A DNA stretch of 64,000 nt from Escherichia phage ECBP2. A program made the position numbers and the translations under genes. Below are positions 1 to 64,000 of this stretch, one piece after another. Positions within the stretch are counted from its first letter, which is position 1; each line of letters begins with the position of its first letter. Location: the sequence record NC_018859.1; one strand, given 5' to 3'. Below the pieces are notes generated by a model that did not search any database, was not told the DNA's origin, and saw only the letters and a list, made by a program, of their open reading frames with translations.

Positions 1-1716
1 CTTCCCTTTGCAGCGATTGGTTCTTATGTCAAGGACTCTAAGGGTCGCACCATTGGTGTAAATCGTACTGGTATCAACTCTGATATCAAACAGCTCACTC
101 AGAAAGTAACCTTTACACAACCTGTAACTGTTCCTGATGCAGTTGGAGATTATGATGCAGTAACTTTGAGACAGCTTCGTAATAGTGGTGGTGGTTCTGG
201 TGGTCCTACCATGAGCGGTATCTCCAACTTTGGTATTGGTGATTTCCATCTTCGTGACAGTCGTGCTTTCATTCCTGCATTTGAAGTTGTGTCTGATGGG
301 CAGCTTTTAAACCGCGCTGACTATCCAGATCTGTGGGCTTATGCACAATTATTGTCACCAATCGAGGACTCTTTGTGGCTTTCTGACAAGTTCAAGCGTG
401 GGAGATATAGTAAAGGGGATGGTTCTACTACCTTCCGTGTTCCTGATAGGAATGGCGTTCAGGCTGGTTCTATTCGTGCTTTATATGCTCGCGGTGATGG
501 TGGTTCTTCTTCTGCTAACGGAGATATTTTTGAATCAGCAGCACCAAACATTACAGCTGATGTGACCTCGTATTCTTCAACCTCATACTCACAGGTATTT
601 GGGATAACTCATGGTGCTATGTATGTAGACAACAGCACTTTCCCAACTGGTGATGGTGATGCTATCCCTTCAACTGGAAACATTGCCATCAAAGGTCGAT
701 TCAATACCTTACACCTAGACGCATCGCGATCAAACTCAATTTATGGTGCATCATCTGATGAAATCATGGGTCGTAACTTTGTTGGTGTTTGGACTATTCG
801 TGCTCATGGTGGTTTTACTGCTGCTAATACTTCTTGGTCTGTTATTAACAGCGACTCGACAGAGCCTCCTAGCGGTACACCGATTACTGGTGGTTTAGTT
901 TCTTCTAAATACTTAGTTGGAGGTGTTGATAAGTATCGGTCTTCTTTCCAATTGCAAGGGTCTAATGAAGTTGATTTATCAACTAGAATTACCACCATAA
1001 ATGATAAATATTCCATCGGAGCTGCAACTTGGGATTTTAAATTAGATGGTAAACTTCTTTTCAACAAGAGTCTAACTCCTAATGGAACAGGAAACGCTCC
1101 TGGAAATACCTACTTAACTCTAGCTAATACTTGGATGAGTTCTTCATACTCTGGATATGTAGGGTTTGTTGGTGGTGGGGCTGGGGTTTCTAATGGGGGT
1201 TGGAGAAACTTTATTTCTTTAGGGGCTCTAATCTTCCCAGACTCTAACCATCCATCCGCTGTTATTTCTCAAGTTTATGACTATGACCTTCCTACAGGAA
1301 ATCAACCTAATGGAGACATTGTCAGAAATACCTATTTCAGTGCTGAGAGCTACGACATTACCTTCGGGAACAACAGTGGGACTACTAATTACATCTTCAG
1401 TAAATCTCCAGTCTCTGACGAACGACTCAAGCATAGCATTAAGGAAGAAGGGACAGCCACAGCTCTTTCTAACTTAAACAAGATGGAGTATAAAACCTTT
1501 ATCTATAATTATGATGAGAAAGCAACTGTAAGGCGTGGGTTTATTGCCCAGCAACTTGAAGCTATTGACCCTCAATATGTTAGGAAGTATAAAACTTTCA
1601 AAGGGACTGATACCCTAGCTTTAGATGAGAATGTGTTGCTTTTAGATGCAATTGCTGCAATCCAAGAACTTACCAAAAAGGTTGAAGTTCTAGAAGCGAA
1701 GTTAGCAGAGAAGTAA
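1..1716 (+). CDS. tail fibre protein, 5'-partial, with C-terminal intramolecular-chaperone (S74-like) domain
   Basis: Reading frame is open from nt 1 (no stop before the track start at 166, which is a TTG); tail-collar-like LNRADYPDLWAYAQ; DAVTLRQLRN fibre motif; C-terminal SDERLKHS...GFIAQQLEAIDPQYV...LDENVLLLDAIAAIQEL resembles the auto-cleaving chaperone domain of tail fibres/endosialidases. Confidence 0.7.
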   Translation, partial: LPFAAIGSYVKDSKGRTIGVNRTGINSDIKQLTQKVTFTQPVTVPDAVGDYDAVTLRQLRNSGGGSGGPTMSGISNFGIGDFHLRDSRAFIPAFEVVSDGQLLNRADYPDLWAYAQLLSPIEDSLWLSDKFKRGRYSKGDGSTTFRVPDRNGVQAGSIRALYARGDGGSSSANGDIFESAAPNITADVTSYSSTSYSQVFGITHGAMYVDNSTFPTGDGDAIPSTGNIAIKGRFNTLHLDASRSNSIYGASSDEIMGRNFVGVWTIRAHGGFTAANTSWSVINSDSTEPPSGTPITGGLVSSKYLVGGVDKYRSSFQLQGSNEVDLSTRITTINDKYSIGAATWDFKLDGKLLFNKSLTPNGTGNAPGNTYLTLANTWMSSSYSGYVGFVGGGAGVSNGGWRNFISLGALIFPDSNHPSAVISQVYDYDLPTGNQPNGDIVRNTYFSAESYDITFGNNSGTTNYIFSKSPVSDERLKHSIKEEGTATALSNLNKMEYKTFIYNYDEKATVRRGFIAQQLEAIDPQYVRKYKTFKGTDTLALDENVLLLDAIAAIQELTKKVEVLEAKLAEK

Positions 1717-1722
1717 TCTAAT

Positions 1723-1743
1723 AGCCCCTTCGGGGGCTTTAGT
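1723..1743 (+). terminator. rho-independent terminator (AGCCCC-TTCG-GGGGCT + T-run)
   Basis: Perfect GC hairpin with TTCG tetraloop followed by TTT directly after the tail fibre stop. Confidence 0.6.
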
Positions 1744-1810
1744 AGTAAGTCTGTTCAAGAAGTAATGAAACTACTATATCACAAAAGGAATACACATAGG
1801 AGATACGAAG

Positions 1811-2029
1811 ATGAAAATGATGAAACAAATCAGTTATGGGTTAGCTTGTGTTGCTACCGGTTTTGCTGTGTCAGTGGCTGTTCCTGTTAACGCAGTGCAT
1901 CCTCTGGTAACACAACCTGCACCAGTTGAGAAATTGAGTGCATCATGTAAGCAGCGTACAATTCAGAATAATCTTGTGGTTATTTGTCCGGACTCTGATT
2001 CTAGTGCTCTGAGAAATATGCTTCAGTAA
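1811..2029 (+). CDS. small membrane/secreted protein immediately upstream of endolysin (holin candidate)
   Basis: 72 aa; N-terminal hydrophobic segment ISYGLACVATGFAVSVAVPV; AGGAG RBS upstream; position in lysis cassette. Confidence 0.4.
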   Translation: MKMMKQISYGLACVATGFAVSVAVPVNAVHPLVTQPAPVEKLSASCKQRTIQNNLVVICPDSDSSALRNMLQ

Positions 2030-2059
2030 TTTAGGGCTGACTGGAAAAGGAGGTGAAAA

Positions 2060-2551
2060 ATGGATAATGTCGCATTGCCACCGATACAACTGAGCTTAAG
2101 CCCAGAAGGGATGGAATTCATCATGAAGCATGAAGGTATGAGAACTCGTGCTTACCAAGATTCCGCAGGTATCTGGACGATATGTGTTGGGGCTACGCGC
2201 GATATGAATGGGTATCCAGTTAGACAGGGATTAACGTATTCTATAGAGGATTGTCTAGCTCTGCTAGATAGAGACACACAAGACTCTGTTCGTGCCACTC
2301 AGAAAAATATTAGGGTTCCTTTGCTAACCCACGAGTTTGATGCTCTCACCTCTTTCAATTTTAATGTAGGAGGAACAGCTCTATCAACTTCTAAGCTAAG
2401 GAAAGTGATCAACGGAGATGCTAAGGGTGATGTTTACTCAGAGTTCTTACGTTGGGATAAGATAACAGTCAGAGGTGTAAAACAACAGAGTCCGGGACTT
2501 CACAACCGAAGAGTTGCAGAAGCAGACCTATACACCATAGGTAAATATTAA
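2060..2551 (+). CDS. endolysin, GH24 lysozyme (muramidase)
   Basis: GMEFIMKHEGMRTRAYQDSAGIWTICVGAT matches the catalytic E...D...T region of T4/P22-type phage lysozymes; GGAGG RBS; no signal peptide. Confidence 0.85.
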   Translation: MDNVALPPIQLSLSPEGMEFIMKHEGMRTRAYQDSAGIWTICVGATRDMNGYPVRQGLTYSIEDCLALLDRDTQDSVRATQKNIRVPLLTHEFDALTSFNFNVGGTALSTSKLRKVINGDAKGDVYSEFLRWDKITVRGVKQQSPGLHNRRVAEADLYTIGKY

Positions 2552-2563
2552 TGGAGGTGCCTT

Positions 2564-3367
2564 TTGGCTATTGAAACTACAGCGGTAGTAACTACCGATT
2601 TAAATCCCCTGTACCCTCGTGACAGGGACTACATCTACGAAGGGGCGGCTCAACTCCGCCTCATTAAACAAGTGTTGATTAATACATTCCCTAATATCAC
2701 TGAACCAGTGAACCTGTCCTCTGAATCCTTTAAGGCTTTGTCAGAGAAGATCACATTTACTGGCGATGCAATGGATGTTGGTAATCTGATGATTAAGAAC
2801 CTAACTCCGGGTACAGGTGATAAAGATGCTGTAACCAAAGGTCAGATGGAAGCTTTCATGTTGAATTGGATGCAGAATAAACTTTATCGTATTGGTGCTT
2901 ACTATATCACTGAAGAAGATATCAACCCCGGTGATTCTAGCTCTCTCGGCTTTGGCTCTTGGGCTAAAGTTACTGGTGTTGTTATGGGTACTGGTGTTGT
3001 CAACCCCGATGGATCTGTTCCTAACGCCCAGCGTGTTGAGTTCCAAGCAGGCGGTACAGGTGGTCGTGTGTTCAATACAGTTCGTGCTGATAACATGCCT
3101 CTGACGACAATCAACGGTTCTAGTTTCCAAGTAAGTTCTTACTCTCACGCACACGGTATTACGATGGGTCGTGGTGATGCTAGTGGTCACAATAGCAACC
3201 CTAACTGGTATAGTCCGGGTGGTGGTTATACTCAGACAACTGATACAAATACTCACTCACACTCAATCTCTGGTTCTGTTAGTTTTGGTTATGATGATAT
3301 CTCTCGTCAGCCTATTAACACTTTACCACCGTTCCGAGCAGCACACATTTGGAGACGTATTAGCTAA
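2564..3367 (+). CDS. tail fibre-like protein (fibre N-terminal adaptor motif)
   Basis: DKDAVTKGQMEAFMLNW resembles the conserved DAVxxGQL motif of podovirus tail fibres (T7 gp17 N-terminal region); Gly/Ser/Thr-rich C-terminus. Confidence 0.5.
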   Translation: MAIETTAVVTTDLNPLYPRDRDYIYEGAAQLRLIKQVLINTFPNITEPVNLSSESFKALSEKITFTGDAMDVGNLMIKNLTPGTGDKDAVTKGQMEAFMLNWMQNKLYRIGAYYITEEDINPGDSSSLGFGSWAKVTGVVMGTGVVNPDGSVPNAQRVEFQAGGTGGRVFNTVRADNMPLTTINGSSFQVSSYSHAHGITMGRGDASGHNSNPNWYSPGGGYTQTTDTNTHSHSISGSVSFGYDDISRQPINTLPPFRAAHIWRRIS

Positions 3368-3376
3368 GGAGGTAGC

Positions 3377-6300
3377 ATGGCTCTCTATCCGATTAAATCA
3401 TTAGGCGCAGTTGGGGTTATCGCTGACCAAGCACCTACTGACTTAGCACCAAATGCTTTCACTAACGCTATTAATGCTCGGTTTGTTGAGCAGAGAGTCT
3501 TTAAGACGGGGGGTAATGCCCCTCTTTCTTATGTAGACGAAGATAAAGATCTGACTCCTCTCTCGTTCCTTTCAATGCCTTTCGATTATTATAGCGCAGG
3601 TACTAGCTTCCTTGTGGTAGGTACAGATAAGAAACTGTATAAACTTACCGATGAAAGTTTAACTGATATCAGCCGTAAGGTTGCTACAGCTACGAAGAAA
3701 GCATCAGCGACAATTAAGATTTATCCAGTGGTCTCTAGTATTTCCCCTAAAGAGACTTCTGTATCCATGAACTTTAACCAGACCAAGATTCTTGAAGTTG
3801 AAGTTAAACCAGTAGATGCACAGAATGCTAACCTAGTTTGGGAAGTGAGTAACTCTTCTTATGGTAGTATCGAGGTTGACCCTACTGATTCTAAGAAAGC
3901 TACACTGACTTCTAAATCAGTTGAAGGTAATCTAGTTGTTACGGTCAGTACAGCTGACGATTCTATCTCAGCTCAGATTGCAGTTAACATCATCGATGGT
4001 GATTCTGGTATTTATCTGAGTCAAGATACACTGACTATGCGTAAAGGTGGTACTTCTACTCTTACAGCTATCACAGGTAAACCTTCTGTAACTTGGACTT
4101 CTTCTAACCCATCTTTGATTTCGGTTTCTCCTAATGCTAACACTAAGACGGTTGTTCTTACAGCTCTTGGAGAAGGACAGGCAACTATCACCGCTGACAA
4201 TGGGACAAAGACTGCATCTTGTGTAGTAACAGCGATTCCTCAGATTGATAGTATCTCATTAAGCCAGACAGATGTTCAAATGAGTCGTGGTACTCAGTAT
4301 ATCTTGACAGCAACTGTTAGCCCAGCTAATGCTCCTAACCAAGCAATCACTTGGACTTCTTCTAATACCAATATTGCTACAGTAAGTGGTACAGGTACAG
4401 AAGCTACCATCACTGGTTTGCTTGCAGGTTATACGGAGATTACAGCAGTGACAGCAGAGGGAAGTCGTTCAGCAGTTTGTACTGTTCGAGTTGACCTATC
4501 CTCTCGTTTGGCAAGTAGGGCTATGTCAGCAATGGCTATCACTACAGAAGCTCCTGTAGAAGAACCGGTTGTTGAGTCAGAAGAAGTTACTTATTTTGAC
4601 ACTGATACAATTGGTATTGATACGTCAGGGATGTCAGAAGGGAATAACTTCTACGACTACTCCAACGTTATGGACTTGGAAGGATTTGGTAGAGCAGCAA
4701 TGCTTGCTAATGATCCTCCTCTCACTGGAGTTACTCTTGATGTTATTGATGCTTCTCTTGATGTAGGTGAAGAAATTGTTATCACAGCTACAGCATCTCC
4801 TACTGGAAGTTACACTTACAAGTGGACGGTTGATAAGAGTGGTTATGTTTCTACTACCTCTACAACTAACCCTACTTTGAAACTTACTGCTATTCGTAAG
4901 GGTGAGATTAAGGTGACTTGTACTGTAAGCCAGATGGTCCAGAAAGACTATGATGCGTTTGAAGATTATCCTTGGTATCATGCGATCATCTCTAACTGTG
5001 CAGTAGCAACTACTCACTACGAAACTCCTCAGGTTAAGGAATTCGATTCTGAATACTTCACTGATCTTCCGGGATGGGGTGAACAGACAGTTGTTGATGC
5101 AGATGGCAACCCTTCTGTTAAGAAGTATAACTGGAAGTGTGAACGAGTAAGGGCTTTTAATAATAGGTTGTTTGCTCTGAATATGAGAGAGTCTAACGCT
5201 TCTGGTGTTACTACTCATTATCCTCTTCGTTTACGTTGGTCTAACTTTGCAGAGGAAAACAAGGCTCCTGAGCTTTGGGATGATTATGCATACGACCGAG
5301 CAGTAACTTCTGACCTAGCAGCTAACATCGTAGGACAGACAGAAGCTCTTGAGAATGGTTACGCAGGGTATATTGACTTGGCTGACTCTAACGGTAGTTT
5401 GTTAGATGTTCTTCCTCTGAAAGATTACCTGTTCGTGTATACTGAGTTTGAAACCTACATTGGTTCTCCTACTAACAACACCTATCAGCCTTTGATGTTT
5501 AAGAAGCTGTTTAACGATTCAGGTATCCTTGCTCCTGAATGTGTGGTGGAAGTTGAGGGTGGTCACTTTGTAGTAACTCAGAACGACGTCATTCTACATA
5601 ATGGTGCTTCTAAGAAATCTATTGCTTCTAACCGAGTGAAGAACATGCTCATTAATGAGATTTGTCTGGTGAACCCAATTGCTACACGAGTTCATCTTCA
5701 TCAGGATAAGAAAGAAGTGTGGGTTCTTTATGTAGGTCCGGGTGAACCTAAAGAAAGTTTTGCTTGTACTAAGGCAGCTGTATGGAACTACGAGTTTGAT
5801 ACTTGGTCTTTCCGTACGATTCCTTACTCTTACTGTATCGGTCTGGTTGATCCTCCTGTTCTGGAACGTGGTCCTATCTGGGCTGATTTCCAAGAGATCA
5901 CTTGGGATGACCCTTCGATTGACAAACTGGTGTGGAGAAAAGATGCAACTAACTTCCGTCAGCGAGTTACAATCATAGGTTCTTTCTTGAAAGGATTTTA
6001 CCAAGTTGATATAGGAGCTTTGGATTATATCTATGACAGAACAAATGATGTGGTTATAGAGAAGCCTCTGGAAATGAGACTAGAGAGAACGGGGATTGAT
6101 TTTGATAACGTCACTAATGAATGGAATCAGAAACACATTAACCGATTTAGACCTCAAGTAACAGGAACAGGGACTTATACTTTTGAAGCAGGTGGTAGTC
6201 AATTCTCTAATGAGTATGGACACAACCACTCTACTAAAGAGTTTAGGGTTGGTGTAGATCGTCACGTAGCAGTCAGACTGAACCATCCATACCTATTCTA

Positions 6301-6382
6301 TAATGTTATAGATAATGATGTTAACAGTAATGCGTCTATGAATGGTTTAACCATAGAGTTTGCTGTTGGCGGTCGAAGATAA
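3377..6382 (+). CDS. large tail/virion protein with bacterial Ig-like (BIG2-type) domains
   Basis: 1001 aa; repeated ~80-aa Ig-like segments (e.g. ITWTSSNTNIATVSGTGTEATITGLLAGYTEITAVTAEG); GGAGG RBS. Confidence 0.6.
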   Translation: MALYPIKSLGAVGVIADQAPTDLAPNAFTNAINARFVEQRVFKTGGNAPLSYVDEDKDLTPLSFLSMPFDYYSAGTSFLVVGTDKKLYKLTDESLTDISRKVATATKKASATIKIYPVVSSISPKETSVSMNFNQTKILEVEVKPVDAQNANLVWEVSNSSYGSIEVDPTDSKKATLTSKSVEGNLVVTVSTADDSISAQIAVNIIDGDSGIYLSQDTLTMRKGGTSTLTAITGKPSVTWTSSNPSLISVSPNANTKTVVLTALGEGQATITADNGTKTASCVVTAIPQIDSISLSQTDVQMSRGTQYILTATVSPANAPNQAITWTSSNTNIATVSGTGTEATITGLLAGYTEITAVTAEGSRSAVCTVRVDLSSRLASRAMSAMAITTEAPVEEPVVESEEVTYFDTDTIGIDTSGMSEGNNFYDYSNVMDLEGFGRAAMLANDPPLTGVTLDVIDASLDVGEEIVITATASPTGSYTYKWTVDKSGYVSTTSTTNPTLKLTAIRKGEIKVTCTVSQMVQKDYDAFEDYPWYHAIISNCAVATTHYETPQVKEFDSEYFTDLPGWGEQTVVDADGNPSVKKYNWKCERVRAFNNRLFALNMRESNASGVTTHYPLRLRWSNFAEENKAPELWDDYAYDRAVTSDLAANIVGQTEALENGYAGYIDLADSNGSLLDVLPLKDYLFVYTEFETYIGSPTNNTYQPLMFKKLFNDSGILAPECVVEVEGGHFVVTQNDVILHNGASKKSIASNRVKNMLINEICLVNPIATRVHLHQDKKEVWVLYVGPGEPKESFACTKAAVWNYEFDTWSFRTIPYSYCIGLVDPPVLERGPIWADFQEITWDDPSIDKLVWRKDATNFRQRVTIIGSFLKGFYQVDIGALDYIYDRTNDVVIEKPLEMRLERTGIDFDNVTNEWNQKHINRFRPQVTGTGTYTFEAGGSQFSNEYGHNHSTKEFRVGVDRHVAVRLNHPYLFYNVIDNDVNSNASMNGLTIEFAVGGRR

Positions 6383-6387
6383 CAACT

Positions 6388-6412
6388 AGGGAGCTTCGGC
6401 TCCCTTTTATTG
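6388..6412 (+). terminator. rho-independent terminator (GGGAGC-TTCG-GCTCCC + TTTTATT)
   Basis: Hairpin with TTCG loop and T-run right after the 1001-aa gene. Confidence 0.6.
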
Positions 6413-6431
6413 TTTATAATTGGAGGTATTT

Positions 6432-7442
6432 ATGGGTGCTGGAGGTTTTCGTAAGAATACTGGAAGAAACAACACCACACTTCCCTACAACGTTGGGTTT
6501 CTAAACAATGTAGAGGATACGGATAAATATAACGTTGCAGTTTATGATGAATTACAGAAAGTCAGTACAGCAACCAATCAAATGTTCCAAGCAATCGACG
6601 AGATTCATGATGAGATAGATGTTCGTATTAAAGCTCTTCATGCAATGAATCTACAGTTCGATGAACTTGAGAACCGAATTACTACAGAGATTGAAACAGC
6701 AATTGCTGATATCCAAACACAGATGGGTAATCTATCCACTGAAGATATTTGGGATAGAAGCACTAATCCTCCTACTAAATTGGATGGTACAGTTGCAGGT
6801 TTCAAAACTTCTATTGAAGGTAATGACTTAAAGATTCAGACAGTACAAGGGATTGTGAACGAACAGGGAGAGGAGATTGCTTTAGTTCAAACAGAACTTA
6901 CTGCTCAGGGTACTCAGATTGCTGAAGTGGATGGTAAGGTTACTACCGTACAGAACTCTCTTTCTCAATACATGAGATTAGACAGCTATGAAGCTACATG
7001 GGGTGTCAACTCTTCTGTTAACGGTCAGTATGCTGGAGTTAAACTTACTAACAACGGTACGAATAGTCAATTCCAAGTAACAGCTAACAAGTTTATTGTC
7101 GGTGATGGTAACTCAGGTAACACACCTTTCGTATTTGAAGGCGGTAGGGCTAGGATGGAGTTCGCTGATATTAAGAACGTCAACATTACCACAGCTCAGA
7201 TTGCTAATGCTCGTATTCAGTTTGCTCAGATTGATAACGTGTGGATTACTGACGGTCAGATTGCTAACCTTACTGCTAACAAGATTACTGCTGGTTCTAT
7301 GAGTGGTTCTAATTGGAGACTTACAGTTGGTGGAGATTTTGTTATGGGTGGTACAGGTGGGGCACAGCTGTGGATGAATGGTAACAGGATTGATTTCTAC
7401 GATGGTGGTGGTGCTTTGAGAATTAGAATAGGGAGTTGGTAA
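6432..7442 (+). CDS. virion structural protein (coiled-coil N-terminus, fibre-like repeats)
   Basis: Track ORF starts at TTG 6420; ATG at 6432 has a GGAGGT RBS; repeats ITTAQIANARIQFAQIDNVWITDGQIANLTANKITAG. Confidence 0.5.
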   Translation: MGAGGFRKNTGRNNTTLPYNVGFLNNVEDTDKYNVAVYDELQKVSTATNQMFQAIDEIHDEIDVRIKALHAMNLQFDELENRITTEIETAIADIQTQMGNLSTEDIWDRSTNPPTKLDGTVAGFKTSIEGNDLKIQTVQGIVNEQGEEIALVQTELTAQGTQIAEVDGKVTTVQNSLSQYMRLDSYEATWGVNSSVNGQYAGVKLTNNGTNSQFQVTANKFIVGDGNSGNTPFVFEGGRARMEFADIKNVNITTAQIANARIQFAQIDNVWITDGQIANLTANKITAGSMSGSNWRLTVGGDFVMGGTGGAQLWMNGNRIDFYDGGGALRIRIGSW

Positions 7443-7443
7443 T

Positions 7444-8463
7444 ATGGCGTATGGAATATGGTGTCAACCAGTGGGGCCGGGTCCAGCTACTCCGGCTGCT
7501 TTGTTTATAGATAGTAATTTAACATTTCCACAATATCTAGGGGCTTTTAGTATATCCCCTTCTTGGAGTGCAAGGAATGCCTCTTTTACTGTCGGTTCCT
7601 TTGACGGACAAGGTGAGTTGCTTATTGTTCCTACTAGTCGGTTGATTCAAGATTATTATGTTGGTACAGACCTGATGCCAAGCTTCAGCACTGTCACTGG
7701 CATAGGAACCTCTGGTCAGACTGTTAATATAAATATAGACCCAGCTGGTGCGAGTGGTAACAACAACCGTAACTTCCCCATGAGCTTTCAAGCCTATAAA
7801 CTCTGGCCTAGAGGTAATAGGAGTTATGGTATCACTTTCTCTAACTCAGCTGACTTCTTCTCTATCTCTGATAGTGGAGTTGTTGGTCAATGCACTTGGG
7901 CATACAGAGGTGGTGTTGGTGACGGCTTCACTGTTCCTAATGCTGGACCTAATGCTCTGGTTTTTGCCAATTGGAGTCAGGGAGGTGTGTGTGTTGGTTA
8001 TAATCCAAGTAATAGTCAAATGATTATTACTCACAATAGATCTAATCAATCTGGTAATAACAGAGGGGCTTCTGTTGGAGACATGCGAATAGCAGTATTT
8101 GCCAGTGGTGTAGGAGTTCCTGAGCACAATGGTGGCCTAAACATCTATTCACCGGGGACTACTTCTTGTGTCTTTTCTACCTACAGAACTCCTTTTGCCA
8201 TAAACAGATTCTTCCCTTCTAGTGGAGGAGGTACTGGATTAGGTATTCCTATGATGTGCCTTAATACTACTAATGGAGCTATAACTGGTCAAGGTGGGGG
8301 TTGGATGTGGGTTCATGAAAGAACACATACAATGGAGAATGGTACTGTTGGTACAGGTTTTGGACCTCTGGTTGCTAACTGGACAGATCAATATCCAATC
8401 AATGTAAATATAAATTTGAACTTCACATACCCAATGCTAGAAGGTTCTTTAATATACGCTTAA
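7444..8463 (+). CDS. virion structural protein
   Basis: 339 aa ORF tightly packed in the structural operon; Gly/Asn/Ser-rich. Confidence 0.45.
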   Translation: MAYGIWCQPVGPGPATPAALFIDSNLTFPQYLGAFSISPSWSARNASFTVGSFDGQGELLIVPTSRLIQDYYVGTDLMPSFSTVTGIGTSGQTVNINIDPAGASGNNNRNFPMSFQAYKLWPRGNRSYGITFSNSADFFSISDSGVVGQCTWAYRGGVGDGFTVPNAGPNALVFANWSQGGVCVGYNPSNSQMIITHNRSNQSGNNRGASVGDMRIAVFASGVGVPEHNGGLNIYSPGTTSCVFSTYRTPFAINRFFPSSGGGTGLGIPMMCLNTTNGAITGQGGGWMWVHERTHTMENGTVGTGFGPLVANWTDQYPINVNINLNFTYPMLEGSLIYA

Positions 8464-8472
8464 GGAGGATTT

Positions 8473-9267
8473 ATGACAATACGCATGGGAGTGTCCGAGC
8501 TAGACCCTATGGTCCAGCAAGCTTCTAAAAAGTACGGCATTCCTGCTGCTCTTATCCATGCAGTTATTCAGAGGGAGTCTAGTGGTAGACCTTCTGTTGC
8601 ATCAGGTACAGGGCCGGTAGGTTTAATGCAAATAAGTAAAGGGCTGGCTAAGGATTATGGCTACAAACTAGAAGATCGTCTAGACCCTGCTAAGAATATT
8701 GATATGGGTGCTAGGTATATCAGAGACAACTTAAAAGCTTTTGATGGTGATGTGAAGAAAGCTATGGTGGGATATTCTGAAGGGACTGGTGGAGCAAAAC
8801 AAATGTTCGCTGGTAAGAAAGGATTCACACCTCAGGCTTTGGATTCTATGAACAATAAGAACTTTCTTCCTTTCTATACAGCTAATGATGCTGCTGGTCA
8901 GGTTGCTAACCCGATGGGTGCTTTACAGTCAGTACAGCCAGTGAATCAGTTCTCTCCTGAATTGGTTACTAGAGAAGGTGCTGCTAATGCTCCTACTCAG
9001 GCTGAGATTGCTGCTGCTAAGACAGGTGCTCTTGGTGGCTCCCCTACTGAGTTCTATTCTGATGATGTAGAGGAAGCTGGAGAAGATCAGAAGCCACAAC
9101 AGAACTTTGGTAATGCTGCACTAGCTGCTGCTGCAATGTTAGCGGGTAAGGCTCCTAAGTCTCAAACAGTTCAGAGAGCACATGCACCAACTCAAGCAGG
9201 TTCTCAATACAGCCCACATACACAAGCCGTTCTTAGACGTTTGGCAAGTGTTGGTGTTATTAAATAA
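8473..9267 (+). CDS. lytic transglycosylase (SLT domain) virion/ejection protein
   Basis: ESSGRPSVASGTGPVGLMQISKGLAKDYGY matches the SLT catalytic E-S...GLMQ...Y motif. Confidence 0.7.
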   Translation: MTIRMGVSELDPMVQQASKKYGIPAALIHAVIQRESSGRPSVASGTGPVGLMQISKGLAKDYGYKLEDRLDPAKNIDMGARYIRDNLKAFDGDVKKAMVGYSEGTGGAKQMFAGKKGFTPQALDSMNNKNFLPFYTANDAAGQVANPMGALQSVQPVNQFSPELVTREGAANAPTQAEIAAAKTGALGGSPTEFYSDDVEEAGEDQKPQQNFGNAALAAAAMLAGKAPKSQTVQRAHAPTQAGSQYSPHTQAVLRRLASVGVIK

Positions 9268-9279
9268 TAAGGAGGACGT

Positions 9280-10329
9280 ATGTCTTTATTCGGGTCTGCT
9301 TCTAAGACTAAAACTACAGTGGCTCCATCTTCTCAGGTTGATGCTCTGTTAAAACAGATTGTAGCTAATGCTCAGAATATGAATAGCAATGATGCAGGTT
9401 TCATCTCTCAGCAATTGGCTGGTCTCAATCCTAATCAACAAGCTGCTCTTTCTAACCTAGCTAACTCCTCTACCCTGAACCAGTTGAGTGGTATGTATAC
9501 TCCTCGTACACAGCAGGGCTTAGATCAGATGAATACTCTGGCTCAGAAGTATTCTGCTCTAGGTAACAACTCTATTGGTGCTGGTGATGTTAATAACTTC
9601 AGTTCTGGACTTAATAACTCAGCTCTTGCTCAGTCAACTGGTAAAGCAGCTTCTAATGTATCTCTCGGTAATGGCTCTGACTCAGGTTCTCTCCGTCGTG
9701 CTTCTGCTCAAGGTGCTGCTTTGAACTCTGCTAATACTAATCTGTCTCGTAGCATCTCTGGCAAGAATTTGGGTGTTAATGCGCTCCAGTCTAATAACTC
9801 TTTCCAACAAGGATTGCTTAATGCTCAGACTGGATTAGCTGGACAGAATTTGAATCTTGGTGCTCAAGGTACACAAGCTGCTCAACAGGCTATTCAGAAC
9901 CAACTTACTGCTGGTAATCTACAGCAACAGCAAGATCAAGCACAAGCTGACCTTAATTGGCAGAACGCTATTGGTAGTCAACAATATGGGTGGAATCAAC
10001 TCAACAACCAACTGAATGTATTAAACTCAGTAAGTCCTATGGCTGGTTACACAATTACTAACAAAGGAGCCGCTCCTAATACAACTCAACAGCTTCTTGG
10101 AGCTGGTGTCACTGGTCTAGGTATTGCAGGTCGGTTAGGTGCATTCACTCCTAGTCAACAAACTACGAATGCTTGGAACTCCTACAATGCTTCTGGTGGT
10201 CAATCTGGTATGGCTGGTCCTATGATTGGTGGGTCTAACCTTTCCAACTCTTCTGGTCAGAGTAACTGGTTGTCTACAGCTGGGAGTAATATTTTAGGTG
10301 GTGTTCTCGGAGCCTTCGGGGCGAACTAA
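9280..10329 (+). CDS. Q/N/S-rich virion protein with glycine-zipper C-terminus
   Basis: 349 aa low-complexity; C-terminal LLGAGVTGLGIAGRLGAF...ILGGVLGAFGAN; paralogous to the next gene. Confidence 0.5.
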   Translation: MSLFGSASKTKTTVAPSSQVDALLKQIVANAQNMNSNDAGFISQQLAGLNPNQQAALSNLANSSTLNQLSGMYTPRTQQGLDQMNTLAQKYSALGNNSIGAGDVNNFSSGLNNSALAQSTGKAASNVSLGNGSDSGSLRRASAQGAALNSANTNLSRSISGKNLGVNALQSNNSFQQGLLNAQTGLAGQNLNLGAQGTQAAQQAIQNQLTAGNLQQQQDQAQADLNWQNAIGSQQYGWNQLNNQLNVLNSVSPMAGYTITNKGAAPNTTQQLLGAGVTGLGIAGRLGAFTPSQQTTNAWNSYNASGGQSGMAGPMIGGSNLSNSSGQSNWLSTAGSNILGGVLGAFGAN

Positions 10330-10338
10330 GGAGGAGTT

Positions 10339-11307
10339 ATGGGTTTATTTGGTGGAGGGGGTAGCACGTCTACTTCCAAAATGACAAGACCTGAATATAT
10401 TCAAAATTATATTGACCAACTAGTCAATCAGGTGAATAACACAAGTTCAGGCGATTATGTTTATAAAGACAATGTAGGTTTTAATCAGAACCAAACTGAG
10501 GCTCTGAATAACCTTTCTCAATCAGGGGCACTAGGTGCTCTCTCTTCTCAGTACATGGGTGCTGCTCAATCTGGTCTAGGTTATCTTGACCAAGCTAATA
10601 CTGGTTACAACAATCTGACTAATTCAGGTCAAATCACTGGAGAACAGATTGGTGCTTTGGCTGGTCAACTCTATGATGATGACGCTGTTCAGGCTGCTAT
10701 TACAGCTAATAACGAACAGACCCAGCAAGACTTGGCTCGTAATGCTCTTCCTCAATTGGCTCAACAGTATGCTGGTCAGCAAGGTTCAGGTGCACGTATG
10801 GCTAAATCTTTTGCTCAGGGTGATGCTCTGAATCAGATGCAGAATACAGCAACCAATATTACTAACAGTGCTTATGACTCTGCTGTCAATCAGGCTCAGA
10901 GTATCCTGTCTGGTAATAGACAATCTCAGGCTTCCGCTCTAAGTGGTCTCTCTGGTATCGGTAACACTATGTCTAACCTTGGTACTCAGGCAGGTCAACT
11001 TTCTCAACAGCAGATGCAGAATCAATGGGCAGCAGGTTTGCAACAGCAACAACAGCAACAGTCTGAATTGGACAATGCTTATACTAATGCTCAGAATGCA
11101 GCCAATTGGGGCTATCAAGACATTAATAACCAACTCGGTGCAGCAGGCGTACTCAATGGTGCTTTAGGGACAACGACTACTAATAAAGTTTCAGGTGGTG
11201 GAAGTGGTTTCTTAGGTGGTGCTATGAGTGGCGCAGCAGCAGGCTCTTCCTTTGGACCTTGGGGTGCGTTAGCAGGTGGGGTCATTGGTGGGTTGGCTAG
11301 TTCTTAA
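10339..11307 (+). CDS. Q/N/S-rich virion protein (paralog of 9280-10329)
   Basis: MGLFGGGGS vs MSLFGSAS N-termini; shared QN-rich composition; C-terminal GPWGALAGGVIGGLASS. Confidence 0.5.
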   Translation: MGLFGGGGSTSTSKMTRPEYIQNYIDQLVNQVNNTSSGDYVYKDNVGFNQNQTEALNNLSQSGALGALSSQYMGAAQSGLGYLDQANTGYNNLTNSGQITGEQIGALAGQLYDDDAVQAAITANNEQTQQDLARNALPQLAQQYAGQQGSGARMAKSFAQGDALNQMQNTATNITNSAYDSAVNQAQSILSGNRQSQASALSGLSGIGNTMSNLGTQAGQLSQQQMQNQWAAGLQQQQQQQSELDNAYTNAQNAANWGYQDINNQLGAAGVLNGALGTTTTNKVSGGGSGFLGGAMSGAAAGSSFGPWGALAGGVIGGLASS

Positions 11308-11321
11308 TTAGGAGATTAATT

Positions 11322-12953
11322 ATGCAACAAACATCTTACGCGTATCTTCGTAGTCAAGACCCGCGCAATCAGATTTATGGTGATCGTCAGAGAGGGGTTA
11401 CGGCCTCTCCTTACATGTCTAGACCTGCTGGTCCAGCTGCTGACCTTTCTATGTATCAGCGTCCTGCTGTACCTGCTGGTTTGGATGAACAAGTACAACA
11501 AGCTCAGGCTGATCAACAGGCAATGGTCAATCCGGGATTCAAGCAACGTTTGTATGAACAGCAAGGCATTTCTGTCCCTACCAGTTTGGCTGGTATTGAC
11601 GCTGGTATTAATCCGGGTGAAGAAGGCTCTATGATACCTCCTGATGTAGCTCCTGCTTCTAGTCCTCTTCCGGTTACTGCTCCTGCTAAACCAATTGAAG
11701 AGTCAGATAAAGAATTTGCCCCTGAACAAGTACAACAGGCACAAGGTGTGATGAATACTATCGCTTCTGGAGTTCCTCAGGGTGAAGGTATGAGCGGTGC
11801 TACTCGTGCTGCTGACCAAGAACGTGTTAACCAAGATATCCTTAAAGTTGCACAATCTAAGAACCCAGCAGAAGCTTGGAAGACTATGCAGAAACAACCT
11901 TTCTATCAGAACTCTAGTTTCTATACTGGTTTGATGGGTGTAGGTCTTTCTATTATGTCTGGTAAGTCTCCGATTGAAGCATTCCAGATTGGTTCTGGTA
12001 TGGCATCTCAGGATGAAGCTAAACAACAGTTGGAGTTGAACCGTGATAACCTGATTGAACAAGGTTACTCTCAAGATTCTGTAGCTGCTGCTATAGCTTC
12101 TGGTGATCCTTCGATGTTGAAGATGCGTCAGATTAGTCCTCAGGAGAAGATGGCTCTTGCTGCTCAGGATGAAGCTCGTGCTAATCAAGAGTGGGATAGA
12201 CGTCAACAGATTCAAGACCAGTCGGTTCGTGAACGTGCTGCTGAAACTCGTCGTGCTGCTGAAGAACGTGCCGATGCACAGTTTGCTAAACAGAAAGAGC
12301 TTATTGGCTATCGTGATCAGGTTAAAGCAGACCGTGCAGAACAAGCTGCTCAGAGCTTCAACTTCAGTACGAAAGAGCTTCGTAACGTTCAGAATACTGC
12401 TGAAGGCTCTGTTGCTAAACAGTGGGCAGAAAAAGCAGCTCTGTTTAAACAGTCTCACAAAGACTTGGATTTGGCAGACAAAGCCATTAAAGATGGTGAT
12501 TATCAATCTGCTCGTACCGCTTACATGCAGGCTATCATGAACTCCGCAAGGGCTGAAATTGGTGCTAACCGCTCTCTGCAAGCAGATGACTTATCCCACT
12601 TTGCAGAAGACCCGTCAATCTTTGTTAAGACTGGTAACACTTGGTCTCTCAAAGCTGGTTATCGTCCTTCTGATGCAGCTCTGTCTTATGCTCGTAAGCA
12701 GGCAACAGTTGGTGCTTCTTCCGCTGATAAGGGTGTTCTGGAATCTAAGAAAGCTACAATTGATGCTTATATTGGTTCTGGCATGGATAAGAAGCGTGCA
12801 ACTGCTGTGGTTAACCGTGGTATCCCTTCTGGTGGTTTCTATGACCCATACAAGACTTTTGATGCAGAAGCTGATGAAGCTGTTGGTGGTGCAGCAACTA
12901 ATCCCAAACTTAATGGTGCTCTGTCTTCTAATGTTGATTGGATGATTCAGTAA
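11322..12953 (+). CDS. virion/ejection protein
   Basis: 543 aa ORF in the structural operon; Ala/Gln-rich helical composition. Confidence 0.45.
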   Translation: MQQTSYAYLRSQDPRNQIYGDRQRGVTASPYMSRPAGPAADLSMYQRPAVPAGLDEQVQQAQADQQAMVNPGFKQRLYEQQGISVPTSLAGIDAGINPGEEGSMIPPDVAPASSPLPVTAPAKPIEESDKEFAPEQVQQAQGVMNTIASGVPQGEGMSGATRAADQERVNQDILKVAQSKNPAEAWKTMQKQPFYQNSSFYTGLMGVGLSIMSGKSPIEAFQIGSGMASQDEAKQQLELNRDNLIEQGYSQDSVAAAIASGDPSMLKMRQISPQEKMALAAQDEARANQEWDRRQQIQDQSVRERAAETRRAAEERADAQFAKQKELIGYRDQVKADRAEQAAQSFNFSTKELRNVQNTAEGSVAKQWAEKAALFKQSHKDLDLADKAIKDGDYQSARTAYMQAIMNSARAEIGANRSLQADDLSHFAEDPSIFVKTGNTWSLKAGYRPSDAALSYARKQATVGASSADKGVLESKKATIDAYIGSGMDKKRATAVVNRGIPSGGFYDPYKTFDAEADEAVGGAATNPKLNGALSSNVDWMIQ

Positions 12954-12973
12954 GACCTAAGTCCTATCTCTTA

Positions 12974-12984
12974 TAATGTATATA
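12974..12984 (+). promoter_or_regulatory. TAATGTATATA promoter-like motif inside a GTCCTA...TAGGAC inverted repeat
   Basis: Exact 11-mer, 35 nt upstream of the ATG at 13019; same motif recurs at four other intergenic sites. Confidence 0.5.
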
Positions 12985-13018
12985 GGAGGTAGGACATTTT
13001 TATTTATAAGGAGAAATT

Positions 13019-16000
13019 ATGGCTAACTTAAAACCGTGGGAAGAAGCTTCTAAAAGCCCTGCGTATTTGAACGCCTCCCCTGAGCAACAGTCTCAGATGC
13101 GAGAACAATATAAAGCAGCAGGTGGAACAATTCCTGAGGCGGCTCCAGCTCCGAAACAAGAAGAACAACCGGGATTAATTGGTGACTTTGCTCAAGGTGT
13201 GTCCAATGCTATTCAATCAGGTGGTGCTAATATTGCAGCTAGTGCTGCTAGAGGTATTGGTGGATTAGTTGAGATTGGAGAGAATCTAACTGGTTCACAG
13301 ACAAGCTATGGTAAGCGTATTCAAGAGAACTCTAAGAATTTATTAGAAGAACGTCTCTCTAAGATTGAAGATGGTATTGGGAAGTCAGCTGGTCAGTATG
13401 CTGGTGTCGCTGCTGATATCGGTTTGACAGTTGCTAACCCTGCTATAGCTGCTGCTGTTATTGCAGCTCGTGAGACAGGCCGTGCTTATGCAGACCAAAC
13501 TCCAGAAGAGGGTGAAGAGAAGTCTGTTCTTGATGCTGGTTTAGTTGGTGGTGCTAACTTTGCAGCTCAGAAGATTCTTCCGGGGATGACAGGCACTGCT
13601 TCTACTACTCTAGGTCGTGTTGGTCAGAGTGTAGCATCTAATGCAGTGGCTGGTGCTAAAGGTGGTGCTCTTGTAGGTGCTGCTGAAGCACAGAACAAAT
13701 ATGGTGATGACACTACTCTTGCTAATATTATTGAAGGTGCTGTAGAAGAAGGTGCGATGGGCGCTGCTTATGGTGGGGCTATTGGTGGGGTTCATGGATT
13801 GATCAGTCGTCCTAGTCCTCAAGTATTTGACCGTACTCCAGAGCATGTTAAAACTGATATTGCCGCTGAAGATGAAGCGATACGTAGTGCTACTAATGCT
13901 GATGAATTACGTGAAGCGTATTCTAAAGCTGACAATGCTAACACTGCTTCTGCCCTTAACCTTCTGGACGAGAATGGTTTCCGTGTTACTGATGCTGTGG
14001 CTATGGATTCTCCTGCTGCTCAGCGTATCCTGAACACTGACCAAAGTCGTGCTGAGAAGGCTGCTACCATTCTGGAAGATCGTTCTAACGTTCCGGGTTT
14101 GAACCCTCTTGCTGCTCCTAACAAGCGTCAAGGTAAAGCGAACGCTGATAACGAACACAACCAGAAACAAGCCGTAGCAATGAAAGATGCGATGGCTGAC
14201 TATACGAAAGACAACACTAAGTCTCTATCTGACGTACTGGACAATCTTGACCGTGAATTAACATCTGCTCGTGCTAGTGGTGACTTTACTGGTAGTGCTA
14301 TGGATATTAAGAATCGTACTCAAGCTGACCGTGACTTCATTGATGCTTACAAAACTTTCTATAACGAAGCTAACCGATTCAAAGCTCGTGATGGTGAAGA
14401 CTTCAACAACTTCATCGAGAAAGCAACTGAACTACAGAAGCTAGCTGATAATGTTTCTCCAGAGATGAAGACTGCTATTGGTGGTTTGAAGAAACTCAAA
14501 GGTATGCCTGAAGGTTTCAACCCAATCCAAGATGCTTTCACTCTGAATAACACAGCTAAGTTAATGAGTAACCAAGACCGTGGTTGGACCTCTCTAACTG
14601 CTGACGGTTTCAAAGAAGCTGCTCCTCCGGTTCTGATTAAGAATCCACTTGGTGCTGCTAAACATGTTCTCAACCGTTTCCGTTCTGACCGTGCTCGCTC
14701 TCAACGTGAAGGCCAACAGGCGGCTAACAGCGAAGCTATTCGTTCTCTTGCTCGTAGTGATATGGAAGTAACTCGTGCTCGTGCTCAGGCTGATGAAGCT
14801 CGTGCTGCGATGGAGAAAGAACCTGAAGTTGATGACATTAAATTTAGAACTCAAAATGACCCGGAAATCGAACCGGTTCGGGAGCCTTCTGCTACTACTG
14901 TGACGGAAGAAATTTCCTCTCCTCAAACCTCTCCTTTAACTGCTCGTGATTTGGTCGCACAAAGACGTGCTTTGAAGGAAGCTCAAGCTAGACGTCAGGA
15001 AGCCGAAGCTAGTAAGATTCAGGAAGAGCCAACTCCCGAGCCAGAGCCACAAGAACCAGTTACTACAGCGAGAGATTTAGTTGCTCAACGTCGTGCTGTT
15101 TCAGAAGCTCGTAAACGTCAAGAAGCAGAAGAGGCCAGCAAGGCTGCTGAGAGCGCCCCCGAGGAACCAACTGTTCAAGCAGAGCCATTGCCTACCCGTG
15201 CTCCTAAAGCTCCTGAGGTTGAGGCTGAGCCTGTTAAACCGGCTACTGGAATCGAACGTCTGGCTGCTATGTCAAGTGCTGCTCGTCAAGCTACTAAAGA
15301 CCGTGCAGATCGCTTTGCTCGTTCTCTGTATACGGCAGGTGCGAAGGCTAAAGCTACAGCTGAAAACTTCCTTTCTTATAAAGGTGACCCGAAAGAGTTG
15401 ATGCGTCGTATTCGTCAGGAAGACCAAGCGAACAACTCCGAACGTCATGCTGAGATGGCTCGTAACCAACTTGCTTCTCAACAGGGTATTGCTGCTGCTA
15501 AGTCACAACGTGTTCGTTCTTCGTTTGCTGATTGGGTTAAGGAACGTGGTCTGCCTTCTGATATTGCTACCAAGGCATTACGTGCTGAGGAGAAAGGTAT
15601 TGGTGGGAACGTGACTAGTTTGGATTCACTGAAGCGTAGGTCTGAACGTCTGTATCAGAAACAACGTGATGATGAATTTAACAAACTATATGAGGAAGCT
15701 CTTGCAGAGAATAAGAAGATTGACAAAGCTGATGCCCCTAAACTGGTTGACCAGAAGAAAGAGTTACACAGTGAAATCAATACACTTCTTGATGCAGAGC
15801 CATTACGTCCAGCTCAGAAAGATGCTATGCGTAAGATGATGGAAGATTTTGTAGATGGGAAGTTTAAAGCTTCAGAGAGGGCTGGAAGGGAAGATGCTTT
15901 GGAAGTGGGACAGATGAAGGATATATGGGATGGCTTTATCAACACCTATAACCGTGAAGTTAACATGTTCAACAAAGCTAATAAGAACTCTCAGTACGAA

Positions 16001-17437
16001 GCAGCAGCTAAACACCTGCAAGCACGTCAGGAACGTCTTGATACGCTCCGTAACAGGGCTAAGGCTCGTAGTGATGCCAAGGCAGCGGTAGAGACAGAAA
16101 GGCAGTCTCTCGAAGCTATAGCGGCTCAGAAATCGGAGATGGAGAAACTGATGAAAGATCTGCCAGAGTCAGTACGTGAAGCTCAGGAAGGTCGTACGCT
16201 GAAACAGTTAGCAGCTCACCATGAGAAGAACTCTCCTGTACCACCAGAGCGTTTCCGTAGTATCATTGAACGTATCCACAACGCAGAGAGTGATTACATC
16301 GACCGTAAACGTCGACTCACTGAAGCGGAAGAAGATGCTCGTGAAGCTAAGTGGAATAAGATGTATGAGCAAGCGGAAGAGATGAACCGTAAGTTCGATA
16401 TTGACTCTCGTGTACAGCGTGATAAGAAGCTCAAAGAAGCTCAGGAAGCAGAGAATGACCGTATGGCAGTACAACGTCAACGTGATGACATTCACAAGCG
16501 CCTGATGCGTTCTATGGAGGATAAGGGTATTCCTAAGGAAGATGCAGAAATCTTTGCAGGTTCTTATATGGATAACCGTTACTCTCTTCTGGAGAAACCT
16601 ATGACTCCTACTGAGCACCAGAATGCTCGCTCTCGTATTGAATCTGATATCTCTAAGTTTGCTAAGGATTTTGAGAAGATGACACCAATCGAGAAAGATA
16701 TTGCTAAGGCAACTGGTGATATGGATGGGAAGGTAGAGGTGGATGCAGACACTTCGAAAGCTATCGAAGATGCGAAGAAGGTAGATTCTGAGTTGAAGAA
16801 ACTTCAGGATGAAGAGTTGGAAATGGAGAAAGTTCGTTCGGCGTTGCCGGAAGATGAAAGATCTCAAGCCTCCTCTGATATACTGGAAAGTATTAAGAAG
16901 CAGGAAGATGACTTTGCTAACAAAGCAGAGAAAGCTTTTATCGAAGGGAAAGACTTGCAGGAGCTGGCTAGTGTAGCGGAGGTTCTAGATAGGGTTCATG
17001 GTGCTGACAAAGCTGGTAATAACCGTCGCTTTGTGCGTGCTTTACAAACGGCTGCGGAGAACAAGAAACAATATGGAGATAATCCAGTGGCTTGGTTTAG
17101 TGCTGATGATTACTCTGCTATTGCGAAACTTGGTGCTGCTTCAGCGGGTGGTAACAAATCTAGAGCACTGGAGAAAATCTTTGGTTCTACTGCTGAACAA
17201 GCTAAAGGGAAACTTTTAGGGCGGGATGATGTAGCGAAGATTAGACATGTGATTGAAGAGAATCCTGATGTTAAGATTCCTTCTTACAAGACAACTACTC
17301 GACAAGAGTATTTACAGTTCTTGGAGAAGTATAATGACGAGGGAGAGTTGAAAGTCAAACGTGGTTCTCTGTCTGACAAGTTGGAGAGAGGTAAGCGTCA
17401 AGCTAAACTCCGTGTTAGAGTTCGAGCTAAGGAGTAA
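13019..17437 (+). CDS. giant virion (internal/ejection) protein, coiled-coil rich
   Basis: 1472 aa, highly charged; internal tandem repeat ARDLVAQRRALKEAQARRQEAEASK / ARDLVAQRRAVSEARKRQEAEEASK; last gene of the + arm. Confidence 0.55.
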   Translation: MANLKPWEEASKSPAYLNASPEQQSQMREQYKAAGGTIPEAAPAPKQEEQPGLIGDFAQGVSNAIQSGGANIAASAARGIGGLVEIGENLTGSQTSYGKRIQENSKNLLEERLSKIEDGIGKSAGQYAGVAADIGLTVANPAIAAAVIAARETGRAYADQTPEEGEEKSVLDAGLVGGANFAAQKILPGMTGTASTTLGRVGQSVASNAVAGAKGGALVGAAEAQNKYGDDTTLANIIEGAVEEGAMGAAYGGAIGGVHGLISRPSPQVFDRTPEHVKTDIAAEDEAIRSATNADELREAYSKADNANTASALNLLDENGFRVTDAVAMDSPAAQRILNTDQSRAEKAATILEDRSNVPGLNPLAAPNKRQGKANADNEHNQKQAVAMKDAMADYTKDNTKSLSDVLDNLDRELTSARASGDFTGSAMDIKNRTQADRDFIDAYKTFYNEANRFKARDGEDFNNFIEKATELQKLADNVSPEMKTAIGGLKKLKGMPEGFNPIQDAFTLNNTAKLMSNQDRGWTSLTADGFKEAAPPVLIKNPLGAAKHVLNRFRSDRARSQREGQQAANSEAIRSLARSDMEVTRARAQADEARAAMEKEPEVDDIKFRTQNDPEIEPVREPSATTVTEEISSPQTSPLTARDLVAQRRALKEAQARRQEAEASKIQEEPTPEPEPQEPVTTARDLVAQRRAVSEARKRQEAEEASKAAESAPEEPTVQAEPLPTRAPKAPEVEAEPVKPATGIERLAAMSSAARQATKDRADRFARSLYTAGAKAKATAENFLSYKGDPKELMRRIRQEDQANNSERHAEMARNQLASQQGIAAAKSQRVRSSFADWVKERGLPSDIATKALRAEEKGIGGNVTSLDSLKRRSERLYQKQRDDEFNKLYEEALAENKKIDKADAPKLVDQKKELHSEINTLLDAEPLRPAQKDAMRKMMEDFVDGKFKASERAGREDALEVGQMKDIWDGFINTYNREVNMFNKANKNSQYEAAAKHLQARQERLDTLRNRAKARSDAKAAVETERQSLEAIAAQKSEMEKLMKDLPESVREAQEGRTLKQLAAHHEKNSPVPPERFRSIIERIHNAESDYIDRKRRLTEAEEDAREAKWNKMYEQAEEMNRKFDIDSRVQRDKKLKEAQEAENDRMAVQRQRDDIHKRLMRSMEDKGIPKEDAEIFAGSYMDNRYSLLEKPMTPTEHQNARSRIESDISKFAKDFEKMTPIEKDIAKATGDMDGKVEVDADTSKAIEDAKKVDSELKKLQDEELEMEKVRSALPEDERSQASSDILESIKKQEDDFANKAEKAFIEGKDLQELASVAEVLDRVHGADKAGNNRRFVRALQTAAENKKQYGDNPVAWFSADDYSAIAKLGAASAGGNKSRALEKIFGSTAEQAKGKLLGRDDVAKIRHVIEENPDVKIPSYKTTTRQEYLQFLEKYNDEGELKVKRGSLSDKLERGKRQAKLRVRVRAKE

Positions 17438-17442
17438 ACAAG

Positions 17443-17487
17443 AAAAGCCCCCAACCTGTAAAAAGGAAGGGGGCTTCTTTATTTCTA
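17443..17487. terminator. bidirectional rho-independent terminator at the convergence point
   Basis: GCCCCC...GGGGGC hairpin flanked by T-runs on both strands, between the last + gene (stop 17437) and the last - gene (stop 17673). Confidence 0.55.
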
Positions 17488-17672
17488 GATATAGATTCGA
17501 CATTTTGATATCAAACCTTTATCACTTCTCTTGCCATATCTACTATACAGTAGGGGTGTGTCCTTGCTCTTAATAGAAACCATTAGAACAAAGAGAAAAC
17601 CCAAGGCTATTAGAATCCATCGAATTCATCATACATCCCAATTTTCTTCTTCGAAGTCAATCATAAGACCTC

Positions 17673-17975
17673 CTAGATTAGATCATAATACTTAATAATA
17701 TCAGAGAGCTTAAACTCTCGAATGTCATTCTTGTCATTGTCCCAAGCGGTCATTATCCAACAAGGTTTGCCCCCATTATGATAACGGGAAGAAGCAACTG
17801 AGGTTCGTATAGGAACAACGGAGCGGTCTGCAATTTCACCTCTCCAATTACGATAGCTAAAGCGAAGAGTTTGTGTCGTAGATACTTGATCATTTGTATT
17901 TTCCTTGTTCATAGATTCAAAGACTTCCTTCTCTTCAGGAGTCTCTAGATTTTTTAAATTCGCGTCTTGCATCAT
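17673..17975 (-). CDS. hypothetical protein
   Basis: Track ORF 17673-18032; internal ATG at 17975 has an AAGGAAG RBS and reduces overlap with the upstream HNH gene. Confidence 0.4.
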   Translation of the reverse strand: MMQDANLKNLETPEEKEVFESMNKENTNDQVSTTQTLRFSYRNWRGEIADRSVVPIRTSVASSRYHNGGKPCWIMTAWDNDKNDIREFKLSDIIKYYDLI

Positions 17976-18339
17976 TCTCTTCCTTAGTTTTAATCTTATG
18001 GCAAGGTTCTTTACACAAGACTTGAAAGCCATCTACCTCAACCAAAGCTCTCTCAATGATTTCATCCCAAGATGCTTCATGGTCCACTGGAACAATAGGA
18101 TTAATGTGGTCAACAGCTACTTCCTTAAGAGGAGAGTCATTACCACACATGGCACACTTGTAGTGCATTGCCAGCTTGCCAGTCTTAGGGTTGATCTTAC
18201 GTTCTGTCTGAGCTTCTTTGAGAGCATCAAACATAGGCTTCCACTTTCTAGTCAGAGAACGAATCCCTGACTTGATGAAGGAATTATAACGTGCTTCAGT
18301 CCACTGGTTTGAACATCTTGTTTTCTCAGCCTTCGCCAT
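17935..18339 (-). CDS. HNH endonuclease
   Basis: HYKCAMCGNDSPLKEVAVDHINPIV...LCKEPCHKIK: Cys/His HNH-type motif. Confidence 0.6.
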   Translation of the reverse strand: MAKAEKTRCSNQWTEARYNSFIKSGIRSLTRKWKPMFDALKEAQTERKINPKTGKLAMHYKCAMCGNDSPLKEVAVDHINPIVPVDHEASWDEIIERALVEVDGFQVLCKEPCHKIKTKEENDARREFKKSRDS

Positions 18340-18517
18340 AACCTACATCCATATCAGCGTCTTCCCAAATACGTTTGTTAATACGATGTGATTCTTTTTC
18401 AGCACGAGGGATACGTCCAGTACGACGATCAAATGCTTGATGTTTAATCTTCTGGTCTTTACGAGACTCACGATTAGAGGAATTTTCATCATACGAACGA
18501 TAGTCAAATTTACCCAT
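18326..18517 (-). CDS. small basic hypothetical protein
   Basis: 63-aa ORF, Arg/Lys-rich, fills the gap between flanking genes. Confidence 0.3.
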   Translation of the reverse strand: MGKFDYRSYDENSSNRESRKDQKIKHQAFDRRTGRIPRAEKESHRINKRIWEDADMDVGYGEG

Positions 18518-18530
18518 TATAATATCCTTA

Positions 18531-19349
18531 TTACCAAGTTTTATCTAACCATGACCATTCAAAGAGGTCACCTTCAGCTTGTCCGACGAAGAGCAATCGA
18601 GCATTTTCTAGCATCTTAGCTTCTGCTTCTTCCTCGAACCTCTTATAGTATTCCATTCGTATAATGTGATAAAGAGTACACTTATCGAATACCTTCTCAA
18701 TAAGTTTGATTGCAGCCTTGCTACCAATACCTTTACGACGCATAACTAGGTTGCCACCCCACATCATTTCAACTTTCTCACCACATCCGGGGATGTTGTC
18801 TGTACTGTCCCCAATCAACATCTGATAGAAGAAGTTCTGCCATGCTACTTCCTCTGATACATAATGAGGAGGTACTTCTTTCTGTCGTTCACCACAAGCC
18901 CAGCGATAATGCCATCCGGGAGTGATTAACAAATCCTTATCACGAGTACAGATGATAGTGTTCTTCTCAATACGTTGTCGTTCAGCGAGTGCATCATCTG
19001 CTTCTCTACCAAACACCTCAACGTACTGATAATGTTCTTTGATGTAATCACTAACGTTCTGCCAATGATGTGGCCTTTCTCCCGGAGGTCGGTTAGCTTT
19101 GTAACCTTGTTGCTGAGCAATATCAAATCGGAAGTTACCACCTTCACTAAAATAGAAGACAGTTCTTTCACAACCAGCTCTTGAGATGATTACATCAATC
19201 TTATGTTGGAGACGTTCAATCAAGAATCCATAATCAACTGGAACACGACCTGTGTCTAGAAAAGGATGCTCTTGTGTAAGAGCACCAACCTCATACCGTA
19301 GAACATCTCCGTCCACAATCGCTACTTCTGGATAAGATATATCACTCAT
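18531..19349 (-). CDS. 5'-3' exonuclease / flap endonuclease (T7 gene 6 / RNase H-like)
   Basis: GYKANRPPGERP (YKAxR motif) and GDSTDNIPGCGEK...IGSKAAIKLI (H3TH-like); likely start MSDISYPEVAIVDGD (GGAGGA RBS) overlapping the upstream stop as ATGAGTGA. Confidence 0.7.
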   Translation of the reverse strand: MSDISYPEVAIVDGDVLRYEVGALTQEHPFLDTGRVPVDYGFLIERLQHKIDVIISRAGCERTVFYFSEGGNFRFDIAQQQGYKANRPPGERPHHWQNVSDYIKEHYQYVEVFGREADDALAERQRIEKNTIICTRDKDLLITPGWHYRWACGERQKEVPPHYVSEEVAWQNFFYQMLIGDSTDNIPGCGEKVEMMWGGNLVMRRKGIGSKAAIKLIEKVFDKCTLYHIIRMEYYKRFEEEAEAKMLENARLLFVGQAEGDLFEWSWLDKTW

Positions 19350-19785
19350 GATTTCCTCCATGGTGTCGGATAAGGTGACAATTAGCACAGAGCATGACAT
19401 ATTTATCTAACTCTGCCTTAAGTTTAGGCCAGTACCGATAGTATGAAGGGTTTTCGTCTTTTGTTTGTTCATCCAGATGATGGAACTGCATAACACAAGG
19501 TGGGTATTCTTTTTTACAATCTAAGCAAACACCTCCCATGTATTCTATTGCTTTTATCTTAAGATCTCTATTTGCCTTATTAGCAACCTCTTGCCGTCTT
19601 TTTCTATTGGCAGCATACCAAGCTCTTTTCTTTTCTGCGGTACAAATCTTACAAGTTCCAGTCACACCCTTAGTGCACACCTTATTGGGGTGATATTCTG
19701 TTAGGGCTTTTTCAACCCCACAAACGTTACACACCTTAGTATCTGCATCCACAATTGCTACTTCAGGATAGATTACATCAGGCAT
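19342..19785 (-). CDS. HNH homing endonuclease (Zn-binding)
   Basis: CNVCG...CKIC...CLDC...QFHHLDE...CANCHLIRH; N-terminus MPDVIYPEVAIVDAD duplicates the N-terminus of the downstream exonuclease. Confidence 0.65.
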   Translation of the reverse strand: MPDVIYPEVAIVDADTKVCNVCGVEKALTEYHPNKVCTKGVTGTCKICTAEKKRAWYAANRKRRQEVANKANRDLKIKAIEYMGGVCLDCKKEYPPCVMQFHHLDEQTKDENPSYYRYWPKLKAELDKYVMLCANCHLIRHHGGNHE

Positions 19786-20377
19786 AGAGATCTCTCCGTG
19801 TCTGTGCAATACTGTACTCTAAATACTCCACTGCCTCTTCTACAGAACCATCATTAAAGAGAAGATAGGTTGAAAGGTTCGTGCCTTCAATATAGGAACG
19901 AGAGTCTCCTTCAAAAGTACATCCATCCCGATAAATCTGAATTACTCGAACATCGAAATGCTTTTCCAGTTCTTCAACTTCTGCTTTGAATCCACCATCA
20001 GAGAAAACGATAACATCGTTCTGTCCTAGCAGTTGTTGTTGTTGAATGCTGCTAACAGCAAGTTTACCCATGCAGGTATCCCCAAACATTGGCTTCAGAT
20101 AGTTCTCACTAGTTGAAATCATCAAATCTCGAACTGACTTACCGCCCCATTCAGGACGGTTATGTTCTTTCCACTCACGGTCGTTGTACAGCTCCATGAA
20201 CTCATGAAGAGGGAGACCTAATGCAGCAGCAGCCACTCGATACATAGGCTCCTTAAAAGCCTTTACATGAGGTCTAAACTCATCGTTACCGAGTGTCTTC
20301 TCTAACCAAGAATTAGCGATTGTATCTTTACCACAACCCGGTGGTCCATTCAGAATTACTACTAATGGTTTACTCAT
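19778..20377 (-). CDS. P-loop nucleotide kinase (dNMP kinase-like)
   Basis: Walker A VVILNGPPGCGKDT resembles the N-terminus of phage dNMP kinases. Confidence 0.5.
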   Translation of the reverse strand: MSKPLVVILNGPPGCGKDTIANSWLEKTLGNDEFRPHVKAFKEPMYRVAAAALGLPLHEFMELYNDREWKEHNRPEWGGKSVRDLMISTSENYLKPMFGDTCMGKLAVSSIQQQQLLGQNDVIVFSDGGFKAEVEELEKHFDVRVIQIYRDGCTFEGDSRSYIEGTNLSTYLLFNDGSVEEAVEYLEYSIAQTRRDLYA

Positions 20378-21027
20378 TATTGAATCATCCCTTGAAGATC
20401 TTCTTTATCAAAGTGCTTCTCTACTACCGCTTCATACAGATCACGATTCTCTGCATAACGGCGATAGAAAGTTCCGTGTGAAATTCCCAGCTCCTGCTGG
20501 ATGTGATCATGAGGTATTCCAAGGAAGAGCATAGAGAACATGCTTGCCATTTTCTTGGTATCCATAATATCACTTAAGTCTTGGAAGAAGAAAAAGATTC
20601 TAGATTCCAAGAATGGGTCTCCAGTAGAGTCATGCTTATCCATCGCAATCTCTAAAGGACTTTCCCACGAGTTCATCTCAGGAGGTCTAAACATATCAGC
20701 CTCTGGAATAGAGTAGATACGTCGGTCTCCAACTGTCTGACGGTTAGAACGAATTGACCAGATGATATTCTTAACACGATAAGTCATGTGCTCAATATCT
20801 TTTTCATCAGTGAGCAGAAGTTCTTCTTGCTTTGCAAACACAAAACGCCAAGCGTTCAGTAACACTTCCTGAGCAACATCCTCTGCTTCGTGATAATCTT
20901 TAATGTCATACATAAAATACTTATGCACAACTTTCCAGTTCTCCCGATAGAATTCATCGAAGGTTGGATAATACTTAATAGGAATGCCATGAATACGATA
21001 GCGTGTAGGTGTTGTCTTTTTCTTCAT
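20377..21027 (-). CDS. phage-encoded sigma factor-like protein
   Basis: [15 protein letters not shown] resembles sigma region 2; C-terminal [17 protein letters not shown] resembles a region-4 helix-turn-helix. Confidence 0.5.
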
Positions 21028-21051
21028 AAGTCGTCCTTAACTTACTTTACA

Positions 21052-21276
21052 TTAAACTACGCAGAATAAATACATAGCCGTTTCAGGGCAAGGGATGGCT
21101 GTCTGAATGCCACTCACTTTAATCCACATATCCTCTTCAGAGTCATAATAGGCCCAATAGGATTGATCTCCATCTACAAAGAACTTAAAGGTTCGTCCCC
21201 AAATCTGGTTGTTATACTCCCATACTGCATGAAATTGAGTAACACCTTCTGGTATTGTAAGTTCCGCTCTGATCAT
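21052..21276 (-). CDS. hypothetical protein
   Basis: 74-aa ORF between the sigma-like gene and the spanins. Confidence 0.4.
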   Translation of the reverse strand: MIRAELTIPEGVTQFHAVWEYNNQIWGRTFKFFVDGDQSYWAYYDSEEDMWIKVSGIQTAIPCPETAMYLFCVV

Positions 21277-21533
21277 TGTATCCCTCTCTTCTTGAGAGCT
21301 TTCAGTAAACCATTATGGTTAGCAGCACAGGTTGTGTAGTTGTCCTGATACCACTCTAATGTTGTTGCAAATGCCACTCCCTGTGCACTCTGAAGCAAAG
21401 GGAGATCAACATCACATTCAGCTTTTAGGTTTGTTGGTAAGGGCACTAGCTGCCTGCTGTTGTCGCTCGTTGAACAAGCTGACAAATTCATCGCTAGCAC
21501 ACACATTGTAAAAAACTGGCTTAGTCTTTTCAT
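21273..21533 (-). CDS. o-spanin (Rz1-like outer-membrane lipoprotein)
   Basis: Signal peptide with lipobox LSAC; Pro-containing short mature part; starts inside the i-spanin gene in another frame. Confidence 0.5.
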   Translation of the reverse strand: MKRLSQFFTMCVLAMNLSACSTSDNSRQLVPLPTNLKAECDVDLPLLQSAQGVAFATTLEWYQDNYTTCAANHNGLLKALKKRGIQ

Positions 21534-21765
21534 AATGCATCTCTTTGTAAATAGTTTCTGTGTTCTTCTTCCAGTTTGATAAACCAGTTAGAACTTTCTG
21601 AGCTACTTCATCAGCAGCCTTAGCTCTCTCTATCTCTATCTCTTGCTGTTTCTTCTCTTGGTCAAGAGCATTACTATCATTTCGATATTGCTCAAACTTC
21701 ATACCACCAAAGAAAACCAGAGCTGTAAAGATTAAGAAGCCGATATTATTTTGAAGCTTTTCCAT
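21418..21765 (-). CDS. i-spanin (Rz-like)
   Basis: N-terminal TMD IGFLIFTALVFFGG followed by a charged coiled-coil; track start 21789 is a GTG inside the upstream terminator hairpin, ATG at 21765 has a GGAG RBS. Confidence 0.5.
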   Translation of the reverse strand: MEKLQNNIGFLIFTALVFFGGMKFEQYRNDSNALDQEKKQQEIEIERAKAADEVAQKVLTGLSNWKKNTETIYKEMHYEKTKPVFYNVCASDEFVSLFNERQQQAASALTNKPKS

Positions 21766-21777
21766 TTTAACTCCAAC

Positions 21778-21802
21778 GAAAAAAGCCACCCGAAGGTGGC
21801 TA
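21778..21802 (-). terminator. rho-independent terminator (AGCCACC-TTCG-GGTGGCT + U6 on - strand)
   Basis: Hairpin plus T-run after the gene ending at 21825. Confidence 0.6.
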
Positions 21803-21824
21803 AGCTATTACAAGGAGAGATTCA

Positions 21825-22565
21825 TTAGAAAGGGCTGTCATCTTCTTCAAAGGTAGATTGCGGCTCTTCATTAATAGTAGGGATACTTGGAGTCGCGTCT
21901 TTCTGTTCAGTGTCAGAAGCGCGAGTAACTTCACGACCGGCCAGAGGAATGTTTTTAGCATCGTTAGCTTGAGTCAGAAGGTTACGTTGGAATGGAAACA
22001 TAGCTTGATAAGCAGCCAAGTTGGCGTCAGTTTCAGCGTACGGTTCGAAGAAGATAAGGTCGCTACGAGGAGCACCTACTGCATCACGATACTTGGTCGG
22101 GATTGGAGTGATGCTCTTGATGGAGTTTTTCTTCTCACCAGCTTTGTTGGTGTAAGAGTTAACTAGAATGTTGACAGGCTGACCAAGCAGCATATCTTTG
22201 AACCAACCCAAATCACCTTTCAGTGCTTGAACACTTGGGTCGATCATTTTAATTAGGTTCAGAATACCAGAGTTCTTAGCTCGTGGGTTTACATCGAAGG
22301 ATTTAAACTGACAAGCAGGACGTGGGTCCAATGCCTTACCATCACTATCTGTACCAGTTGCGTCAACACCAATCAGTTCAAATGCCAAGTCCATACGGAA
22401 AGCTGGGTTCTTAGGAGTAACTGCTTTGGTCTTAGGGTCAATCCAAGGGTCACGATTGTGAACACCTAAACCTACTACACGAACAATTCGTGCTTCGTAC
22501 TCGCCATCAGGGATTACATCGTAGTTGGATTTACGGGATACAGACAGTTCAGGGATCATAGACAT
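21825..22565 (-). CDS. putative ssDNA-binding protein (acidic C-terminal tail ending in Phe)
   Basis: 246 aa ending EEPQSTFEEDDSPF, like the acidic C-tails of SSB / T7 gp2.5; first gene after a TAATGTATATA motif. Confidence 0.4.
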   Translation of the reverse strand: MSMIPELSVSRKSNYDVIPDGEYEARIVRVVGLGVHNRDPWIDPKTKAVTPKNPAFRMDLAFELIGVDATGTDSDGKALDPRPACQFKSFDVNPRAKNSGILNLIKMIDPSVQALKGDLGWFKDMLLGQPVNILVNSYTNKAGEKKNSIKSITPIPTKYRDAVGAPRSDLIFFEPYAETDANLAAYQAMFPFQRNLLTQANDAKNIPLAGREVTRASDTEQKDATPSIPTINEEPQSTFEEDDSPF

Positions 22566-22622
22566 ATTAATATTTCCTTATATAAATTTAAGATTGTTGC
22601 TCTCTTTGAGCGGTTGGTATAC

Positions 22623-22633
22623 TATATACATTA
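22623..22633 (-). promoter_or_regulatory. TAATGTATATA promoter-like motif (- strand)
   Basis: Exact 11-mer about 55 nt upstream of the ATG at 22565. Confidence 0.5.
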
Positions 22634-22695
22634 CACCTATACAGATAAGGTTCTATTATACTATAACCTTTTTGGTAGTAGATAACAGTAAGTAG

Positions 22696-22706
22696 TAATG
22701 TATATA
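22696..22706 (+). promoter_or_regulatory. TAATGTATATA promoter-like motif (+ strand, no downstream ORF)
   Basis: Exact 11-mer pointing rightward into about 200 nt of non-coding sequence and then antisense to the next gene. Confidence 0.35.
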
Positions 22707-22913
22707 TGGTATAGTTAGTAAAACTATTGCACGGGACCGACGACTATAAGGCGCGGACAACCACCTCTCATAAGTTTGTTAGAAATTGAGAGACTACCGG
22801 AAGGGCAGGAGACACCTGCGAGATAAAAATAGAGAATTAAGGAAATCCTTGATTTAGGTTGAGGACTCCTAGGACTTTGATTCTCTATTAAAATCAAAAG
22901 AAAACTAATTAAC

Positions 22914-23492
22914 TTACCATTCAATAAACTGATTTAGATTAGTATACTTAACTTCTCTCTGAAACTGAAGATTAGATTCTCTCTGTTTAGTAAGAAGATT
23001 AAGTTCATCTTCCTTTCTTTTATCAAACTCTTTTCTAATCTCTTGCAGAGACACAGCTCTGTAATCAATTTGTTCCATAGAAGTACAAAAGTATCTCCAA
23101 TCTTTGATAGTAGAGTTATGAGTATGAGCATAGATATTATACTTTCCTCTCATTTCATCAGAGTGAATAGGAATATGAGTTACCCAAAACTCTTTGTACT
23201 TATAATCACCACTGATGTGTCTAAAGACTTTCATCATATCAGGGAGAAGTTCTAATCTGTCATGATTTCCTAAGACAAGATGTTTCTCTCCTTTTACTTC
23301 AGCGATGATATCAAGGGCATACTTTTCAAACACCCAATCACCGGTAAAGAAAGTTTTATCACGTTTAGTAACATGGTCAAACGCTGCTAAGATAGCTTTG
23401 TCGTGTTCTTCAATACTACTAAACCTCTTCCTAAAGCTACAGATGTTACGATGGCCTAGGTGACCATCACCTGCAAAATAAACTTCAGCCAT
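22914..23492 (-). CDS. calcineurin-like metallophosphoesterase
   Basis: YFAGDGHLGH ... FTGDW ... LGNHD match metallophosphatase motifs I-III. Confidence 0.65.
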   Translation of the reverse strand: MAEVYFAGDGHLGHRNICSFRKRFSSIEEHDKAILAAFDHVTKRDKTFFTGDWVFEKYALDIIAEVKGEKHLVLGNHDRLELLPDMMKVFRHISGDYKYKEFWVTHIPIHSDEMRGKYNIYAHTHNSTIKDWRYFCTSMEQIDYRAVSLQEIRKEFDKRKEDELNLLTKQRESNLQFQREVKYTNLNQFIEW

Positions 23493-23652
23493 TCTCGTAT
23501 GTGTCCTCATAATATGAGTAGTTGAAGGATTCAGCTTTCGTTTCAGCCTCCTCCATATCGTCTGTTTCCAGAATCACTCTCCAGCCAGAACCGTTAGGAT
23601 ATTCAGCTCCCTCATCTAGCCAGACTTTGTATCGTTTAGATTGTGCAACCAT
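23485..23652 (-). CDS. small acidic protein (paralog of 24220-24399)
   Basis: RYKVWLDEGAEYPNGSGWRVILETDDMEEAE vs KYSVWFNEEEEGFDEVGGWVNILNTDDIEEAE. Confidence 0.4.
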   Translation of the reverse strand: MVAQSKRYKVWLDEGAEYPNGSGWRVILETDDMEEAETKAESFNYSYYEDTYENG

Positions 23653-23839
23653 CGCAGATGTAATCTCCACTAAGAGACTCTTGTAGGAGTCGAGATTGCT
23701 CATCGGCATACAGAGCATCAATTTCTTCCTTGAGCTTTGCAAGTTCTACGAAGTTTATCAATTGACCATAATCCGTCGCATCAGTGACGAATTGAAACAA
23801 ACCTTTACCTTCAGCTTTAACAATATACTCTTTAGACAT
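23636..23839 (-). CDS. hypothetical protein
   Basis: 67-aa ORF, tightly packed. Confidence 0.4.
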   Translation of the reverse strand: MSKEYIVKAEGKGLFQFVTDATDYGQLINFVELAKLKEEIDALYADEQSRLLQESLSGDYICDGCTI

Positions 23840-24063
23840 TATAAGATCTCCCTTTGTTTGCTGTTAATGACCGTCATCGCTGTGACTGGATTGTTTGTTC
23901 CAAGATATTCCAGAACAGGGACACCCTTAGTCGGTTTATCAGCCTCTGTGTAATTCTTAACCTTGCCACCAAGAACCGCTAGAGAAGCCTGAGCTTCCGC
24001 TTCATCATAGTGAATTCGGTCAACTGTTTTCTTTCCAATCCTATAAGTGTGAACGTAAATCAT
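23839..24063 (-). CDS. hypothetical protein
   Basis: 74-aa ORF, tightly packed. Confidence 0.4.
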   Translation of the reverse strand: MIYVHTYRIGKKTVDRIHYDEAEAQASLAVLGGKVKNYTEADKPTKGVPVLEYLGTNNPVTAMTVINSKQREIL

Positions 24064-24266
24064 TTAACTTCCTCAATATCAACTAATTCAAAACTTCCTA
24101 TTTCTTCAAGCTTAATAATCTCTTTAACCTTCTCAACAGCTTTAATAGGGTTTTCTTCTTCTACAACTTTACACCCTGATACTTCAAGACTGCCTGTTCC
24201 ACGAAGGTATAAATTCAACTTATAAACTACTTTGTAGTATTTCATCGTGCTCCCAATTTCTTTCAT
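24060..24266 (-). CDS. hypothetical protein
   Basis: 68-aa ORF, tightly packed. Confidence 0.4.
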   Translation of the reverse strand: MKEIGSTMKYYKVVYKLNLYLRGTGSLEVSGCKVVEEENPIKAVEKVKEIIKLEEIGSFELVDIEEVK

Positions 24267-24399
24267 AATATCCAGAGTTGTAGTTTAGGGCGCATTTCTC
24301 GGCCTCTTCTATGTCATCTGTGTTTAGGATATTAACCCAACCACCAACTTCATCAAAACCCTCTTCTTCTTCATTAAACCATACGCTGTATTTCTTCAT
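24220..24399 (-). CDS. small acidic protein (paralog of 23485-23652)
   Basis: Start taken at MKKYSVW, overlapping the upstream stop as ATGA. Confidence 0.4.
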   Translation of the reverse strand: MKKYSVWFNEEEEGFDEVGGWVNILNTDDIEEAEKCALNYNSGYYERNWEHDEILQSSL

Positions 24400-24575
24400 C
24401 TTGATAAGACTCTCCCCCAATCCTTGATGTAACAGCGACCGTCAACCCACTTTGTATCTGACTTAAATTCTTGAGACAGTCTCACTTCACAATCTTCTCT
24501 ACTGGCATCCCCTCCGATATCAATCAGATACAGGAATAGGGCTATACCTAAAGCCCAAAGAATTAACTTCTTCAT
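24396..24575 (-). CDS. small secreted/membrane protein (59 aa, below track cut-off)
   Basis: MKKLILWALGIALFLYLIDIGG...; start and stop both overlap neighbours as ATGA. Confidence 0.35.
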   Translation of the reverse strand: MKKLILWALGIALFLYLIDIGGDASREDCEVRLSQEFKSDTKWVDGRCYIKDWGRVLSR

Positions 24576-24964
24576 CGTATCACCAGAGGCTCTTCAGAGT
24601 ATACAGGAGAGGCTATTTCTACCGGAGGTGCTGCTCTAAGGTCATTAAGCCTTACGCCCTTCAGCATACCATCTAGGTGGTCCATTTTAGGGATACCTAC
24701 AGGGAAGTCATCAATCCAAACATCCACAAAGAAACCCAAGCTCTGGGTGACGGAATCCTTCTGAACACCGTTGCAAAAGATAACAGGAATATCTAGACTT
24801 GCTGCATCTGCTAGAAGCTCCTCATTTGAATACCCATTGGGTTGAGCAAAACGATAGGTGACAATACGTACATCATGTCCACGAGATTTCATAAGACCTA
24901 CAATGTGGGTCCACATCTCTTTGTCCACTGTAAAAGTATCATCATAATCTAAACCAATATTCAT
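24572..24964 (-). CDS. HAD-superfamily phosphatase-like protein
   Basis: N-terminal IGLDYDDTFT (DxDxT motif). Confidence 0.45.
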   Translation of the reverse strand: MNIGLDYDDTFTVDKEMWTHIVGLMKSRGHDVRIVTYRFAQPNGYSNEELLADAASLDIPVIFCNGVQKDSVTQSLGFFVDVWIDDFPVGIPKMDHLDGMLKGVRLNDLRAAPPVEIASPVYSEEPLVIR

Positions 24965-24980
24965 ATTAGCCTCTTAGACA

Positions 24981-25004
24981 AGAAAAGCCACCCGAAGGTA
25001 GCTT
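24981..25004 (-). terminator. rho-independent terminator
   Basis: AGCTACC-TTCG-GGTGGCT hairpin + U-run on the - strand after the gene ending at 25003. Confidence 0.5.
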
Positions 25005-25245
25005 ATTTATTTTGTGTTTCCAGCTCGATAATACGAACCTTCAATCCATTGATTTCTGCATCAGCAGCTTCTAACTTAATCAAACTTTCTTCAGCGTTAG
25101 CTTCAATCTGGATAACAGCAGTAGTCAGTTCATACAAAGCTTGACGTAAGGTATCCTTACCCATAGAGTGAATCTGTGCAAGGAGGTGTTGTTTACCTTC
25201 AGATGTTTCCAGAGTTTCTTTTAATTCTTTAGAGGTTAGAGTCAC
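25003..25245 (-). CDS. hypothetical coiled-coil protein
   Basis: 80-aa ORF. Confidence 0.4.
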   Translation of the reverse strand: MTLTSKELKETLETSEGKQHLLAQIHSMGKDTLRQALYELTTAVIQIEANAEESLIKLEAADAEINGLKVRIIELETQNK

Positions 25246-25247
25246 TA

Positions 25248-25442
25248 TTAATTCCTTTCGTAGATTTTGAGAACTGTACCACCATCTTCTTCAATCTGAG
25301 CAACGACTTCATCGCGTTCTTCATCAGAATAAACTAGTTGGTTATGAAATTTACCAGTGGAGTCTTGATAATAGATATTCCACTTTGGAGCAGGTTTACG
25401 AATCAGGTCCATCATTTGGCTTTCTCCTCTCGTTCTACCCAT
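25248..25442 (-). CDS. hypothetical protein
   Basis: 64-aa ORF. Confidence 0.35.
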   Translation of the reverse strand: MGRTRGESQMMDLIRKPAPKWNIYYQDSTGKFHNQLVYSDEERDEVVAQIEEDGGTVLKIYERN

Positions 25443-25627
25443 GTTTGAAATAATTCACCGTAATCTTTGGCGTCTTCAAAACGCCCTTCATCCTGTGCGA
25501 GCTTCTGTTGATTCAAGCACCATTCAGAACTTTTTACTTCTTCCACTTCCTTGTCTCCTTAAAAAGAACTAATCAATAAGACTAGTTCATTTCGTAATAC
25601 CATTCAACTCTTCCACTGAACTAATCA

Positions 25628-25939
25628 CTACTTCTCCACCACAAAGAGGTTAACTTCAATGAAAGTTTCGTATTGTGTTGACTCCTGCTTACGGGTGTAG
25701 TAGAAATGACGACCTTCTAATGCACCTCCGTACTGAGTGGCACATCTTTTAACCATCTCTTTTATCACATCTATAACTGATACGCCTTTCCACGGACGTA
25801 ACCCATGAGTAGGAATTTCTGCTGTGCAGGTTACTTGTGTATAACCTACATCTTGTAGAGGTGTCTCAAGAATCAGCTTTGCCCAAGCATCAAAATTAAG
25901 CTTGGGGTTATATTTAACTTCAGTTTTGATATCAATCAT
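25628..25939 (-). CDS. hypothetical protein
   Basis: 103-aa ORF; its ATG overlaps the stop of polymerase exon 2. Confidence 0.45.
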   Translation of the reverse strand: MIDIKTEVKYNPKLNFDAWAKLILETPLQDVGYTQVTCTAEIPTHGLRPWKGVSVIDVIKEMVKRCATQYGGALEGRHFYYTRKQESTQYETFIEVNLFVVEK

Positions 25940-26094
25940 TAGTGAGTATGATTCCAGTTTAATCCAATCTTACAATCAGATGCAAGAGGACATTCCATCT
26001 TGAGATATTCCCCTGCTTTACGGACACACTCTTCAGTGAGAGTGCGCAGAATATTAACATCATCACGATGTACAGTGAACTGGCCTTCATCCAT
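25939..26094 (-). CDS. DNA polymerase (family A, T7-like), exon 2
   Basis: Translates to DEGQFTVHRDDVNILRTLTEECVRKAGEYLKMECPLASDCKIGLNWNHTH*, matching the C-terminus of T7 DNA polymerase; joining to exon 1 restores motif C as ...VIDMH|DEGQF. Confidence 0.6.
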   Translation of the reverse strand: MDEGQFTVHRDDVNILRTLTEECVRKAGEYLKMECPLASDCKIGLNWNHTH

Positions 26095-26698
26095 TCAGTT
26101 ATTCCCAAATTACTTCGGGTGTCGGACTATATCATAACAGCATAGCTAATTTGCTGTTGTTGGCGCTTCGAGGGTTTCCCTGTTAACCCCCTACTCCCTT
26201 AGGATAGTCTCTACACTTTCCACTTCCGAATCCATCTACAACCGATTCCGAAGCTCACACCAAACTTCTCTGCAAGATGTACACCAGAGCATTCTGTTTC
26301 TAGCCAATAGAGCCTTGCAGCCTCTTGCCTATCTCCATTTCTTCCAGTGTTTGATTCTATTGCATGTTCTGAACCTTCAAGCATTTCTAAGTGCTCAAGA
26401 TTGGAACAAGCTCTATTCTTGCATTTGTGATTTATTTCATAACCGTCAGGAATAGAACCAAAAGATTCTTCCCAAACATGCCTGTGATACATGACCCATT
26501 TGCCATCTATTACTTTTCTGAAATAACCATTTTTATTAAGTTTGTGTGAGATAGGGATGATACACCCTGTTTCGGTTGTTTCCAAAACAAGAGTTTTCTT
26601 AGCCATATCATCTCCTAATAGCTTAGCTCGGTATTGCCCTCAACTTAATGGTAGGGTTTCACCGAGTTCACCAACTTTTACATGCACAATGAAAGTTT
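26095..26698 (-). mobile_element. putative group I intron (604 nt) carrying an HNH endonuclease ORF
   Basis: Interrupts the polymerase at motif C; 5' exon ends in U (CAU) and intervening sequence ends in G; contains a free-standing ORF with its own start; stops in the polymerase frame. Confidence 0.5.
26211..26606 (-). CDS. HNH homing endonuclease (intron-encoded)
   Basis: YEINHKCKNRACSNLEHLE: HNH motif; lies entirely within the polymerase intervening sequence. Confidence 0.65.
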   Translation of the reverse strand: MAKKTLVLETTETGCIIPISHKLNKNGYFRKVIDGKWVMYHRHVWEESFGSIPDGYEINHKCKNRACSNLEHLEMLEGSEHAIESNTGRNGDRQEAARLYWLETECSGVHLAEKFGVSFGIGCRWIRKWKV

Positions 26699-28393
26699 AT
26701 GCATGTCGATAACCTTCGCACAACGAACACCATCACGCTCAATCCATTTATTGAGGAATAGCATTGCATACTTCATAACAATCGCCCCAGCGCTCTGTAA
26801 GAGCGTATTTAAGGCTTTATGGACCATAACCTTTCCAGTTGCATCTCTTCTCATTGTAATACGACGTCCATCCACACCGTAGATGTATCCACTTTGTGCT
26901 TTCTCGGTCATACGTTCAATAAGGATTGCAATACAAGGATTCTCTGCTAAGAATCTTGCTCTCATAATAGCCCCTTCGTCAGAGCCACCACCTACGATAC
27001 TTCCTAGTTTAGCGTCACCTGCCCCATAGTTAAAGGCATATATAAACGTCTTAGCGTTATCGCGAGTAGGAAGACCAGCAAGTTTTTGGTTATGTGAGTG
27101 AATATCTCCTTCTAAAAGAATATCTCTGTACATAACAGCAGAAGCTAGACCACGTTCAGCTTCTCGTTTCTTAGCTGGGTTGTTTTCTCGCTCTGCTTCA
27201 GCGAGCATCTCACGACATTCTTTAATAAGGTAGTGAGCTAGCATCCTCAGCTCAAGACCAGAGCCATCGTAACCTAAGAAGATTTCACGACCAGCAGGTA
27301 CATAGAACTTATAGGCACCTACAGGTTTGTCTTTCTTGCCCGGTTTTCCCACTTCGTAGATAATGTTAGTACCTTTTCGTACGTAACACCCATCAGGGAT
27401 ATGGTTGGTAATGATGAAAGGATAGTTATGACTATCGTCTGAGGAATAGTCAGATTGAAAAAGACTGCGGCACTCGTGACCAAACAAACCGCGAGAAGGA
27501 ATATTAACAACAATACGGTGTTTAAAACGAAATGTCGGAGTAGCGCAGCTATTAGCTTCGGCGGACAACTTACCATCTTCTCGTTCCTTGTCTATAAGAC
27601 CATTAATCAAGCCAAGCCTGTGAGCCGCTACAACACGTCTCTTAAGCAAACCTCCCACACCCCCTAGCTCACCCCCAAGACCTTCTTCAAGCGTCTCCTC
27701 GAGGTTTGTAGGAGCTGTAGGCCACTTGTTTGACATGGCTAAAGCTTTCTTAATTTCATCAAAGGTTACAGGCTTCTTCCTGTTCGGATTCAAGCCTAAA
27801 CCACTGACGTAGGCTTTCATGTAGTTGACAGTGTGATAACGGAAGTGTTTATCCAAGAACCGACGAATGTCAGCATCAATCATCTCAGCTGTCTGTTTTT
27901 CTTTAGCGTTTCCTCGCATCCAAGCAGAATACCAAGCAGCATATGTGCCATACTTCTTCATCGCTTTACGGATTTCGTAAGTATTCCAAGGTTTCTTGGA
28001 TGTGTTCCACTCTGGAGGAATGAAGCCTTCATCCATCAAGGCTTCTTTGATACGTGCATCTTTCGATGGGTCGAAGTCTACATACTCAACGCAAGTAAAC
28101 GCCCCACCGATATCTTCTCTTTTAAGACCAACTCTGTCACAATAAAGCTGAGGCCACTTCTGTAAAGCACCTGACTTCTTAAAAGGTTTCGAATAAGTTG
28201 AACCATCCACCCGCATTTTGGGGAGGAGAGGAATCAGTTCTTTATCAATATTGACAATAATCTCTTTGAGAAGGTGAACAAACCACCGAGCGTTTCTTCT
28301 GTGGAAGTTGACGCCATGCTTCGCCTGCTTTGAGATTATATCAGCGACTGTCATCTCCGTTATGAAAGGTAACTTATCAGGGTTATCCATCAC
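26699..28393 (-). CDS. DNA polymerase (family A, T7-like) polymerase domain, exon 1
   Basis: DGSGLELRMLAHY (motif A), RDNAKTFIYAFNYGAG (motif B), LNTLLQSAGAIVMKYAM; no exonuclease domain; the track ORF runs into a 6-codon tail and stop inside the intron. Confidence 0.85.
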
Positions 28394-28406
28394 CCACTCC
28401 TTATAG

Positions 28407-28760
28407 TTATTGATATATTAAATCAGTGAACGCTTGGTTATCCTCAACGATATCTAACTGTTCGTAGGATTCCGTTAGTTCATCCACATAAAAGACTGCT
28501 GGAATATCTTCTGCTCGCTGTCTACGAGCTTCTCTTCGTTCGTTACTGTTCCTCTGAACCTGTGCAAGTTTCATACCCCACACCTGCTCATACAACTCAG
28601 GATACTTATCACTAACCACTACAAAGTTTCGAGCTGGTTGGTTTCGGTTAATCTTCGCTGTTAATTCAATAAACTGACGAAACTCTTGAATGGAGAGGTT
28701 GTCATGAATATTGTCCCATTTGAGAACGCAGTGACGTTCTAGGCGTTGAGGTACTGGCAT
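28407..28760 (-). CDS. hypothetical protein
   Basis: 117-aa ORF immediately downstream of the polymerase. Confidence 0.45.
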   Translation of the reverse strand: MPVPQRLERHCVLKWDNIHDNLSIQEFRQFIELTAKINRNQPARNFVVVSDKYPELYEQVWGMKLAQVQRNSNERREARRQRAEDIPAVFYVDELTESYEQLDIVEDNQAFTDLIYQ

Positions 28761-28763
28761 AAC

Positions 28764-29033
28764 TTACTCCACTGTCGGGAAAGGTTTCAGATTGTTCATA
28801 GCTGTACGAACATCATCACAGATTTCAGGGTCACGATAAGAGAGGAATTTACCATCCTTACCACGAATCATTACATTCGTCCGTGCTGTTTTATTAGGCA
28901 ATAAAGAAATCCCTCCAATAAGATGGTTGGTAGGGTGTTGTCCTTGATTAACCTTGTAGTCATGAGTCTGAGCGTCACCATTAAAGAGATGATCACGAAT
29001 TTGGATTAAGCTAATCTTCATATTATGCACCAA
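28764..29033 (-). CDS. small protein, tandem paralog A
   Basis: KTARTNVMIRGKDGKFLSYRD...NLKPFP shared with the adjacent gene. Confidence 0.45.
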   Translation of the reverse strand: MVHNMKISLIQIRDHLFNGDAQTHDYKVNQGQHPTNHLIGGISLLPNKTARTNVMIRGKDGKFLSYRDPEICDDVRTAMNNLKPFPTVE

Positions 29034-29274
29034 AGTTAGGGAAAGGTTTCAGATTTTCAATAGACTCAGCAATACGCTTAGGAACAGCCTTATCACGGAA
29101 GGAGATGAACTTGCCATCAGGACCACGAAGGGCTACATTAGTACGAGCTGTTGTTTTGTTAAACTGAATCATCTCAACAGAGCTTGTAACATTTTCTACA
29201 GGAAAAGTATAGCTCTCAGTTGTGTTCAGAGAAGGGAGGAAATCAGTTACAGTGATGTAAGTTACTTTAGACAT
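29023..29274 (-). CDS. small protein, tandem paralog B
   Basis: KTTARTNVALRGPDGKFISFRD...NLKPFP. Confidence 0.45.
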   Translation of the reverse strand: MSKVTYITVTDFLPSLNTTESYTFPVENVTSSVEMIQFNKTTARTNVALRGPDGKFISFRDKAVPKRIAESIENLKPFPNFGA

Positions 29275-29295
29275 ATTTATTACCTTAGGTTACAT

Positions 29296-29326
29296 AAAAG
29301 AAAAGGCCACCCGAAATGGGTAGCCT
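29296..29326 (-). terminator. rho-independent terminator
   Basis: GGCTACCC-ATTTCG-GGTGGCC hairpin + U-run on the - strand. Confidence 0.5.
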
Positions 29327-29330
29327 TATA

Positions 29331-29657
29331 TTAACTTGAGCTTAAAGCTCCTTTTCTAGACTTGACTCCGCCTGCTGATTTTCCAGCACGATCTCCACTT
29401 TTGCCGCCGTTCGAGCGATTTCCAGAGATTGATTCAACACGTAAGTTACTTGACGCATTAGAACCTCCCGACTTGATTGATCGTTTATGTCCAACGTCTT
29501 TACCTCGGACAGCAGCTTTTCCATCGCGCTTTTCAACGATGCGACGTGCACGGTGGCGCTGAGCATCTCCGCTCTTGCTACCAACACCTGTCTCCCCACG
29601 TTTGATTGCAGTTCTTCGTTCTTGTGCATAATCACGTTTCGCCTTATCGGTCATCAT
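29331..29657 (-). CDS. highly basic Lys/Arg/Gly/Ser-rich protein
   Basis: 108-aa ORF behind AAGGAG RBS and a TAATGTATAC motif; an alternative 97-aa ORF in another frame covers the same DNA (29342-29635). Confidence 0.4.
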   Translation of the reverse strand: MMTDKAKRDYAQERRTAIKRGETGVGSKSGDAQRHRARRIVEKRDGKAAVRGKDVGHKRSIKSGGSNASSNLRVESISGNRSNGGKSGDRAGKSAGGVKSRKGALSSS

Positions 29658-29688
29658 AACTCCTTAATATATCAGTGTACACTAAGGA

Positions 29689-29698
29689 GTATACATTA
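29689..29698 (-). promoter_or_regulatory. TAATGTATAC promoter-like motif (- strand)
   Basis: About 32 nt upstream of the ATG at 29657, just after the PhoH stop. Confidence 0.45.
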
Positions 29699-29701
29699 TG
29701 T

Positions 29702-30439
29702 TTATGATTTTTCAGATTCCATTGCTTTAACAATAGCTTTACAGAAACCTGAACGAACAATATCATCCGATTCGCCATCTACTAGAGCGGCAAATTCAAA
29801 TAACTGGTGACGGTAGATGAAATCAGTAGCCCAATCAAGACCACTCTCACCACGCATGTCGTGCTGGTTAGTGTCCCCCATGCAGAACATCTGAGAGGTT
29901 TCACCAAGACGTGTCATGATTGAATATGCTTCATCAGGAGTAGTGTTCTGGAACTCATCAACAATCACGATAGCATCGTTGAACGAGCGACCACGTAGAT
30001 ATTCCAGAGGTACGAACTCAATATTACCATTACCTACTTGACATTCGTAGAAACCTTTACCGTAGCGCTGAGTAATAACATCAACGATTGGCATTAGGTA
30101 TGGTTCAAACTTCTCACGAAGCCCACCGGGAAGTAATCCAAGACTATTACCCATACCAACAGCAGGTCGGCTTAGGATAATCTTCTCAATCTTCCCACTC
30201 TTCAGAGCATCAATCACTGTAGAAGTGATTACGAAGGTCTTACCACAACCAGCAGGAGCATCTGTGAATACAACCTGTTTGGTTTTAATTGCATCAAGCA
30301 GCTCACTCTGGAATTGGTTCTGAGGTACTACCGGCTTAGCAAGAACTACTTCTTCAAATTCCCGCTTTCCTTTCTTGGTGACGAGAGCTTCACGACGTAA
30401 TTCTCTCCGTGACGCTTTCCGAGATTCTCTACGACTCAT
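29702..30439 (-). CDS. phoH: PhoH-like ATPase
   Basis: Walker A PAGCGKTFVITSTVIDAL and PhoH-typical overall layout. Confidence 0.8.
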   Translation of the reverse strand: MSRRESRKASRRELRREALVTKKGKREFEEVVLAKPVVPQNQFQSELLDAIKTKQVVFTDAPAGCGKTFVITSTVIDALKSGKIEKIILSRPAVGMGNSLGLLPGGLREKFEPYLMPIVDVITQRYGKGFYECQVGNGNIEFVPLEYLRGRSFNDAIVIVDEFQNTTPDEAYSIMTRLGETSQMFCMGDTNQHDMRGESGLDWATDFIYRHQLFEFAALVDGESDDIVRSGFCKAIVKAMESEKS

Positions 30440-30617
30440 TTCCTACCTCCGTGTTCTTCATATAAGAAGCTACAGGATTTACACTCTGAGCAATGGATAC
30501 CTATAACCTTAATTTCGACAAACTTCTTATTCTTCCCTTTAGTCGGGGAGCCTTTGGCAAGCTCCCGTATTACTTTCGAGTTCAAATGGAGAAGAGTTGA
30601 TTCACATTTAAAACATT

Positions 30618-30938
30618 TCAGATTGATTTGTCCTTATGTAAACGGTATACTTCAGTAGCCATACAAGCAATACGCTCGTCATGTGGGAGATGCATACCAG
30701 TAGAGCCGTTCCATCCTTCGAACTCTGAATCAAAGAATCCAACAGGCTCGGGATACATCTCTTGCAAAGTGGTTAAGTCATCAGCCACTTGTTGCCATTT
30801 GTCATCAGACCAGATTGGGTCATCCAACCAATAATACAGATAGGAATGGATAAGCATCTGCGTTCTGTGTCGTTTAATCACTTCAGCAGGACTAATCTCG
30901 TTTCCGTTAACAGTCCTAAATGTATTATCATTAATCAT
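30618..30938 (-). CDS. hypothetical protein
   Basis: 106-aa ORF. Confidence 0.45.
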   Translation of the reverse strand: MINDNTFRTVNGNEISPAEVIKRHRTQMLIHSYLYYWLDDPIWSDDKWQQVADDLTTLQEMYPEPVGFFDSEFEGWNGSTGMHLPHDERIACMATEVYRLHKDKSI

Positions 30939-31414
30939 TCCAAAACCCTTTCTTCTAAATCGTAAAAGATTTGATTTGTCCCATTATTCTCAACAAGCAC
31001 TGTTCCATTATCTAACAGGGTAGCAACTTGGGAATAAGGAATGTTCTTTAACATCAGAGCATTAATGGTCGGCTTATTTTTGAAGTAAGCGACAGGCTCA
31101 ACATAGAAGGAAATCCCACGACTTCCTTTAATTGGAGTGCTAGAAGATAGAACCCAAATTGTTTCTGGCTTGTCTATTTCCTTTTCAACACCAACCTCAA
31201 CAAGTGAGTCAGCAGCGAAACCTACAGGACGACTAGAAGAGCCAAGTGCCCGAATAAATCCTGGCAATTTTGACATGTTAGACCAACTACCAGTGTTTTC
31301 ATTAAACACAGGTCTTACGTCTCCATATGCCCAAACCAGATTATCATAGTCACGGGCTATGTATTTAACCCAATCAGGAACATCATACTCCCTTCCTTCA
31401 AAAATAACTTTCAT
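30935..31414 (-). CDS. hypothetical protein
   Basis: 159-aa ORF, ATGA overlap with neighbour. Confidence 0.45.
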   Translation of the reverse strand: MKVIFEGREYDVPDWVKYIARDYDNLVWAYGDVRPVFNENTGSWSNMSKLPGFIRALGSSSRPVGFAADSLVEVGVEKEIDKPETIWVLSSSTPIKGSRGISFYVEPVAYFKNKPTINALMLKNIPYSQVATLLDNGTVLVENNGTNQIFYDLEERVLE

Positions 31415-31645
31415 TTAGATAACCTTGTGCTTATAGATGTTAGGGTTGAAGTAGTGCAACCAGTTTATATATTGTTTCTGTTCGAGGTAGTGCCTGCAAT
31501 CATGACAAAAAGCATGACCCAAACCTGTTTCCTCATTCAGTTTGAAATTGATAAGAAGCTTCTGCTTTCGACAGAAGCTACATGCTTTAGTGGGCTTCAC
31601 GTAATGCATCCCAAGAGATTGGATATATTTTACGAAGCTCTTCAT
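31415..31645 (-). CDS. Cys/His-rich (zinc-finger-like) small protein
   Basis: CSFCRK...CHDCRH; start chosen at an internal Met to limit overlap with ThyX. Confidence 0.35.
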   Translation of the reverse strand: MKSFVKYIQSLGMHYVKPTKACSFCRKQKLLINFKLNEETGLGHAFCHDCRHYLEQKQYINWLHYFNPNIYKHKVI

Positions 31646-32237
31646 CAATTGTTGATGCGAACACTCGTACTTCGTACTGAGCATGGTCTGACAGTCGCTG
31701 ACGACACAACTCTGACCAACCGTATAGAGAACCAGTCCATACCCACTCAGTGATCATACCCTGAGGTAATACGAATCGAGCTTGTTCTGGAGCAATGAAC
31801 TTAATCAATTCATCGTACGACTCAAGAGCTGTTTCATATGCTCGGTTAATCAGAACTAGTGCAGAGTTTTGTGCTCCTGTGGTGAGGAGATTCCCTGCAC
31901 CTGCATGGAGGTCCGAAGGTCTTTCAAAAATCTCTTTAGGGATGAAGAGTTCAACTGCTCCATCTTTATACCGCCGGGACATTTCGTTCCACGAGAATCC
32001 AACTTGGTGTTTATTGAGTTGTCTAGCAATTGCAATGGGAGCCTTACACCGAAAGGTGATTTGAGGGTGTCGAAAAGGAGTCACATGACGTTCCCGAGCT
32101 AAGAATTTAATCAACCGCTCGTCACGTTCGTTCAGATCACCATCTCGTGTCACACCAAAGGAAACCCTTGCTGCATTGACCACAGATTTGTCGGAACCCA
32201 TGTGCTCTACCAGTGTTGCTTTTAAAAAATCAGACAT
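31587..32237 (-). CDS. thyX: flavin-dependent thymidylate synthase
   Basis: RHVTPFRHPQITFRCKAPIAIARQLNKHQVGFSWNEMSRRY matches the ThyX RHR...S...SxRY signature. Confidence 0.8.
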   Translation of the reverse strand: MSDFLKATLVEHMGSDKSVVNAARVSFGVTRDGDLNERDERLIKFLARERHVTPFRHPQITFRCKAPIAIARQLNKHQVGFSWNEMSRRYKDGAVELFIPKEIFERPSDLHAGAGNLLTTGAQNSALVLINRAYETALESYDELIKFIAPEQARFVLPQGMITEWVWTGSLYGWSELCRQRLSDHAQYEVRVFASTIDEELRKIYPISWDALREAH

Positions 32238-32697
32238 ACTTCAACTTCTCCTTGTTGTAAATTTCTTCTGCCTCTTCGCAAGAAGCAAAAGTTCCTAAAT
32301 GTATATTCTTACCTTTGACGCCGATAATGGCTCGATATTTATCACCAGAAGCTGTCTTACGAAGATACACACCTCTAGGAAGATTTCCTATCTTGTTATC
32401 AACATCGTACTGCCTTCTGTTATGACAGTTAGTAGATGGATTCACATCTCTTAGGTTATCAATTGAGTCATTAAGTTTGTTCTGGTCAATGTGGTCAATT
32501 TCAAACTCAGGGAATTTTCCATGAACAAAGAACCAAGCAAGACGGCAAGCTCTGTAGCTTTTCCCTTCATGCTCAATGTAACGATAACCTAGAGAAGATA
32601 CATACCCAGCTTGATTTCCTTTAACCCTTCGACCTTTTGTGTTCTTCCAGAAGAAGTCTCCAGTCTTAGGGTTGTATTCCAAGTCGTCTTGTATCAT
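32230..32697 (-). CDS. HNH homing endonuclease with AP2-type DNA-binding domain
   Basis: EIDHIDQNKLNDSIDNLRDVNPSTNCHNRR (HNH) plus RGVYLRKTASGDKYRAIIGVKGKNIHLGTFASCEEAEEIY (AP2-like). Confidence 0.7.
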   Translation of the reverse strand: MIQDDLEYNPKTGDFFWKNTKGRRVKGNQAGYVSSLGYRYIEHEGKSYRACRLAWFFVHGKFPEFEIDHIDQNKLNDSIDNLRDVNPSTNCHNRRQYDVDNKIGNLPRGVYLRKTASGDKYRAIIGVKGKNIHLGTFASCEEAEEIYNKEKLKYV

Positions 32698-32704
32698 TTC
32701 TTAC

Positions 32705-32920
32705 TTAATAGTGAATCTTTTTATAAATCAGGTTGCTTCCACTTTCTGTTTCAATCCCTTTCTGGATTGTAACTTTAGAAGCACCGGTATTAGCAATTTT
32801 TAAAGCTCGCTTAAACCGGCGAGCCTCTTTCCGTGTGGAGTATGTTGAGAAGCTAGGGATTGTGCTATCAAAATTAAACCACTTAACTACCCAAAAAGTA
32901 ATCCAAGGTTTCTTTTCCAT
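32705..32920 (-). CDS. small basic protein, family with 34785-35000 and 35000-35212
   Basis: Shared W..V..W......TRxEARxxKK core (STRKEARRFKR). Confidence 0.4.
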   Translation of the reverse strand: MEKKPWITFWVVKWFNFDSTIPSFSTYSTRKEARRFKRALKIANTGASKVTIQKGIETESGSNLIYKKIHY

Positions 32921-32921
32921 A

Positions 32922-33197
32922 TTAAATACCTTTCAGAGCCGTGTCTAAAAATGCACGGAGATTAGATTCAGTTTGCATACCTGATAAACTATAATGAGCA
33001 CCACTATTCTTATCAGGGACGACAAAGGCTGGGATACTGCGAACACCGTATTCAATGGCTCGCTCTCGACCATTACCTTCAGAGATATTTACTTCTTCAA
33101 CTTCTACACTGTAGTCAGCCACAACCTTCTTAAACACAGGAGCCATAGCTGCACATGGAGCACATGAATTACTATAAAACTTAATTACTTTACTCAT
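32922..33197 (-). CDS. thioredoxin/glutaredoxin-like protein
   Basis: MSKVIKFYSNSCAPCAAM with CxxC motif and thioredoxin-like length; start at internal Met 33197. Confidence 0.65.
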   Translation of the reverse strand: MSKVIKFYSNSCAPCAAMAPVFKKVVADYSVEVEEVNISEGNGRERAIEYGVRSIPAFVVPDKNSGAHYSLSGMQTESNLRAFLDTALKGI

Positions 33198-33387
33198 TCT
33201 ATTCCTTGTTAATAAACAGGTTGATATGACGCTGGGTAGCAGGAACAACAATAAAAGATTTATACTGACCTTTTGCTAAGTCATGAGCAATCTTCTTTGT
33301 CTGACCAAGACCCATCACACAGCCACTAACGATAATGGCATGTGCTTGTAATTCTTCAGGTAGGTTTAGTTTCACTCTTTAGATTCC

Positions 33388-33573
33388 TTATAGCATACAA
33401 AGAATAATAACAAGAGGTAGTGTTATAGCAAAATGTACCAGAACAACACTACCTAGCTTGATAGCTTTAACATCCTCTTCTGCTGGGTTTTCTTTAATTG
33501 CTAAATTTCGAGCTTTATATATAACAGTACCAACTATTAACGACCACACGGCCCACACAATCAGTGAAATCAT
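33388..33573 (-). CDS. small two-TM membrane protein (paralog pair)
   Basis: Two hydrophobic segments around an ENP motif (AIKENPAEEDVKAIKLGSVVLV). Confidence 0.45.
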   Translation of the reverse strand: MISLIVWAVWSLIVGTVIYKARNLAIKENPAEEDVKAIKLGSVVLVHFAITLPLVIILCML

Positions 33574-33582
33574 ATCAAACCC

Positions 33583-33804
33583 TTATGCAGTCAACAGGTG
33601 GAGAAGGAAAGGAATGACAACAGAGAAAATTACCAGAGCAATGCTGCCATGTTTAATGGGTTTAGCATCATTCGGATTTTCTTTAAGCATCTGTTTCTGA
33701 GCCAGATAAACGATACCACCAACAAGAATTGCCCACACAGACCATACGATTGCTGAAAACATATTCACATCCTTATAAAGAAGTTCGCCCCACCTCTTAA
33801 ACAA
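33583..33804 (-). CDS. small two-TM membrane protein (paralog pair)
   Basis: MLKENPNDAKPIKHGSIALVIF aligns with the adjacent gene. Confidence 0.45.
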   Translation of the reverse strand: MFKRWGELLYKDVNMFSAIVWSVWAILVGGIVYLAQKQMLKENPNDAKPIKHGSIALVIFSVVIPFLLHLLTA

Positions 33805-33825
33805 AGAGACAGGGCGGAGGTTTGA

Positions 33826-34392
33826 TTAGTAAGACACGTCACCACTAGAGTGGGACATGTTGCTCTTGACGAAGTAACAGAACTTGCCAAGACCTTCATT
33901 AATTTCTTGAAGCATACTCTGGTCTACTGGATAGGTGCACAAGTCTGAATCAAACTCGTCCATCTTTTCAATGATACACATCAGAGTCATGCACATGTCG
34001 GAAAGCATACCGTCCATGTCGAGATCAGCACTACCTTCTCTGAACCAAGCACAACTAAGATAGCTACTAGCTGTTGCATCCACTTTGATACAGTGATAAC
34101 GCATTCGCTCAGCTACTCGGTCTCCTGTTTCACGAGCATAGTCTTCTAATTCATCGAACATACCATGAACACCTTGGAAACCAGCTCCAGAGACGTTCCA
34201 GTGGTAATTCTTTGCTTTGATGTGTAGAAGCTCAAGGTTAGCCTGCACACCGCATAGGATGTGCTCTAGACTGTTACCGCTGATCAGTTTATTCATTCCC
34301 TCAAGACGAGAGATAGAGGAGTCAGTTGTAGAGAATGGGTTACTAGAACCCACTCGTGTTAGTTCAGGTAAGTCGAAGACATTATTATGCAT
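33826..34392 (-). CDS. Dps/ferritin-like protein
   Basis: KNYHWNVSGAGFQGVHGMFDELEDYARETGDRVAERM matches the Dps ferroxidase-site signature. Confidence 0.7.
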   Translation of the reverse strand: MHNNVFDLPELTRVGSSNPFSTTDSSISRLEGMNKLISGNSLEHILCGVQANLELLHIKAKNYHWNVSGAGFQGVHGMFDELEDYARETGDRVAERMRYHCIKVDATASSYLSCAWFREGSADLDMDGMLSDMCMTLMCIIEKMDEFDSDLCTYPVDQSMLQEINEGLGKFCYFVKSNMSHSSGDVSY

Positions 34393-34714
34393 TAGGAGTC
34401 TCTCCTTCTAAGTTGGTTGAATTGGCTACGTTACGAGCAATGTTGTCCATGACCTGCTGGGTAATAACAATGCAATTCTGTGGGTCTACAGACTTAGAAC
34501 GCCCCATTTCAGGGTCATAAACCTTAACACGTTTGGCTGTTGAGCCAGTAACTTGCAACACTTTGAGAAGATAACCTTGATTTCCAATAGACCATGCAAC
34601 AACATCACGATTCTTGATATAACGACCAAGCATATCACGATGATAGAACTGCTGCATAACTTTAGCTTTGCTAATCTCTTCAGATGGCGGGGCCACTTTA
34701 CTCAAATCTAACAT
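34385..34714 (-). CDS. hypothetical protein
   Basis: Track ORF 34385-34732; second ATG (34714) has an AGGAGAGAG RBS; an AATGTATATA motif lies just upstream. Confidence 0.45.
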   Translation of the reverse strand: MLDLSKVAPPSEEISKAKVMQQFYHRDMLGRYIKNRDVVAWSIGNQGYLLKVLQVTGSTAKRVKVYDPEMGRSKSVDPQNCIVITQQVMDNIARNVANSTNLEGETPNA

Positions 34715-34748
34715 AACTCTCTCCTGTTTCATACAATATTCTTATACT

Positions 34749-34759
34749 GTATATACATT
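34749..34759 (-). promoter_or_regulatory. AAATGTATATA promoter-like motif (- strand)
   Basis: Ten of eleven positions match the TAATGTATATA motif; sits in the 50-nt gap between genes. Confidence 0.4.
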
Positions 34760-34784
34760 TGAGAGTTATCATATCTACTACCAA

Positions 34785-35000
34785 CTAGTAATAAACCTTG
34801 CTGGATATGAATCCAGCACTGTTCTGGATATTTTCAATCCAACGATGAATCTCCACCTTTTCAGCGATTCCTAAAGCTTTTGTAGCTTTTATAGTTTTCT
34901 TAGCAAGACGAGCCTCTTGTCTTGTGTTGAATAATTGAATACAATCACCACCAAGAGCTTTGTTAGCCCATTTAGTACGAACTGCCCATAATTTATCCAT
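34785..35000 (-). CDS. small basic protein, family member
   Basis: NTRQEARLAKK; 71 aa. Confidence 0.4.
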   Translation of the reverse strand: MDKLWAVRTKWANKALGGDCIQLFNTRQEARLAKKTIKATKALGIAEKVEIHRWIENIQNSAGFISSKVYY

Positions 35001-35212
35001 TAGTAATGTACCTTTCCGCTGATATAGAAACGACCTGATTTAAAGTCTTGAGCTTTGTGGATAGTGATCTTATTAATTGTGCTTTCACAACTTAACAAGA
35101 ACTTCTTATGAGCGCGAGCTTCTTGACGGGTATTCCTAATACCCATTGACTCTGTACCACTGCTCCAGTGAATACGAACTACCCAACGTCTTTTCATTGT
35201 TCCAAACTCCAT
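35000..35212 (-). CDS. small basic protein, family member
   Basis: NTRQEARAHKK; 70 aa, adjacent to its paralog. Confidence 0.4.
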   Translation of the reverse strand: MEFGTMKRRWVVRIHWSSGTESMGIRNTRQEARAHKKFLLSCESTINKITIHKAQDFKSGRFYISGKVHY

Positions 35213-35403
35213 TATCTGTCAACCGATTTAGGGACAAACTGCATTACACAGACCTGATTACGAGGGAGATTTATTTCACAAGCGGCTCTTCTCGTCTCAA
35301 TCTTAACGCTAGAATCTGGACCAACGTTAGATATAAATACTCCCATAGCAAATGCCCCAACTACAAAACCAATAGCTAAGTAAGTAGCTTTTTCTTCTTT
35401 CAT
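35212..35403 (-). CDS. small membrane protein
   Basis: One TMD YLAIGFVVGAFAMGVFI. Confidence 0.4.
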   Translation of the reverse strand: MKEEKATYLAIGFVVGAFAMGVFISNVGPDSSVKIETRRAACEINLPRNQVCVMQFVPKSVDR

Positions 35404-35408
35404 CTTGG

Positions 35409-35942
35409 TTATACACCTTTAGATGCAACTACACCTTCAGAGTTATTATAACGACCCTTCACTGCATAGGAGTGTTCCCCTGCATGAGAGTGCTCAAACA
35501 TCACCATCTGACCAACACGCATACCAGCACGAACTCGTAAGCTGTGGTTGTGAGTAACGTTATGGAATTCAAAGGTTAGCTTACTGCTATTAAACCCTGC
35601 ATCAGCCCAACCAGCATGAAGGTGGTTCAAACCACAACGAGCCATTGAGGAGCGGAGTACAAACAGGCTTGAGATATTATCTGGAAGGTTAAACTCTTCC
35701 ATCGAGTGAGCTAAGAAGAACTGTCCCGGAGTGATAACGATACCATCTTCAGGGATTTTTACTTCTTTCCACTTGAGGTTTTCTTTAGCATCAATGTCAA
35801 CAATGCCGTCAGCCTGTTCTTCAACAAGGATAGTATCACCAATACGGATATCCACGCTAGCAGCGTTAACATATTTATGCTCCGCATCTAAAAAGCCATT
35901 ATCAATAACGCTGTGTAATTCTTGAGAACCTAAAAGACTCAT
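35409..35942 (-). CDS. dcd: dCTP deaminase
   Basis: ASVDIRIGDT...ITPGQFFLAHSMEEFNLP...GWADAGFNSSKLTFEF resembles the dCTP deaminase/dUTPase fold. Confidence 0.75.
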   Translation of the reverse strand: MSLLGSQELHSVIDNGFLDAEHKYVNAASVDIRIGDTILVEEQADGIVDIDAKENLKWKEVKIPEDGIVITPGQFFLAHSMEEFNLPDNISSLFVLRSSMARCGLNHLHAGWADAGFNSSKLTFEFHNVTHNHSLRVRAGMRVGQMVMFEHSHAGEHSYAVKGRYNNSEGVVASKGV

Positions 35943-37387
35943 GAGTTTCTATTTCCTTGTACAGATGATGCCAAATTGTTAATCATGTTGCGAGCTGTTT
36001 CACGAGATAGTGTAACACCTGCTAAGTTGTTATGAAGCTCACCAGATAGTTCACGAGCAGCAGCTCGAAGTTCTGCACCAAGTGCAGTGTCAGAGTGAGC
36101 CAGACCGTTACGACGACCGACAGGTCGAGGAGTATTGTTAGCATCATTAGCTAAAGATGGAAAATCAATACGAGCAGCTTCACGAGCCGCTATCGCTGCT
36201 ACTCGATCTTCCGTAGGGGTTGGCAAATCACCAACTTCTACACGTTCTATATCACCAGCACATAGACCCTGAACAACTGAGCTTACTGTTTCCCATGAAC
36301 GATGAGAACGCTGTAAATCACCCATTGACGGAGAAGGAATAGGACGAGCAGTTCCCCCTTGAACATGCCATGTACGGTTGTGGGTGTCCGTCCCAGAAGA
36401 ACGTGCACTACCAAAACTACCATTAAAAGTATTACGAGGGTCCATTGTAGAAGGGGCTGCGAATCTTGGGACTTCCTGTTGCCAAGAGTCACGTCTGTTG
36501 GTTCCCGGAGTCCAAGGTTGTGTGATTGCTTCAGCACCGATAGTGGTTAATCCACTAGACCATTCTGTCTGTAGGTTAACTTCCTCGTCCAGATAACTAC
36601 GACCCCTTTCCTGAGGAATGTTTAATATAGTTTCCATCATCTTCAGGGTATAATGACGACGCTGATTCTGATATAAATTTACACCAGCCATAGGTCCAAC
36701 TAAATCACTAATCAGGTGAACTTCTGGCTCACCGAAAGCTCCCATTGCAAGGTGCATATATTCGGTAGAACTGCTATAAACTGCAACAGTTGCTTCAGGC
36801 CACTTCTTGTGAACGTACTTCATTTCACGACTAGATACCACAGGAATGTCACGAGTGTATGACATTGCAAACAAACCTTCGTTTGACACATACAGATTAC
36901 CAAGAGTCATAAACCCTTGACAGATCATAGGGAAGCGACGGCTTAAAGTATCCATATCCAAAGGTAGATTAATCATCATCTGGATTTTAACTTGATCAAT
37001 CTCAATTTCCAGAATCTCTTGGAAAGTGAAAAGCGCTTCAGCATAGGTTGTCCCGTTAACAGGCTGAATTAGTCGAGATGTAACTTGAAGCCCCTTACTC
37101 TCTGTCCAAGACAAGAAGTTGTCAAGGAACAGTGCAGCATTACTTACGTTAGCAGGGCTGTTTTCCTGACGAGTGTTCCAACGGAATCCCCCTTGAACTA
37201 GGAAGATATCAACATCATTCGGAGTTCGATTTTGGAAGAACGTATCACGGATAGCACCACCTGCAATGACAGGATAGATACCATCAGGGACTACGTTATC
37301 TCTGATCAAATTACGAATTAGGTCAAGCCCTACACTGAGGGCTTCTCCTTCTTGAAGGTTCAATTCAGACAATGGAATCTTAATCAT
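35939..37387 (-). CDS. Pol-beta-superfamily nucleotidyltransferase (CCA-adding/poly(A)-polymerase-like head) with long C-terminal extension
   Basis: YPVIAGGAIRDTFFQNRTPNDVDIFLVQ matches the GG[AV]xRD...DxD head motif of class II tRNA nucleotidyltransferases; 482 aa. Confidence 0.5.
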   Translation of the reverse strand: MIKIPLSELNLQEGEALSVGLDLIRNLIRDNVVPDGIYPVIAGGAIRDTFFQNRTPNDVDIFLVQGGFRWNTRQENSPANVSNAALFLDNFLSWTESKGLQVTSRLIQPVNGTTYAEALFTFQEILEIEIDQVKIQMMINLPLDMDTLSRRFPMICQGFMTLGNLYVSNEGLFAMSYTRDIPVVSSREMKYVHKKWPEATVAVYSSSTEYMHLAMGAFGEPEVHLISDLVGPMAGVNLYQNQRRHYTLKMMETILNIPQERGRSYLDEEVNLQTEWSSGLTTIGAEAITQPWTPGTNRRDSWQQEVPRFAAPSTMDPRNTFNGSFGSARSSGTDTHNRTWHVQGGTARPIPSPSMGDLQRSHRSWETVSSVVQGLCAGDIERVEVGDLPTPTEDRVAAIAAREAARIDFPSLANDANNTPRPVGRRNGLAHSDTALGAELRAAARELSGELHNNLAGVTLSRETARNMINNLASSVQGNRNS

Positions 37388-37389
37388 TT

Positions 37390-37938
37390 CTACATTTTCC
37401 AGTTGAGAGATGGGGGATTCTTATAATCAAATCCTGCCATTTGGCAAAGACACATATAAACCTTAACTGTTAAGTTAACGTCTTGCTCACAATATGTGAA
37501 CATGTCTTCAGTGAATGCATCCCATGCTTCTTCCTGCTCACCATAATCACCCTTCAGCTCACCCAGAAATTCGCCCCATTGCTTGAGGCCGTGACCACGA
37601 GGGCCATGTCTTGGGTCGCCTTTGGGATATTCTGGATTGTCTCCAATACGGTCAGGCTTGAGATAACGACTCAGGCAAAGTGTATCGAAAACATTGAAGT
37701 GGAAAGGTATTACATGAGAGTAGAATTTAAAGAGAGCTGGAAGGTCGAAGTCGATAATGTTATGACCTACAACTACATCAGCTTCTTTCAGTTTGTGAAG
37801 AGCTTCTTCAATTTGGTGAGGGCGATACCCCCACCGTTCACCTGTAAGAGCATCAAATATCCAGATACACCAGACATTTTGGATGCCCTCATAGAGATTA
37901 TCACCCTCGATATCGAAGGCGAATATTTTCTTTACCAA
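37390..37938 (-). CDS. DNA polymerase 3'-5' proofreading exonuclease domain (separate gene)
   Basis: AFDIEGDNL (Exo I), [13 protein letters not shown] (Exo II), YCEQDVNLT (Exo III); aligns with the N-terminal ~190 aa of T7 DNA polymerase. Confidence 0.8.
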
Positions 37939-39722
37939 GGTCGTGCCTCCCCGTCTTGTGTGAGCAGAGAAGCTGCATCCTCACCATTGGTCAAGACAAA
38001 CGGATTAGCTTCATCAACTTCATGATCTTCTCGTTCTACAAGTCGACCTGTTTCATTGATGTACTTGGTGTAGCAAACACCTGTCTGACCATAGTTACGC
38101 TCTTTGAGGAGTCGTATGATTGACAAGTTCTTGCCTAACCCATCAGCTTGCTTATCTCGTTCAAAACCAATGATGCACTGACACCAACGCATTAGTGAAC
38201 GTGAACCAGTGAACTGAACCTCTTTCACCTGTCCACCTTCTTCGTGAGGAGCACCACCTGCCGGAGCATTCAAGTGAGATAATACAAAAGCAGTGAAGTC
38301 TAATTCCTTACACATACCAGCAAGCTCTGAGGCAATCTTACTGATTTCTGTATTCACTTCAGATGGGGTTAGGTGAGAGACTAGCGCAGTGATGTTATCA
38401 AGAATGATAAACTTACACTGATTCTCGACTACCCAGAAGCGAATACACTGCTTAATATCATCCCACTCATTCTGACCGAAGTTATCATACAAGAAGAATT
38501 TATCAGCATAACGAAGTGCTTCATCACGTAGCTGAGATTCCTCATATTCAACATCAGGTCGGTGGAAAGGTACAGATGCTGACTTACCTGCAATGTTTTT
38601 AACAGACATGCCTACCTTCTCTTCCAAGAAGAAGCCACCACCATTAAACCCATGTTCAAGGCAAAGCCATGCTACCAGTTCGTGTGCGATCAGGGTTTTA
38701 CCTGAACCAACACCACCACCGATTGCAACCATCTCTCCCCAACGAATACCGAAGGTCATTTCATTCAGAGTTTTCCACGGATAAGGAATACCCCACTCCG
38801 CTTTCTTCAGAGCATCTTCTAAACAATCAAAGACAGTAACAGCACCAGCAGGTGATTCCCGCTTCGCTGAATATTTCAGATTGTTGAATAACTCTTGACC
38901 TCGACCAGCGAGTAACATGTCATTTGCATCTTTGATTTCCTTCTCTTGACCATTGTAAGTGAAGGTTCCTTTCGGAATACGAGCAAATTTAACATGGGGG
39001 TATAATGCACGACCTTTAGTTAATGCAATCTCACCTGCATCATCATTGTCCATGCAGAGCACAATCTCCTCAAAACCATTCAAGAAGTCACGGTTACGTG
39101 AGAGAACGGAAGAGATTGAACCTGCACCAAACGGTAGAGATACACACGCAGGTTTGATGTTTGTAGCGTTCGTAAACGCAGTGAGCACATGGAAGCCAGA
39201 CATACAAGAGAGTGGGTCTTCAAAGATGAAGAGCTTCTTGTTGTACACGTCACCACGTTGTGCTTGAGCCATACCGAATAGGTCAGCTTCTTTAACACTG
39301 CCGATGTAATAGAATTTCTTGCTGTCCAGAAGCTTAACTTCATAACCAACAATGTTTCCATCACGTTCACGAGGGAAGAAATAACTATCAGGAGTTTGCC
39401 CATCCGTCTGACTTAAACCGATACGACATTCATATCGTTCAGAGACAGCTTTAGGAATCAAACGACGAGTAAGCTCGCCCTGAGGTAGCTCTAAGCAATC
39501 GTCTAAGATCTCTCGGAGTTCTTCAGGGGATAGTTCTTTCTTCTCATTCGGTGTAGGAGTTGTTCCCTTTTCGAAAACTTCATAACTGCCACAACGATTA
39601 CAACTGCCCCACTCTTCACCGGACTCTTCGTTTCGGAAGAGAATCATGTGATTGTGGGTCTTATCACGACCATGAGAGATACATTCCTTACAACCTGTAT
39701 CTCCTAGGATGATCTTTGACAT
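37932..39722 (-). CDS. primase-helicase (T7 gp4-like)
   Basis: N-terminal Cys4 zinc ribbon (CKEC...CNRC), primase region, Walker [10 protein letters not shown] of a DnaB-type helicase. Confidence 0.85.
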
Positions 39723-39758
39723 GCTCTATCCTCCTTGGAATTCCTTGAGCAGACTTCT

Positions 39759-39965
39759 TCAATAAAACGAACGTATTTCTTCCCACACATCATCTTGAAG
39801 ACTTTTAAAACCCTGTAAAGCTGATTGGGTTCTCATGATAAAATCTTCAGAATGTTTATTGCGGTCAAGCATACTGACAAACTTATCATAACGGTTAATC
39901 TTCCACCGTAACTTTAAGTAATCAGACTCAAGCTTTCTCAGCTTCTGTCGCTCAATTACTGTCAT
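39759..39965 (-). CDS. hypothetical protein
   Basis: Track ORF 39759-40064; internal Met chosen to limit overlap with the upstream gene. Confidence 0.35.
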   Translation of the reverse strand: MTVIERQKLRKLESDYLKLRWKINRYDKFVSMLDRNKHSEDFIMRTQSALQGFKSLQDDVWEEIRSFY

Positions 39966-40383
39966 CCTGTTCACCTGCCAGATACGCTGTCCAATCACCA
40001 GATTCAACCAGAACATCTTGTTCTTCGTCGATATGATAAATCCACGCTTCCACAGTTTCACCACTATCCAGCACTACTGGAATTAGTGTACGATTATAGA
40101 AGGTATATGGGTTGTCTTTACCACGATAACCTTCCAGACCGTCATATGGACCTTCCAGACCAGCTTGAGTTGTTTCAAACACTTCCACACGAACAGGCTT
40201 ACCATTACTGTCATGTTCCAGAGATACACTTGGGAAGTATGCTGTGCAATACTGATACAGGTTACAGTTGTTTACTGTCCACCCTTCACCAATAGACACA
40301 CCACCTGCACGAGCGTTGATAGCGTGGTTGTGTTGACCTTTACGAAGAGAACCATACGTTGCAACTAATACTTTATCAGACAT
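39952..40383 (-). CDS. gamma-glutamyl cyclotransferase-like (AIG2/GGCT fold) protein
   Basis: VATYGSLRKGQHNH (YGSL motif) and LEGPYDGLEGYRGKDNPY resemble the GGCT core. Confidence 0.55.
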   Translation of the reverse strand: MSDKVLVATYGSLRKGQHNHAINARAGGVSIGEGWTVNNCNLYQYCTAYFPSVSLEHDSNGKPVRVEVFETTQAGLEGPYDGLEGYRGKDNPYTFYNRTLIPVVLDSGETVEAWIYHIDEEQDVLVESGDWTAYLAGEQDDSN

Positions 40384-40387
40384 TACA

Positions 40388-40585
40388 TTACCTTTTGTTT
40401 AGAATTTCTTTTGTACAAGAAGTCCCGTTACACACGAGAATTGTTTGAGTTACAGAATCGACAACCGTTACATGGCTGCCACATTGAGTTATAATTTGAC
40501 CTCTCCCTGAATCTTTAGAGATGCATTCATCAGCGGCGATTGCTGATACGCTGAATAAGGAGAGGAGGAGTAAAATCTTTTTCAT
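40388..40585 (-). CDS. secreted Cys-rich small protein
   Basis: Signal peptide MKKILLLLSLFSVSAIA; four Cys in a 48-aa mature part. Confidence 0.45.
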   Translation of the reverse strand: MKKILLLLSLFSVSAIAADECISKDSGRGQIITQCGSHVTVVDSVTQTILVCNGTSCTKEILNKR

Positions 40586-40591
40586 GACTGT

Positions 40592-41008
40592 TTACCAATC
40601 GTATAGGAAACCAGAATATCCGGAGAAAATGATTGATCGAACATCTTTTTCAGAGATTAGTTCAAAACTCTTCTTAACAGCTTCCACAAGATCACTGTTC
40701 GACAATTCTTTTTCCTTGAACCAATACTCTTCAAAAATATCAGAGAAGGTGTAGGTTCGATATCTCTCCAAGTCATAATAATGGTCTACTGCATAGTTAA
40801 TAACTCTGCTGATAGAGCTAGAAGCCACAGGGAAAAGGGAGCTGTGCTCCATAAACAGGCACCAGCGATTAAAGAGTGGTATGTCTTCATCTTTCAGAAG
40901 ACTCTCTAGCTCTTCCTTTGCCTCTTTCTTATGCTTCTCAAAGAGGTTTTTGGAATACTCTACGTCTAAGATACGACTTTTAAACATATCCAGTTTATTA
41001 TCAACCAT
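40592..41008 (-). CDS. hypothetical protein
   Basis: 138-aa ORF with GGAGG RBS. Confidence 0.45.
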   Translation of the reverse strand: MVDNKLDMFKSRILDVEYSKNLFEKHKKEAKEELESLLKDEDIPLFNRWCLFMEHSSLFPVASSSISRVINYAVDHYYDLERYRTYTFSDIFEEYWFKEKELSNSDLVEAVKKSFELISEKDVRSIIFSGYSGFLYDW

Positions 41009-41064
41009 TTACAACCTCCAGTTAAATTCGAACTAGCCTCCTCTTTCGAAGAGGCTAAAGCAAA

Positions 41065-41250
41065 TTATTCTACTTCGAAGTGTTTGATCACACCAGTCAA
41101 CACATCAGATTGGAATGTACCTACCAACTCCACTCCTCGGAAGAAGTTAACACTTGTTCCAAGCGATTCAAAACGCTCTGCTTGAATATCTAGAGATTGA
41201 ATATTACCTTCTGAGTTTACTGTACGAAACATGATTGTGTATTTATTCAC
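41065..41250 (-). CDS. hypothetical protein
   Basis: 61-aa ORF. Confidence 0.35.
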   Translation of the reverse strand: MNKYTIMFRTVNSEGNIQSLDIQAERFESLGTSVNFFRGVELVGTFQSDVLTGVIKHFEVE

Positions 41251-41489
41251 AGAGTTGTTACTCCCTTATCTTCTTGTGCAATTGCGATGATACGCTCAAC
41301 ACATTCCATTGAATATTTATCACCTCGTTTAAGGAAGGTGACAATTGCAGAGAACTGATTACCAATCATTCTCTTGTTTGTGATTCCAAACTCTTCACAG
41401 AGTTGGTTAATAGCTTTACGAGAACCAACAATCAGAGGTTCTTTTTGTTCGGTCATTCCACGACTGATCAAATCTTCGATAGACAACAT
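41247..41489 (-). CDS. hypothetical protein
   Basis: 80-aa ORF, ATGA overlap. Confidence 0.4.
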   Translation of the reverse strand: MLSIEDLISRGMTEQKEPLIVGSRKAINQLCEEFGITNKRMIGNQFSAIVTFLKRGDKYSMECVERIIAIAQEDKGVTTL

Positions 41490-41514
41490 TACAAATTCCT
41501 TTTGTTTTTTTTAA

Positions 41515-42762
41515 TTACAGAGTTACTGCTACTTCACTACCTTCAACAGTTACAGACTCTAACTTACGAGGGTTATTAATCTGTGCTGGATGGACTGGAA
41601 CGTTCCAACCACTGCGGTAGAAGTTACGACCATCGCAGAACAGAATGACATTGGCAGACATTGCATTAGGTTGCAGGTTGTTGTAAACATGACGAATATT
41701 TGCAATCCAGTAACCACGAGACAAAGTATAACCAGTAGGTGCATTACGAATAGTTTGAGTATTCATCTGACCTTCCAGTTGCATTTCTTCAGGAACCACA
41801 TCAACTGAATCAACCGGTTGTGCTACTTGGCCTTCCAGTGCAAAGTTTTCATCGTCAGCACTTTCACTGTCAGCAACCAACTCACCGTCTCCGTCTTCGA
41901 TTGGAGCTTCAACAGGAGTCTGGTAAACTACTTTATACTGAGGAGTATAGAGAGGGTTTTGAGCTTTAACAAACTCAAGGATGTTGTGACGGTAGATATC
42001 CAGAGTTGTGCCAGTTAGGCCCGGTGCTGTATTAACTTCCAGTACCCATGCTTCTTGACCTTTGGTGATGATATCAACTGCACCGAAATCTAGACCCATT
42101 GATTCAACAGCTTTCACTGCGTTGATCAGAGAGGCATCGTTCGGAACGTCTGTGAAGGAACTTGAGTAAACCCAACCAGTGTGATGGTTACGAACATCTT
42201 CACGATAGTTAGGGTCTTCACGATAACCGTTACGACGAATCTTTTTCTGAACATAGGTGATAGCACCTTTGAACACATGGACACGCCATTCACGACGTGG
42301 GCCTTGAATGCCTTTAGTGTACAGTTCAGCTCGACCAAGACCATCACCCGGTTCTACAACAACAATGCCCGAACCAGAGTGACCAGTCAGCTCATGGCGC
42401 TCATACACAATATTACCAGTGTTTGACCACTCTTGAGCAGTCTCTTGAACATCTGTGTATTCCACAGTTTTAACACCTGCTTGGCCCATCACGCTGAAAG
42501 CACGACGTTTGTTCGCTGCCATATGTAAGGCTGCGGTACGGTTAAGGACGGTTGCAGAACCAAAGAATGATTCAGGATAGCGACGGTTCCCGTAGTTAAC
42601 AACCACATCACCTTCACGAGAACGCCAGCGGCTATTCTCTGAAAGAAGACCCATCACGTTAGCATTGATGCGTTCATCACGGATAGTATCACTGATAGCA
42701 GATACCAGAGCGTTAACAGAATCAGACGGGCCATACGGAAGAACACGGATACGAGTAGTCAT
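41515..42762 (-). CDS. ATP-grasp ligase (RimK/GshB-like) with C-terminal extension
   Basis: VYERHELTGHSGSGIVVVE, REWRVHVFKG, GLDFGAVDIITKGQEAWVLEVNTAPGL match ATP-grasp motifs. Confidence 0.7.
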   Translation of the reverse strand: MTTRIRVLPYGPSDSVNALVSAISDTIRDERINANVMGLLSENSRWRSREGDVVVNYGNRRYPESFFGSATVLNRTAALHMAANKRRAFSVMGQAGVKTVEYTDVQETAQEWSNTGNIVYERHELTGHSGSGIVVVEPGDGLGRAELYTKGIQGPRREWRVHVFKGAITYVQKKIRRNGYREDPNYREDVRNHHTGWVYSSSFTDVPNDASLINAVKAVESMGLDFGAVDIITKGQEAWVLEVNTAPGLTGTTLDIYRHNILEFVKAQNPLYTPQYKVVYQTPVEAPIEDGDGELVADSESADDENFALEGQVAQPVDSVDVVPEEMQLEGQMNTQTIRNAPTGYTLSRGYWIANIRHVYNNLQPNAMSANVILFCDGRNFYRSGWNVPVHPAQINNPRKLESVTVEGSEVAVTL

Positions 42763-42763
42763 T

Positions 42764-42994
42764 TTAGATACCTTTTAGTTTAAGAATTTCGTTACGACAG
42801 GATTGAATTTTAACTTCGATTGCCCAATACTCGGCGAACATTTCGTCTTCTTGGTCATCGTTTGGTGAATCAATTAGGTTGAAAGCAAACGGATACAGCT
42901 TTCGCTGCTCCGTCACCATTTGTTGAAGTCGGAGCTGTTGATACTCCAGCATTGTCAGGTGAGGCTTAGCTCCCTTGCTTGACATGAGGCTCAA
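42764..42994 (-). CDS. hypothetical protein
   Basis: 76-aa ORF inside the ligase cluster. Confidence 0.4.
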   Translation of the reverse strand: MSLMSSKGAKPHLTMLEYQQLRLQQMVTEQRKLYPFAFNLIDSPNDDQEDEMFAEYWAIEVKIQSCRNEILKLKGI

Positions 42995-43199
42995 CTTTAA
43001 TCCCCTTCATTTTCACGTAGTCAGCCAACACGTTGTTAATAACGGTTGGAAAAGGGATTTCAACTGGAGAGTCAACCAGCTTCCCAATACCTTCTTGCAT
43101 CCACTTCTGAATGGCTCGAAGGTTATCACATCCTGTGCTTGTCATTGGGATACGTCGAGTAGTTACAACGTTATCCAACATCAATTTACGAACTTCCAT
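42966..43199 (-). CDS. hypothetical protein
   Basis: 77-aa ORF inside the ligase cluster. Confidence 0.4.
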   Translation of the reverse strand: MEVRKLMLDNVVTTRRIPMTSTGCDNLRAIQKWMQEGIGKLVDSPVEIPFPTVINNVLADYVKMKGIKVEPHVKQGS

Positions 43200-43210
43200 A
43201 ACTTCACCTC

Positions 43211-45244
43211 TTAATGTTTACCTTTACAGTAATCTGAATTACAGATCACCCTGTTTTCTTTGTTTAGTGAGCAAATTTCTGCATCACGCCACGGAATTTG
43301 TTTATAACAGACTGCACAAAACCCAATTGAAGTCCAGAGGGCTTTTGTGAACTCAGCTGTTCGTTGTCCGTCGTAACTGACAACTGTTTTTCGGAGAGTT
43401 GTTTGCTTTTCTGGAAATGTCTCCGCTTTCTCAGCGGGCACCTCCTTTGGGGCATTCTTTGGACCATAAACAGAGATGGCATAGGTATCGCCACCACGTT
43501 TTTCCAAATAAGAGTTTGGAACATCAGACAATTCAATGTCACCAGAACGTTTAGCTGAGCTGACCATTACAATCATCCGGCTAAGCATACGCTGATCAAC
43601 ACGAACTGCTACTTCAGGGCGGCGTGGGTTAGTTGTGTCAACTGCTTTAGTCCAAATGTAACCTTCAGACAATGTAGTGTTAGTCACTTTGTCTTTGATT
43701 TCTTTGGCACAGACATAACAAATGTCTTCACCACGCAGTTTACTCATTTCATTATCAAACTCGAAATCAGTTTTAACATTACCACACACAGCACAGACAC
43801 CCAAAGGAATGTCTTCATCTTCTTCAGATGGTTTGGAGAGTGCTTCGAAACAGGCCGGATGCCAATATGCTTGGTAAGCGAACACAGCTTTCTTAGCATC
43901 TTTCCAATCAATGTGCTTATCACAACCACCACAATCACCGTGAGAATGTGATTCCCAGAACTTACGAGTGACTTCTACACCATTCTTAGTGATGAAGGAG
44001 TCTTCTAAGTCAAAAGGGATATCATCATCAAAATCAGCGGTGGTGCTTTGAGGCTCCTTATCGGTAGCGTCAACAAACAGCCCTGAAGTTAGTACGAGGC
44101 GAATCATACTGTCCACTTCGGAGATACAAGCAACTGTCCCGCGATACACTACCTTTGGGTTTTCGAGAGCCTTCAAGTACTCACTCTTGGCTACATTATG
44201 AACATCACCCTCAACATATTCTTGAGCAGCATCATCATAAATATAACCAACCATCTTACCACGGTCAGTGTTGTTGTAAGCATGGAACTCGTGAGGGATG
44301 ATATCCACACGACCATCACGACGATATGGAAGACCACGATCGGCAGCCAGTTTATTCTGATCTTCAATCGCTTTACGACGGCGAATGTCTCCGCTTGTCA
44401 CGCCGGGCTTGTCGTCTTTGTTTCCGTAAATGTCGCTTGTGCTGCTGCTTGATTTGTTTGTCTGTTGGCTCTGATATAGTGAGGAGTTCGAGTAATAGCC
44501 GCCCCAGCGACTCGTTACCGTAAAAACCGGAAGCTTGTGCTCCACCTCTTGAGTCAGAGTCATACGGTTGCCAGACAAATCAAAGATGTATTCAGTTCCC
44601 ACTTTACACTCAAAGTGATCATTGATACGGTTCTTGTGTGACTTGGAACGATTAAGAATCCACATCAACATATCTTCTTCAGAAGCACCAAACCAATCCA
44701 GACCACAACGGGCCAGATGGAAAGGACGTTCATCGTTACGAATGATATGCAGAGTATTGTCTTTGGCGTCATGCCAGATTAAAGTGAACGCACCATCCAA
44801 CTTCTGGATAGTCTCTGCTGCACCAATGGTGTTGATTGAATGACAGATGTTTTCGCTATCAACTTCGAAGTTCTTATGGTCAGGTAACAGCTCTTGGTCC
44901 ATCAATGTACCATTGTGAACCAGAGTAATGTCACCATGAGAGAACGGGTGAGCATTTCGAGCATTGACAGCGCCACGAGTGGCATGTCGGCTATGACCAA
45001 CAATCCACGCTGGAGGAACTACATAGTTCGTAAGCCCCTTAGTAATATTCGTGTACTCTGTCTGAAGCATGAAAGCATAAGAAGGAAGTGCTTCTTTATA
45101 AGAAAACACTCTTGCATCACTTTTACGCTGACCGAACACACCAGTTGAGTGCTGACCACGGAAGACTCCGGCATACAGAAGCTGGTTGAATACGTCTAAG
45201 TCTGTGGAGGTCATGTTGCCCCCAGCTAATACGATACCACAAAT
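43211..45244 (-). CDS. class-II glutamine amidotransferase (Ntn hydrolase) with Cys-rich C-terminal region; probable AUU start
   Basis: In-frame upstream extension reads stop-K-I-CGIVLAGGNMTS...; CGIVLAGG...VFRGQHSTG...GHSRHATRGAVNARNAHPF...LVHNGTL is the GATase-II signature with the nucleophile Cys directly after an ATT codon; AGGTGGA RBS 7 nt upstream. Confidence 0.7.
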   Translation of the reverse strand: MCGIVLAGGNMTSTDLDVFNQLLYAGVFRGQHSTGVFGQRKSDARVFSYKEALPSYAFMLQTEYTNITKGLTNYVVPPAWIVGHSRHATRGAVNARNAHPFSHGDITLVHNGTLMDQELLPDHKNFEVDSENICHSINTIGAAETIQKLDGAFTLIWHDAKDNTLHIIRNDERPFHLARCGLDWFGASEEDMLMWILNRSKSHKNRINDHFECKVGTEYIFDLSGNRMTLTQEVEHKLPVFTVTSRWGGYYSNSSLYQSQQTNKSSSSTSDIYGNKDDKPGVTSGDIRRRKAIEDQNKLAADRGLPYRRDGRVDIIPHEFHAYNNTDRGKMVGYIYDDAAQEYVEGDVHNVAKSEYLKALENPKVVYRGTVACISEVDSMIRLVLTSGLFVDATDKEPQSTTADFDDDIPFDLEDSFITKNGVEVTRKFWESHSHGDCGGCDKHIDWKDAKKAVFAYQAYWHPACFEALSKPSEEDEDIPLGVCAVCGNVKTDFEFDNEMSKLRGEDICYVCAKEIKDKVTNTTLSEGYIWTKAVDTTNPRRPEVAVRVDQRMLSRMIVMVSSAKRSGDIELSDVPNSYLEKRGGDTYAISVYGPKNAPKEVPAEKAETFPEKQTTLRKTVVSYDGQRTAEFTKALWTSIGFCAVCYKQIPWRDAEICSLNKENRVICNSDYCKGKH

Positions 45245-45321
45245 TTTCTAATCCACCTGAAGGGTAAACCCTTTCATCTAATTAACCTTTAAATGCGCCC
45301 TTTATCAGAGCGCCCATTGTA

Positions 45322-46422
45322 TTACAGCAGTCGTTCTAATTGCATTTCCAGATGGTCTGGAATATAACCAGTGACGTTATCATCACTGCTACCCGATTCA
45401 CGCATCAATGCAAACATGTGACGAATTTCACGAACCGTTGCGATTCGAGTGCTTTCAATCTGAGGGGTGTAATAGGTCATGATCTCTTCATAGACAGCGT
45501 TGGCATTACCACGAACATATCCCAAGAAACCATAGAAGTCACCCATATCACGCAAGTTGATAAGGACTTCACCATCAGGGCCAGTCTGTTGTACACGAAC
45601 ACGACCAACCAGAGTAACAGAATGTTCACGACAGAACAGAATATCACGAGCCAAACGATAACCACCAGTCAGGTCATCATCATTAGGTGTGTAGTCCAGA
45701 GGCAGATACTGAATCATAGGAGCGAAGCGTAGCTCATTCAGTTTCTCAACATATGCTTCATTGTCCAAATCTGCATACTCAACAGCCAGTTTCTTAAGAA
45801 CCAAGAAGCGGTTGACCAGATTAAGGAGTTGGCTTTTCTTCCACTTTGGCTCTGAGATACGAAATTCAACAGAACCAAACTGAGCCAGAGGTAATAGGTT
45901 AAGGGAGGTGTACTTGTCCCAGCTATTAACAAGAGTATTGAAGAAGGCTTCACCATCTCGGTTGAACGCTGAGGAAGCATTCATTACCTGTGCTTGAACA
46001 ACAGCAAAGGCAGGACAGAAGTTGCTACGATAACGATGATATCCAGAACATTTGAACATCATCTTTTCATAGAACGTCCATCCAAGAATTACTTTCTTCA
46101 GGATATTACTATCAGCGTCACGCATATCCATATGAACGTGAGTAGAGCAGCGCCAAGTCCCTTCAGCTTCAGAGTCTTGTACTGCTTCACTCAGATTGTT
46201 AATAGCACTAAGCAATTCTACACCGTTGTAAGGCCGTGCACAAACCATCTCACAGCCATCACGAAGTGAACCATCTTCAGTACAGACCCAAAGATCTGCA
46301 TCAATTTCAGAGGTTCCTTCAACTTCCAGCTCGATGCCAATACCACACTGAAAAGCGATGCTTGGGTGCGGCTCAGCCAGACGAGCATTACGGTATCCAA
46401 AAACTTGTGCTACGGTTGTCAT
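45322..46422 (-). CDS. amidoligase (glutamine-synthetase-fold carboxylate-amine ligase)
   Basis: QCGIGIELEVEG and WRCSTHVHMDMRD resemble the GIELE / HVHxG motifs of GCS2-type amidoligases. Confidence 0.55.
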   Translation of the reverse strand: MTTVAQVFGYRNARLAEPHPSIAFQCGIGIELEVEGTSEIDADLWVCTEDGSLRDGCEMVCARPYNGVELLSAINNLSEAVQDSEAEGTWRCSTHVHMDMRDADSNILKKVILGWTFYEKMMFKCSGYHRYRSNFCPAFAVVQAQVMNASSAFNRDGEAFFNTLVNSWDKYTSLNLLPLAQFGSVEFRISEPKWKKSQLLNLVNRFLVLKKLAVEYADLDNEAYVEKLNELRFAPMIQYLPLDYTPNDDDLTGGYRLARDILFCREHSVTLVGRVRVQQTGPDGEVLINLRDMGDFYGFLGYVRGNANAVYEEIMTYYTPQIESTRIATVREIRHMFALMRESGSSDDNVTGYIPDHLEMQLERLL

Positions 46423-47045
46423 AACGTTTCCACCAACTCTACATTATATGATGACAGATCTGAAGAAATATGCTTGAACTTCTCCAGAAGGTTTAAAGAT
46501 TGACGACCATTGTCGCCGTTACCAGCAGAAAGATCAACTTGACCTACAAAAGCCCCTTTGTAGTAAACTTTACCATCAACAGGGTTAATATAGATGAAGC
46601 GAGTAACCAGACCTTCAAAGTCAGGGTTGAACAGGTTATACACCAGCTCTCCTGGAATCGAACGTCCCATTGAAGGAGGTGCACCACGCAGCTTGTTCCC
46701 CATCAGACCCTTAGCTCGCTGACGAACAGGGTTGATATGAGTCCAGCTTACCATGTTGTTACCATGTTGCAGATAGCCCACATCTGGAGATTCCAGAATC
46801 AGGCTCTGATCAAACACAGGAATACCCTGAACAACCTGTCGCTCAAACTGCCCTTCGGAGTTCTTAGACCAGCGTTCAACTTCAAAGGTTAAGGCCATTT
46901 CGGCTTCGTGAGAGAAGTCGTCTTCCCCAAAGCGGTTTGGTTGGGTTACGTTAAGCACATACAGAGGGAGATTAATCCCTCGTTCTGCGCGTTGGGCAAT
47001 CCATGTTCCGCAATAATAATGCTGAAAATCTCTTAACAGGCTCAC
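46419..47045 (-). CDS. hypothetical protein (ligase cluster)
   Basis: 208-aa ORF, ATGA overlap with the amidoligase. Confidence 0.45.
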   Translation of the reverse strand: MSLLRDFQHYYCGTWIAQRAERGINLPLYVLNVTQPNRFGEDDFSHEAEMALTFEVERWSKNSEGQFERQVVQGIPVFDQSLILESPDVGYLQHGNNMVSWTHINPVRQRAKGLMGNKLRGAPPSMGRSIPGELVYNLFNPDFEGLVTRFIYINPVDGKVYYKGAFVGQVDLSAGNGDNGRQSLNLLEKFKHISSDLSSYNVELVETL

Positions 47046-47054
47046 GATAACACC

Positions 47055-47861
47055 TTAGATAATCTGAAGTTGAGAGGAGAACTTATCCGCTTCTTTAACA
47101 TCATTGCTGTTAATGATGTTGTGAAGCTTTTCGATAGGCAAACGGGAGTGCAGAGACATGAGGATTTCCATGTCACAGCCCTGAATAACCTTATCAACTT
47201 GATCGTAAACAAACTTACGAGTGGACTGTTCACCAATCCAGAAGTTCGACAGAGAACGATATTCAATACCGTAATCTTTATAACGAATCGCCGATGCCTT
47301 ACCGTAAAGTTCTTTACGACGAGTGTCCTTGTCCATCACAACCGCTGGAAGTGACAGGAAGTAATCGCACAGCACACCCAGCATCATCTGAGTCTGACGA
47401 CTAATTTCCAGTGTACCAGTAACACCGAGGTGAACGTGACCTCCAGCGGTACGCAGACCTTTGTCTGTCGCTACCGGAGATGGGTTTTTCTGACCAGTGA
47501 AGGCGTTGAAATCAGGAGTACAGCCAAATACGAAGGCTGACGGGTGGAATGATTCCAGCTCTTCAGCAGTATACACATGAGAGCTAATCCCAAGCGCAGC
47601 TTCCATACCACGTTCATGGAGAACTTTGTTGGTCAGATCAATACCACGCTGGATGTTATCATCAAACGCTTCAAACCCTTTCTGTGGGTTAATATCAAAT
47701 TCAGCCAGAACGTTGTCTTCTTGAAGACGAACATCAGGGGCCAGATCGATTTTGTTATCTTTAGAACAGCCCAGCTTACCAGCCACAGAGGTGATAACAC
47801 CAGAAGCAGTACGAACAAACATTTCAGGGTCAGAACCAATAAGGAAAGCACGCTTAGTCAT
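47055..47861 (-). CDS. second amidoligase-like protein
   Basis: FLIGSDPEMFV and AGGHVHLGV loosely mirror the amidoligase motifs; start at internal Met MTKRAF. Confidence 0.4.
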   Translation of the reverse strand: MTKRAFLIGSDPEMFVRTASGVITSVAGKLGCSKDNKIDLAPDVRLQEDNVLAEFDINPQKGFEAFDDNIQRGIDLTNKVLHERGMEAALGISSHVYTAEELESFHPSAFVFGCTPDFNAFTGQKNPSPVATDKGLRTAGGHVHLGVTGTLEISRQTQMMLGVLCDYFLSLPAVVMDKDTRRKELYGKASAIRYKDYGIEYRSLSNFWIGEQSTRKFVYDQVDKVIQGCDMEILMSLHSRLPIEKLHNIINSNDVKEADKFSSQLQII

Positions 47862-48804
47862 TGTAATACTCCACAAGTTCATCAAAAAGGGAAACAACAC
47901 GGGCACCAGCTTCTTCTGGTGTCATTGAGGAAGGTACTGCTTGCATCAAGCGTTCAATAAAACTGCGAACAGTAATTCTGTCCATACGCTGATCTAATAC
48001 TTCACGTTTATGGCCTGCACACATTGACCAGAGACGTAACCACTCACTCATACTTTCATAATAGTCAGGGTCTTGGTCACGACGACGGGCCATACTACGA
48101 AGAACTCCGTCATTATGGTTTCGTACATAACCATCTCTGTTAGCGTCAATACCAAATATATTCTGAACCCATACGTTTTCAGAAAATTCATCAGTTGAAC
48201 AGACCAGTGGCAAAAATGCGATTGCACTCATTTCACCGGTAAAATAGGTCGCTGCTGATTCATCATCAGTATCCACATCATGTGAATAATCCCAACGACC
48301 AAAGAAGTTACGACTTAAACCAGCTAAGCGTAAAGCTAAGCCGATTCGTTGTCGCTTGAGTAACTCTTCCTTGTCTTGAACGCCTTCCTGAAGGAACTCC
48401 ATTCCCATAAAATCCCCATCCAGATAACTCCGGAGGGTCATTAATCCAGTAAACACCTTGTCTGCTGGATGGTCTCGAAGGTTCACGGCAACTGAGTTCA
48501 CCGAAGTGACAGAGAACATGTTTTTATAACAAGACATTGAGTTAAAAATGTCTGTTGCTTCAACTAAAGCTCTTTCGATATCTTTAGCTGGTGTGCTATA
48601 AAAGTTGTGAGGCCAGAAGTTAATAACTCCAATTTCTGAAGTTCTATCACGAAGGCTTGAGAGATTGATACTGTCGCCATTAATGTCTGTAACAGAATAC
48701 ATATGCTGACAGTTGAAAGTACCAAAACAAGCTCGCCCTCTGAACACTGACTCACCAAAGTCCTCTGATGGTGTTACCGGAGCAGTCGATGCGGAGATTG
48801 ACAT
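47854..48804 (-). CDS. hypothetical protein (ligase cluster)
   Basis: 316-aa ORF. Confidence 0.45.
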   Translation of the reverse strand: MSISASTAPVTPSEDFGESVFRGRACFGTFNCQHMYSVTDINGDSINLSSLRDRTSEIGVINFWPHNFYSTPAKDIERALVEATDIFNSMSCYKNMFSVTSVNSVAVNLRDHPADKVFTGLMTLRSYLDGDFMGMEFLQEGVQDKEELLKRQRIGLALRLAGLSRNFFGRWDYSHDVDTDDESAATYFTGEMSAIAFLPLVCSTDEFSENVWVQNIFGIDANRDGYVRNHNDGVLRSMARRRDQDPDYYESMSEWLRLWSMCAGHKREVLDQRMDRITVRSFIERLMQAVPSSMTPEEAGARVVSLFDELVEYYND

Positions 48805-48812
48805 ATTCGCCT

Positions 48813-50033
48813 CTATTTATTGAAGAATAATTTTTCCAAAATGTTTTCCCACTCTTCTGAGGGACGTACTGTATAATTACTACCTGTCAGTCCATTGGAC
48901 ATACTACTGATAATGTTATACATGTTGTAGCTTCGAGCTGAAGCTGTTTCATTGTTCCAGTTATAACCGAACACAATTTTAGCAAAAGATGTTTCAGATT
49001 CAGCCACCTCTCGGATAAATTCAACCAAGAGTGACTTTTCTGTGATGATTGGGCGGGTATCTTCCGACAGATGGCAATATTGAGGCAAAAGGATTGGCAA
49101 GAACATCGAGTTGTTCACTCGACAATCACGAACACCTTCACTGCGATAGATCAGACTGGAGAAGTCTTCATCACGCAGGTGGCCTTCACCTTCAGTGTAT
49201 TCACACTGTCGCCATTTGGTCTGGCGAGGCTCAATCATCGTACTACCAACACCCACTGTATACAGAGATGCTTGGAAGATACAGGAATCGTAATCATTCC
49301 CTGTTAAAGCAACACGTTCGTTACCGAATACATTCACTGAAGAGTTGATCAGTCGGCTGAATGCAAGAGAGGCTAAAGGAGACCAGCCCTTCTTATACAT
49401 CTTGTTCAACATTTCATACACAGCAGATTTTTCATCATCTGTATAGAATGTGCGATTCAACATCAGATAGAACAGAGCACGATCAGCGGGACAGCCATCA
49501 GTGCAAACACCCATGAACCCCACTTCATGCCACACCAGACATGAGTCAGAGTCTTTGTCCATAAATGCTGCAAAGGTTTCCATAACAACACGATCAGTGA
49601 TGTCAGGACGGTTGTTTTCTTCTGCCCATGTTTCCACATGAGAAGGAGGACGAGGGTCTTCATTTTCTAACCCTTCACGGAAATACTGAGTAGCGATATA
49701 TTCAGTATCACCATAACGTCTTACACCGTGAGCTGGAAGATGTGTTCCGGAGTTCCAGATATACTTGATTTCAGACATAGGCAACATATTCTCAAGAACG
49801 TTCTCTTCAGCAGTGCCTTGACGAACCATCATATTTTTACTCCACACCTTGATGCGGATATTCCAGCCGTAGTTGCTGTCATACGTGTTGTAGTAGTCAG
49901 GATCATCGTCTTCATCATCTTCATCATAATCACCACCCTGATAGTAACCTGCTTTAAGGAAACCATAACAAGGAGGCCAGACGGTTACAACATCTTCTGA
50001 TTCTTTCCAGCTTTGAAGTGTTACAGGGAACAT
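48813..50033 (-). CDS. hypothetical protein (ligase cluster) with acidic N-terminal tract
   Basis: 406-aa ORF; DYDEDDEDDDPDYY. Confidence 0.45.
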   Translation of the reverse strand: MFPVTLQSWKESEDVVTVWPPCYGFLKAGYYQGGDYDEDDEDDDPDYYNTYDSNYGWNIRIKVWSKNMMVRQGTAEENVLENMLPMSEIKYIWNSGTHLPAHGVRRYGDTEYIATQYFREGLENEDPRPPSHVETWAEENNRPDITDRVVMETFAAFMDKDSDSCLVWHEVGFMGVCTDGCPADRALFYLMLNRTFYTDDEKSAVYEMLNKMYKKGWSPLASLAFSRLINSSVNVFGNERVALTGNDYDSCIFQASLYTVGVGSTMIEPRQTKWRQCEYTEGEGHLRDEDFSSLIYRSEGVRDCRVNNSMFLPILLPQYCHLSEDTRPIITEKSLLVEFIREVAESETSFAKIVFGYNWNNETASARSYNMYNIISSMSNGLTGSNYTVRPSEEWENILEKLFFNK

Positions 50034-50044
50034 CTTTTACCTCT

Positions 50045-50407
50045 TTACTCTGCTACCAGAAGGCCCAGAGATTTGCGAATGTAGGCAATGCTACGGAAGT
50101 TTCGGTAGTTTTCTTGGAAGCGCATTTTTTCGAATTCTGCTTCCTGAAGTTCTACCTCTGCTGCATTGTATCCTGCCACAGCCAAACTCACCACATCCTG
50201 AGGTAAGGTATTACGACGACGAATAAGATATTTATTCGCCTTTAACTTGCTTTGTGCACGAGCCATTTTGGCCTTTGCCGCCTTGATGCCATGAGCAATC
50301 CAGAGCAATTGCTGCTCCAAATCATTCTCGTCCATGCCACCCAAATCATTTGCTACTTTATGCAGCGTAGACAGGTTCACATGGCCTTTGATGGGGCGTA
50401 GGTTCAT
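50045..50407 (-). CDS. hypothetical protein
   Basis: 120-aa ORF. Confidence 0.4.
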   Translation of the reverse strand: MNLRPIKGHVNLSTLHKVANDLGGMDENDLEQQLLWIAHGIKAAKAKMARAQSKLKANKYLIRRRNTLPQDVVSLAVAGYNAAEVELQEAEFEKMRFQENYRNFRSIAYIRKSLGLLVAE

Positions 50408-50571
50408 AACTTCTCCTGTTTATCACATTGATTGGTAAGCCAGTTATAAGACCCTCTGTTGTTCTTGCTTAATTCACAAGATACAAAGGAAGTCACACGG
50501 GCAAACCCCACGGTGGCTAAGCAAATAAAGATTGCTGCCAATAAGAACTTAACTTTCAACTTATTATCCAT
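50404..50571 (-). CDS. small secreted/membrane protein (55 aa, below track cut-off)
   Basis: MDNKLKVKFLLAAIFICLATVGFA...; stop overlaps the next ATG. Confidence 0.3.
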   Translation of the reverse strand: MDNKLKVKFLLAAIFICLATVGFARVTSFVSCELSKNNRGSYNWLTNQCDKQEKL

Positions 50572-50590
50572 ACAACCTCTTCTTTGAACT

Positions 50591-50616
50591 TAAAAAAGGA
50601 CTCTCCTAAGAGAGCC
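50591..50616 (-). terminator. rho-independent terminator
   Basis: GGCTCTC-TTAG-GAGAGTCC hairpin + U6 on the - strand. Confidence 0.5.
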
Positions 50617-50684
50617 AAGCTTTAAGGCCAATTAAATAGATATCACCCAATATCTGTGGATAACCTGCTCTTAAAATATTCTAT

Positions 50685-50815
50685 CCGACGGATGTTCGAG
50701 GACTGTTCCTCTCCCTAGCATCGGCCCCATACGGGTAAGATTAAATTAAGTTTAGGTTAGTTGAGCCAGAATAGCTCACATAGCCCTCTGATACTCACAA
50801 GGGCTATAGATGTTA
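50685..50815 (-). other. conserved 3' non-coding element, copy 1
   Basis: About 130 nt starting at the stop of gene 50813-51064; core CTCACATAGCCCTCTGATAnnCACAAGGGCTATA...GATGTTAC is shared with 56348-56465. Confidence 0.5.
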
Positions 50816-51064
50816 CTCTGTGGCTCCGTCGAAGCGTAGGATTGCTGTTGGAACAGGAATCACAACCATGTCAATCTCTAAACGGAAGAGATGGCCTGTG
50901 CTTAGCTGAACTGCTGTTACCGGTTTAGCGATACCACCAACAGATGCTGAGGGGATTCGAATAAAGAAATCCCCCGGATATTCCGTTGCACGAAATACAT
51001 CTCCCGGTGACATATCCTTTACTTGGGTAATTGATTCAGGAGGGGTTTTATTAGCAATTTGCAT
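50813..51064 (-). CDS. small GDVF-motif family protein
   Basis: VKDMSPGDVFRA... Confidence 0.5.
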   Translation of the reverse strand: MQIANKTPPESITQVKDMSPGDVFRATEYPGDFFIRIPSASVGGIAKPVTAVQLSTGHLFRLEIDMVVIPVPTAILRFDGATE

Positions 51065-51297
51065 TACAGACCTTTCTTAGCACGATCTTTGGCAGTTTTG
51101 CCAGTGCGGATACGGTGGGAAACATTAACCAGCTCGCCGCCTTCGACGATGGTCACGCTTTTGTTTTTCGCAATATCAAACACAGACTTCTCTGTACCAC
51201 CCAGACGAATCTGACGCGGTTCACTTTGGGTCTGAGTTGACTTGGATTCAAACTGGAACGGCTGACGGATGGCATCAATTGCGCTAACTTTAGACAT
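51064..51297 (-). CDS. hypothetical protein
   Basis: 77-aa ORF. Confidence 0.4.
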   Translation of the reverse strand: MSKVSAIDAIRQPFQFESKSTQTQSEPRQIRLGGTEKSVFDIAKNKSVTIVEGGELVNVSHRIRTGKTAKDRAKKGL

Positions 51298-51325
51298 GTT
51301 TTTATTACCTTAAATTAAAGAGAGA

Positions 51326-51739
51326 TTAAACAACGAATTGGAACGCTTCGTATCCAAACTTGTACGAGAAACCGTGCTTGAACTTCACTACACGACCACG
51401 ATCACGGAAAGCTTTCAGACGACTGCTGAACCCAGCCATCGGCTCAGGGTCAATAGGGCTGCGAATCTTCATAGCTACAGAGTGCAGCTTGAAGCGCTTA
51501 CCAGTGCTACAGGCCATCATCACGTACTCCATACGAGTAGTCCAGATGTTAAGCACCATGCTTGTTTTCTCCGCTGACCAACCAGTCTTGCGGGCGATTT
51601 CCTTATGGATGTTAAGTTCCAAAGGAAGTGGGAATTGCTTGTTGAATGAAGCCGGATAAAGCTTGACCAGAAGATCAATGTTTTCTTTATACGTTAAGTA
51701 AGCCAATTTCTTGCTTACGTTGGGGAATTTCCCAGCCAT
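51326..51739 (-). CDS. ProQ/FinO-domain-like RNA-binding protein
   Basis: LYPASFNKQFPLPLELNIHKEIARKTGWSAEKTSMVLNIWTTRMEYVMMACSTGKRFKLHS follows the FP..F...PL.I...S...L..Y....Y...G..R.L pattern of ProQ/FinO N-domains. Confidence 0.5.
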   Translation of the reverse strand: MAGKFPNVSKKLAYLTYKENIDLLVKLYPASFNKQFPLPLELNIHKEIARKTGWSAEKTSMVLNIWTTRMEYVMMACSTGKRFKLHSVAMKIRSPIDPEPMAGFSSRLKAFRDRGRVVKFKHGFSYKFGYEAFQFVV

Positions 51740-51937
51740 TTTTGAAGCTCCAAAACAGCGCCGAAAAGAGAGGCGTCATAGTAGCTAAAGGGAGGAGAGA
51801 AGAGGGCTTATTTACTTGCCTTTTTCTGTCCGTTAATGTACCAGATAACTGAACCATCAGGCTGTCGTTGACCGAAGCCTTTCAAGTTAACCATTTCTTC
51901 TTCAGAGTAGGCACGTTTTCTCACTGATTTTCTCCTG

Positions 51938-52195
51938 TCAGTAGAAGGTGTGTGTAGAGTCGTCGTTCATAGATAACCAAACGAAGAAGACAATCACACA
52001 GAAAGCAATAATACCGAGAGTTGCAAGGATTATAGTGTTAGCTAATGTGATATCTAACACTCTTTGCAGGTACATAAAGAATTGTATGATACCACATAAC
52101 CCTAGCACGACCCCAATAACAATAAGGAGCCAGTACGTGCAGAGAAGGACTGCATCCAATAGTGATACATACTTTGGATCATCTTTATGTTTCAC
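51938..52195 (-). CDS. small multi-TM membrane protein
   Basis: Three hydrophobic segments. Confidence 0.4.
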   Translation of the reverse strand: MKHKDDPKYVSLLDAVLLCTYWLLIVIGVVLGLCGIIQFFMYLQRVLDITLANTIILATLGIIAFCVIVFFVWLSMNDDSTHTFY

Positions 52196-52448
52196 TAATC
52201 TTCTCCACTAAATCCAGAGTTGCCGATTCAAATACAACACCAACTGGCATATTGGATGCCATATTACGAACATATCCACTCTGCATCGACACAGCTCGGT
52301 GGTATTCACAACCATTAGAGCTTTTGTTTACTTTCATGTAAATGGTTTGTTCTTTATCTTCTTTCAAAGTAAAGAAAGAGCCGATAGAAACACCTGCCAC
52401 CATTAGAGGAATATCCGCAATACGAGTTTTGTTAATGGTCAGAGCCAT
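52185..52448 (-). CDS. small protein, divergent GDVF-family member
   Basis: IADIPLMVAGVSIGSFFTL. Confidence 0.4.
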   Translation of the reverse strand: MALTINKTRIADIPLMVAGVSIGSFFTLKEDKEQTIYMKVNKSSNGCEYHRAVSMQSGYVRNMASNMPVGVVFESATLDLVEKISET

Positions 52449-52451
52449 TGC

Positions 52452-52706
52452 TTACTCCTTAATAGTTGCTTCAGCTTTGATAGGAATAACAGCAACATCT
52501 TTACGAGGCGCTGTCGCTCGGCCTGTGTTAAGACAGGCTACGAGTCTGTGCTCATCCGCACCTTTAATGCAGAGTCGAGTTGAGAACTCGGTAGACAGCA
52601 AGATGTATAAATCACCATCTTCACTGTTAGGATACATAAAGCAATCCCCAAGTCGCAAAGCACTGAGGGGTATTGAATTTTTACCTGCTGGCATGTTAAC
52701 TTTCAT
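52452..52706 (-). CDS. small GDVF-motif family protein
   Basis: LSALRLGDCFMY. Confidence 0.45.
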   Translation of the reverse strand: MKVNMPAGKNSIPLSALRLGDCFMYPNSEDGDLYILLSTEFSTRLCIKGADEHRLVACLNTGRATAPRKDVAVIPIKAEATIKE

Positions 52707-52716
52707 TTCATCACCT

Positions 52717-53013
52717 TTATTTGTGAGAGTTTACGAACTCTTCAAGAACATTAACTGCATCTCGATATGCATTGGTAACTTTATACCAGTGATCAGTACC
52801 GAATGCACTCGGTTTGACGATTCTAACCAGACGACGGTGATAACGCACTGAGTAGACTAGATTCTCATAAGTCACCCTCAGTTCGTTTTTGCGTTCCATC
52901 TGAATAGATTTAAGGTGTCGCTTTGTTTTCCAGACTGTTACCGGCATAACCCTCTTACCTTGTTGTAAAGTATGGACCAATTTATGAAAGAACTCTCGGA
53001 AGAATGCTTTCAT
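52717..53013 (-). CDS. hypothetical basic protein
   Basis: 98-aa ORF. Confidence 0.4.
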   Translation of the reverse strand: MKAFFREFFHKLVHTLQQGKRVMPVTVWKTKRHLKSIQMERKNELRVTYENLVYSVRYHRRLVRIVKPSAFGTDHWYKVTNAYRDAVNVLEEFVNSHK

Positions 53014-53231
53014 AAATAGGGGGAGGGGACGAATCCTCCCATATCCTATTAATTAATGTTGCATGTAAGACCTAACAATCCGATGCTGTAGTGGATAGCG
53101 TAAAACGCTTACCGGCATTAAACCCAGCCCATGAGGGGCTTATGTGATTAAAATGCTCAACATTGAGCGGTTAGTTGATAGGAGATCTGAAGTCCTATCT
53201 CAAAGGACTCTCGTAAGAATCCTTCACGATA

Positions 53232-53486
53232 TTACTTAGTAATAAAGACTGTCACCTTATCCATTACCCAGCCTATCAACATAAGGAAAGGTAAGAAGAG
53301 GATAAAGATCAGCATAAAAGGCCAGAAGAATATTACCGTCCAAATAGAATATTCATCAGGCTTACCACTCCATGAGGAATGGAAGAAGTTGTAGAGTGTA
53401 TTGGTTTTGAAGCACCATTTAACTACAATGGCTGCTAACCACCAACCAATAACATAAATCAGGAGGACATACGCTGCTGTAATCAT
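53232..53486 (-). CDS. small multi-TM membrane protein
   Basis: Three hydrophobic segments, Trp-rich. Confidence 0.4.
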   Translation of the reverse strand: MITAAYVLLIYVIGWWLAAIVVKWCFKTNTLYNFFHSSWSGKPDEYSIWTVIFFWPFMLIFILFLPFLMLIGWVMDKVTVFITK

Positions 53487-53713
53487 TCACCGTTCCATTG
53501 ATAGTTGCGAGTTACCACGTTTCCGTGGATAAGGAAGTGCTGGCGGCGAAGGATATCTTTAACGTTGTAGTAGGCAGCGTTACCGAGATGGCCTTCTTTA
53601 ATAAGCCAACGAAGATTACGGATATCAACCAACAGCATTTTTACTTGCTGTTGGCATGAAGTTTGAGCTGCTGTTTCAAGTAGAGCTTTCGTATCAGAAT
53701 AATGACCGGACAT
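53483..53713 (-). CDS. hypothetical protein
   Basis: 76-aa ORF. Confidence 0.4.
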   Translation of the reverse strand: MSGHYSDTKALLETAAQTSCQQQVKMLLVDIRNLRWLIKEGHLGNAAYYNVKDILRRQHFLIHGNVVTRNYQWNGE

Positions 53714-53714
53714 A

Positions 53715-54041
53715 TCACCACTCCTTACCTGTTGTTGTCACAGAGCCACCACACAGCTCACCACGGGAGATGAAGTCATAACGTGACCAATCACCTTGGG
53801 TAGCCATATCACGCTTTGCATAAGCCTTCTCGTCAACAGCACCGCCATTGGAACAAGAAGCACCAGCATAACGCATATCAATTTCACCACTAGGAATCTT
53901 CTCCCCGCTGTGCCAACGGGAAACACAGACACCTTCTACCGATAATGCACACCATCCATCAGGACGATGCTGTACGCAGCCTGTAAGAGCTACACAGGCG
54001 ATAAAGATACAGGTTAAGGTAATTACACCACCCCAGCTCAT
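53715..54041 (-). CDS. Cys-rich lipoprotein
   Basis: Signal peptide ending in lipobox LTGC; eight further Cys. Confidence 0.45.
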   Translation of the reverse strand: MSWGGVITLTCIFIACVALTGCVQHRPDGWCALSVEGVCVSRWHSGEKIPSGEIDMRYAGASCSNGGAVDEKAYAKRDMATQGDWSRYDFISRGELCGGSVTTTGKEW

Positions 54042-54178
54042 GATCCCTCCTGAAGCGCCTTACGGCGGCTATCTCGCCAAGCCATCCAAGTGTAGATTTT
54101 GAGTTCTTCTCTTTCTTCTTCACTGAACAAACGAGGAGTGAAGATATCATCAAACCATTTATTAAACTCAGGGGTCAT
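54038..54178 (-). CDS. small protein (46 aa, below track cut-off)
   Basis: AGGAGG RBS; stop overlaps the lipoprotein ATG. Confidence 0.3.
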   Translation of the reverse strand: MTPEFNKWFDDIFTPRLFSEEEREELKIYTWMAWRDSRRKALQEGS

Positions 54179-54294
54179 ATACCCTCCTACGTTGATTGGT
54201 AGCCCCAAGATGCCGTATCTTATCCAACGACCCCATACAGACCTATAGGCTATTGTATGGCGCCGAAGGAGTACGCAAGCATCTTAGGGACATA

Positions 54295-54370
54295 TGGTGC
54301 ACCCTACAGGATTCGAACCTGTAACCAACGACTTAGAAGGTCGCTGCTCTATCCATTGAGCTAAGGGTGC
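54295..54370 (-). tRNA. tRNA-Arg (anticodon UCU), CCA encoded
   Basis: GCACCCTTAGCTCAATGGATAGAGCAGCGACCTTCTAAGTCGTTGGTTACAGGTTCGAATCCTGTAGGGTGCACCA folds as a cloverleaf: 7-bp acceptor, GCTC/GAGC D-stem, anticodon loop CUUCUAA, T-arm ACAGG-TTCGAAT-CCTGT. Confidence 0.85.
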
Positions 54371-54379
54371 TTGAATTGT

Positions 54380-54688
54380 TTATAAGGAGAAAGACTTCTT
54401 ACAATCCTTATCTTCAAAAGTGTAGTAGCCTGTTGTATCAGGGAAGTAGGCATACTTTGTTTCTTTGCCATCAGTAGCCATGACACGATTACCAGAAGTT
54501 GTTTCTACAAACAGAAGCCCATCTCTTACCATACCATTAGATTCTTTGATACCAGTTAAGCTATGCTCTTTAAGAGTGCATTGCTGAACACTCTGATACT
54601 TAACTCCAATCTCTGCACTATTAACAGAGATGATACCAATGGTTGTCATTAGTAGTAAGGTTGAGATGATAAAATGCTTTTGTTTCAC
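54380..54688 (-). CDS. secreted protein
   Basis: Signal peptide MKQKHFIISTLLLMTTIGIISVNSA. Confidence 0.45.
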   Translation of the reverse strand: MKQKHFIISTLLLMTTIGIISVNSAEIGVKYQSVQQCTLKEHSLTGIKESNGMVRDGLLFVETTSGNRVMATDGKETKYAYFPDTTGYYTFEDKDCKKSFSL

Positions 54689-54706
54689 ATTAACCTCTGG
54701 ATTTAT

Positions 54707-54916
54707 TTAACTGAAGATACGCAAGGCCACATCGTGATAGATATGACCGGGGACTTTGTGCTGTTCTATTTTCAAACAGCGTTTACAGACACGAGATACA
54801 CGAGACTCTTTCGCTTCAACTGGAGTGTCTTTAGCGTGAGTGATATGTAAGTTTTCAGTGATCACCCACTCGTGTTTACATCCAGAATCTTCGGGCTTTT
54901 TCTTACGAAAGAACAT
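54707..54916 (-). CDS. small zinc-ribbon-like protein (family with the next two)
   Basis: CKHEW...CKRC. Confidence 0.4.
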   Translation of the reverse strand: MFFRKKKPEDSGCKHEWVITENLHITHAKDTPVEAKESRVSRVCKRCLKIEQHKVPGHIYHDVALRIFS

Positions 54917-54924
54917 AACACCTC

Positions 54925-55089
54925 TTAGATCAAATCTGTTTTCTTGTGCTTACCACACACTTTACAGCGGGAGTAGATACGCAACCCTTGCTGCTCTCCT
55001 CCAGCAATACGATGTGTAACCTTTAGTTCATAAGTAGAAAGATCTTCCCACTCATGGAAATGAAAGAAACGTTTGAACCATTTAATCAT
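54925..55089 (-). CDS. small zinc-ribbon-like protein (54 aa, below track cut-off)
   Basis: MIKWFKRFFHFHEWEDL...CKVCGKHKK. Confidence 0.35.
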   Translation of the reverse strand: MIKWFKRFFHFHEWEDLSTYELKVTHRIAGGEQQGLRIYSRCKVCGKHKKTDLI

Positions 55090-55098
55090 AACGATTCC

Positions 55099-55245
55099 TT
55101 AGATTATGTCACGATGACTAACTTCACCACACACTTTACACTGGATATCGTAACGTACGCCCCTTGAATCTCCACAGATCAGCGGACGGGTGGCAATAAT
55201 CTTCCAATCATGACAATGAAAGACACGCTTTATCCACGTAATCAT
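55099..55245 (-). CDS. small zinc-ribbon-like protein (48 aa, below track cut-off)
   Basis: MITWIKRVFHCHDWKII...CKVCGEVSHRD; paralog of the previous. Confidence 0.35.
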   Translation of the reverse strand: MITWIKRVFHCHDWKIIATRPLICGDSRGVRYDIQCKVCGEVSHRDII

Positions 55246-55246
55246 A

Positions 55247-55504
55247 TTAAACACACGCCGGTAGTTCAATTAACTGAGGAGCACGACAAGGACCATCTTC
55301 ATACACACCAACCAACGTTGGCATGTAAGGCCCAGCGCACTGGTATTCGTCGAACAGTTCGTTATAGTTAGGCTTCCACTTCCAAGCCCACACATAACCC
55401 ATTCGATCAATGGCAATGTAACGAGTGTTCAGAGGAACCTGCATCATCACATCACCAACTGCTATTACTTTCGTAATAACTGCTGCTCGGAAATTTGTCT
55501 TCAT
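55247..55504 (-). CDS. hypothetical protein
   Basis: 85-aa ORF. Confidence 0.4.
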   Translation of the reverse strand: MKTNFRAAVITKVIAVGDVMMQVPLNTRYIAIDRMGYVWAWKWKPNYNELFDEYQCAGPYMPTLVGVYEDGPCRAPQLIELPACV

Positions 55505-55752
55505 GGCGCTTTAATCTCAATCTGAACATTGACAACAAATACAGTATGGTTTGCACTGTACACCGAAGTGCCTATGATTGGCTTGTCATCACTGAGGATT
55601 TCAACAGCGTGTTCAAGGTTGATCTTCAGATGAAGACGCCCTGATTCCATGAAGAAATCACCAGCACGTATCTCACCGAACTTGGCTGGCACACCGATAG
55701 AGGGTATCAGTATGTCAGTGCGACCTTTACGGTCAAATAAACGATTAAACAT
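55501..55752 (-). CDS. small GDVF-motif family protein
   Basis: FGEIRAGDFFME. Confidence 0.45.
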   Translation of the reverse strand: MFNRLFDRKGRTDILIPSIGVPAKFGEIRAGDFFMESGRLHLKINLEHAVEILSDDKPIIGTSVYSANHTVFVVNVQIEIKAP

Positions 55753-55796
55753 ATCAACCTCTCTTGTTAGTTTAAGTAAGAGTTATCCCTTAATTA

Positions 55797-55827
55797 AAAC
55801 AACAAAGGCCACCCCGAAGGGCAGCCT
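55797..55827 (-). terminator. rho-independent terminator
   Basis: GGCTGCCC-TTCG-GGGTGGCC hairpin + U-run on the - strand. Confidence 0.5.
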
Positions 55828-55831
55828 CTTA

Positions 55832-56029
55832 TTAAGCACTACGCAGTTTGTTATTCAAGAAGCGATCTTCTGCATTATATAGGAATGCATAGAATAATTC
55901 TTTTGCTACATCCCGATCGCAATTGAGACATTTAGAAACCTGTAACAACAGGCCATCGCGACTGTTAGGATGGTCAATTATCGCAAGACGAATAATCTCA
56001 CGGATACCAACATCATGCTCAGCCGCCAT
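55832..56029 (-). CDS. hypothetical protein
   Basis: Track start 56041 is GTG; ATG (MAAEHDVG) at 56029. Confidence 0.35.
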   Translation of the reverse strand: MAAEHDVGIREIIRLAIIDHPNSRDGLLLQVSKCLNCDRDVAKELFYAFLYNAEDRFLNNKLRSA

Positions 56030-56159
56030 AGAACCAATCACCTTGACGCTTACGGATGTTAGTGGTCAGACGAAGCATGGCAGACTCAATCTTCAGAGCA
56101 CCATTTGCTACTGCATCCATACGTTCAGGACGGTTCATACGTTTGGTTGTCTTTTTCAT
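56019..56159 (-). CDS. small basic protein (46 aa, below track cut-off)
   Basis: MKKTTKRMNRPERMDAVANG... Confidence 0.3.
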   Translation of the reverse strand: MKKTTKRMNRPERMDAVANGALKIESAMLRLTTNIRKRQGDWFYGG

Positions 56160-56190
56160 AACGTTCTCTCTTTGTTAATGGAGGCAGGAT

Positions 56191-56223
56191 TGCCAGTTAA
56201 TATAAAGGGAAGCCCTACACGTT
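56191..56223 (-). terminator. putative terminator hairpin
   Basis: GGAAGCC...GGCTTCC 7-bp stem with 11-nt loop followed by a U-rich run on the - strand. Confidence 0.35.
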
Positions 56224-56347
56224 AAGGCTTCCGCTTGTACAAACTGTCGAGAACTCTCTACCCCTAGATTGTTCTCTATCCCAAACCGATACATACCCCT
56301 ACATATCGGAATGCCATTCGAAAATTAAACAGGTTTTAGTCTATCAC

Positions 56348-56465
56348 CGGATGTTTGAGACAAGTCTCGCCCTAGCGGTGAGCCATATGGCATTGAGATT
56401 ATAGTTAATTGAGGAACATCCTCACATAGCCCTCTGATAAACACAAGGGCTATAAGTCGATGTTA
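56348..56465 (-). other. conserved 3' non-coding element, copy 2
   Basis: Core shared with 50685-50815; begins at the stop of gene 56463-56687. Confidence 0.5.
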
Positions 56466-56687
56466 CTTATTAGTTAGTCGAACGTTAGGCACAAGTTTAA
56501 CTGCTGCTGTTTTCATCTCTCCAATGACCTTACCGGTAGAGAGATTAACAAAATAAGCAGTGACTTCACCACCACAAGCTGTACGCATATAATAACTGCT
56601 TCCAGTTCTGTCAAACTGAAAAACGTCTCCCGGCTTTACATCACCAAGAGTTGTGACGCTTTGCTTTTTATCAATATCAATCTTCAT
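56463..56687 (-). CDS. small GDVF-motif family protein
   Basis: LGDVKPGDVFQF. Confidence 0.5.
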   Translation of the reverse strand: MKIDIDKKQSVTTLGDVKPGDVFQFDRTGSSYYMRTACGGEVTAYFVNLSTGKVIGEMKTAAVKLVPNVRLTNK

Positions 56688-56918
56688 TTAACCACCAATA
56701 TTCGTTACTTGTACATTAGGTACAGAGATAACTTCATGATCTTCAGGTATCTGGAACAAAGTCCCCTGACCAAGACCAACGACACGGCGCATACCCTGCA
56801 CATAGGTGTCTGTCTTTAGGTAGAGGTGTTCAGTGTTATTTTGTAATCGGAATACGTCACCCGGACGTAGATCGCTGAGCTTTTTAGTAACAACTAAAGA
56901 TGGGAGATTAATTTTCAT
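56688..56918 (-). CDS. small GDVF-motif family protein
   Basis: LSDLRPGDVFRL. Confidence 0.5.
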   Translation of the reverse strand: MKINLPSLVVTKKLSDLRPGDVFRLQNNTEHLYLKTDTYVQGMRRVVGLGQGTLFQIPEDHEVISVPNVQVTNIGG

Positions 56919-57157
56919 TACTTACTCTCGATAGCAATTTTGTATTCATACTTAGAGACTTCAGCGTCCGCAGAAACCTTAAGTATATCAGAGGTGTTGT
57001 TTAATTGCATTGCCGATGAATATTGAGATGATACCTTCATCCAGAAAAAGGTGTCACCATCGGGGTTTTGAAACTTGAAGATGTCCCCATTAGAGAGGTC
57101 ACCGAAAGTTAACTTATTTTGTTTAGGCTTGGGGATGATTTCGAAATTCATTTTCAT
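56918..57157 (-). CDS. small GDVF-motif family protein
   Basis: FGDLSNGDIFKF. Confidence 0.5.
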   Translation of the reverse strand: MKMNFEIIPKPKQNKLTFGDLSNGDIFKFQNPDGDTFFWMKVSSQYSSAMQLNNTSDILKVSADAEVSKYEYKIAIESK

Positions 57158-57345
57158 TTGATTAACACCAAATCAGTACGACGTTCGAAGGAAGGGGAAG
57201 ACTCACCATTCCACTGAACAAGATAACAGAGAACACCATCAATTATTGTTCTCTGACGAATAACACCTGTAATAGTTCCACCAACAAGGCGAACGGTGTC
57301 GCCAATGGTAATTTTAACCTTTGAGCGCATCTCCTGTTTCCTCAT
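57154..57345 (-). CDS. small protein related to the GDVF family
   Basis: KITIGDTVRLVGGTITGVI...LCYLVQWNG; start taken at an internal Met of track ORF 57154-57483. Confidence 0.35.
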   Translation of the reverse strand: MRKQEMRSKVKITIGDTVRLVGGTITGVIRQRTIIDGVLCYLVQWNGESSPSFERRTDLVLIK

Positions 57346-57619
57346 TCTGGCGTTTAATTTCTTCAGTGAGTTGCTTATTGAGATCTTGAATACGCTTAAT
57401 CTCCCAACCCAAAGAAGCCAAACGATCATTACGTGCTTCGATTTGCTCCTGCATCTTTGCCAGCTTAAGTCGAGTAGCATCATTAAAGTCTTCCTCTAGC
57501 TTAAGAAGGAACTCGTAACAACGCTTCCAGCTTGCTGATTTATTTCTTAAAATAATAAATCCTAGAGTAGAAATCGTTACAGTGAGTACGAAAAGAAATT
57601 TATAAACCTCTAAAGTCAT
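57314..57619 (-). CDS. membrane-anchored coiled-coil protein
   Basis: N-terminal TMD FLFVLTVTISTLGFIIL then coiled-coil. Confidence 0.4.
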   Translation of the reverse strand: MTLEVYKFLFVLTVTISTLGFIILRNKSASWKRCYEFLLKLEEDFNDATRLKLAKMQEQIEARNDRLASLGWEIKRIQDLNKQLTEEIKRQNEETGDALKG

Positions 57620-57820
57620 ATCTTTATCCTCTTAAAGTAAGATATTATAAGAAATATTATTTAGAATTTATTATTTCTAAACTTAATTTCTATCAATAAT
57701 TTTCAGAGGTCTATATACAGTCATTACCTCTGGTTCCGAATCACTACCACTTTTTGCAGAGAAAATCATAAGTAGGTGATTTATAAAGGAATTTAGTTTG
57801 CCAATCTTGGCACCTATGAA

Positions 57821-58207
57821 TCAGTCACGGGCACTATTATTGAACACTAAATCACCACAATACATAGGATTGGTATACCACTTTGGCACCCCTTCACTCT
57901 TACTTTGAAAGTGTGTACCGCTGTACAAAGGCACATAATCTTTCTTCAGTGCACGTCTTGCAAGCCGCTCGCTCTCTCTGATTGACTTCTTAGTCAGAGG
58001 GTTATCATCACGAATCAGCTTTACATAACGCTTAAAAGGTTTCTCCTTCTTTAATAAGACGGGTATCCACTCGAACTGGTTTCGTTGGTTTATAACCTGC
58101 TCGGCAGTCAGTTTTCGTTGTGACATTCTGTTTATTACGGTATCCGCTACTAATGCTTTGCAAGCGGTTGGCTGATTCCCTGCCTCATAATAAATAGTCA
58201 ATGTCAA
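57821..58207 (-). CDS. cell-wall hydrolase-like protein (SleB/CwlJ-type)
   Basis: YYEAGNQPTACKALVADTVINRM resembles the N-terminal motif of SleB-family hydrolases. Confidence 0.4.
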   Translation of the reverse strand: MTLTIYYEAGNQPTACKALVADTVINRMSQRKLTAEQVINQRNQFEWIPVLLKKEKPFKRYVKLIRDDNPLTKKSIRESERLARRALKKDYVPLYSGTHFQSKSEGVPKWYTNPMYCGDLVFNNSARD

Positions 58208-58260
58208 AAGTAGCTGGGCTGTCGTTATCAGAACTTACTACCCCCTTGTTTTACGGGCAT

Positions 58261-58285
58261 AAAAAAGCCCCATCCGAAGACGGGG
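58261..58285 (-). terminator. rho-independent terminator
   Basis: GCCCCGTC-TTCG-GATGGGGC hairpin + U5 on the - strand. Confidence 0.45.
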
Positions 58286-58445
58286 CGACCTGAAAGAGTG
58301 AACATGACCTCACTCATTTAAGAATCCTCGCAAAGACTCTTAAAAAAGCGGCCTCGTTAAAGGCCCGGTCAAATGACCATCCAATAGGGATTGAACCATG
58401 CCAATGATTCACAAAGGGAGTTCCCTTTAGGCATCACTAGCTACG

Positions 58446-58466
58446 CAAAAAGCCGCACAAAGGCGG
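58446..58466 (-). terminator. rho-independent terminator
   Basis: GCCGCC-TTTGT-GCGGC hairpin + U5 on the - strand. Confidence 0.45.
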
Positions 58467-58527
58467 CAGACACAAAGACGCTCAAGAAGAGCGTCATAGT
58501 AGTTGACTACTGGTACAGAGAAGAGGC

Positions 58528-58971
58528 TTACTTCACTCTCGCTTCCTTGATGGGGTCAATGTATTTTTCAACTCCCCATTTATGCTGACTATCAGCGTAG
58601 AAAACATCCGGTGCACACTGGCTTGTCTTAGGGAAAGCCTGCGGGTCTTTCGTGCTACCCTTAAACTTCTGTTTACCACGGGTGCGACCATTACAGAAGA
58701 TTTCTAACTTCTTCTCTTCTTCGGTTTTAGCTCCCCCGCTCTGTAACAAAGAACGTTTATGATCAGCTAACAACAACGCATCAGCACGATGGACACGATG
58801 GCCTACACGTTTTGCCACACTGGAAGGAACATGGGATTCAGCCTCAGCCTTTGCAGCACGACGTTTTAAACTGCGCTTACTGACGTGATTGGTTGCCTTC
58901 GACTTCTCTTTCTCCAGTTCAGAGATAGAAAAACAACGCCCGCCCTTCATGCTGATTTTAGATTTAGCCAC
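58528..58971 (-). CDS. hypothetical basic protein
   Basis: 147-aa Lys/Arg-rich ORF. Confidence 0.4.
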   Translation of the reverse strand: MAKSKISMKGGRCFSISELEKEKSKATNHVSKRSLKRRAAKAEAESHVPSSVAKRVGHRVHRADALLLADHKRSLLQSGGAKTEEEKKLEIFCNGRTRGKQKFKGSTKDPQAFPKTSQCAPDVFYADSQHKWGVEKYIDPIKEARVK

Positions 58972-59040
58972 AATCTTATTCCTTTTAGTGATAAGTTATA
59001 TCGGGCAAGCCCATCAAGGCGATAGGCTTGAACAAATAAC

Positions 59041-59250
59041 TTAATCAAGTAAACCGAATGACTTCCAACTGCGTAGCAGGATTGTACCGTCATCCATAGT
59101 TACACATAATTTTAGTAGTTTCTTATTGGCACTACTCACCGTTGTAATTCTTCCGGTTGTGCATTTACCTTTATTGCTGTAAAGATATACAACACGACGG
59201 CCTAACAGTCGGGAAGGAGCTTTCTTAAATTCTGAGATGTTAGTGATCAT
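59041..59250 (-). CDS. hypothetical protein
   Basis: 69-aa ORF. Confidence 0.4.
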   Translation of the reverse strand: MITNISEFKKAPSRLLGRRVVYLYSNKGKCTTGRITTVSSANKKLLKLCVTMDDGTILLRSWKSFGLLD

Positions 59251-59471
59251 AATGCTTGATACCTTTGAATGTGTTCAATACGGGTAGATTGAGCAAAGGA
59301 CGCTTTAACAGCCATTTTCCTAACTTCTTCTTTACGCTGATTGGTGTGTACAGTATCCCAATGGTTGTTATCACGTTGGCGCTGTAATATCTTACTGCAT
59401 TTGCGATGGTTTCCCGTGCTGCGATGTTTCTCACAAATAGGACACTTGCCAAAATTGCTACTGAATATCAT
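59247..59471 (-). CDS. small zinc-finger-like protein
   Basis: CPICEKHRSTGNHRKC. Confidence 0.4.
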   Translation of the reverse strand: MIFSSNFGKCPICEKHRSTGNHRKCSKILQRQRDNNHWDTVHTNQRKEEVRKMAVKASFAQSTRIEHIQRYQAL

Positions 59472-59695
59472 TTTCTCAATCCCAACTTTCTTAAGATACG
59501 GCCTAACGTTGTTTCTTGCGTGATAATATAGCTGATCGCTTCACGTTCCAACGTTTCGATCTTCATTGGCGACGGATACCATTCACCGGTAATCACACAT
59601 TTACACTCAACGCCATACTTTTTAGATAGGCGGTAATGTTGACCGTTGACAAGGTTTCTATAAATCGTGGTATGCGTAATTAACATGATCATCAC
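59468..59695 (-). CDS. hypothetical protein
   Basis: 75-aa ORF, ATGA overlap. Confidence 0.4.
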   Translation of the reverse strand: MMIMLITHTTIYRNLVNGQHYRLSKKYGVECKCVITGEWYPSPMKIETLEREAISYIITQETTLGRILRKLGLRK

Positions 59696-59797
59696 CTTTG
59701 ATTAAATTCTTTGATTAATGCACTGAATCAATGCACTGATAAAAGAAAAGGCGCTACCCGTTAAGATAGCGCCTTATGTTTATTCAAATTGTCTTAC

Positions 59798-60706
59798 TTA
59801 TGCTGCCTGACGTGCTGCCATAATCTCAGCCGCTTTACGCAATACTTCTTCCTCTTCTTCTTTCGCAGCTTGTTCGGTACGGGTAGCAACCGTTGAAGAG
59901 ATACGACCGCGCAGGCTTTCTAACTTCTCCTGCATTTTGGCAATGGTGGATTCCATTTCATCGGCATACGAATCCAGTGATTCCAGTTCCTTGCTTGATG
60001 CGTTCATCAGATAATCATCAGAGATCGCTACCGTTGAAGCCGTGACTTTCTTGATGAGTGAGTCAAAAGACTTCTTAACCTTGCCTACTTCTTCACTCAG
60101 GGCAATAGTATTATCACTGGTAGCGCCGTTACGTTCATCAGCCAATAATTTTGCTTCAATACGGATTGCATTTAAGCGTTCAACCAAAGCGTAAATATCT
60201 TGGTTAAAATCTTCCTTGTTTTTCGCCGGGATTTGCAGGTGTGCCGCCACGTTGTCATTGCAACCCTTGTAAAAGTTAGGGTTATCTACTTCAATTTCAC
60301 GACCTAACGCAAAGTTTTCGAAAGCGTTCGACCAGCGAGCGCGATTCTGTTCCATTTTGGCCTTAATTTGCGCTTCTTTCGCATCTTCTTTCGCTTTCGC
60401 TTCACCTTCCAGATTAATCCACTTTTTACGACCGTTTGCCGCATCGGTGTTAAACTTGACAGGAGTCAGGAAAGTGATTGCAGTGGCGATCACATCCATA
60501 TCACGAAAACGCTCGGTTAACAGAAAATCGACCGCCGCCTGCAATACGTCTAACTTTTTACCGTTGCTGCGGAAGTGCTGCAAATGACCTAACAGAAAAT
60601 TAGAAACATCTTGCTTAATCGCCGCGTTATTGCTACGAATGTTGTTAGCCAGTGCGTTAAAACCAGACTCTTTTACCAGATTAAAAATTTTAGCCATGAT
60701 ATTCAC
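59798..60706 (-). CDS. coiled-coil hypothetical protein (first gene of the - arm)
   Basis: 302-aa ORF; Ala/Glu/Lys-rich; visibly more GC-rich than downstream genes. Confidence 0.5.
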   Translation of the reverse strand: MNIMAKIFNLVKESGFNALANNIRSNNAAIKQDVSNFLLGHLQHFRSNGKKLDVLQAAVDFLLTERFRDMDVIATAITFLTPVKFNTDAANGRKKWINLEGEAKAKEDAKEAQIKAKMEQNRARWSNAFENFALGREIEVDNPNFYKGCNDNVAAHLQIPAKNKEDFNQDIYALVERLNAIRIEAKLLADERNGATSDNTIALSEEVGKVKKSFDSLIKKVTASTVAISDDYLMNASSKELESLDSYADEMESTIAKMQEKLESLRGRISSTVATRTEQAAKEEEEEVLRKAAEIMAARQAA

Positions 60707-61499
60707 CTTTCAATTGTAAGGGCACTATGCCCCGCTCTCTATGAGCTTTTTAAGTCGCCATTGACTTATCAATATCCACTCATTGTTAAGTAATTATTGA
60801 TAAGTGGGGCGGTCTTATCAGAAGTTAACCTTGCCGCCCCTTTATCTGTGATGTTTCATCTGGTATCTTTAATTAGTCGCTATAAACGAAGCCGACCTGA
60901 TAGCGATGATCAATCATCACAATAAGGCAGTGCGTCCGACTCTAATTAGTTACTTTATTGTAACCGTCGGCAATATCGTCTACTTTGCTTTCGCTCTCGC
61001 CTATCCTTTTATACTAACTCTCAATCGCTAACCATCGCCCACTACGGGAGGTTATTGCGAAAGAGTCATTAGCCGTCTAATATTCCGACGTTTTATATCT
61101 TTCGGCAAGTTTACTACATAACCCGACTATGTACTTTCATCTTATGATGAATCTCAAGCCGTTCACATCGTAAACGTTCACACTAAACCTTATTGTTAAA
61201 TAGCAATTTGCCACTTTTTAACCACTCCCCGCCGCTCTCAATTGAGCGTTAATTCGTCGGACTTGCCTACCCTGATTAACTTCTTTCACTGTAGCACCAT
61301 GTTAGCGATGGCCGCCGCTACCCTTAACCGTGGGCGATTAGCTTAAGCCTTTGCGTGTACTCAATGAATCCGTTTATCAGTGGTGACTTTTCCAGTAAGG
61401 GAATGTAAAACTGTTTACCCTGATATTTTAGGGAGTTTTACGCCGTTTTATCTGGTATGCTGTCCGATGGTTATTATCTTCCAGCATATTTAACCGATA

Positions 61500-62470
61500 T
61501 AGGAGAATGTTTAAATTGTTAAAGAGCGGTAAATCTATCAACGTGCTTTCTCACGTTATGCAACTGTTAGCCGTTGTTACGCTTTTCACTGAAGCGGTGA
61601 TTTGCTCAAGTGATGCTCATTATGGACCATGTTGTTTTTGCCGTCAATCACTTTTTTAATCTTTTTCGTCGTTCCCGCTATTGGGAGGATATATCAACCC
61701 GCTTTATTGGGTTGAAGATTAAGCGATGAGGCTTAACCCATGATTCATATTGTTAAAGAGCGTTTAGCCTTTTATAGTGTCTGCTAATCACTACATCATT
61801 AAAGGCTTACTTGTTCATTAACGGGGCGCCTAAGCCCGAACTACCCGCTGCACTATGTGCCACCTTTCCCGCGATACGTTGATTTGGGAACTAGTTAACG
61901 TTGTTTTGTTAACTTGTGGTTAGTATGGACTACCTTAACCACGTTTGCAACCTCTTTTTTATCATCTTCTTTTATTCTTTTCCCTTATCTCGCGTGAATC
62001 TATGCGAAAGGGCAAGATGATAAGTCTGATTTGTCTTTTAGGAATCTAGTGCGCTTTCAAGCATTGACCATTTGAAAGTATCGAACAAATGAGGCTTATT
62101 TTGTTGCTCATCGTCCGCATGTTCACGTATGAATCAGGAATCAATTCTAGTGGTCAACTAAGCGCCTTATAGTAATGACGTTCCCGCCACCTGTAAGACA
62201 AATCATATTTTTAAAGAGCGGGATTTTTCAAGTCATCGCTGACTATGCTCACTATATATCAGGCTTTTTCCGGTGTCAATACTCTTTTTCAAGTATTTTC
62301 ACTTTCTAGCCTGATTTTTAAAGAGCGGGGCAATTTCTTGCCTTGTATGTTTTACATCGTACCCGATGAAATGAAGTATACATTAATCAGATGAGGTTGC
62401 AATAGGGTAAAGCAAATTATTTTAAACTTTTTCACTATAGGGAGGTAAAAGAGCGGGCGCACGTGATACA
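61500..62470. repeat. dispersed copies of an AAAGAGCG(G) motif in a non-coding region
   Basis: TTAAAGAGCGG-like sites at about 61515, 61753, 62214, 62325 and 62449, plus 63701; no ORF of 60 aa or more between 60793 and 62352. Confidence 0.45.
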
Positions 62471-62558
62471 TCATAGGAAACGGCTTGTAAAGCGATAAAA
62501 AGCGGCCTGAAACGCACTGTAGCGAGCTAAAAGGGAGTAAGGTATACAATCACCTTAG

Positions 62559-62586
62559 AAAAGAAAAAAGCCTCATAGCGAGGCTT
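62559..62586 (-). terminator. rho-independent terminator
   Basis: AAGCCTC-GCTAT-GAGGCTT hairpin + U-run on the - strand. Confidence 0.5.
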
Positions 62587-62664
62587 ATAAGAAGGGTTTA
62601 AAACATCAGATAGATTATGACCATAGGCATGACCACGGCACAATAAAGAAGGAAGATCAGTCCT

Positions 62665-62772
62665 ATGGATTTAAGCATTACCCATAGCCGATAGTAAAAC
62701 ACCCAGCAGGAGAACGACCAGAAAAAACCCTACAACCGTTTTAATGATGAATTTAATAAACCACATAGCCAT
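62665..62772 (-). CDS. small hydrophobic peptide (35 aa, below track cut-off)
   Basis: MAMWFIKFIIKTVVGFFLVVLLLGVLLSAMGNA behind an AAGAGG RBS. Confidence 0.3.
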
Positions 62773-62860
62773 AAACCTCTTTAATTAAAGGATGTAAGAA
62801 TAAAGCATATCAGCGACGAATAACGCCACTGTAACGACGAATAAGCACCGCCAAAAATAA

Positions 62861-63127
62861 TCATTCCCCATTTATATCACCCTCAATCAGCCCATGATTT
62901 AGCAGGTTAGCAAGTGATAATCCACCGTCAAAATATATAGAACGAAAATCATCGCGGGTAATTTCAAAATCAGCAAAGGCTAGCCAATCTTTAAGAGGCT
63001 GATATTCCATCCTGCAAAAAGTGATAACAGGTAACGTTATCTGACCATCAAGTGTGTTAAACATGATAGATTGCTCGCCAACAAAACAAGAAAAGCCGTT
63101 TGATAATTTAACTTCTTTAATAGCCAT
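62861..63127 (-). CDS. hypothetical protein
   Basis: 88-aa ORF downstream of 63154-63645. Confidence 0.4.
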   Translation of the reverse strand: MAIKEVKLSNGFSCFVGEQSIMFNTLDGQITLPVITFCRMEYQPLKDWLAFADFEITRDDFRSIYFDGGLSLANLLNHGLIEGDINGE

Positions 63128-63153
63128 TATTTATACTCCAAAAAATAGATTAT

Positions 63154-63645
63154 TTACTTACTAGCCTTAATGCAGTTGGCTAAATTAACGTGAACGGTAT
63201 AAACAGCGTTATCAGCGTTATTATAAACGGTAGTCGCAAGCATTGATTCGTTCATCGGGCCATAACTGACCAGATTCGTGACAGCTTTCGCATGGCTGTA
63301 ACGTTGTACAGTGCCAAATGTAACTAGTTCAGGATCGTTATCAGTACGCTTGAGAACTAGATCACTGTTAGGCTGATTGTCTAGTGTTTTGGTACTAACG
63401 ACCAGACCATCACGGGAAACGTTACTGAATTTAACTTTTAACACGATTTGATTGGTGTCACTATCCGCACCGTTACAAATCAGCCAACCTTTATTGATGG
63501 AACTAGCGAAAACGTCAGCGGCATTAGTTGCAGGAGCAGGACTAGCGATAGCCTTATCAGAAAGAGAAGTTACCAGTGTACTAACACCGATCGCGGCGAC
63601 TAGCGCATAACTTGCCAGATTAATAGCCTGCATTACTTTCGCCAT
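63154..63645 (-). CDS. secreted protein
   Basis: Signal peptide MAKVMQAINLASYALVAAIGVSTLVTSLSDKAIA; AAGGAG RBS; TTGTCG-N16-TATAGT sigma70-like promoter upstream. Confidence 0.5.
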   Translation of the reverse strand: MAKVMQAINLASYALVAAIGVSTLVTSLSDKAIASPAPATNAADVFASSINKGWLICNGADSDTNQIVLKVKFSNVSRDGLVVSTKTLDNQPNSDLVLKRTDNDPELVTFGTVQRYSHAKAVTNLVSYGPMNESMLATTVYNNADNAVYTVHVNLANCIKASK

Positions 63646-64000
63646 TTTTGTTACTCCTTAGGTAGAATCAATTAACTATTGCCAACTATATAATAAAAGG
63701 AAAGAGCGACAACTATTTATTTTTAGCTTTCTTATAACTCACTGAATCTTAAAGAAATTTAATTTACTAACTTCTCTCATTCAGGGCATAGCTTACTACT
63801 TCTATTGTTACTTTATAACATAACGCCAGACCGACGGGGAGAACGTGCCGCATAAACAGACCTACGGGGCAACGGTACAACGTAACCAGCACGGGGGAAG
63901 GATAAACGGGTAACCTATAATGTATGTTGTTACATGATGCTATTGTTAGCGGCTTGCGGGGATAATATACCAATCAAATAATTAACCCATCAAACTATCA

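What the first reader, a model, noticed from the sequence alone, without database searches (positions are those of the whole stretch)
22696..22913. Orphan promoter motif pointing into a non-coding stretch: candidate small or antisense RNA
The + strand TAATGTATATA at 22696 has no ORF downstream; it faces about 200 nt of non-coding sequence with a locally GC-rich segment (GCACGGGACCGACGACTATAAGGCGCGGACAACCACC) and then runs antisense to the metallophosphatase gene. A divergent motif 70 nt away serves the - strand genes.
Basis: inference. Interest (0 to 1): 0.5.

Follow-up and report, generated by a model that had tools for sequence, protein, structure and literature searches.

The report
Overlooked phage-sigma promoter driving conserved small RNA
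In this phiEco32-like coliphage, an apparently undescribed promoter for the phage's own sigma factor points backwards into a gene-free spacer, where it probably makes a conserved, folded RNA of about 180 nt whose job is unknown.

Summary
The window is a phiEco32-like (Gordonclarkvirinae) coliphage, and TAATGTATATA is the published -10 motif of its sigma factor gp36. The + strand copy at 22696 also has a -35 block (TTGGTAGTAGATA, 22672-22684). Sequence and spacing match the validated phiEco32 middle promoter P68. This composite occurs exactly twice per genome: at P68 and here.

Promoter and downstream sequence were present in every relative examined: 31 fetched loci, and all 97 matching phage records by BLAST. 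Papers list six gp36 promoters (genes 6, 13, 26, 40, 58, 68). This would be a seventh, missed because only the gene-sense strand was searched.

From a predicted start near 22711 it should give an RNA of about 180 nt with no conserved ORF:
- a 5' hairpin that covaries;
- an invariant 95-nt 3' domain (22797-22892), more conserved than the neighbouring genes.

There is no Rfam match. The gene to the right differs between phages, so it is unlikely to be a phosphatase-specific antisense RNA. Expression is untested and function is unknown. Replication-origin primer and - strand terminator remain live rivals.

The parts
22672..22684 (+). -35 block TTGGTAGTAGATA of the orphan promoter. It holds the G and A that correspond to -37G and -34A, the bases contacted by the gp36 C-terminal domain at P68.
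   Evidence: Sequence and spacing are identical to phiEco32 P68 and to the window's own P68 homolog. It is invariant in the 14-phage alignment. The contacts are described in PMC12276001.
22696..22706 (+). -10 element TAATGTATATA, the gp36 consensus tAATGTATAtA. The T at 22699 and G at 22700 correspond to -12T and -11G.
   Evidence: The consensus is given in PMC4281155 and PMC12276001. It is invariant in all relatives.
22711..22714 (+). Predicted transcription start. A22711 follows from the P68 numbering; the published range of 6-8 nt after the 11-mer gives 22712-22714.
   Evidence: Inferred from the -12T/-11G numbering and from the statement '6-8 nt upstream of the start'. Not measured.
22711..22727 (+). 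P1, a 5'-terminal hairpin (AUAGUU-AGUAA-AACUAU).
   Evidence: Covariation across 7 distinct versions: 97.6% of cells paired and 2 pairs changed on both sides (U-A/G-C; C-G/U-A/A-U). G-C changes to G-U in phiEco32-type sequences. 0 of 500 shuffles reach the observed score, and slid controls drop to 24-50% paired.
22733..22796 (+). It contains hairpin P2a (22737-22756) and hairpin P2b (22765-22792). Most relatives carry an unrelated, shorter 'type A' domain instead.
   Evidence: Alignments. Type B is found in 10 of 97 phage records. P2a shows one C-G to U-A swap between the window and the other type-B phages.
22797..22892 (+). Invariant 3' domain. It contains hairpin P3 (GCAGG-AGACA-CCUGC, 22805-22819), an A-rich linker (22820-22830) and the composite hairpin P4 (22829-22888). 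P4 has a base stem AUAGAGAAU/AUUCUCUAU and includes AAGGAAAUCCUU and a tandem AGGACU repeat.
   Evidence: Covariance-model match of 109 bits, one copy per genome. Per-column conservation is 0.96-0.98, against about 0.8 in the phosphoesterase gene. The pairs never vary, so the fold is predicted, not proven.
22820..22888 (-). The same P4 hairpin read on the - strand, followed by UUUUUAUCU. It is a probable terminator for the leftward operon that ends with the phosphoesterase gene.
   Evidence: Read directly from the sequence. Fold energy is -18.2 kcal/mol. The consensus terminator scan did not flag it.
22623..22633 (-). Divergent gp36 promoter motif serving the 246-aa gene 21825-22565. It is the homolog of the experimentally known phiEco32 P40.
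   Evidence: SU10 table S2 lists it as 'between CDS37 and CDS38'. PMC4331800 lists a promoter upstream of gene 40.

Best explanation
The site is a genuine seventh promoter for the phage sigma factor gp36, of the same sub-class as the middle promoter P68. It fires rightward, against the direction of all neighbouring genes. It should become active when gp36 and its co-activator gp79 take over the host RNA polymerase.

The product is predicted to be a discrete, stable, non-coding RNA of about 180 nt here and about 155 nt in most relatives. It starts with a protective 5' hairpin. It then carries an exchangeable middle domain and ends in an invariant 95-nt 3' domain. The large terminal hairpin of that domain probably fixes the RNA's 3' end. 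Read on the other strand, the same hairpin probably terminates the leftward operon.

Because every nucleotide of the 3' domain is fixed, while the neighbouring gene on the right varies, the RNA most likely acts on its own. It probably does so through sequence-specific recognition of that domain by a protein or complex, not by antisense pairing with the phosphatase mRNA.

Shown here: promoter identity, conservation, absence of a conserved ORF, covariation of P1 and P2a, and the + strand folding bias. Inferred: transcription itself, the 3' end, RNA stability and the mode of action.
For: Phage identity and machinery:
- The window is a phiEco32-like phage.
- It encodes gp36 (81% identity) and gp79 (80% identity) homologs.

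Promoter:
- The -10 element matches the published gp36 consensus.
- The -35 block and its 12-nt spacing are identical to P68, whose -37G, -34A, -12T and -11G contacts were seen by cryo-EM and confirmed by mutagenesis.
- The composite occurs twice per genome against 0.00 expected.
- The promoter and the RNA are present in all 31 loci examined, and the spacer is matched in all 97 related phage records.
- The promoter keeps GGTAGTA and the -10 motif even where a small gene has been inserted next to it.

RNA:
- The 3' domain is the most conserved block of the 1.5 kb examined.
- Indels of 1, 2 and 1 nt between variants rule out a shared reading frame.
- P1 covaries, and P2a has a compensatory swap.
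- The + strand folds better than the - strand in 17 of 17 versions. Mean energy is -45.5 vs -38.3 kcal/mol and the alifold consensus is -39.2 vs -29.3. Z-scores are -4.5 vs -1.7.
- P1 has a G-U pair that would be an A-C mismatch on the - strand.
Against: - No transcript has been observed. No RNA-seq or start-site mapping for this phage group was found in the searchable literature.
- Pavlova et al. 2012, the primary promoter-mapping paper, could not be read, so a mention there cannot be excluded.
- The + strand has no U-tract after P4 (only UU or UUU, then AAAA), so a discrete 3' end would need processing or Rho.
- P3 and P4 never vary, so their fold is unsupported by covariation. Their invariance could equally reflect a DNA-level or - strand function.
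- No target, partner or known RNA family was identified.
Confidence: 0.62

Rival explanations
1. Replication-origin primer promoter. The orphan middle promoter would exist to lay down a transcript or R-loop that primes or activates phage DNA replication. This is how the T7 primary origin (promoters phi1.1A/B) and T4 oriF/oriG (middle-mode promoters) work. The conserved downstream block would then be the origin proper.
For: - It is a phage-specific middle-class promoter with no gene to serve, sitting inside the replication and nucleotide-metabolism cluster.
- It lies directly beside the gene for a probable single-strand-binding protein: acidic ...FEEDDSPF tail and two GenBank annotations.
- Every nucleotide of the downstream block is conserved, as expected for a DNA site read on both strands.
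- There is one copy per genome.
Against: - There is no AT-rich unwinding element downstream of the promoter. The transcript region is about 41% GC and strongly structured.
- No iterons were found.
- The covarying 5' hairpin and the G-U pairs point to selection on a folded RNA rather than on duplex DNA.
- GC skew simply follows transcription direction and shows nothing at 22.7 kb.
Confidence: 0.15
2. A - strand or DNA-only element. The conserved block would be the terminator and 3' UTR of the leftward operon. The + strand promoter would either be silent or serve only to block read-through by convergent transcription, insulating genes 40-27 so that they depend on P40.
For: - On the - strand, P4 is followed by UUUUUAUCU. 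This is a much better terminator tail than anything on the + strand (and the sequence directly).
- The block lies exactly between an upstream operon and the P40 promoter.
Against: - A terminator does not need 95 invariant nucleotides, and terminators usually drift in sequence.
- P1, P2 and P3 lie downstream of the - strand U-tract yet are conserved or covarying.
- The - strand folds worse in 17 of 17 cases.
- The -35 and -10 elements are invariant and identical to P68, which is hard to explain for a silent site.
- The terminator scan does not call it.
Confidence: 0.13
3. Cis-antisense regulator. The + strand transcript would run on into the gene to its right (the phosphoesterase here) and control it by pairing or by polymerase collision.
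For: - The geometry allows it. The phosphoesterase stop codon is 24 nt past P4 and the + strand lacks a strong terminator.
- The RNA's 3' domain is necessarily complementary to the 3' end of any leftward mRNA that ends at P4.
Against: - The right-hand neighbour is not conserved. It is the phosphoesterase here, the 35-aa gp41 in phiEco32, gp40.1 in LAMP and unrelated sequence in a metagenomic relative.
- Conservation ends sharply at the base of P4.
Confidence: 0.07
4. A very small protein is encoded in the spacer, on either strand.
For: - GenBank records annotate assorted 'hypothetical proteins' over parts of the spacer.
- A 20-codon TTG-started frame exists in type-B RNAs (sequence read directly).
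Against: - The annotated ORFs differ from record to record.
- There is no ATG or GTG on the + strand.
- The TTG frame has no ribosome-binding site, is buried next to P1, and changes length through a 1-nt indel among type-A phages.
- Indels in the invariant domain sum to 4 nt.
Confidence: 0.03

Closest known systems
phiEco32 middle promoter P68 (gp36 holoenzyme, activated by gp79)
   Same: It has the same -35 block (TGGTAGTAGATA), the same 12-nt gap and the same AATGTATATA -10 element. It is in the same phage group, and the window's own P68 homolog at 34752-34783 (-) is its only twin.
   Different: P68 heads the middle-gene operon, with a 35-nt leader followed by gene 68. This promoter points the opposite way to all surrounding genes and has no ORF. 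It is absent from the published lists of six gp36 promoters.
Stand-alone non-coding RNAs of virulent phages (for example the T4 stable RNAs and the ncRNAs found by transcriptome mapping of Pseudomonas phages, PMC10914365 and PMC7318152)
   Same: It is a short intergenic, structured, non-coding transcript unit of a lytic phage with no assigned function.
   Different: It has no sequence or Rfam relationship to any of them. Here the promoter class is known precisely but the RNA itself has not been seen experimentally. For those phages the situation is the reverse.
Promoter-primed phage replication origins (T7 primary origin; T4 oriF/oriG). Mechanisms cited from general knowledge.
   Same: Each uses a phage-specific middle-period promoter that serves no gene and lies in the DNA-metabolism region.
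   Different: Those origins have an AT-rich unwinding element just downstream. Here the downstream region is a folded RNA with a covarying hairpin and no AT-rich tract.
Bidirectional intrinsic terminators
   Same: There is an A-tract, a long hairpin and then a U-tract when read on the - strand, placed between convergent transcription units.
   Different: The stem is about 60 nt, AT-rich at its base and internally branched. The + strand tail has only 2-3 U. Sequence invariance far exceeds what terminators show.

Membership tests
gp36-dependent promoter, P68 sub-class | -10 element tAATGTATAtA with -12T and -11G | tested here: met
   Exact 11-mer at 22696-22706. The consensus and contacts come from PMC4281155 and PMC12276001.
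gp36-dependent promoter, P68 sub-class | -35 block with G at -37 and A at -34, at the P68 spacing | tested here: met
   TGGTAGTAGATA-N12-AATGTATA is identical to P68 in phiEco32 and in the window. Counting from a start at 22711 puts G22674 at -37 and A22677 at -34.
gp36-dependent promoter, P68 sub-class | The phage encodes gp36 and gp79 | tested here: met
   tblastn finds gp36 at 20383-21027 (-), 81% identity, and gp79 at 41250-41489 (-), 80% identity.
gp36-dependent promoter, P68 sub-class | Initiation by the gp36 holoenzyme in vivo or in vitro | not testable with these tools
   No transcript data were found. The primary mapping paper is not held.
Structured non-coding RNA gene | No conserved open reading frame | tested here: met
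   There is no ATG or GTG on the + strand. Variants differ by frame-breaking indels. The ORFs annotated in GenBank are inconsistent between records.
Structured non-coding RNA gene | Secondary structure supported by compensatory changes | tested here: inconclusive
   P1 is supported: 2 pairs changed on both sides and 0 of 500 shuffles reach the score. P2a has one swap. P3 and P4 never vary, so they say nothing either way.
Structured non-coding RNA gene | Strand-specific folding signal | tested here: met
   The + strand is more stable than the - strand in 17 of 17 versions, with alifold -39.2 vs -29.3 kcal/mol. Z-scores are -4.5 vs -1.7.
Any Rfam family, tRNA or tmRNA | Match to a curated covariance model | tested here: not met
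   Nothing reaches a gathering score, and the best E-value is 0.1, for an unrelated snoRNA. ARAGORN finds only the tRNA-Arg at 54295-54370.
Hfq-type base-pairing sRNA | Rho-independent terminator with a U-tail at the RNA's 3' end | tested here: not met
   On the + strand P4 is followed by UUAAAAUC here and UUUAAAAG in phiEco32. The terminator scan finds none at this site.
Hfq-type base-pairing sRNA | Conserved seed complementary to a target mRNA | tested here: inconclusive
   The longest complementarity inside the phage is 12 nt (E = 0.6). Duplex energies against 153 start regions are no better than shuffled RNA. There is no E. coli match. These methods are insensitive to short seeds.
Promoter-primed replication origin (T7 / T4 type) | AT-rich unwinding element directly downstream of the promoter | tested here: not met
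   The downstream region is structured and about 41% GC. No iterons were found.
Promoter-primed replication origin (T7 / T4 type) | Origin activity | not testable with these tools
   This needs marker-frequency or 2D-gel data. GC skew is uninformative because it tracks transcription.
Intrinsic terminator | Stable hairpin immediately followed by a U-run | tested here: inconclusive
   The - strand has the hairpin plus UUUUUAUCU. The + strand has only 2-3 U. The stem base is AT-rich and the consensus scan does not call it.
CsrB/RsmZ-type protein sponge | Excess of GGA motifs | tested here: not met
   The window RNA has 7 against 3.5 expected (p = 0.03). The common type-A RNA has only 4 against 2.8 (p = 0.29).

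The most novel reading that the evidence does not exclude
The RNA is an abundant middle-phase RNA that binds and redirects a protein, either a host factor or defence protein or a phage replication or transcription protein. The invariant 3' domain would be the scaffold. The exchangeable 5' middle domain (type A or type B) would be a swappable specificity module that phages trade by recombination.
Probability: 0.12. Interest if true: 0.8.

Novelty: new member of a known kind. Interest (0 to 1): 0.55.

Why it matters
phiEco32 is the model system for a phage-encoded sigma factor and for the gp79 switch from host to phage transcription. Its promoter set was thought to consist of six sites, all serving genes.

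A seventh site, the only twin of the structurally characterised P68, would show that the takeover machinery also makes a dedicated non-coding RNA. That RNA is conserved nucleotide-for-nucleotide across three genera of therapeutic-candidate coliphages.

The finding gives a precise, cheap experiment: one northern blot or one in vitro transcription with already purified components. It also gives a defined genetic handle, two promoter bases, for asking what a lytic phage needs such an RNA for, or for locating the still unknown replication origin of this group.

It also corrects GenBank annotation. The records examined annotate nothing or assorted 'hypothetical proteins' here.

Tried and rejected
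- **Known RNA families.** Rfam at gathering and at permissive thresholds, on both the type-B (window) and type-A (phiEco32) versions, gave nothing credible. ARAGORN found no tRNA or tmRNA here.
- **Host homolog or target.** There was no blastn match in 5,426 E. coli genomes at E <= 10. A core-motif scan of 185,579 bacterial genomes gave three hits in Streptomyces and in Acidobacteriaceae and Candidatus Angelobacter MAGs. They score 18 bits or less with the covariance model, so they are chance.
- **Target inside the phage.** The longest match was a 12-mer (E = 0.6). RNAduplex against 153 start regions gave a best energy of -39.3, against a shuffled-RNA mean minimum of -39.2. This was uninformative.
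- **CsrA-sponge idea.** GGA motifs are not enriched in the common type-A RNA. Dropped.
- **Second copy or distant homologs.** The covariance model finds one copy per genome. It finds nothing near the gp40 homologs of Salmonella 7-11, Cronobacter GAP52, Proteus J3S, Aeromonas LAh_8, Salmonella PKM.Hi.22.6 or Vibrio Vp_R1. Their spacers there are roughly 50-100 nt (about 240 nt in Vp_R1).
- **Iterons or an AT-rich unwinding element, for an origin.** None were found. GC skew tracks transcription only.
- **Small ORFs.** Rejected because of indels and inconsistent annotation.
- **Inverted repeat between the two promoters.** It is present in some phages but is not robust.
- **Reading Pavlova 2012 and Savalia 2008.** Neither paper is held.

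Full report
**What the window is.** The 1.8 kb around the finding matches 97 phage records at 83-97% identity. All are E. coli or Shigella podophages of the phiEco32 group: Gordonclarkvirinae, genera Kuravirus, Suseptimavirus and Nieuwekanaalvirus. All genes around the site lie on the - strand. The 246-aa gene 21825-22565 is the homolog of phiEco32 gene 40 (86% identity). The 198-aa gene 22914-23510 is a calcineurin-like phosphoesterase. Between them lies a 348-nt spacer, 22566-22913.

**Checking the observation.** TAATGTATATA is on the + strand at 22696-22706. Its reverse complement is at 22623-22633. This motif is the published -10 element of promoters read by gp36, the phiEco32-encoded sigma factor. 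The consensus is tAATGTATAtA, 6-8 nt upstream of the start (PMC4281155). A second paper gives AATGTA centred at -11.5, with -12T and -11G contacted by gp36 (PMC12276001). The exact 9-mer occurs five times in the window against 0.56 expected. With one mismatch allowed there is no enrichment, so the bare motif alone would be weak evidence.

**The decisive addition: a -35 element.** Twelve nucleotides upstream of AATGTATA lies TGGTAGTAGATA (22673-22684). The same block, at the same spacing, precedes the -10 element of phiEco32 promoter P68 and of the window's own P68 homolog at 34752-34783 (-).
- P68 is the promoter used for the cryo-EM structure of the gp36/gp79 open complex. There the gp36 C-terminal domain contacts -37G and -34A, and mutating either abolishes transcription.
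- Counting from a start at A22711, G22674 is -37 and A22677 is -34.
- The 32-nt composite occurs exactly twice in the window (0.00 expected even with three mismatches) and exactly twice in phiEco32.
- The window encodes both gp36 and gp79.
- Late gp36 promoters carry a different upstream block, AAGACCTA, so this site belongs specifically with P68.

**Conservation.** The spacer is matched in all 97 records at 71-88% identity. In a 14-phage alignment the -35 block, the -10 element and their spacing are invariant.
- From 31 loci (GenBank, IMG/VR and metagenomes) I recovered 22 distinct versions. Every one has the promoter followed by the same downstream element.
- In myPSH2311-type phages a 175-nt insertion carrying a 49-codon - strand ORF has landed between the two divergent promoters. 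GGTAGTA and the -10 motif are still kept.
- A conservation profile shows that 22800-22889 is the most conserved block of the 1.5 kb examined: 0.96-0.98 majority identity. That is at least as high as the best parts of gene 40, and the phosphoesterase gene scores about 0.8.
- Distant relatives in Grimontviridae and Lahexavirus have spacers of roughly 50-100 nt (about 240 nt in Vibrio phage Vp_R1) upstream of the gene-40 homolog. They show no match to a covariance model of the element. The element is therefore confined to Gordonclarkvirinae, with one copy per genome.

**Anatomy of the predicted RNA.** It starts at about 22711.
- **P1 (22711-22727)** is a hairpin placed exactly at the 5' end. Across seven distinct versions 97.6% of cells pair. 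Two pairs change on both sides (U-A/G-C; C-G/U-A/A-U), and one pair goes from G-C to G-U. No shuffle of 500 reaches the covariation score, and slid controls collapse.
- **The middle domain comes in two unrelated forms.** Type A (about 45 nt) is the common one. Type B (about 65-70 nt, GC-rich) is in the window and in 10 of 97 records. It shows a C-G to U-A swap between the window and the other type-B phages. P1 versions, domain types and P4 variants are found in different combinations, which indicates recombination between modules.
- **The 3' domain (22797-22892) is invariant.** It holds hairpin P3, an A-rich linker and a roughly 60-nt composite hairpin P4. Because it never varies, covariation can neither support nor contradict its fold.
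- **There is no conserved ORF.** The + strand has no ATG or GTG. Variants differ by indels of 1, 2 and 1 nt inside the invariant domain, and by a 1-nt indel inside type A. The 'hypothetical proteins' annotated here differ from record to record.

**Which strand.** Three observations favour the + strand.
- The promoter points that way.
- The + strand folds better than the - strand in 17 of 17 versions. Mean energy is -45.5 vs -38.3 kcal/mol and the consensus is -39.2 vs -29.3. For the window the z-scores are -4.5 and -1.7.
- P1 in phiEco32-type phages has a G-U pair that would be an A-C mismatch on the - strand.

The - strand probably also uses part of the element. Read leftward, P4 is followed by UUUUUAUCU, a plausible terminator for the operon ending with the phosphoesterase gene. 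On the + strand P4 is followed by only UU or UUU, then AAAA. A discrete + strand 3' end would therefore need weak termination, Rho, or trimming back to the hairpin. This is inferred.

**Is it already known?** The literature I could read lists six gp36 promoters in phiEco32, upstream of genes 6, 13, 26, 40, 58 and 68 (PMC4331800). That study states that only the strand in the direction of the genes was searched, which would miss this site. The SU10 promoter table contains the TGGTAGTAGATA block once, for P68. No GenBank record among the listed hits annotates a promoter or RNA on this strand. The primary mapping paper (Pavlova 2012) is not held, so I cannot exclude a mention there. There is no Rfam family match.

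**How it most likely works.** I commit to the following. This is a P68-class middle promoter that makes a stable, stand-alone structured RNA once gp36 and gp79 take over transcription. The RNA acts through its invariant 3' domain, most likely as a ligand for a protein or complex. My reasons:
- it has a dedicated promoter with both recognition elements;
- it has hairpins at both ends;
- every nucleotide of 95 nt is conserved, loops included;
- there is no U-tail of the Hfq type;
- no target complementarity was detected;
- its right-hand neighbour changes from phage to phage.

The nature of the partner is unknown. A CsrA-sponge idea failed a simple motif test.

**Rivals.**
- **Replication-origin primer promoter, as in T7 and T4.** It fits the timing, the absence of an ORF and the position next to a probable SSB gene. 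It lacks an AT-rich unwinding element and does not explain the RNA covariation.
- **A - strand terminator with a silent or merely interfering promoter.** It fits the U-tract. It does not explain 95 invariant nucleotides, the conserved P1-P3 beyond the U-tract, or the invariant promoter.
- **Cis-antisense control of the right-hand gene.** Contradicted by the mosaic right flank.
- **A micro-protein.** Contradicted by the indels.

**Verdict.** I class it as a new member of known kinds rather than a new kind of system. It is of moderate interest and directly testable with existing reagents.

Noticed in passing
window 62377-62385 (-): This is a fifth exact TAATGTATA. It lies in a stretch with no ORF longer than 65 aa, near the right end of the window. 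phiEco32 has no exact counterpart. It could be another orphan gp36 promoter or chance.
   Followed up: no
window 12974-12984 (+); L015 9102 and 26015 (+): Late-class gp36 promoters share an AAGACCTA block about 22 nt upstream of the -10 motif, where P68-class promoters have TGGTAGTAGATA. This suggests two distinct upstream elements for the same sigma factor.
   Followed up: partly
L010 (phage myPSH2311) about 660-823, - strand: A roughly 175-nt insertion carrying a 49-codon ORF sits between the two divergent promoters in myPSH2311/ES17-type phages. Its start codon abuts the + strand -35 block, which there reads GGTAGTATATC.
   Followed up: partly
window 21825-22565 (-): The gene-40 homolog has no Pfam hit and no PDB sequence match. 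It ends in ...EEPQSTFEEDDSPF, an acidic tail like that of bacterial SSB. Two GenBank records call it a single-strand DNA-binding protein.
   Followed up: partly
window 22647-22670: An inverted repeat AAGGTT...AACCTT lies between the two divergent promoters. Some relatives have a different inverted repeat at the same place, while others have only a weak one. It may be an operator or may be chance in AT-rich DNA.
   Followed up: partly
window 22838-22846 (+) and 22572-22580: The RNA contains UAAGGAAAU, identical to the ribosome-binding region of the gene-40 mRNA (pair I7). The match is near chance level and is shortened in phages with AAGGAAUCC.
   Followed up: partly
window 22893-22913 and homologous positions in L007, L014, L035: The sequence and genes to the right of the conserved element are mosaic among relatives: phosphoesterase, 35-aa gp41, gp40.1 or unrelated DNA. 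The element therefore marks a recombination boundary.
   Followed up: partly
window 22862-22876: The tandem repeat AGGACU-CCU-AGGACU in P4 is AGGGACU-CCU-AGGGACU in most relatives. Both copies differ together, and the change travels with the 3'-flank haplotype. This could be concerted change or a single recombination block.
   Followed up: no
window 54295-54370 (-): This is a tRNA-Arg (anticodon TCT), matching the tRNA-Arg annotated in phiEco32.
   Followed up: no

What the first reader, a model, noticed from the sequence alone, without database searches (positions are those of the whole stretch)
25939..28393. DNA polymerase gene interrupted at motif C by a putative group I intron carrying an HNH endonuclease
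The polymerase ORF ends ...AKVIDMH followed by six junk codons and a stop. About 600 nt downstream an in-frame segment encodes DEGQF...CKIGLNWNHTH*, which matches the extreme C-terminus of T7-type polymerases and restores the HDE of motif C when joined. The intervening 604 nt contains a complete HNH ORF and has the group I boundary bases (5' exon ends U, intervening sequence ends G).
Basis: partly seen in the sequence, partly recalled or inferred. Interest (0 to 1): 0.6.

Follow-up and report, generated by a model that had tools for sequence, protein, structure and literature searches.

The report
Self-splicing intron in phage polymerase gene
The DNA polymerase gene of this E. coli phage is interrupted, in the middle of its catalytic His-Asp-Glu motif, by a 607-base mobile group I intron that carries its own HNH endonuclease gene. 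The intron belongs to a family already shown to self-splice in T7-like phages, so the finding is real but of a known kind.

Summary

**What is there (minus strand)**
- Family-A DNA polymerase exon 1: 28390..26699.
- Intervening sequence: 26698..26092, which is 607 nt, not 604.
- Exon 2: 26091..25939.
- An intron-less relative (Bas88, 94% identical) fixes the junction without ambiguity at CAT|GAT, the H|DE of motif C. The joined product is collinear with the Bas88 polymerase.

**Why it is a group I intron**
- The insert has the full group IA2 anatomy. One guide sequence pairs with both exon ends: P1 has U·G at the 5' splice site, and P10 lies directly next to it.
- P3 to P9 are present, with P7.1-GUA-P7.2, and the last intron base is G.
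- A 131-aa HNH_3 ORF loops out of P6.
- Across 24 homologues, 94% of cells pair, against 34-47% in slid controls. 24 of 57 pairs show compensatory changes.

**Relation to known introns**
- The insert is about 66% identical in DNA, and 55-62% in the HNH protein, to introns at the same codon in T7-like phages. Phages 13a and K1F annotate theirs as spliced.
- That site is the one published for the self-splicing phiI/W31 intron.
- The host polymerases share only 29% amino-acid identity.

**Status**
Only about 7 of roughly 90 related Gordonclarkvirinae genomes carry the intron. Their records annotate three separate genes. Splicing and homing were not tested here. This is a new member of a known kind.

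The parts
26699..28390 (-). DNA polymerase exon 1. The ATG is at 28390 and an alternative GTG at 28393. The exon ends ...GAC AUG CAU, the His of motif C.
   Evidence: ORF list; collinear with the Bas88 polymerase; the spliced product matches Pfam DNA_pol_A.
26092..26698 (-). Group I (IA2) intron, 607 nt. It begins AAACUUUCAUUGUGCAUGU and ends ...AACUGAAUG; the terminal G is at 26092.
   Evidence: Exact gap relative to intron-less Bas88; full-length Rfam Intron_gpI alignment 26708..26103; about 66% nt identity to T7-like polymerase introns; covariation.
25939..26091 (-). DNA polymerase exon 2 (GAU GAA GGC ... CAC UAA), encoding DEGQF...NWNHTH*.
   Evidence: Public records of relatives annotate it as a separate 51-aa CDS that starts at the AUG formed by the last 3 intron bases.
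26680..26706 (-). P1 hairpin. The exon strand ACAUGCAU (26706..26699) pairs with the intron guide strand GUGCAUGU (26687..26680), with U·G at the 5' splice site. The exon-1 reading frame stops at UAA, 26680..26678.
   Evidence: Sequence; predicted in the minimum-energy fold, z = -3.7; exon and guide strand co-vary between phage families (helix 1).
26688..26693 (-). P10 strand of the guide sequence, UUCAUU. It pairs with the first six bases of exon 2, GAUGAA (26091..26086).
   Evidence: Sequence; 92% of cells paired and 2 pairs with compensatory changes (helix 2).
26621..26675 (-). 5' core: P3 5' strand GUUGGUG, P4 CUCGGU/ACCGAG, P5 CCCU/AGGG with a lineage-specific extension, and P6 5' strand CU.
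   Evidence: covariation helices 3-6.
26211..26606 (-). Intron-encoded HNH homing endonuclease ORF, 131 aa, looped out of P6. The RBS AGGAG lies 5 nt upstream. The stop UAG (26213..26211) lies in J6/7, and the last codons overlap the P6 3' strand.
   Evidence: Pfam HNH_3, E 2e-13; PHROG 6254 HNH endonuclease, E 8.5e-43; 55-62% identical to HNH ORFs of T7-like polymerase introns.
26104..26217 (-). 3' core: P6' AG, J6/7 GUAGA, P7 GACUAU/AUAGUC, P7.1 CC-UAAG-GG, GUA linker, P7.2 GGGGG(UU)/(AA)CCCUC, P3' CGCCAAC, P8 AACAG(CA)/(UG)CUGUU, and P9 CCCGAA-GUAA-UUUGGG.
   Evidence: covariation helices 3 and 7-11.

Best explanation
The insert is a mobile, self-splicing group I intron of subgroup IA2. It interrupts the phage's family-A DNA polymerase gene between the His and Asp codons of motif C (H|DE, Pol I site 881).

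**Splicing (inferred).** In the pre-mRNA, one internal guide sequence (5'-UUCAUU GUGCAUGU-3') holds both exon ends. GUGCAUGU pairs with the exon-1 end ACAUGCAU (P1, with U·G at the cleavage site). UUCAUU pairs with the exon-2 start GAUGAA (P10). The folded P3-P9 core binds free guanosine at P7, and that guanosine attacks after the U at 26699. The freed exon-1 3'-OH then attacks after the terminal G at 26092. This ligates ...CAU|GAU... and restores a 614-aa polymerase with an intact catalytic Asp-Glu. Ribosomes reading exon 1 stop six codons into the intron, before the core.

**Mobility (inferred).** The 131-aa HNH endonuclease is translated from its own RBS inside the P6 loop. In mixed infections it should cut or nick intron-less polymerase alleles near the conserved TGCAT|GAYGAR site, so that repair copies the intron in (homing).

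**Shown here:** the exact boundaries, the anatomy, covariation, homology to the T7-like polymerase intron family, and a patchy, incongruent distribution.

**Inferred only:** catalysis of splicing, endonuclease activity and homing.
For: - **Boundaries.** Comparison with the intron-less allele fixes them to the base, and the reading frame is restored.
- **Helices in the window.** All are intact: P1 8/8, P10 6/6, P3 7/7, P4 6/6, P5 4/4, P6 2/2, P7 6/6, P7.2 5/5, P8 5/5 and P9 6/6 with a GUAA loop. P1, P4, P5, P7.2, P8 and P9 are also recovered by thermodynamic folding.
- **Covariation in 24 homologues.** 94.4% of cells pair, against 34-47% with slid partners. 24 of 57 pairs have double (compensatory) changes. 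The covariation score is 0.334, against at most 0.096 for slid partners and 0 of 500 shuffles.
- **Guide sequence tracks the exons.** It co-varies with the different exon sequences of Kuravirus-like, T7-like and Vibrio phages.
- **Rfam.** Intron_gpI gives a full-length hit on exactly this interval, E 4.6e-4. An ORF-less 225-nt homologue at the same codon scores 61.2 bits, above the gathering score of 50.
- **Sequence homology.** About 66% nt identity over the whole intron to introns at the same codon in 13a and K1F, where the CDS is annotated as joined. The HNH protein is 55-62% identical, while the host polymerases share only 29% identity.
- **Published precedent.** The phiI/W31 introns at site 881 are IA2, carry an HNH ORF in P6a, and splice in vivo and in vitro (cited in PMC3428280).
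- **Mobility signal.** Only about 9 of 97 related records carry the intron. The PAS59 intron is 92% identical to that of 1-6af, yet their exons are 79% identical.
Against: - There are no RNA or activity data for this phage.
- The Rfam score for the window copy (27.2 bits) is below the gathering score of 50. The same is true of the annotated 13a intron (37.9 bits), and the 394-nt ORF interrupting the model explains both.
- I built the covariation alignment by anchoring on conserved single-stranded motifs. It is not a blind alignment.
- Many of the sequences are related, so the shuffle control overstates significance.
- P7, P7.1 and most of P4 are invariant and so carry no information about pairing.
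- The phiI/W31 sequences themselves were not available for direct comparison.
Confidence: 0.93

Rival explanations
1. A free-standing HNH homing-endonuclease gene has inserted into the polymerase gene. The polymerase is then made as two separate polypeptides (571 aa and 51 aa) that work together without RNA splicing. This is how the public records of SU7, PAS59 and PE006 annotate the locus.
For: An AUG, formed by the last three intron bases, lies in frame directly before exon 2. The SU7 annotators marked an RBS upstream of it. Genes split by free-standing endonuclease genes do exist in other phages (general knowledge).
Against: - It does not explain about 210 nt of non-coding flanks that fold into a covarying group I core.
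- It does not explain a guide sequence complementary to both exon ends.
- It does not explain ORF-less 225-nt homologues at the same codon (L050 and L026), which have no endonuclease to insert.
- T7-like homologues end in AAAG, not AUG, so they offer no start codon for exon 2.
- The split would separate His from Asp-Glu within one catalytic motif.
Confidence: 0.03
2. The insert is a decayed group I intron that no longer splices efficiently, so in this genome the polymerase gene is a pseudogene or depends on a helper.
For: Introns of this family do decay. L040 has a truncated HNH ORF, and L050 and L026 have lost the ORF altogether. The window copy has the lowest Rfam score in the family (27.2 bits).
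Against: - Every core helix is intact in the window.
- The HNH ORF is full length and 98.5% identical to that of the viable isolate SU7.
- The intron is 98.2% identical to the SU7 copy, more conserved than the flanking exons at 93-95%.
- Differences within the Kuravirus-like clade are compensatory: in P8, C-G in the window becomes U-A in L035.
- Propagating isolates (SU7, PAS59, 1-6af, PE006) carry the same element.
Confidence: 0.03
3. The insert is an intein or some other protein-level insertion, or an assembly artefact.
For: None beyond the fact that the polymerase is interrupted at a conserved catalytic site, which inteins also favour.
Against: - The exon-1 frame hits a stop after six codons.
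- The HNH ORF is in a different phase and has its own RBS.
- No Hint domain was found by Pfam.
- The same insert is present in many independently sequenced genomes.
Confidence: 0.005

Closest known systems
Group IA2 intron in gene 5 (DNA polymerase) of T7-like phages phiI and W31, encoding the HNH endonuclease I-TslI (Bonocora & Shub 2004, J Bacteriol 186:8153; Bonocora & Shub 2009, Curr Biol 19:223). The same element is annotated as a joined CDS in phages 13a and K1F.
   Same: - Same insertion point, after the His codon of motif C (Pol I site 881; PMC3428280).
- Same subgroup architecture: no P2, P7.1-GUA-P7.2, and the ORF in the P6/P6a loop.
- About 66% nt identity over the full length to the 13a, K1F and VSG32 copies.
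- HNH protein of the same length (131 aa) and 55-62% identical.
- Same P7, J6/7 and J8/7 sequences.
   Different: - The host is a Gordonclarkvirinae (phiEco32-like) podovirus of about 77 kb whose polymerase is only 29% identical to T7-type polymerases.
- The guide sequence is re-tuned to the different exon: GUGCAUGU pairing with ACAUGCAU, instead of GUGCAC pairing with GUGCAU.
- P5 is 9 nt longer, P7.2 is shorter and P8 is longer.
- The intron ends AUG rather than AAG, creating a spurious start codon for exon 2.
- Splicing and homing are untested here.
HNH-encoding group I introns in the DNA polymerase genes of Bacillus phages SPO1, SP82 and Bastille (I-HmuI, I-HmuII, I-BasI) and cyanophage Pf-WMP3 (I-PfoP3I).
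   Same: They are group I introns with HNH endonuclease ORFs inside family-A polymerase genes of lytic phages. Pf-WMP3 is also IA2 with the ORF in P6a (PMC3428280).
   Different: They use a different insertion site (Pol I site 674, in the fingers) and are not detectably similar in DNA. The window HNH has no sequence-level match to any solved structure, I-HmuI included.
T3 gene 5.3, a free-standing HNH homing endonuclease next to an intron-less polymerase gene (Bonocora & Shub 2009; recalled from memory, paper not held).
   Same: It belongs to the same HNH protein family. One K1F record labels the intronic ORF 'gp5.3' (H76). It is reported to cut polymerase genes at the same position as I-TslI.
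   Different: It is free-standing, not embedded in a ribozyme.

Membership tests
Group I intron (Rfam RF00028) | P1 helix between the 5' exon end and an internal guide sequence, with U·G at the 5' splice site. | tested here: met
   Exon ACAUGCAU pairs with intron GUGCAUGU, 8 bp with a terminal U·G. U·G is present in 24 of 24 homologues, and 3 pairs have compensatory exon/guide changes.
Group I intron (Rfam RF00028) | Terminal G at the 3' end, and P10 pairing of the 3' exon with the guide sequence adjacent to P1. | tested here: met
   The intron ends ...AAUG. Exon 2 GAUGAA pairs with UUCAUU, directly 5' of the P1 strand. 92% of cells are paired across homologues.
Group I intron (Rfam RF00028) | Conserved catalytic core P3-P8, including the P3/P7 pseudoknot, supported by covariation. 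| tested here: met
   All helices are present in the window. P3 has compensatory changes in 6 of 7 pairs, P8 in 4 of 5 and P9 in 4 of 6. P7 is invariant. Overall 94.4% paired against 34-47% for slid partners.
Group I intron (Rfam RF00028) | Score at or above Rfam's gathering threshold of 50 bits. | tested here: inconclusive
   The window scores 27.2 bits, E 4.6e-4, as a full-length alignment. The annotated 13a intron scores 37.9, also below 50. ORF-less homologues at the same site score 61.2 (L050) and 47.9 (L026). The internal ORF depresses the score.
Group I intron (Rfam RF00028) | Guanosine-dependent self-splicing. | not testable with these tools
   This needs RT-PCR or in vitro transcription with GTP labelling.
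Subgroup IA2 | Extra helices P7.1 and P7.2 between P7 and P3', joined by G-U-A (criterion as quoted in PMC3428280). | tested here: met
   The sequence reads GACUAU-CC UAAG GG-A GUA-GGGGG...CCCUC-GAAG-CGCCAAC. The outer pairs of P7.2 co-vary (helix 9).
phiI/W31-type polymerase intron (Bonocora & Shub 2004) | Insertion at Pol I site 881, after the His of motif C. | tested here: met
   The junction is IDMH|DEGQ. It is the same H|DE junction in all 24 homologues. Site 881 for phiI/W31 is stated in PMC3428280.
phiI/W31-type polymerase intron (Bonocora & Shub 2004) | Sequence homology to the phiI/W31 introns (AY769989, AY769990). | not testable with these tools
   Those partial records are not in the collections. 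Homology was shown instead to introns at the same site in other T7-like phages (13a, K1F, VSG32, WX2): about 66% over 98% of the length.
HNH homing endonuclease (I-TslI / T3 gp5.3 type) | HNH catalytic domain. | tested here: met
   Pfam HNH_3, E 2.1e-13, 50.1 bits against a cut-off of 24.8. PHROG 6254, E 8.5e-43.
HNH homing endonuclease (I-TslI / T3 gp5.3 type) | Cleaves or nicks the intron-less allele and drives homing. | not testable with these tools
   The evidence is indirect only: sporadic presence (about 9 of 97 records) and incongruence between intron and exon similarity in PAS59.
Intein | In-frame insertion without stop codons, containing a Hint splicing domain. | tested here: not met
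   There is a stop codon six codons into the insert, and no Hint domain.

The most novel reading that the evidence does not exclude
One intron-plus-endonuclease lineage has jumped between at least three unrelated phage groups: T7-like Autographiviridae, phiEco32-like Gordonclarkvirinae and Vibrio Grimontviridae. It could do so because all their family-A polymerases share the roughly 11-bp core TGCAT|GAYGAR that encodes the catalytic His-Asp-Glu. After each jump the guide sequence was re-tuned to the new exon. The endonuclease may also act as a weapon in phage-phage competition, by excluding markers of intron-less co-infecting Kuraviruses.
Probability: 0.6. Interest if true: 0.4.

Novelty: new member of a known kind. 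Interest (0 to 1): 0.3.

Why it matters
- **Annotation.** Several public genomes (SU7, PAS59, 1-6af, PE006 and relatives) list this polymerase as three unrelated genes. The correct annotation is one spliced polymerase CDS plus an intron-encoded endonuclease.
- **Host range of the intron family.** This extends the T7-type polymerase intron family to Gordonclarkvirinae, a different group of coliphages that are being developed for therapy. Searches of the held literature found no mention of an intron in this subfamily.
- **Cross-family transfer.** It is a clean natural example of a mobile intron crossing phage families at a catalytic-site codon, with compensatory changes in the guide sequence.
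- **Limits.** It does not open a new mechanism. A specialist in phage introns would find it expected.

Tried and rejected
- **PDB sequence search with the HNH protein.** No meaningful hit: the best was a T-cell receptor chain at E 0.16. There is therefore no sequence-level link to I-HmuI.
- **Reading the primary papers.** Bonocora & Shub 2004 and 2009 (PMC529087, PMC2856452) are not held. Their content is taken from citing papers and from memory, and is marked as such.
- **A 3-bp P6 (GCU/AGU).** Rejected. The outer position shows G·U, G-C and A·C but never A-U across lineages. P6 is therefore taken as 2 bp (CU/AG alternating with CC/GG), consistent with the P6-P6a layout of the ORF-less L050 copy.
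- **A local hairpin around the HNH start codon as P6**, as Rfam's alignment suggests. It forms in some lineages but not in 13a or PT2, so it was not adopted.
- **First regex parses.** They mis-assigned splice sites and P7.2/P8 in some sequences. This was fixed before counting.
- **Rfam gathering scan of the whole window.** It found only a tRNA. The intron appears only with the E-value threshold.
- **Literature searches** for an intron in phiEco32-like, Kuravirus or Gordonclarkvirinae phages found nothing relevant.
Full report
**1. The observation**

The feature lies on the minus strand.
- A 571-aa ORF (28393..26678; relatives start at the ATG at 28390) ends ...AKVIDMH-KLSLCM-stop.
- A 131-aa ORF lies at 26606..26211.
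- A 51-aa ORF (26094..25939) reads M-DEGQF...CKIGLNWNHTH-stop.
- The 131-aa ORF is a Pfam HNH_3 endonuclease (E 2e-13). The joined polymerase matches DNA_pol_A over residues 362-611.

The window is 95% identical to Escherichia phage vB_EcoP_SU7 (Gordonclarkvirinae, Suseptimavirus). It is 91-94% identical to many Kuravirus-like coliphages.

Most of those relatives lack the insert. Aligning the window with intron-less Bas88 leaves one clean gap: the flanks meet at ...GACATGCAT|GATGAAGG..., with no repeated base that could shift the junction. Removing it gives a 614-aa protein collinear with the Bas88 polymerase and restores IDMH|DEGQ.

**2. Anatomy**

Read as RNA, the insert has every part of a group I intron of subgroup IA2 (coordinates).
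- **Guide sequence.** 5'-UUCAUU-GUGCAUGU-3' (26693..26680). Its 3' part pairs with the last eight exon-1 bases, ACAUGCAU, with U·G at the splice site (P1). Its 5' part pairs with the first six exon-2 bases, GAUGAA (P10).
- **No P2.** AAAA joins P1 directly to P3.
- **5' core.** P3 GUUGGUG/CGCCAAC, P4 CUCGGU/ACCGAG, P5 CCCU/AGGG with an extension, and P6 CU/AG.
- **3' core.** P7 GACUAU/AUAGUC; P7.1 (CC-UAAG-GG), a GUA linker and P7.2 (GGGGGUU/AACCCUC) between P7 and P3'; P8 AACAGCA/UGCUGUU; and P9 CCCGAA/UUUGGG closed by a GUAA tetraloop.
- **3' end.** The last base is G.
- **HNH ORF.** It is looped out of P6, with AGGAG 5 nt upstream of its AUG. Its last codons overlap the P6 3' strand, and its UAG stop lies in J6/7 immediately before P7.
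- **Exon-1 frame.** It stops at UAA right after the P1 strand, so ribosomes do not enter the core.

Thermodynamic folding of the two natural halves recovers P1, P4 and P5 (z = -3.7), and also P7.2, P8 and P9.

**3. Related sequences**

The 607 nt alone match 58 phage records.
- About 9 are Gordonclarkvirinae records, at 84-98% identity: SU7, PAS59, 1-6af, 1-6bf, FH3, PE006 and pEC-N1203-2Af.1.
- At about 66% identity over nearly the full length, it matches inserts in the polymerase genes of T7-like phages (13a, K1F, VSG32, WX2, Sal_R1S and Aeromonas phage PT2).
- It also matches an insert in Vibrio phage Vp_R1 (Grimontviridae).
- In 13a and K1F the polymerase CDS is annotated as joined across the insert.
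- In every case the junction is H|DE.

A scan of IMG/VR with the P7-P7.1-GUA motif returned 50 loci. About 22 of them are in polymerase genes at this same codon. They include two ORF-less 225-nt copies (L050, L026) and one with a truncated HNH ORF (L040).

PMC3428280 states that the phiI and W31 introns of Bonocora & Shub (2004) lie at Pol I site 881, which is His881 of the HDE motif. It describes them as IA2 with the HNH ORF in P6a. From memory, the 2004 abstract reports efficient splicing in vivo and self-splicing in vitro, and the 2009 paper reports I-TslI-dependent homing. Neither paper could be opened.

**4. Structure test**

I aligned 24 distinct copies. The procedure anchored on conserved single-stranded motifs and justified each stem against its conserved flank, so it does not use pairing information.

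Results on this alignment:
- 94.4% of cells in the 57 proposed pairs are standard pairs, against 34-47% when the 3' partners are slid by 1 to 3 columns.
- 24 pairs show changes on both sides.
- The covariation score is 0.334, against at most 0.096 for slid partners. No shuffle out of 500 reached the observed value.
- Pairs with compensatory changes: P3 6 of 7, P8 4 of 5, P9 4 of 6, P7.2 3 of 5, P1 3 of 8, P10 2 of 6, P6 1 of 2.

The P1 and P10 changes are especially telling, because one strand is coding exon. T7-like exons GUGCAU pair with guide GUGCAC. The window's AUGCAU pairs with GUGCAU. Vp_R1's GAUGCAU pairs with GUGCAUC.

P7, P7.1 and most of P4 never vary and are uninformative.

Caveats: the alignment is mine, and the sequences are related, so the shuffle control is generous.

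**5. Covariance-model test**

- Rfam Intron_gpI aligns full-length to 26708..26103, at 27.2 bits and E 4.6e-4. That is below the gathering score of 50.
- The shortfall is a property of ORF-containing members. The annotated 13a intron scores 37.9, PT2 39.0 and Vp_R1 34.9.
- The ORF-less homologues score 61.2 (L050) and 47.9 (L026).

**6. Mobility**

- The host polymerases of the window and 13a share 29% amino-acid identity. The window and Vp_R1 share 49%.
- The introns nevertheless share about 66% nucleotide identity, and the HNH proteins 55-62%. This points to transfer between phage families, not common descent.
- Within Gordonclarkvirinae the intron is sporadic.
- PAS59's exons are 92-95% identical to those of the window and SU7, but its intron is only 84% identical to theirs. 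That intron is 92% identical to the introns of 1-6af and PE006, whose exons are 79% identical to PAS59's.
- The window and SU7 introns are 98.2% identical, more than their flanks (93-95%).
- These patterns fit homing. Endonuclease activity itself was not tested.

**7. Rivals**

- **Two-polypeptide polymerase split by a free-standing endonuclease gene** (the de facto public annotation). This cannot explain the covarying non-coding core, the guide sequence, the ORF-less copies, or the absence of an exon-2 start codon in the T7-like copies.
- **Decayed, non-splicing intron.** This is unlikely because all helices and the ORF are intact, and viable isolates carry the element.
- **Intein.** Excluded by the reading frames.

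**8. Novelty and score**

- The intron family, its site, its subgroup and its endonuclease type are known.
- Its presence in Gordonclarkvirinae is not annotated in the records examined. It was not mentioned in the SU7 genome paper, in the BASEL paper, which only notes 'homing endonuclease insertions', or in any other paper found.
- It is therefore a new member of a known kind.
- Its value lies in correcting annotation and in illustrating cross-family intron transfer with guide-sequence re-tuning.
- Interest 0.3. Confidence 0.93 that this is a functional group I intron carrying a homing endonuclease.

Noticed in passing
window 54295-54370 (-): A tRNA-Arg (anticodon TCT). It is the only Rfam gathering-level hit in the whole 64-kb window.
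   Followed up: no
window ~29294-29329 (-): A GC-rich hairpin followed by a U run (AAGGCUACCCAUUUCGGGUGGCCUUUUCUUU). It showed up as weak Phe_leader and ctRNA hits. It is probably an intrinsic terminator upstream of the polymerase gene cluster, and SU7 annotates a terminator at the equivalent position.
   Followed up: partly
L013 (KBNP1711) 2902-3642; also Bas89 (H28): Other Gordonclarkvirinae carry a different insertion with an 'endonuclease' ORF at another site of the same polymerase gene, around residue 455. Rfam Intron_gpI scores 48.1 and 34.7 bits there. This looks like a second group I intron site in this polymerase family. That site is empty in the window.
   Followed up: partly
L050 8689-8917 and 9330-9587; L007 (PT2) 1413-2049 and 2491-3114: Some T7-like polymerase genes carry two group I introns a few hundred bases apart. 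The downstream one in L050 is an ORF-less 225-nt homologue of the window intron.
   Followed up: partly
L040 (IMG/VR 3300045988_126022): A 419-nt copy of the intron at the same site has an internally deleted HNH ORF, leaving 57 aa. This looks like a snapshot of endonuclease-gene decay on the way to ORF-less introns.
   Followed up: no
L001 (SU7), L003 (PAS59), L008 (1-6af), L009 (PE006): Public records annotate the interrupted polymerase as three independent CDS. One of them is a 51-aa 'DNA polymerase' or hypothetical protein starting at the AUG formed by the last three intron bases. No intron or joined CDS is annotated.
   Followed up: yes
L015/L018/L047, L019/L060, L028/L042, L025/L031 and others: The motif GUAGAGACUAUCC-N3-6-GGAGUAGG (J6/7-P7-P7.1-GUA-P7.2) also marks IA2-type introns in other, unidentified phage genes in IMG/VR. 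Several of them have the ORF downstream of P9 rather than in P6.
   Followed up: no

What the first reader, a model, noticed from the sequence alone, without database searches (positions are those of the whole stretch)
33826..34392. Phage-encoded Dps/ferritin-like protein
The ORF carries the Dps ferroxidase-site signature (KNYHWNVSGAGFQGVHGMFDELEDYARETGDRVAERM). Dps proteins are host stress proteins that sequester iron and coat DNA, and I am not aware of them being usual phage cargo. Here it sits among nucleotide-metabolism genes (thioredoxin, ThyX, dCTP deaminase).
Basis: partly seen in the sequence, partly recalled or inferred. Interest (0 to 1): 0.6.

Follow-up and report, generated by a model that had tools for sequence, protein, structure and literature searches.

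The report
Phage Dps mini-ferritin, already annotated
This gene of a phiEco32-like E. coli phage really does encode a Dps-type iron-oxidising mini-ferritin with an intact active site, but it has been annotated as a Dps-family gene in this phage group since 2008, so what remains open is its untested role, not its existence.

Summary
Window 33826-34392 (minus strand) encodes a 188-aa protein that is a genuine Dps-family member. It passes the Pfam Ferritin threshold, its family profile matches solved Dps proteins over the full length (E 7e-19), and its AlphaFold model superposes on Dps subunits (rmsd 1.2-2.2 A). All ferroxidase ligands (H64, H76, D80, D91, E95) and Trp65 are invariant in 87 phage-type homologues.

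It is not new. The window is a phiEco32-like (Kuravirus-type) podophage, and the protein is 100% identical to those of phages Bas88 and TH34. phiEco32 gene 67 was deposited as 'member of the Dps family', and the SU10 (2014) and Privateer (2021) papers discuss it. Its function has never been tested.

Details added here:
- The gene is the second cistron of an insulated unit (hairpin, phage-sigma promoter, gp68-like gene, Dps, hairpin).
- It is translationally coupled to a more conserved small beta-barrel protein in 9 of the 11 lineages examined.
- The Kuravirus form has a 40-aa non-basic N-terminal extension, so the 'DNA-binding' label is unsupported.
- Its three-fold pore lacks the usual Asp.

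Most likely role: iron and peroxide detoxification during phage DNA replication. Interest is low to moderate.

The parts
33826..34392 (-). Dps-family mini-ferritin gene (188 aa, 21.1 kDa, pI 4.7); orthologue of phiEco32 gene 67 and SU10 CDS67
   Evidence: ORF and RBS; Pfam, PHROG and PDB matches; AF2 model with core pLDDT above 90; Foldseek top hits are all Dps; 82% identical to phiEco32 and 100% to Bas88 and TH34
34102..34212 (-). Ferroxidase-centre segment (aa 61-97, end of helix A to helix B) holding H64, W65, H76, D80, D91 and E95
   Evidence: These map onto E. coli Dps H51/W52/H63/D67/D78/E82 (reference sequence verified). They are invariant in alignment A1 and in 87/87 phage-type sequences
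34270..34392 (-). Lineage-specific N-terminal extension (aa 1-41), predicted disordered apart from a short helix at 26-37. It has conserved N(V/I/P)FDLP and S-x-x-R-L-(E/D)-x-M motifs and a net charge of -1
   Evidence: pLDDT below 56. It stays in frame against phiEco32 with 12 synonymous-only and 16 non-synonymous codon differences. SU10 proteomics lists the 21.2 kDa product
34385..34714 (-). gp68-like partner gene (109 aa, phrog_10984, function unknown). Its 3' end overlaps the Dps start by 8 nt. Predicted small five-stranded beta-barrel with flanking helices
   Evidence: PHROG hit. Homologues lie directly upstream of the Dps gene, with stop/start overlap, in Privateer, LAh_8 and six metagenomic phage contigs. 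AF2 pLDDT is 66.5. The fold search gave only generic Tudor/SH3/KOW-like matches, none significant
34752..34760 (-). AAATGTATA, a promoter element of the phage sigma factor (phiEco32 gp36-type, consensus tAATGTAtA) driving gp68 and Dps
   Evidence: The sequence block is identical to the region upstream of phiEco32 gene 68. Gene 68 is listed among the six genes with experimentally mapped gp36-dependent promoters in PMC8948821. The 9-mer is not enriched window-wide, so this call rests on positional identity only
34799..34818 (-). Terminator-like hairpin upstream of the promoter, closing the preceding transcription unit
   Evidence: 8-bp stem followed by a T-rich tail
33786..33816 (-). Terminator-like hairpin 10 nt downstream of the Dps stop codon (13-bp stem, 7 GC pairs, T-rich tail)
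   Evidence: RNA fold gives -18.6 kcal/mol, z = -4.2, with 0 of 200 shuffles folding as well. The stems are conserved in phiEco32 while the loop differs
32922..33251 (-). Context: phage thioredoxin (the true start is probably internal, giving the 91-aa product annotated in relatives)
31587..32237 (-). Context: flavin-dependent thymidylate synthase ThyX
35409..35942 (-). Context: dCTP deaminase
20377..21027 (-). Context: phage RNA polymerase sigma factor (gp36-like), presumed to read the promoter at 34752-34760
   Evidence: phrog_1740, E 9e-45
41250..41489 (-). Context: homologue of phiEco32 gp79, the inhibitor of host sigma-70 transcription
   Evidence: tblastn, 80% identity, E 1e-41; the function is described in PMC8948821

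Best explanation
SHOWN: the gene encodes a bona fide Dps-family mini-ferritin subunit, a four-helix bundle with a BC helix and a complete ferroxidase centre. It is a core gene of the replication and nucleotide-metabolism ('middle') module of phiEco32-like prolate podophages. It sits in a compact two-gene unit (phage-sigma promoter, gp68-like gene, Dps) bracketed by hairpins. INFERRED: because the Dps ferroxidase site is built from two subunits (His/His from one, Asp/Glu from its two-fold partner), keeping both halves implies at least the Dps dimer, and most likely the usual 12-subunit cage. When the phage sigma factor turns the unit on during genome replication, the cage would oxidise free Fe2+ with H2O2 or O2 and store it as a ferric core. 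That would suppress Fenton chemistry and protect replicating phage DNA and redox-sensitive nucleotide enzymes: ThyX and thioredoxin here, and anaerobic RNR in relatives. This would matter most in a cell whose own OxyR-type response (host dps, catalase) can no longer be induced, because gp79 shuts off sigma-70 transcription. In this lineage the protein probably does not coat DNA by itself. The coupled small beta-barrel partner is likely a stoichiometric co-factor of unknown role. My confidence is about 0.97 in the identity and about 0.5 in the physiological role. The figure given below is for the whole statement.
For: Identity: profile E 6.6e-19 over the full length; helices 42-66, 72-99, 108-113, 126-146, 155-178; all top hits are Dps, TM up to 0.91 on the target, rmsd 1.2-2.2 A. 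Active site under selection: ligands invariant in 21 sequences down to 40% identity and in 87/87 phage-type sequences. Core codons show 50 synonymous-only against 16 non-synonymous differences from phiEco32. Expression: SU10 orthologue detected with 6 peptides and 35.8% coverage. Timing: the promoter block is identical to the mapped gp36-dependent promoter of phiEco32 gene 68, and the sigma factor and a gp79 homologue are present in the window. Context: conserved linkage with dCTP deaminase, thioredoxin and ThyX, and with NrdD/NrdG in relatives, across Kuravirus, Grimontviridae, Lahexavirus and six metagenomic lineages. Physiological plausibility: host dps, catalase and peroxiredoxin are among the most strongly induced host genes early in a lytic enterobacterial infection (YerA41, PMC7354516). 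The same oxidative-stress rationale has been proposed for Dps genes of gut and Lactobacillus phages.
Against: No phage Dps has been tested experimentally in any paper I could find. The position matching Listeria Asp130, the narrowest point of the iron-entry pore, is Ser here and Asn or Ser in 87/87 phage-type sequences, and the pore region has fewer acidic residues (2.4 against 3.9 on average). Iron uptake may therefore be slower or take another route. Salmonella phage 7-11 keeps the gene although it has no gp79 and does not shut off host transcription, so the 'replace a blocked host response' argument cannot be general. The scores fall below the NCBIfam Dps equivalog cut-offs. Oligomeric state was not tested.
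Confidence: 0.55

Rival explanations
1. DNA-coating or condensing protein, as the database label 'DNA-binding protein' implies. The cage would bind phage DNA (or the host nucleoid) non-specifically and shield it from nucleases and radicals, as E. coli Dps does in stationary phase.
For: This is the family's name-giving activity. The short-tailed relatives (Privateer, 7-11, Cronobacter and Aeromonas phages) carry basic N-tails of net +2 to +5, like E. coli Dps at +3. The Privateer protein co-purifies with DNA-filled virions. The coupled partner gp68 is a small beta-barrel with net positive charge (by my count from its sequence) and could supply nucleic-acid binding.
Against: The window protein has pI 4.71 and net charge -14. 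Its 41-residue N-tail is net -1 and its C-tail has no Lys or Arg. None of the 29 long-tailed clade members has an N-tail of +2 or more. From established knowledge, all three known Dps DNA-binding modes need positive charge: a Lys-rich N-tail, a basic C-tail or a basic surface. Among the best-matching solved relatives is B. anthracis Dlp-2, which to my knowledge does not bind DNA.
Confidence: 0.15
2. Virion-associated cargo. The Dps cage would be packaged in, or attached to, the prolate capsid and carried between hosts, for example to protect packaged DNA or to deliver iron or antioxidant capacity. This would be analogous to ferritin-like cargo in HK97-fold encapsulins.
For: The Privateer orthologue was detected by MS in particles purified by CsCl step plus equilibrium gradients. 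The viral structure library contains Dps-fold domains inside proteins annotated 'Prohead protease' and other long phage proteins. Dps fused to the portable phage module DUF6321, and tandem-Dps proteins, also exist.
Against: The gene lies in the middle (replication) module, not the late structural module. The SU10 detection came from a PEG precipitate that also contained DNA polymerase, the sigma factor and other non-structural proteins. The SU10 cryo-EM and MS study of major virion bands lists gp20-24 as internal proteins and never mentions Dps. A large, dense, possibly iron-loaded cage could simply co-purify in CsCl (inference). I could not verify the fusion proteins.
Confidence: 0.1
3. Iron store that feeds phage iron enzymes rather than an antioxidant. 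The cage would bank iron and release it to phage-encoded Fe or Fe-S enzymes such as the NrdG activase.
For: The Dps gene lies within a few genes of NrdD and/or NrdG in Aeromonas LAh_8 and several metagenomic relatives, and next to an NrdD-like fragment gene in Privateer.
Against: tblastn finds no NrdD or NrdG in the 64-kb window, yet the Dps gene is retained. A 12-mer Dps core holds only a few hundred iron atoms, and a lytic cycle is short (established knowledge plus inference).
Confidence: 0.08
4. Mis-annotated or decaying gene: an 'integrase', as many GenBank records label it, or a non-functional remnant of a captured host dps.
For: Many deposited relatives call it 'integrase' or 'hypothetical protein'.
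Against: Ferritin is the only Pfam family hit, with no integrase family. The gene is present at 80% or more coverage in 96 phage records. The ligands are invariant and synonymous changes dominate in the core. The protein is detected by MS. It shares only about 20% identity with E. coli Dps, so it is not a recent capture from the host.
Confidence: 0.01

Closest known systems
phiEco32 gene 67 product (ABY52868, 'DNA-binding protein, member of the Dps family') and SU10 CDS67
   Same: This is the orthologous gene: 82% identity, the same length, the same position after gene 68 and before the thioredoxin/ThyX block, and the same promoter block upstream of gene 68. Bas88 and TH34 encode a 100% identical protein.
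   Different: Nothing of substance. The N-terminal 40 residues are the most divergent part.
Cellular Dps mini-ferritins: B. anthracis Dlp-2 (1jig), M. smegmatis Dps2 (2z90, 4m35), L. innocua Dps (1qgh), E. coli Dps (1dps, 1f30)
   Same: The fold matches, including the BC helix. His-His-Asp / Asp-Glu ferroxidase ligands and the neighbouring Trp are in identical register, and the profile match covers the full length.
   Different: Identity is only 20-25%, and the scores fall below the NCBIfam equivalog cut-offs. There is a 40-aa non-basic N-terminal extension. The residue matching Listeria Asp130 in the pore is Ser/Asn, and the one matching Asp126 is Pro. The protein has 7 Cys and 12 Met, against a mean of 0.9 Cys in other Dps. 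It is expressed from a phage-sigma promoter together with a dedicated partner gene.
Dps of the short-genome-distance relatives (Proteus phage Privateer, Salmonella 7-11, Cronobacter GAP52/A24, Aeromonas LAh phages)
   Same: They belong to the same phage-specific Dps clade at 31-42% identity, in the same replication and nucleotide module, usually with the same gp68-like gene directly upstream.
   Different: They are 146-156 aa long, with short basic N-tails (net +2 to +5) in place of the long neutral or acidic extension. They are often next to anaerobic RNR genes, which the window lacks.
Independently acquired phage Dps genes (Lactobacillus plantarum myoviruses, Streptomyces phages, 'Gratiaviridae' and other gut phages)
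   Same: These are also ferritin-like/Dps genes carried by lytic phages near DNA-metabolism genes, and protection from oxidative stress has been proposed for them.
   Different: They are found with an E. coli Dps query rather than with this protein, and in unrelated phage lineages. I did not check them for a gp68-like partner.

Membership tests
Dps (DNA protection during starvation) mini-ferritin family | Significant sequence-profile match to the ferritin-like/Dps family | tested here: met
   PF00210 scores 31.4 bits against a cut-off of 24.5. The family profile against PDB Dps chains gives E 6.6e-19 over 131-145 residues. 5,179 Dps-like representatives score below E 1e-3.
Dps (DNA protection during starvation) mini-ferritin family | Four-helix bundle with a short BC helix in the long crossover loop | tested here: met
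   The AF2 model has helices A 42-66, B 72-99, BC 108-113, C 126-146 and D 155-178, with core pLDDT above 90. The Foldseek top 50 are all Dps chains, with rmsd 1.2-2.2 A for the best.
Dps (DNA protection during starvation) mini-ferritin family | Inter-subunit ferroxidase centre: two His plus Asp from one subunit, Asp and Glu from the other, and the adjacent Trp (E. coli H51, H63, D67, D78, E82, W52) | tested here: met
   H64, H76, D80, D91, E95 and W65 are in exact register. They are invariant in A1 and in 87/87 clade members.
Dps (DNA protection during starvation) mini-ferritin family | Assembly into a hollow 12-subunit cage with 23 symmetry | not testable with these tools
   Only single-chain prediction was available. 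Retention of both halves of an inter-subunit site implies at least the two-fold dimer (inference).
Dps (DNA protection during starvation) mini-ferritin family | Acidic 'ferritin-like' three-fold pore for iron entry (L. innocua D121, D126, D130) | tested here: not met
   The aligned positions are gap/Pro155/Ser159. The D130 position is Asn or Ser in 87/87 clade members, against Asp in 94/171 and Asn in 42/171 other Dps. This feature is common but not universal in the family, so it marks a variant rather than exclusion. The alignment in this loop is less certain than in the helices.
Dps (DNA protection during starvation) mini-ferritin family | Ferroxidase activity and a ferric mineral core | not testable with these tools
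   Needs biochemistry.
DNA-binding subclass of Dps (E. coli type) | Flexible Lys/Arg-rich N- or C-terminal tail, or a basic surface | tested here: not met
   The N-tail (41 aa) is net -1 with 3 Lys/Arg, the C-tail has none, and the whole protein is net -14 with pI 4.71. The E. coli Dps N-tail is net +3.
NCBIfam Dps equivalogs (NF006975, NF041388, NF052461) | Score above the curated equivalog cut-off | tested here: not met
   34.8, 28 and 17.8 bits against cut-offs of 114, 170 and 300. It is a distinct phage subfamily, not an equivalog of any cellular Dps.
Integrase (the label in many deposited relatives) | Tyrosine or serine recombinase domain | tested here: not met
   Ferritin is the only Pfam hit, and all structural matches are Dps.

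The most novel reading that the evidence does not exclude
The gp68-like small beta-barrel protein and the Dps form a dedicated two-protein phage module. The partner would target or tether the iron cage to the replicating or packaging phage DNA, or into the procapsid. This would make it a virus-carried ferritin compartment, functionally reminiscent of ferritin cargo in encapsulins, rather than a free cytoplasmic antioxidant. Pointers are the stop/start-coupled gene pair kept across lineages in which the Dps itself has diverged to about 30% identity, the partner's much stronger conservation, the Privateer virion signal, and Dps folds fused to prohead-protease-annotated proteins in uncultured phages.
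Probability: 0.12. Interest if true: 0.6.

Novelty: already known. Interest (0 to 1): 0.25.

Why it matters
As an identification it adds nothing new, because this phage group's Dps gene has been in GenBank since 2008. It still marks a real gap. A complete, strongly conserved iron-oxidising cage protein is a core gene of a whole lineage of lytic phages that are candidates for therapy, and nobody has tested what it does. If it buffers iron and peroxide during replication, it would be a clean example of a phage supplying a stress function that its own host shut-off disables. It could also influence phage performance in oxidative or iron-variable settings such as the inflamed gut or urine. There are practical corollaries too. 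The widespread 'integrase' label on this gene is wrong and could cause such phages to be flagged as temperate. The 'DNA-binding protein' label is unsupported for the Kuravirus form.

Tried and rejected
- The original phiEco32 genome and transcription papers (PMC2587145, PMC3275717) are not held. The promoter evidence is therefore second-hand, via PMC8948821.
- The promoter 9-mer with one mismatch or fewer is not enriched window-wide (22 found against 18.9 expected). I rely only on its exact positional identity with phiEco32.
- I considered an alternative internal start at Met33 and rejected it. The upstream ATG has a good AAGGAG RBS. Codons 1-40 stay in frame against phiEco32 with 12 synonymous-only changes and conserved motifs. 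SU10 proteomics lists the 21.2 kDa product.
- The gp68 partner has no Pfam family above threshold and no PADLOC hit. Its fold search returned only generic Tudor/SH3/KOW-like barrels with E above 0.001, on a model of moderate confidence. Its function remains unassigned.
- A defence or anti-defence reading has no PADLOC support for either protein.
- For the Dps fusion proteins I found Ferritin + DUF6321 and a tandem-Dps protein. Their contigs are 1.5-4 kb and the neighbours have no PHROG hit. DUF6321 appears in no paper in the library. The 'Prohead protease' fusions in BFVD could not be retrieved. This lead is unresolved.
- A Cu or thiol-metal site in the Cys/Met-rich helix C (DMCMTLMC) was considered but not pursued. 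None of the seven Cys positions is among the invariant or nearly invariant columns of alignment A1, and the pattern fits ordinary hydrophobic core positions.
- Co-variation of the N-terminal extensions of gp68 and Dps was seen, but it is confounded by phylogeny and may reflect a single event, so I do not use it as evidence.

Full report
**What is there.** Window 33826-34392 holds a 188-codon ATG ORF on the minus strand, with AAGGAG 9 nt upstream of the start and TAA at 33826-33828. The ORFs on the opposite strand are short (42 and 64 aa) and I found nothing to support them. The product weighs 21.1 kDa, has pI 4.71 and net charge -14, and contains 7 Cys and 12 Met.

**Which genome.** The region is 94-96% identical in DNA to Escherichia phages Bas87, IME267, HC-25922 and Bas88. 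The protein is 100% identical in Bas88 and TH34 and 82% identical in phiEco32. The window is therefore a phiEco32-like (Kuravirus-type) prolate podophage of E. coli. 96 phage records carry the gene at 80% coverage or more. Their labels disagree: 'DNA-binding protein', 'integrase', 'ferric iron binding protein' and 'hypothetical protein'.

**Is it a Dps?** Yes.
- Alone, the sequence passes the Pfam Ferritin threshold (31.4 against 24.5 bits), but only over helices A and B. It matches PHROG 3636 over the full length (E 5e-53) and M. smegmatis Dps2 at E 1e-9.
- It falls far below the NCBIfam Dps equivalog cut-offs.
- A profile of 21 homologues reaching down to 40% identity (alignment A1) matches solved Dps proteins over all four helices, for example B. 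anthracis Dlp-2 at E 6.6e-19.
- An AlphaFold2 model built on A1 has a core pLDDT above 90 and helices at 42-66, 72-99, 108-113, 126-146 and 155-178, which is the Dps topology including the BC helix.
- The Foldseek top 50 PDB matches are all Dps chains, with TM up to 0.91 on the target and rmsd 1.2-2.2 A for the best.

**Active site.** I used an E. coli Dps sequence that I verified as identical to PDB 1f30. On that numbering the ligands H51, H63, D67, D78 and E82 and Trp52 correspond exactly to H64, H76, D80, D91, E95 and W65. These residues are invariant in A1 and in 87 of 87 phage-type sequences. Against phiEco32, the core codons show 50 synonymous-only and 16 non-synonymous differences. The site is therefore under purifying selection. 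In Dps this site is formed between two subunits (established knowledge), so at least the two-fold dimer must be retained. The 12-mer itself could not be tested here.

**Where it departs from textbook Dps.**
1. Pore. I used a Listeria innocua Dps sequence verified against 1qgh. The three pore aspartates D121, D126 and D130 align to a gap, Pro155 and Ser159. The D130 position is Asn or Ser in all 87 clade members, whereas it is Asp in 94 and Asn in 42 of the 171 other Dps sequences. The pore region also has fewer acidic residues, 2.4 against 3.9 on average.
2. Tails. The window protein has a 41-residue N-terminal extension that is predicted to be disordered. It stays in frame but evolves quickly, and it has conserved NVFDLP and SxxRLExM motifs. 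Its net charge is -1, and the C-tail has no Lys or Arg. None of the 29 long-tailed clade members has an N-tail of +2 or more. By contrast, 59% of the short-tailed relatives do (Privateer +3, 7-11 +3, BUCT695 +5), like E. coli Dps at +3. The 'DNA-binding' label is therefore name transfer. It is unsupported for this lineage but plausible for the Grimontviridae-type proteins.
3. Cysteine. Long-tailed clade members average 6.4 Cys against 0.9 in other Dps. None of the seven Cys positions is among the invariant or nearly invariant columns of A1.

**Locus anatomy.** On the minus strand the order is as follows.
- A terminator-like hairpin lies at 34818-34799.
- AAATGTATA lies at 34760-34752. This block is identical to the one upstream of phiEco32 gene 68. 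PMC8948821 lists gene 68 among the six genes with experimentally mapped promoters that depend on the phage sigma factor gp36, consensus tAATGTAtA.
- A 109-aa gp68-like gene lies at 34714-34385.
- The Dps gene follows, its ATG overlapping the end of gp68 by 8 nt.
- A 13-bp-stem hairpin with a T-rich tail lies at 33816-33786. It folds at -18.6 kcal/mol with z = -4.2, and its stems are conserved in phiEco32 while the loop differs.

The window also encodes the sigma factor at 20377-21027 and an 80%-identical homologue of gp79, the inhibitor of host sigma-70 transcription, at 41250-41489. The Dps gene thus appears to be the second cistron of an insulated, phage-sigma-driven middle unit. This agrees with its assignment to the middle genes in SU10.

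**A conserved partner.** Homologues of gp68 (hmmsearch E from 1e-17 to 1e-70) lie immediately upstream of the Dps gene. The stop and start codons overlap as TAATG in Privateer, Aeromonas LAh_8 and metagenomic contigs L006-L008. Contigs L011, L012 and L014 have the Kuravirus-style overlap of 8-11 nt. Salmonella 7-11 has the homologue five genes away. One short contig, L013, lacks it. The partner is much better conserved than the Dps: about 85% identity where the Dps is at 51-57%. It has no Pfam or PADLOC family. Its model has moderate confidence (pLDDT 66.5) and shows a small five-stranded beta-barrel between helices, with only generic, non-significant Tudor/SH3/KOW-like matches. The SU10 paper had noted that CDS67 and CDS68 are both conserved in all five C3 phages. 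I did not find the coupling and its breadth described anywhere.

**Wider context.** In every lineage examined except the short contig L013, the gene sits in the replication and nucleotide module with some or all of dCTP deaminase, thioredoxin and ThyX. In the larger relatives it also sits with NrdD and NrdG. The window has no NrdD or NrdG. An exhaustive profile search shows a small, distinct phage clade of 7 representative clusters below E 1e-30, followed by a continuum of about 5,000 ordinary Dps proteins. The clade's named members are phages, and many of the unnamed ones lie on phage-sized contigs. Dps genes of other origins occur in about 95 Streptomyces phages, 16 Lactobacillus phages and some Clostridium phages, and also in gut phages. 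Each of my two tblastn queries matched about 130 of 50,697 phage records, so the gene is uncommon but recurrent.

**What the literature says.**
- The phiEco32 record already reads 'DNA-binding protein; member of the Dps family'.
- SU10 (PMC4281155) calls CDS67 a DPS-domain protein conserved in all C3 phages and detects it by MS. That sample was only PEG-precipitated and contained many non-structural proteins, so this is evidence of expression only.
- Privateer (PMC7881722) detected its Dps in particles purified by CsCl step plus equilibrium gradients and states that its function is unverified.
- The SU10 cryo-EM and MS study of major virion proteins does not mention it.
- I found no experimental study of any phage Dps.
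- In a lytic infection of Yersinia ruckeri, host dps, catalase and peroxiredoxin are among the most strongly induced host genes (PMC7354516). This shows that infected enterobacteria mount this response when they are able to.

**Interpretation.** The best-supported reading is a phage-made iron and peroxide detoxifying cage. It would be produced with a stoichiometric partner during genome replication, protecting phage DNA and redox-sensitive nucleotide enzymes in a cell whose own inducible response is blocked by gp79. The identity is shown. The cage assembly, the chemistry and the physiological role are inferred. Three points count against a simple version of this reading: the non-canonical pore, the retention of the gene in 7-11 (which does not shut off host transcription), and the lack of any experiment. 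The rivals are DNA coating (disfavoured here by charge), virion cargo (one CsCl dataset plus unverified Dps-prohead protease fusions in BFVD) and iron supply to Fe-S enzymes (no such enzymes found in this window).

**Verdict.** The residual interest lies in the untested function and in the coupled partner.

Noticed in passing
window 34385-34714 (-); also L003 4639-4923, L005 4609-4962 (start probably near 4684), L006 3681-4001, L007 3720-4001, L008 3732-4001, L011 2179-2511, L012 2179-2508, L014 2179-2508: A small protein of unknown function (phiEco32 gp68 family, phrog_10984; predicted small beta-barrel) is translationally coupled to the Dps gene in 9 of 11 lineages examined. It is far more conserved than the Dps: about 85% identity where the Dps is at 51-57%. 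It has no Pfam or PADLOC family and no significant structural match.
   Followed up: partly
GenBank relatives, e.g. IME267 (P0011), vB_EcoP-101114UKE3, MLP3, PAS59, E20-1, XT32, 172-1: Many deposited genomes label this Dps gene 'integrase'. Ferritin is the only Pfam family hit, so nothing supports that label. It could wrongly suggest a temperate lifestyle for phages considered for therapy.
   Followed up: yes
BFVD entries A0A6J7XDU5, A0A6J7WPK9, A0A6J7WIS1; P0061 and P0059; loci L015 and L016: Dps-fold domains occur inside longer proteins of uncultured phages: three annotated 'Prohead protease', one Ferritin + DUF6321 (a C-terminal module shared by many PHROGs of unknown function), and one tandem-Dps protein of 777 aa. 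They may be capsid-targeted Dps domains. The contexts were too short to decide.
   Followed up: partly
window 32230-32697 (-): An HNH endonuclease ORF (PF13392, E 7e-10) lies between ThyX and the thioredoxin block. The close relative Bas88 has no gene of that size there, so it is probably a mobile homing-endonuclease insertion.
   Followed up: no
window 34785-35000, 35000-35212 and 32705-32920 (all -): Three proteins of about 70 aa, of unknown function, are paralogues of one another (32-35% identity, E from 1e-5 to 5e-10). They share a TR(Q/K)EAR...K(V/I)xI...K(V/I)(H/Y)Y pattern. Two of them lie in tandem just upstream of the gp68-Dps unit.
   Followed up: partly
window 33388-33573 and 33583-33804 (both -): Two tandem small hydrophobic proteins both match phrog_9296 (E 2e-30 and 7e-32). 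This looks like a local duplication of a putative membrane protein directly downstream of the Dps terminator-like hairpin. phiEco32 has a single 59-aa gene, phi32_66, at that position.
   Followed up: no
window 33826-34392 (-), residues C47, C101, C114, C134, C139, C152, C172: The Kuravirus-type Dps proteins are unusually rich in cysteine (mean 6.4 against 0.9 in other Dps) and methionine (12 in the window protein, including DMCMTLMC in helix C), and a phage thioredoxin is encoded four genes downstream. None of the Cys positions is invariant across the clade. The significance is unknown.
   Followed up: partly
P0187 and P0194: Two phage-type Dps sequences are attributed to the actinobacterium Herbiconiux daphne, but they sit on contigs of 568 and 752 bp. 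They are probably phage contamination or fragments in that assembly rather than a cellular homologue.
   Followed up: no
window 35939-37387 (-): The 482-aa 'nucleotidyltransferase' (phrog_12715) next to dCTP deaminase has no Pfam family at E <= 0.01. By eye, its C-terminal half is long and compositionally biased, rich in Ser/Thr/Arg/Gly/Ala. It is conserved in relatives but apparently uncharacterised.
   Followed up: no
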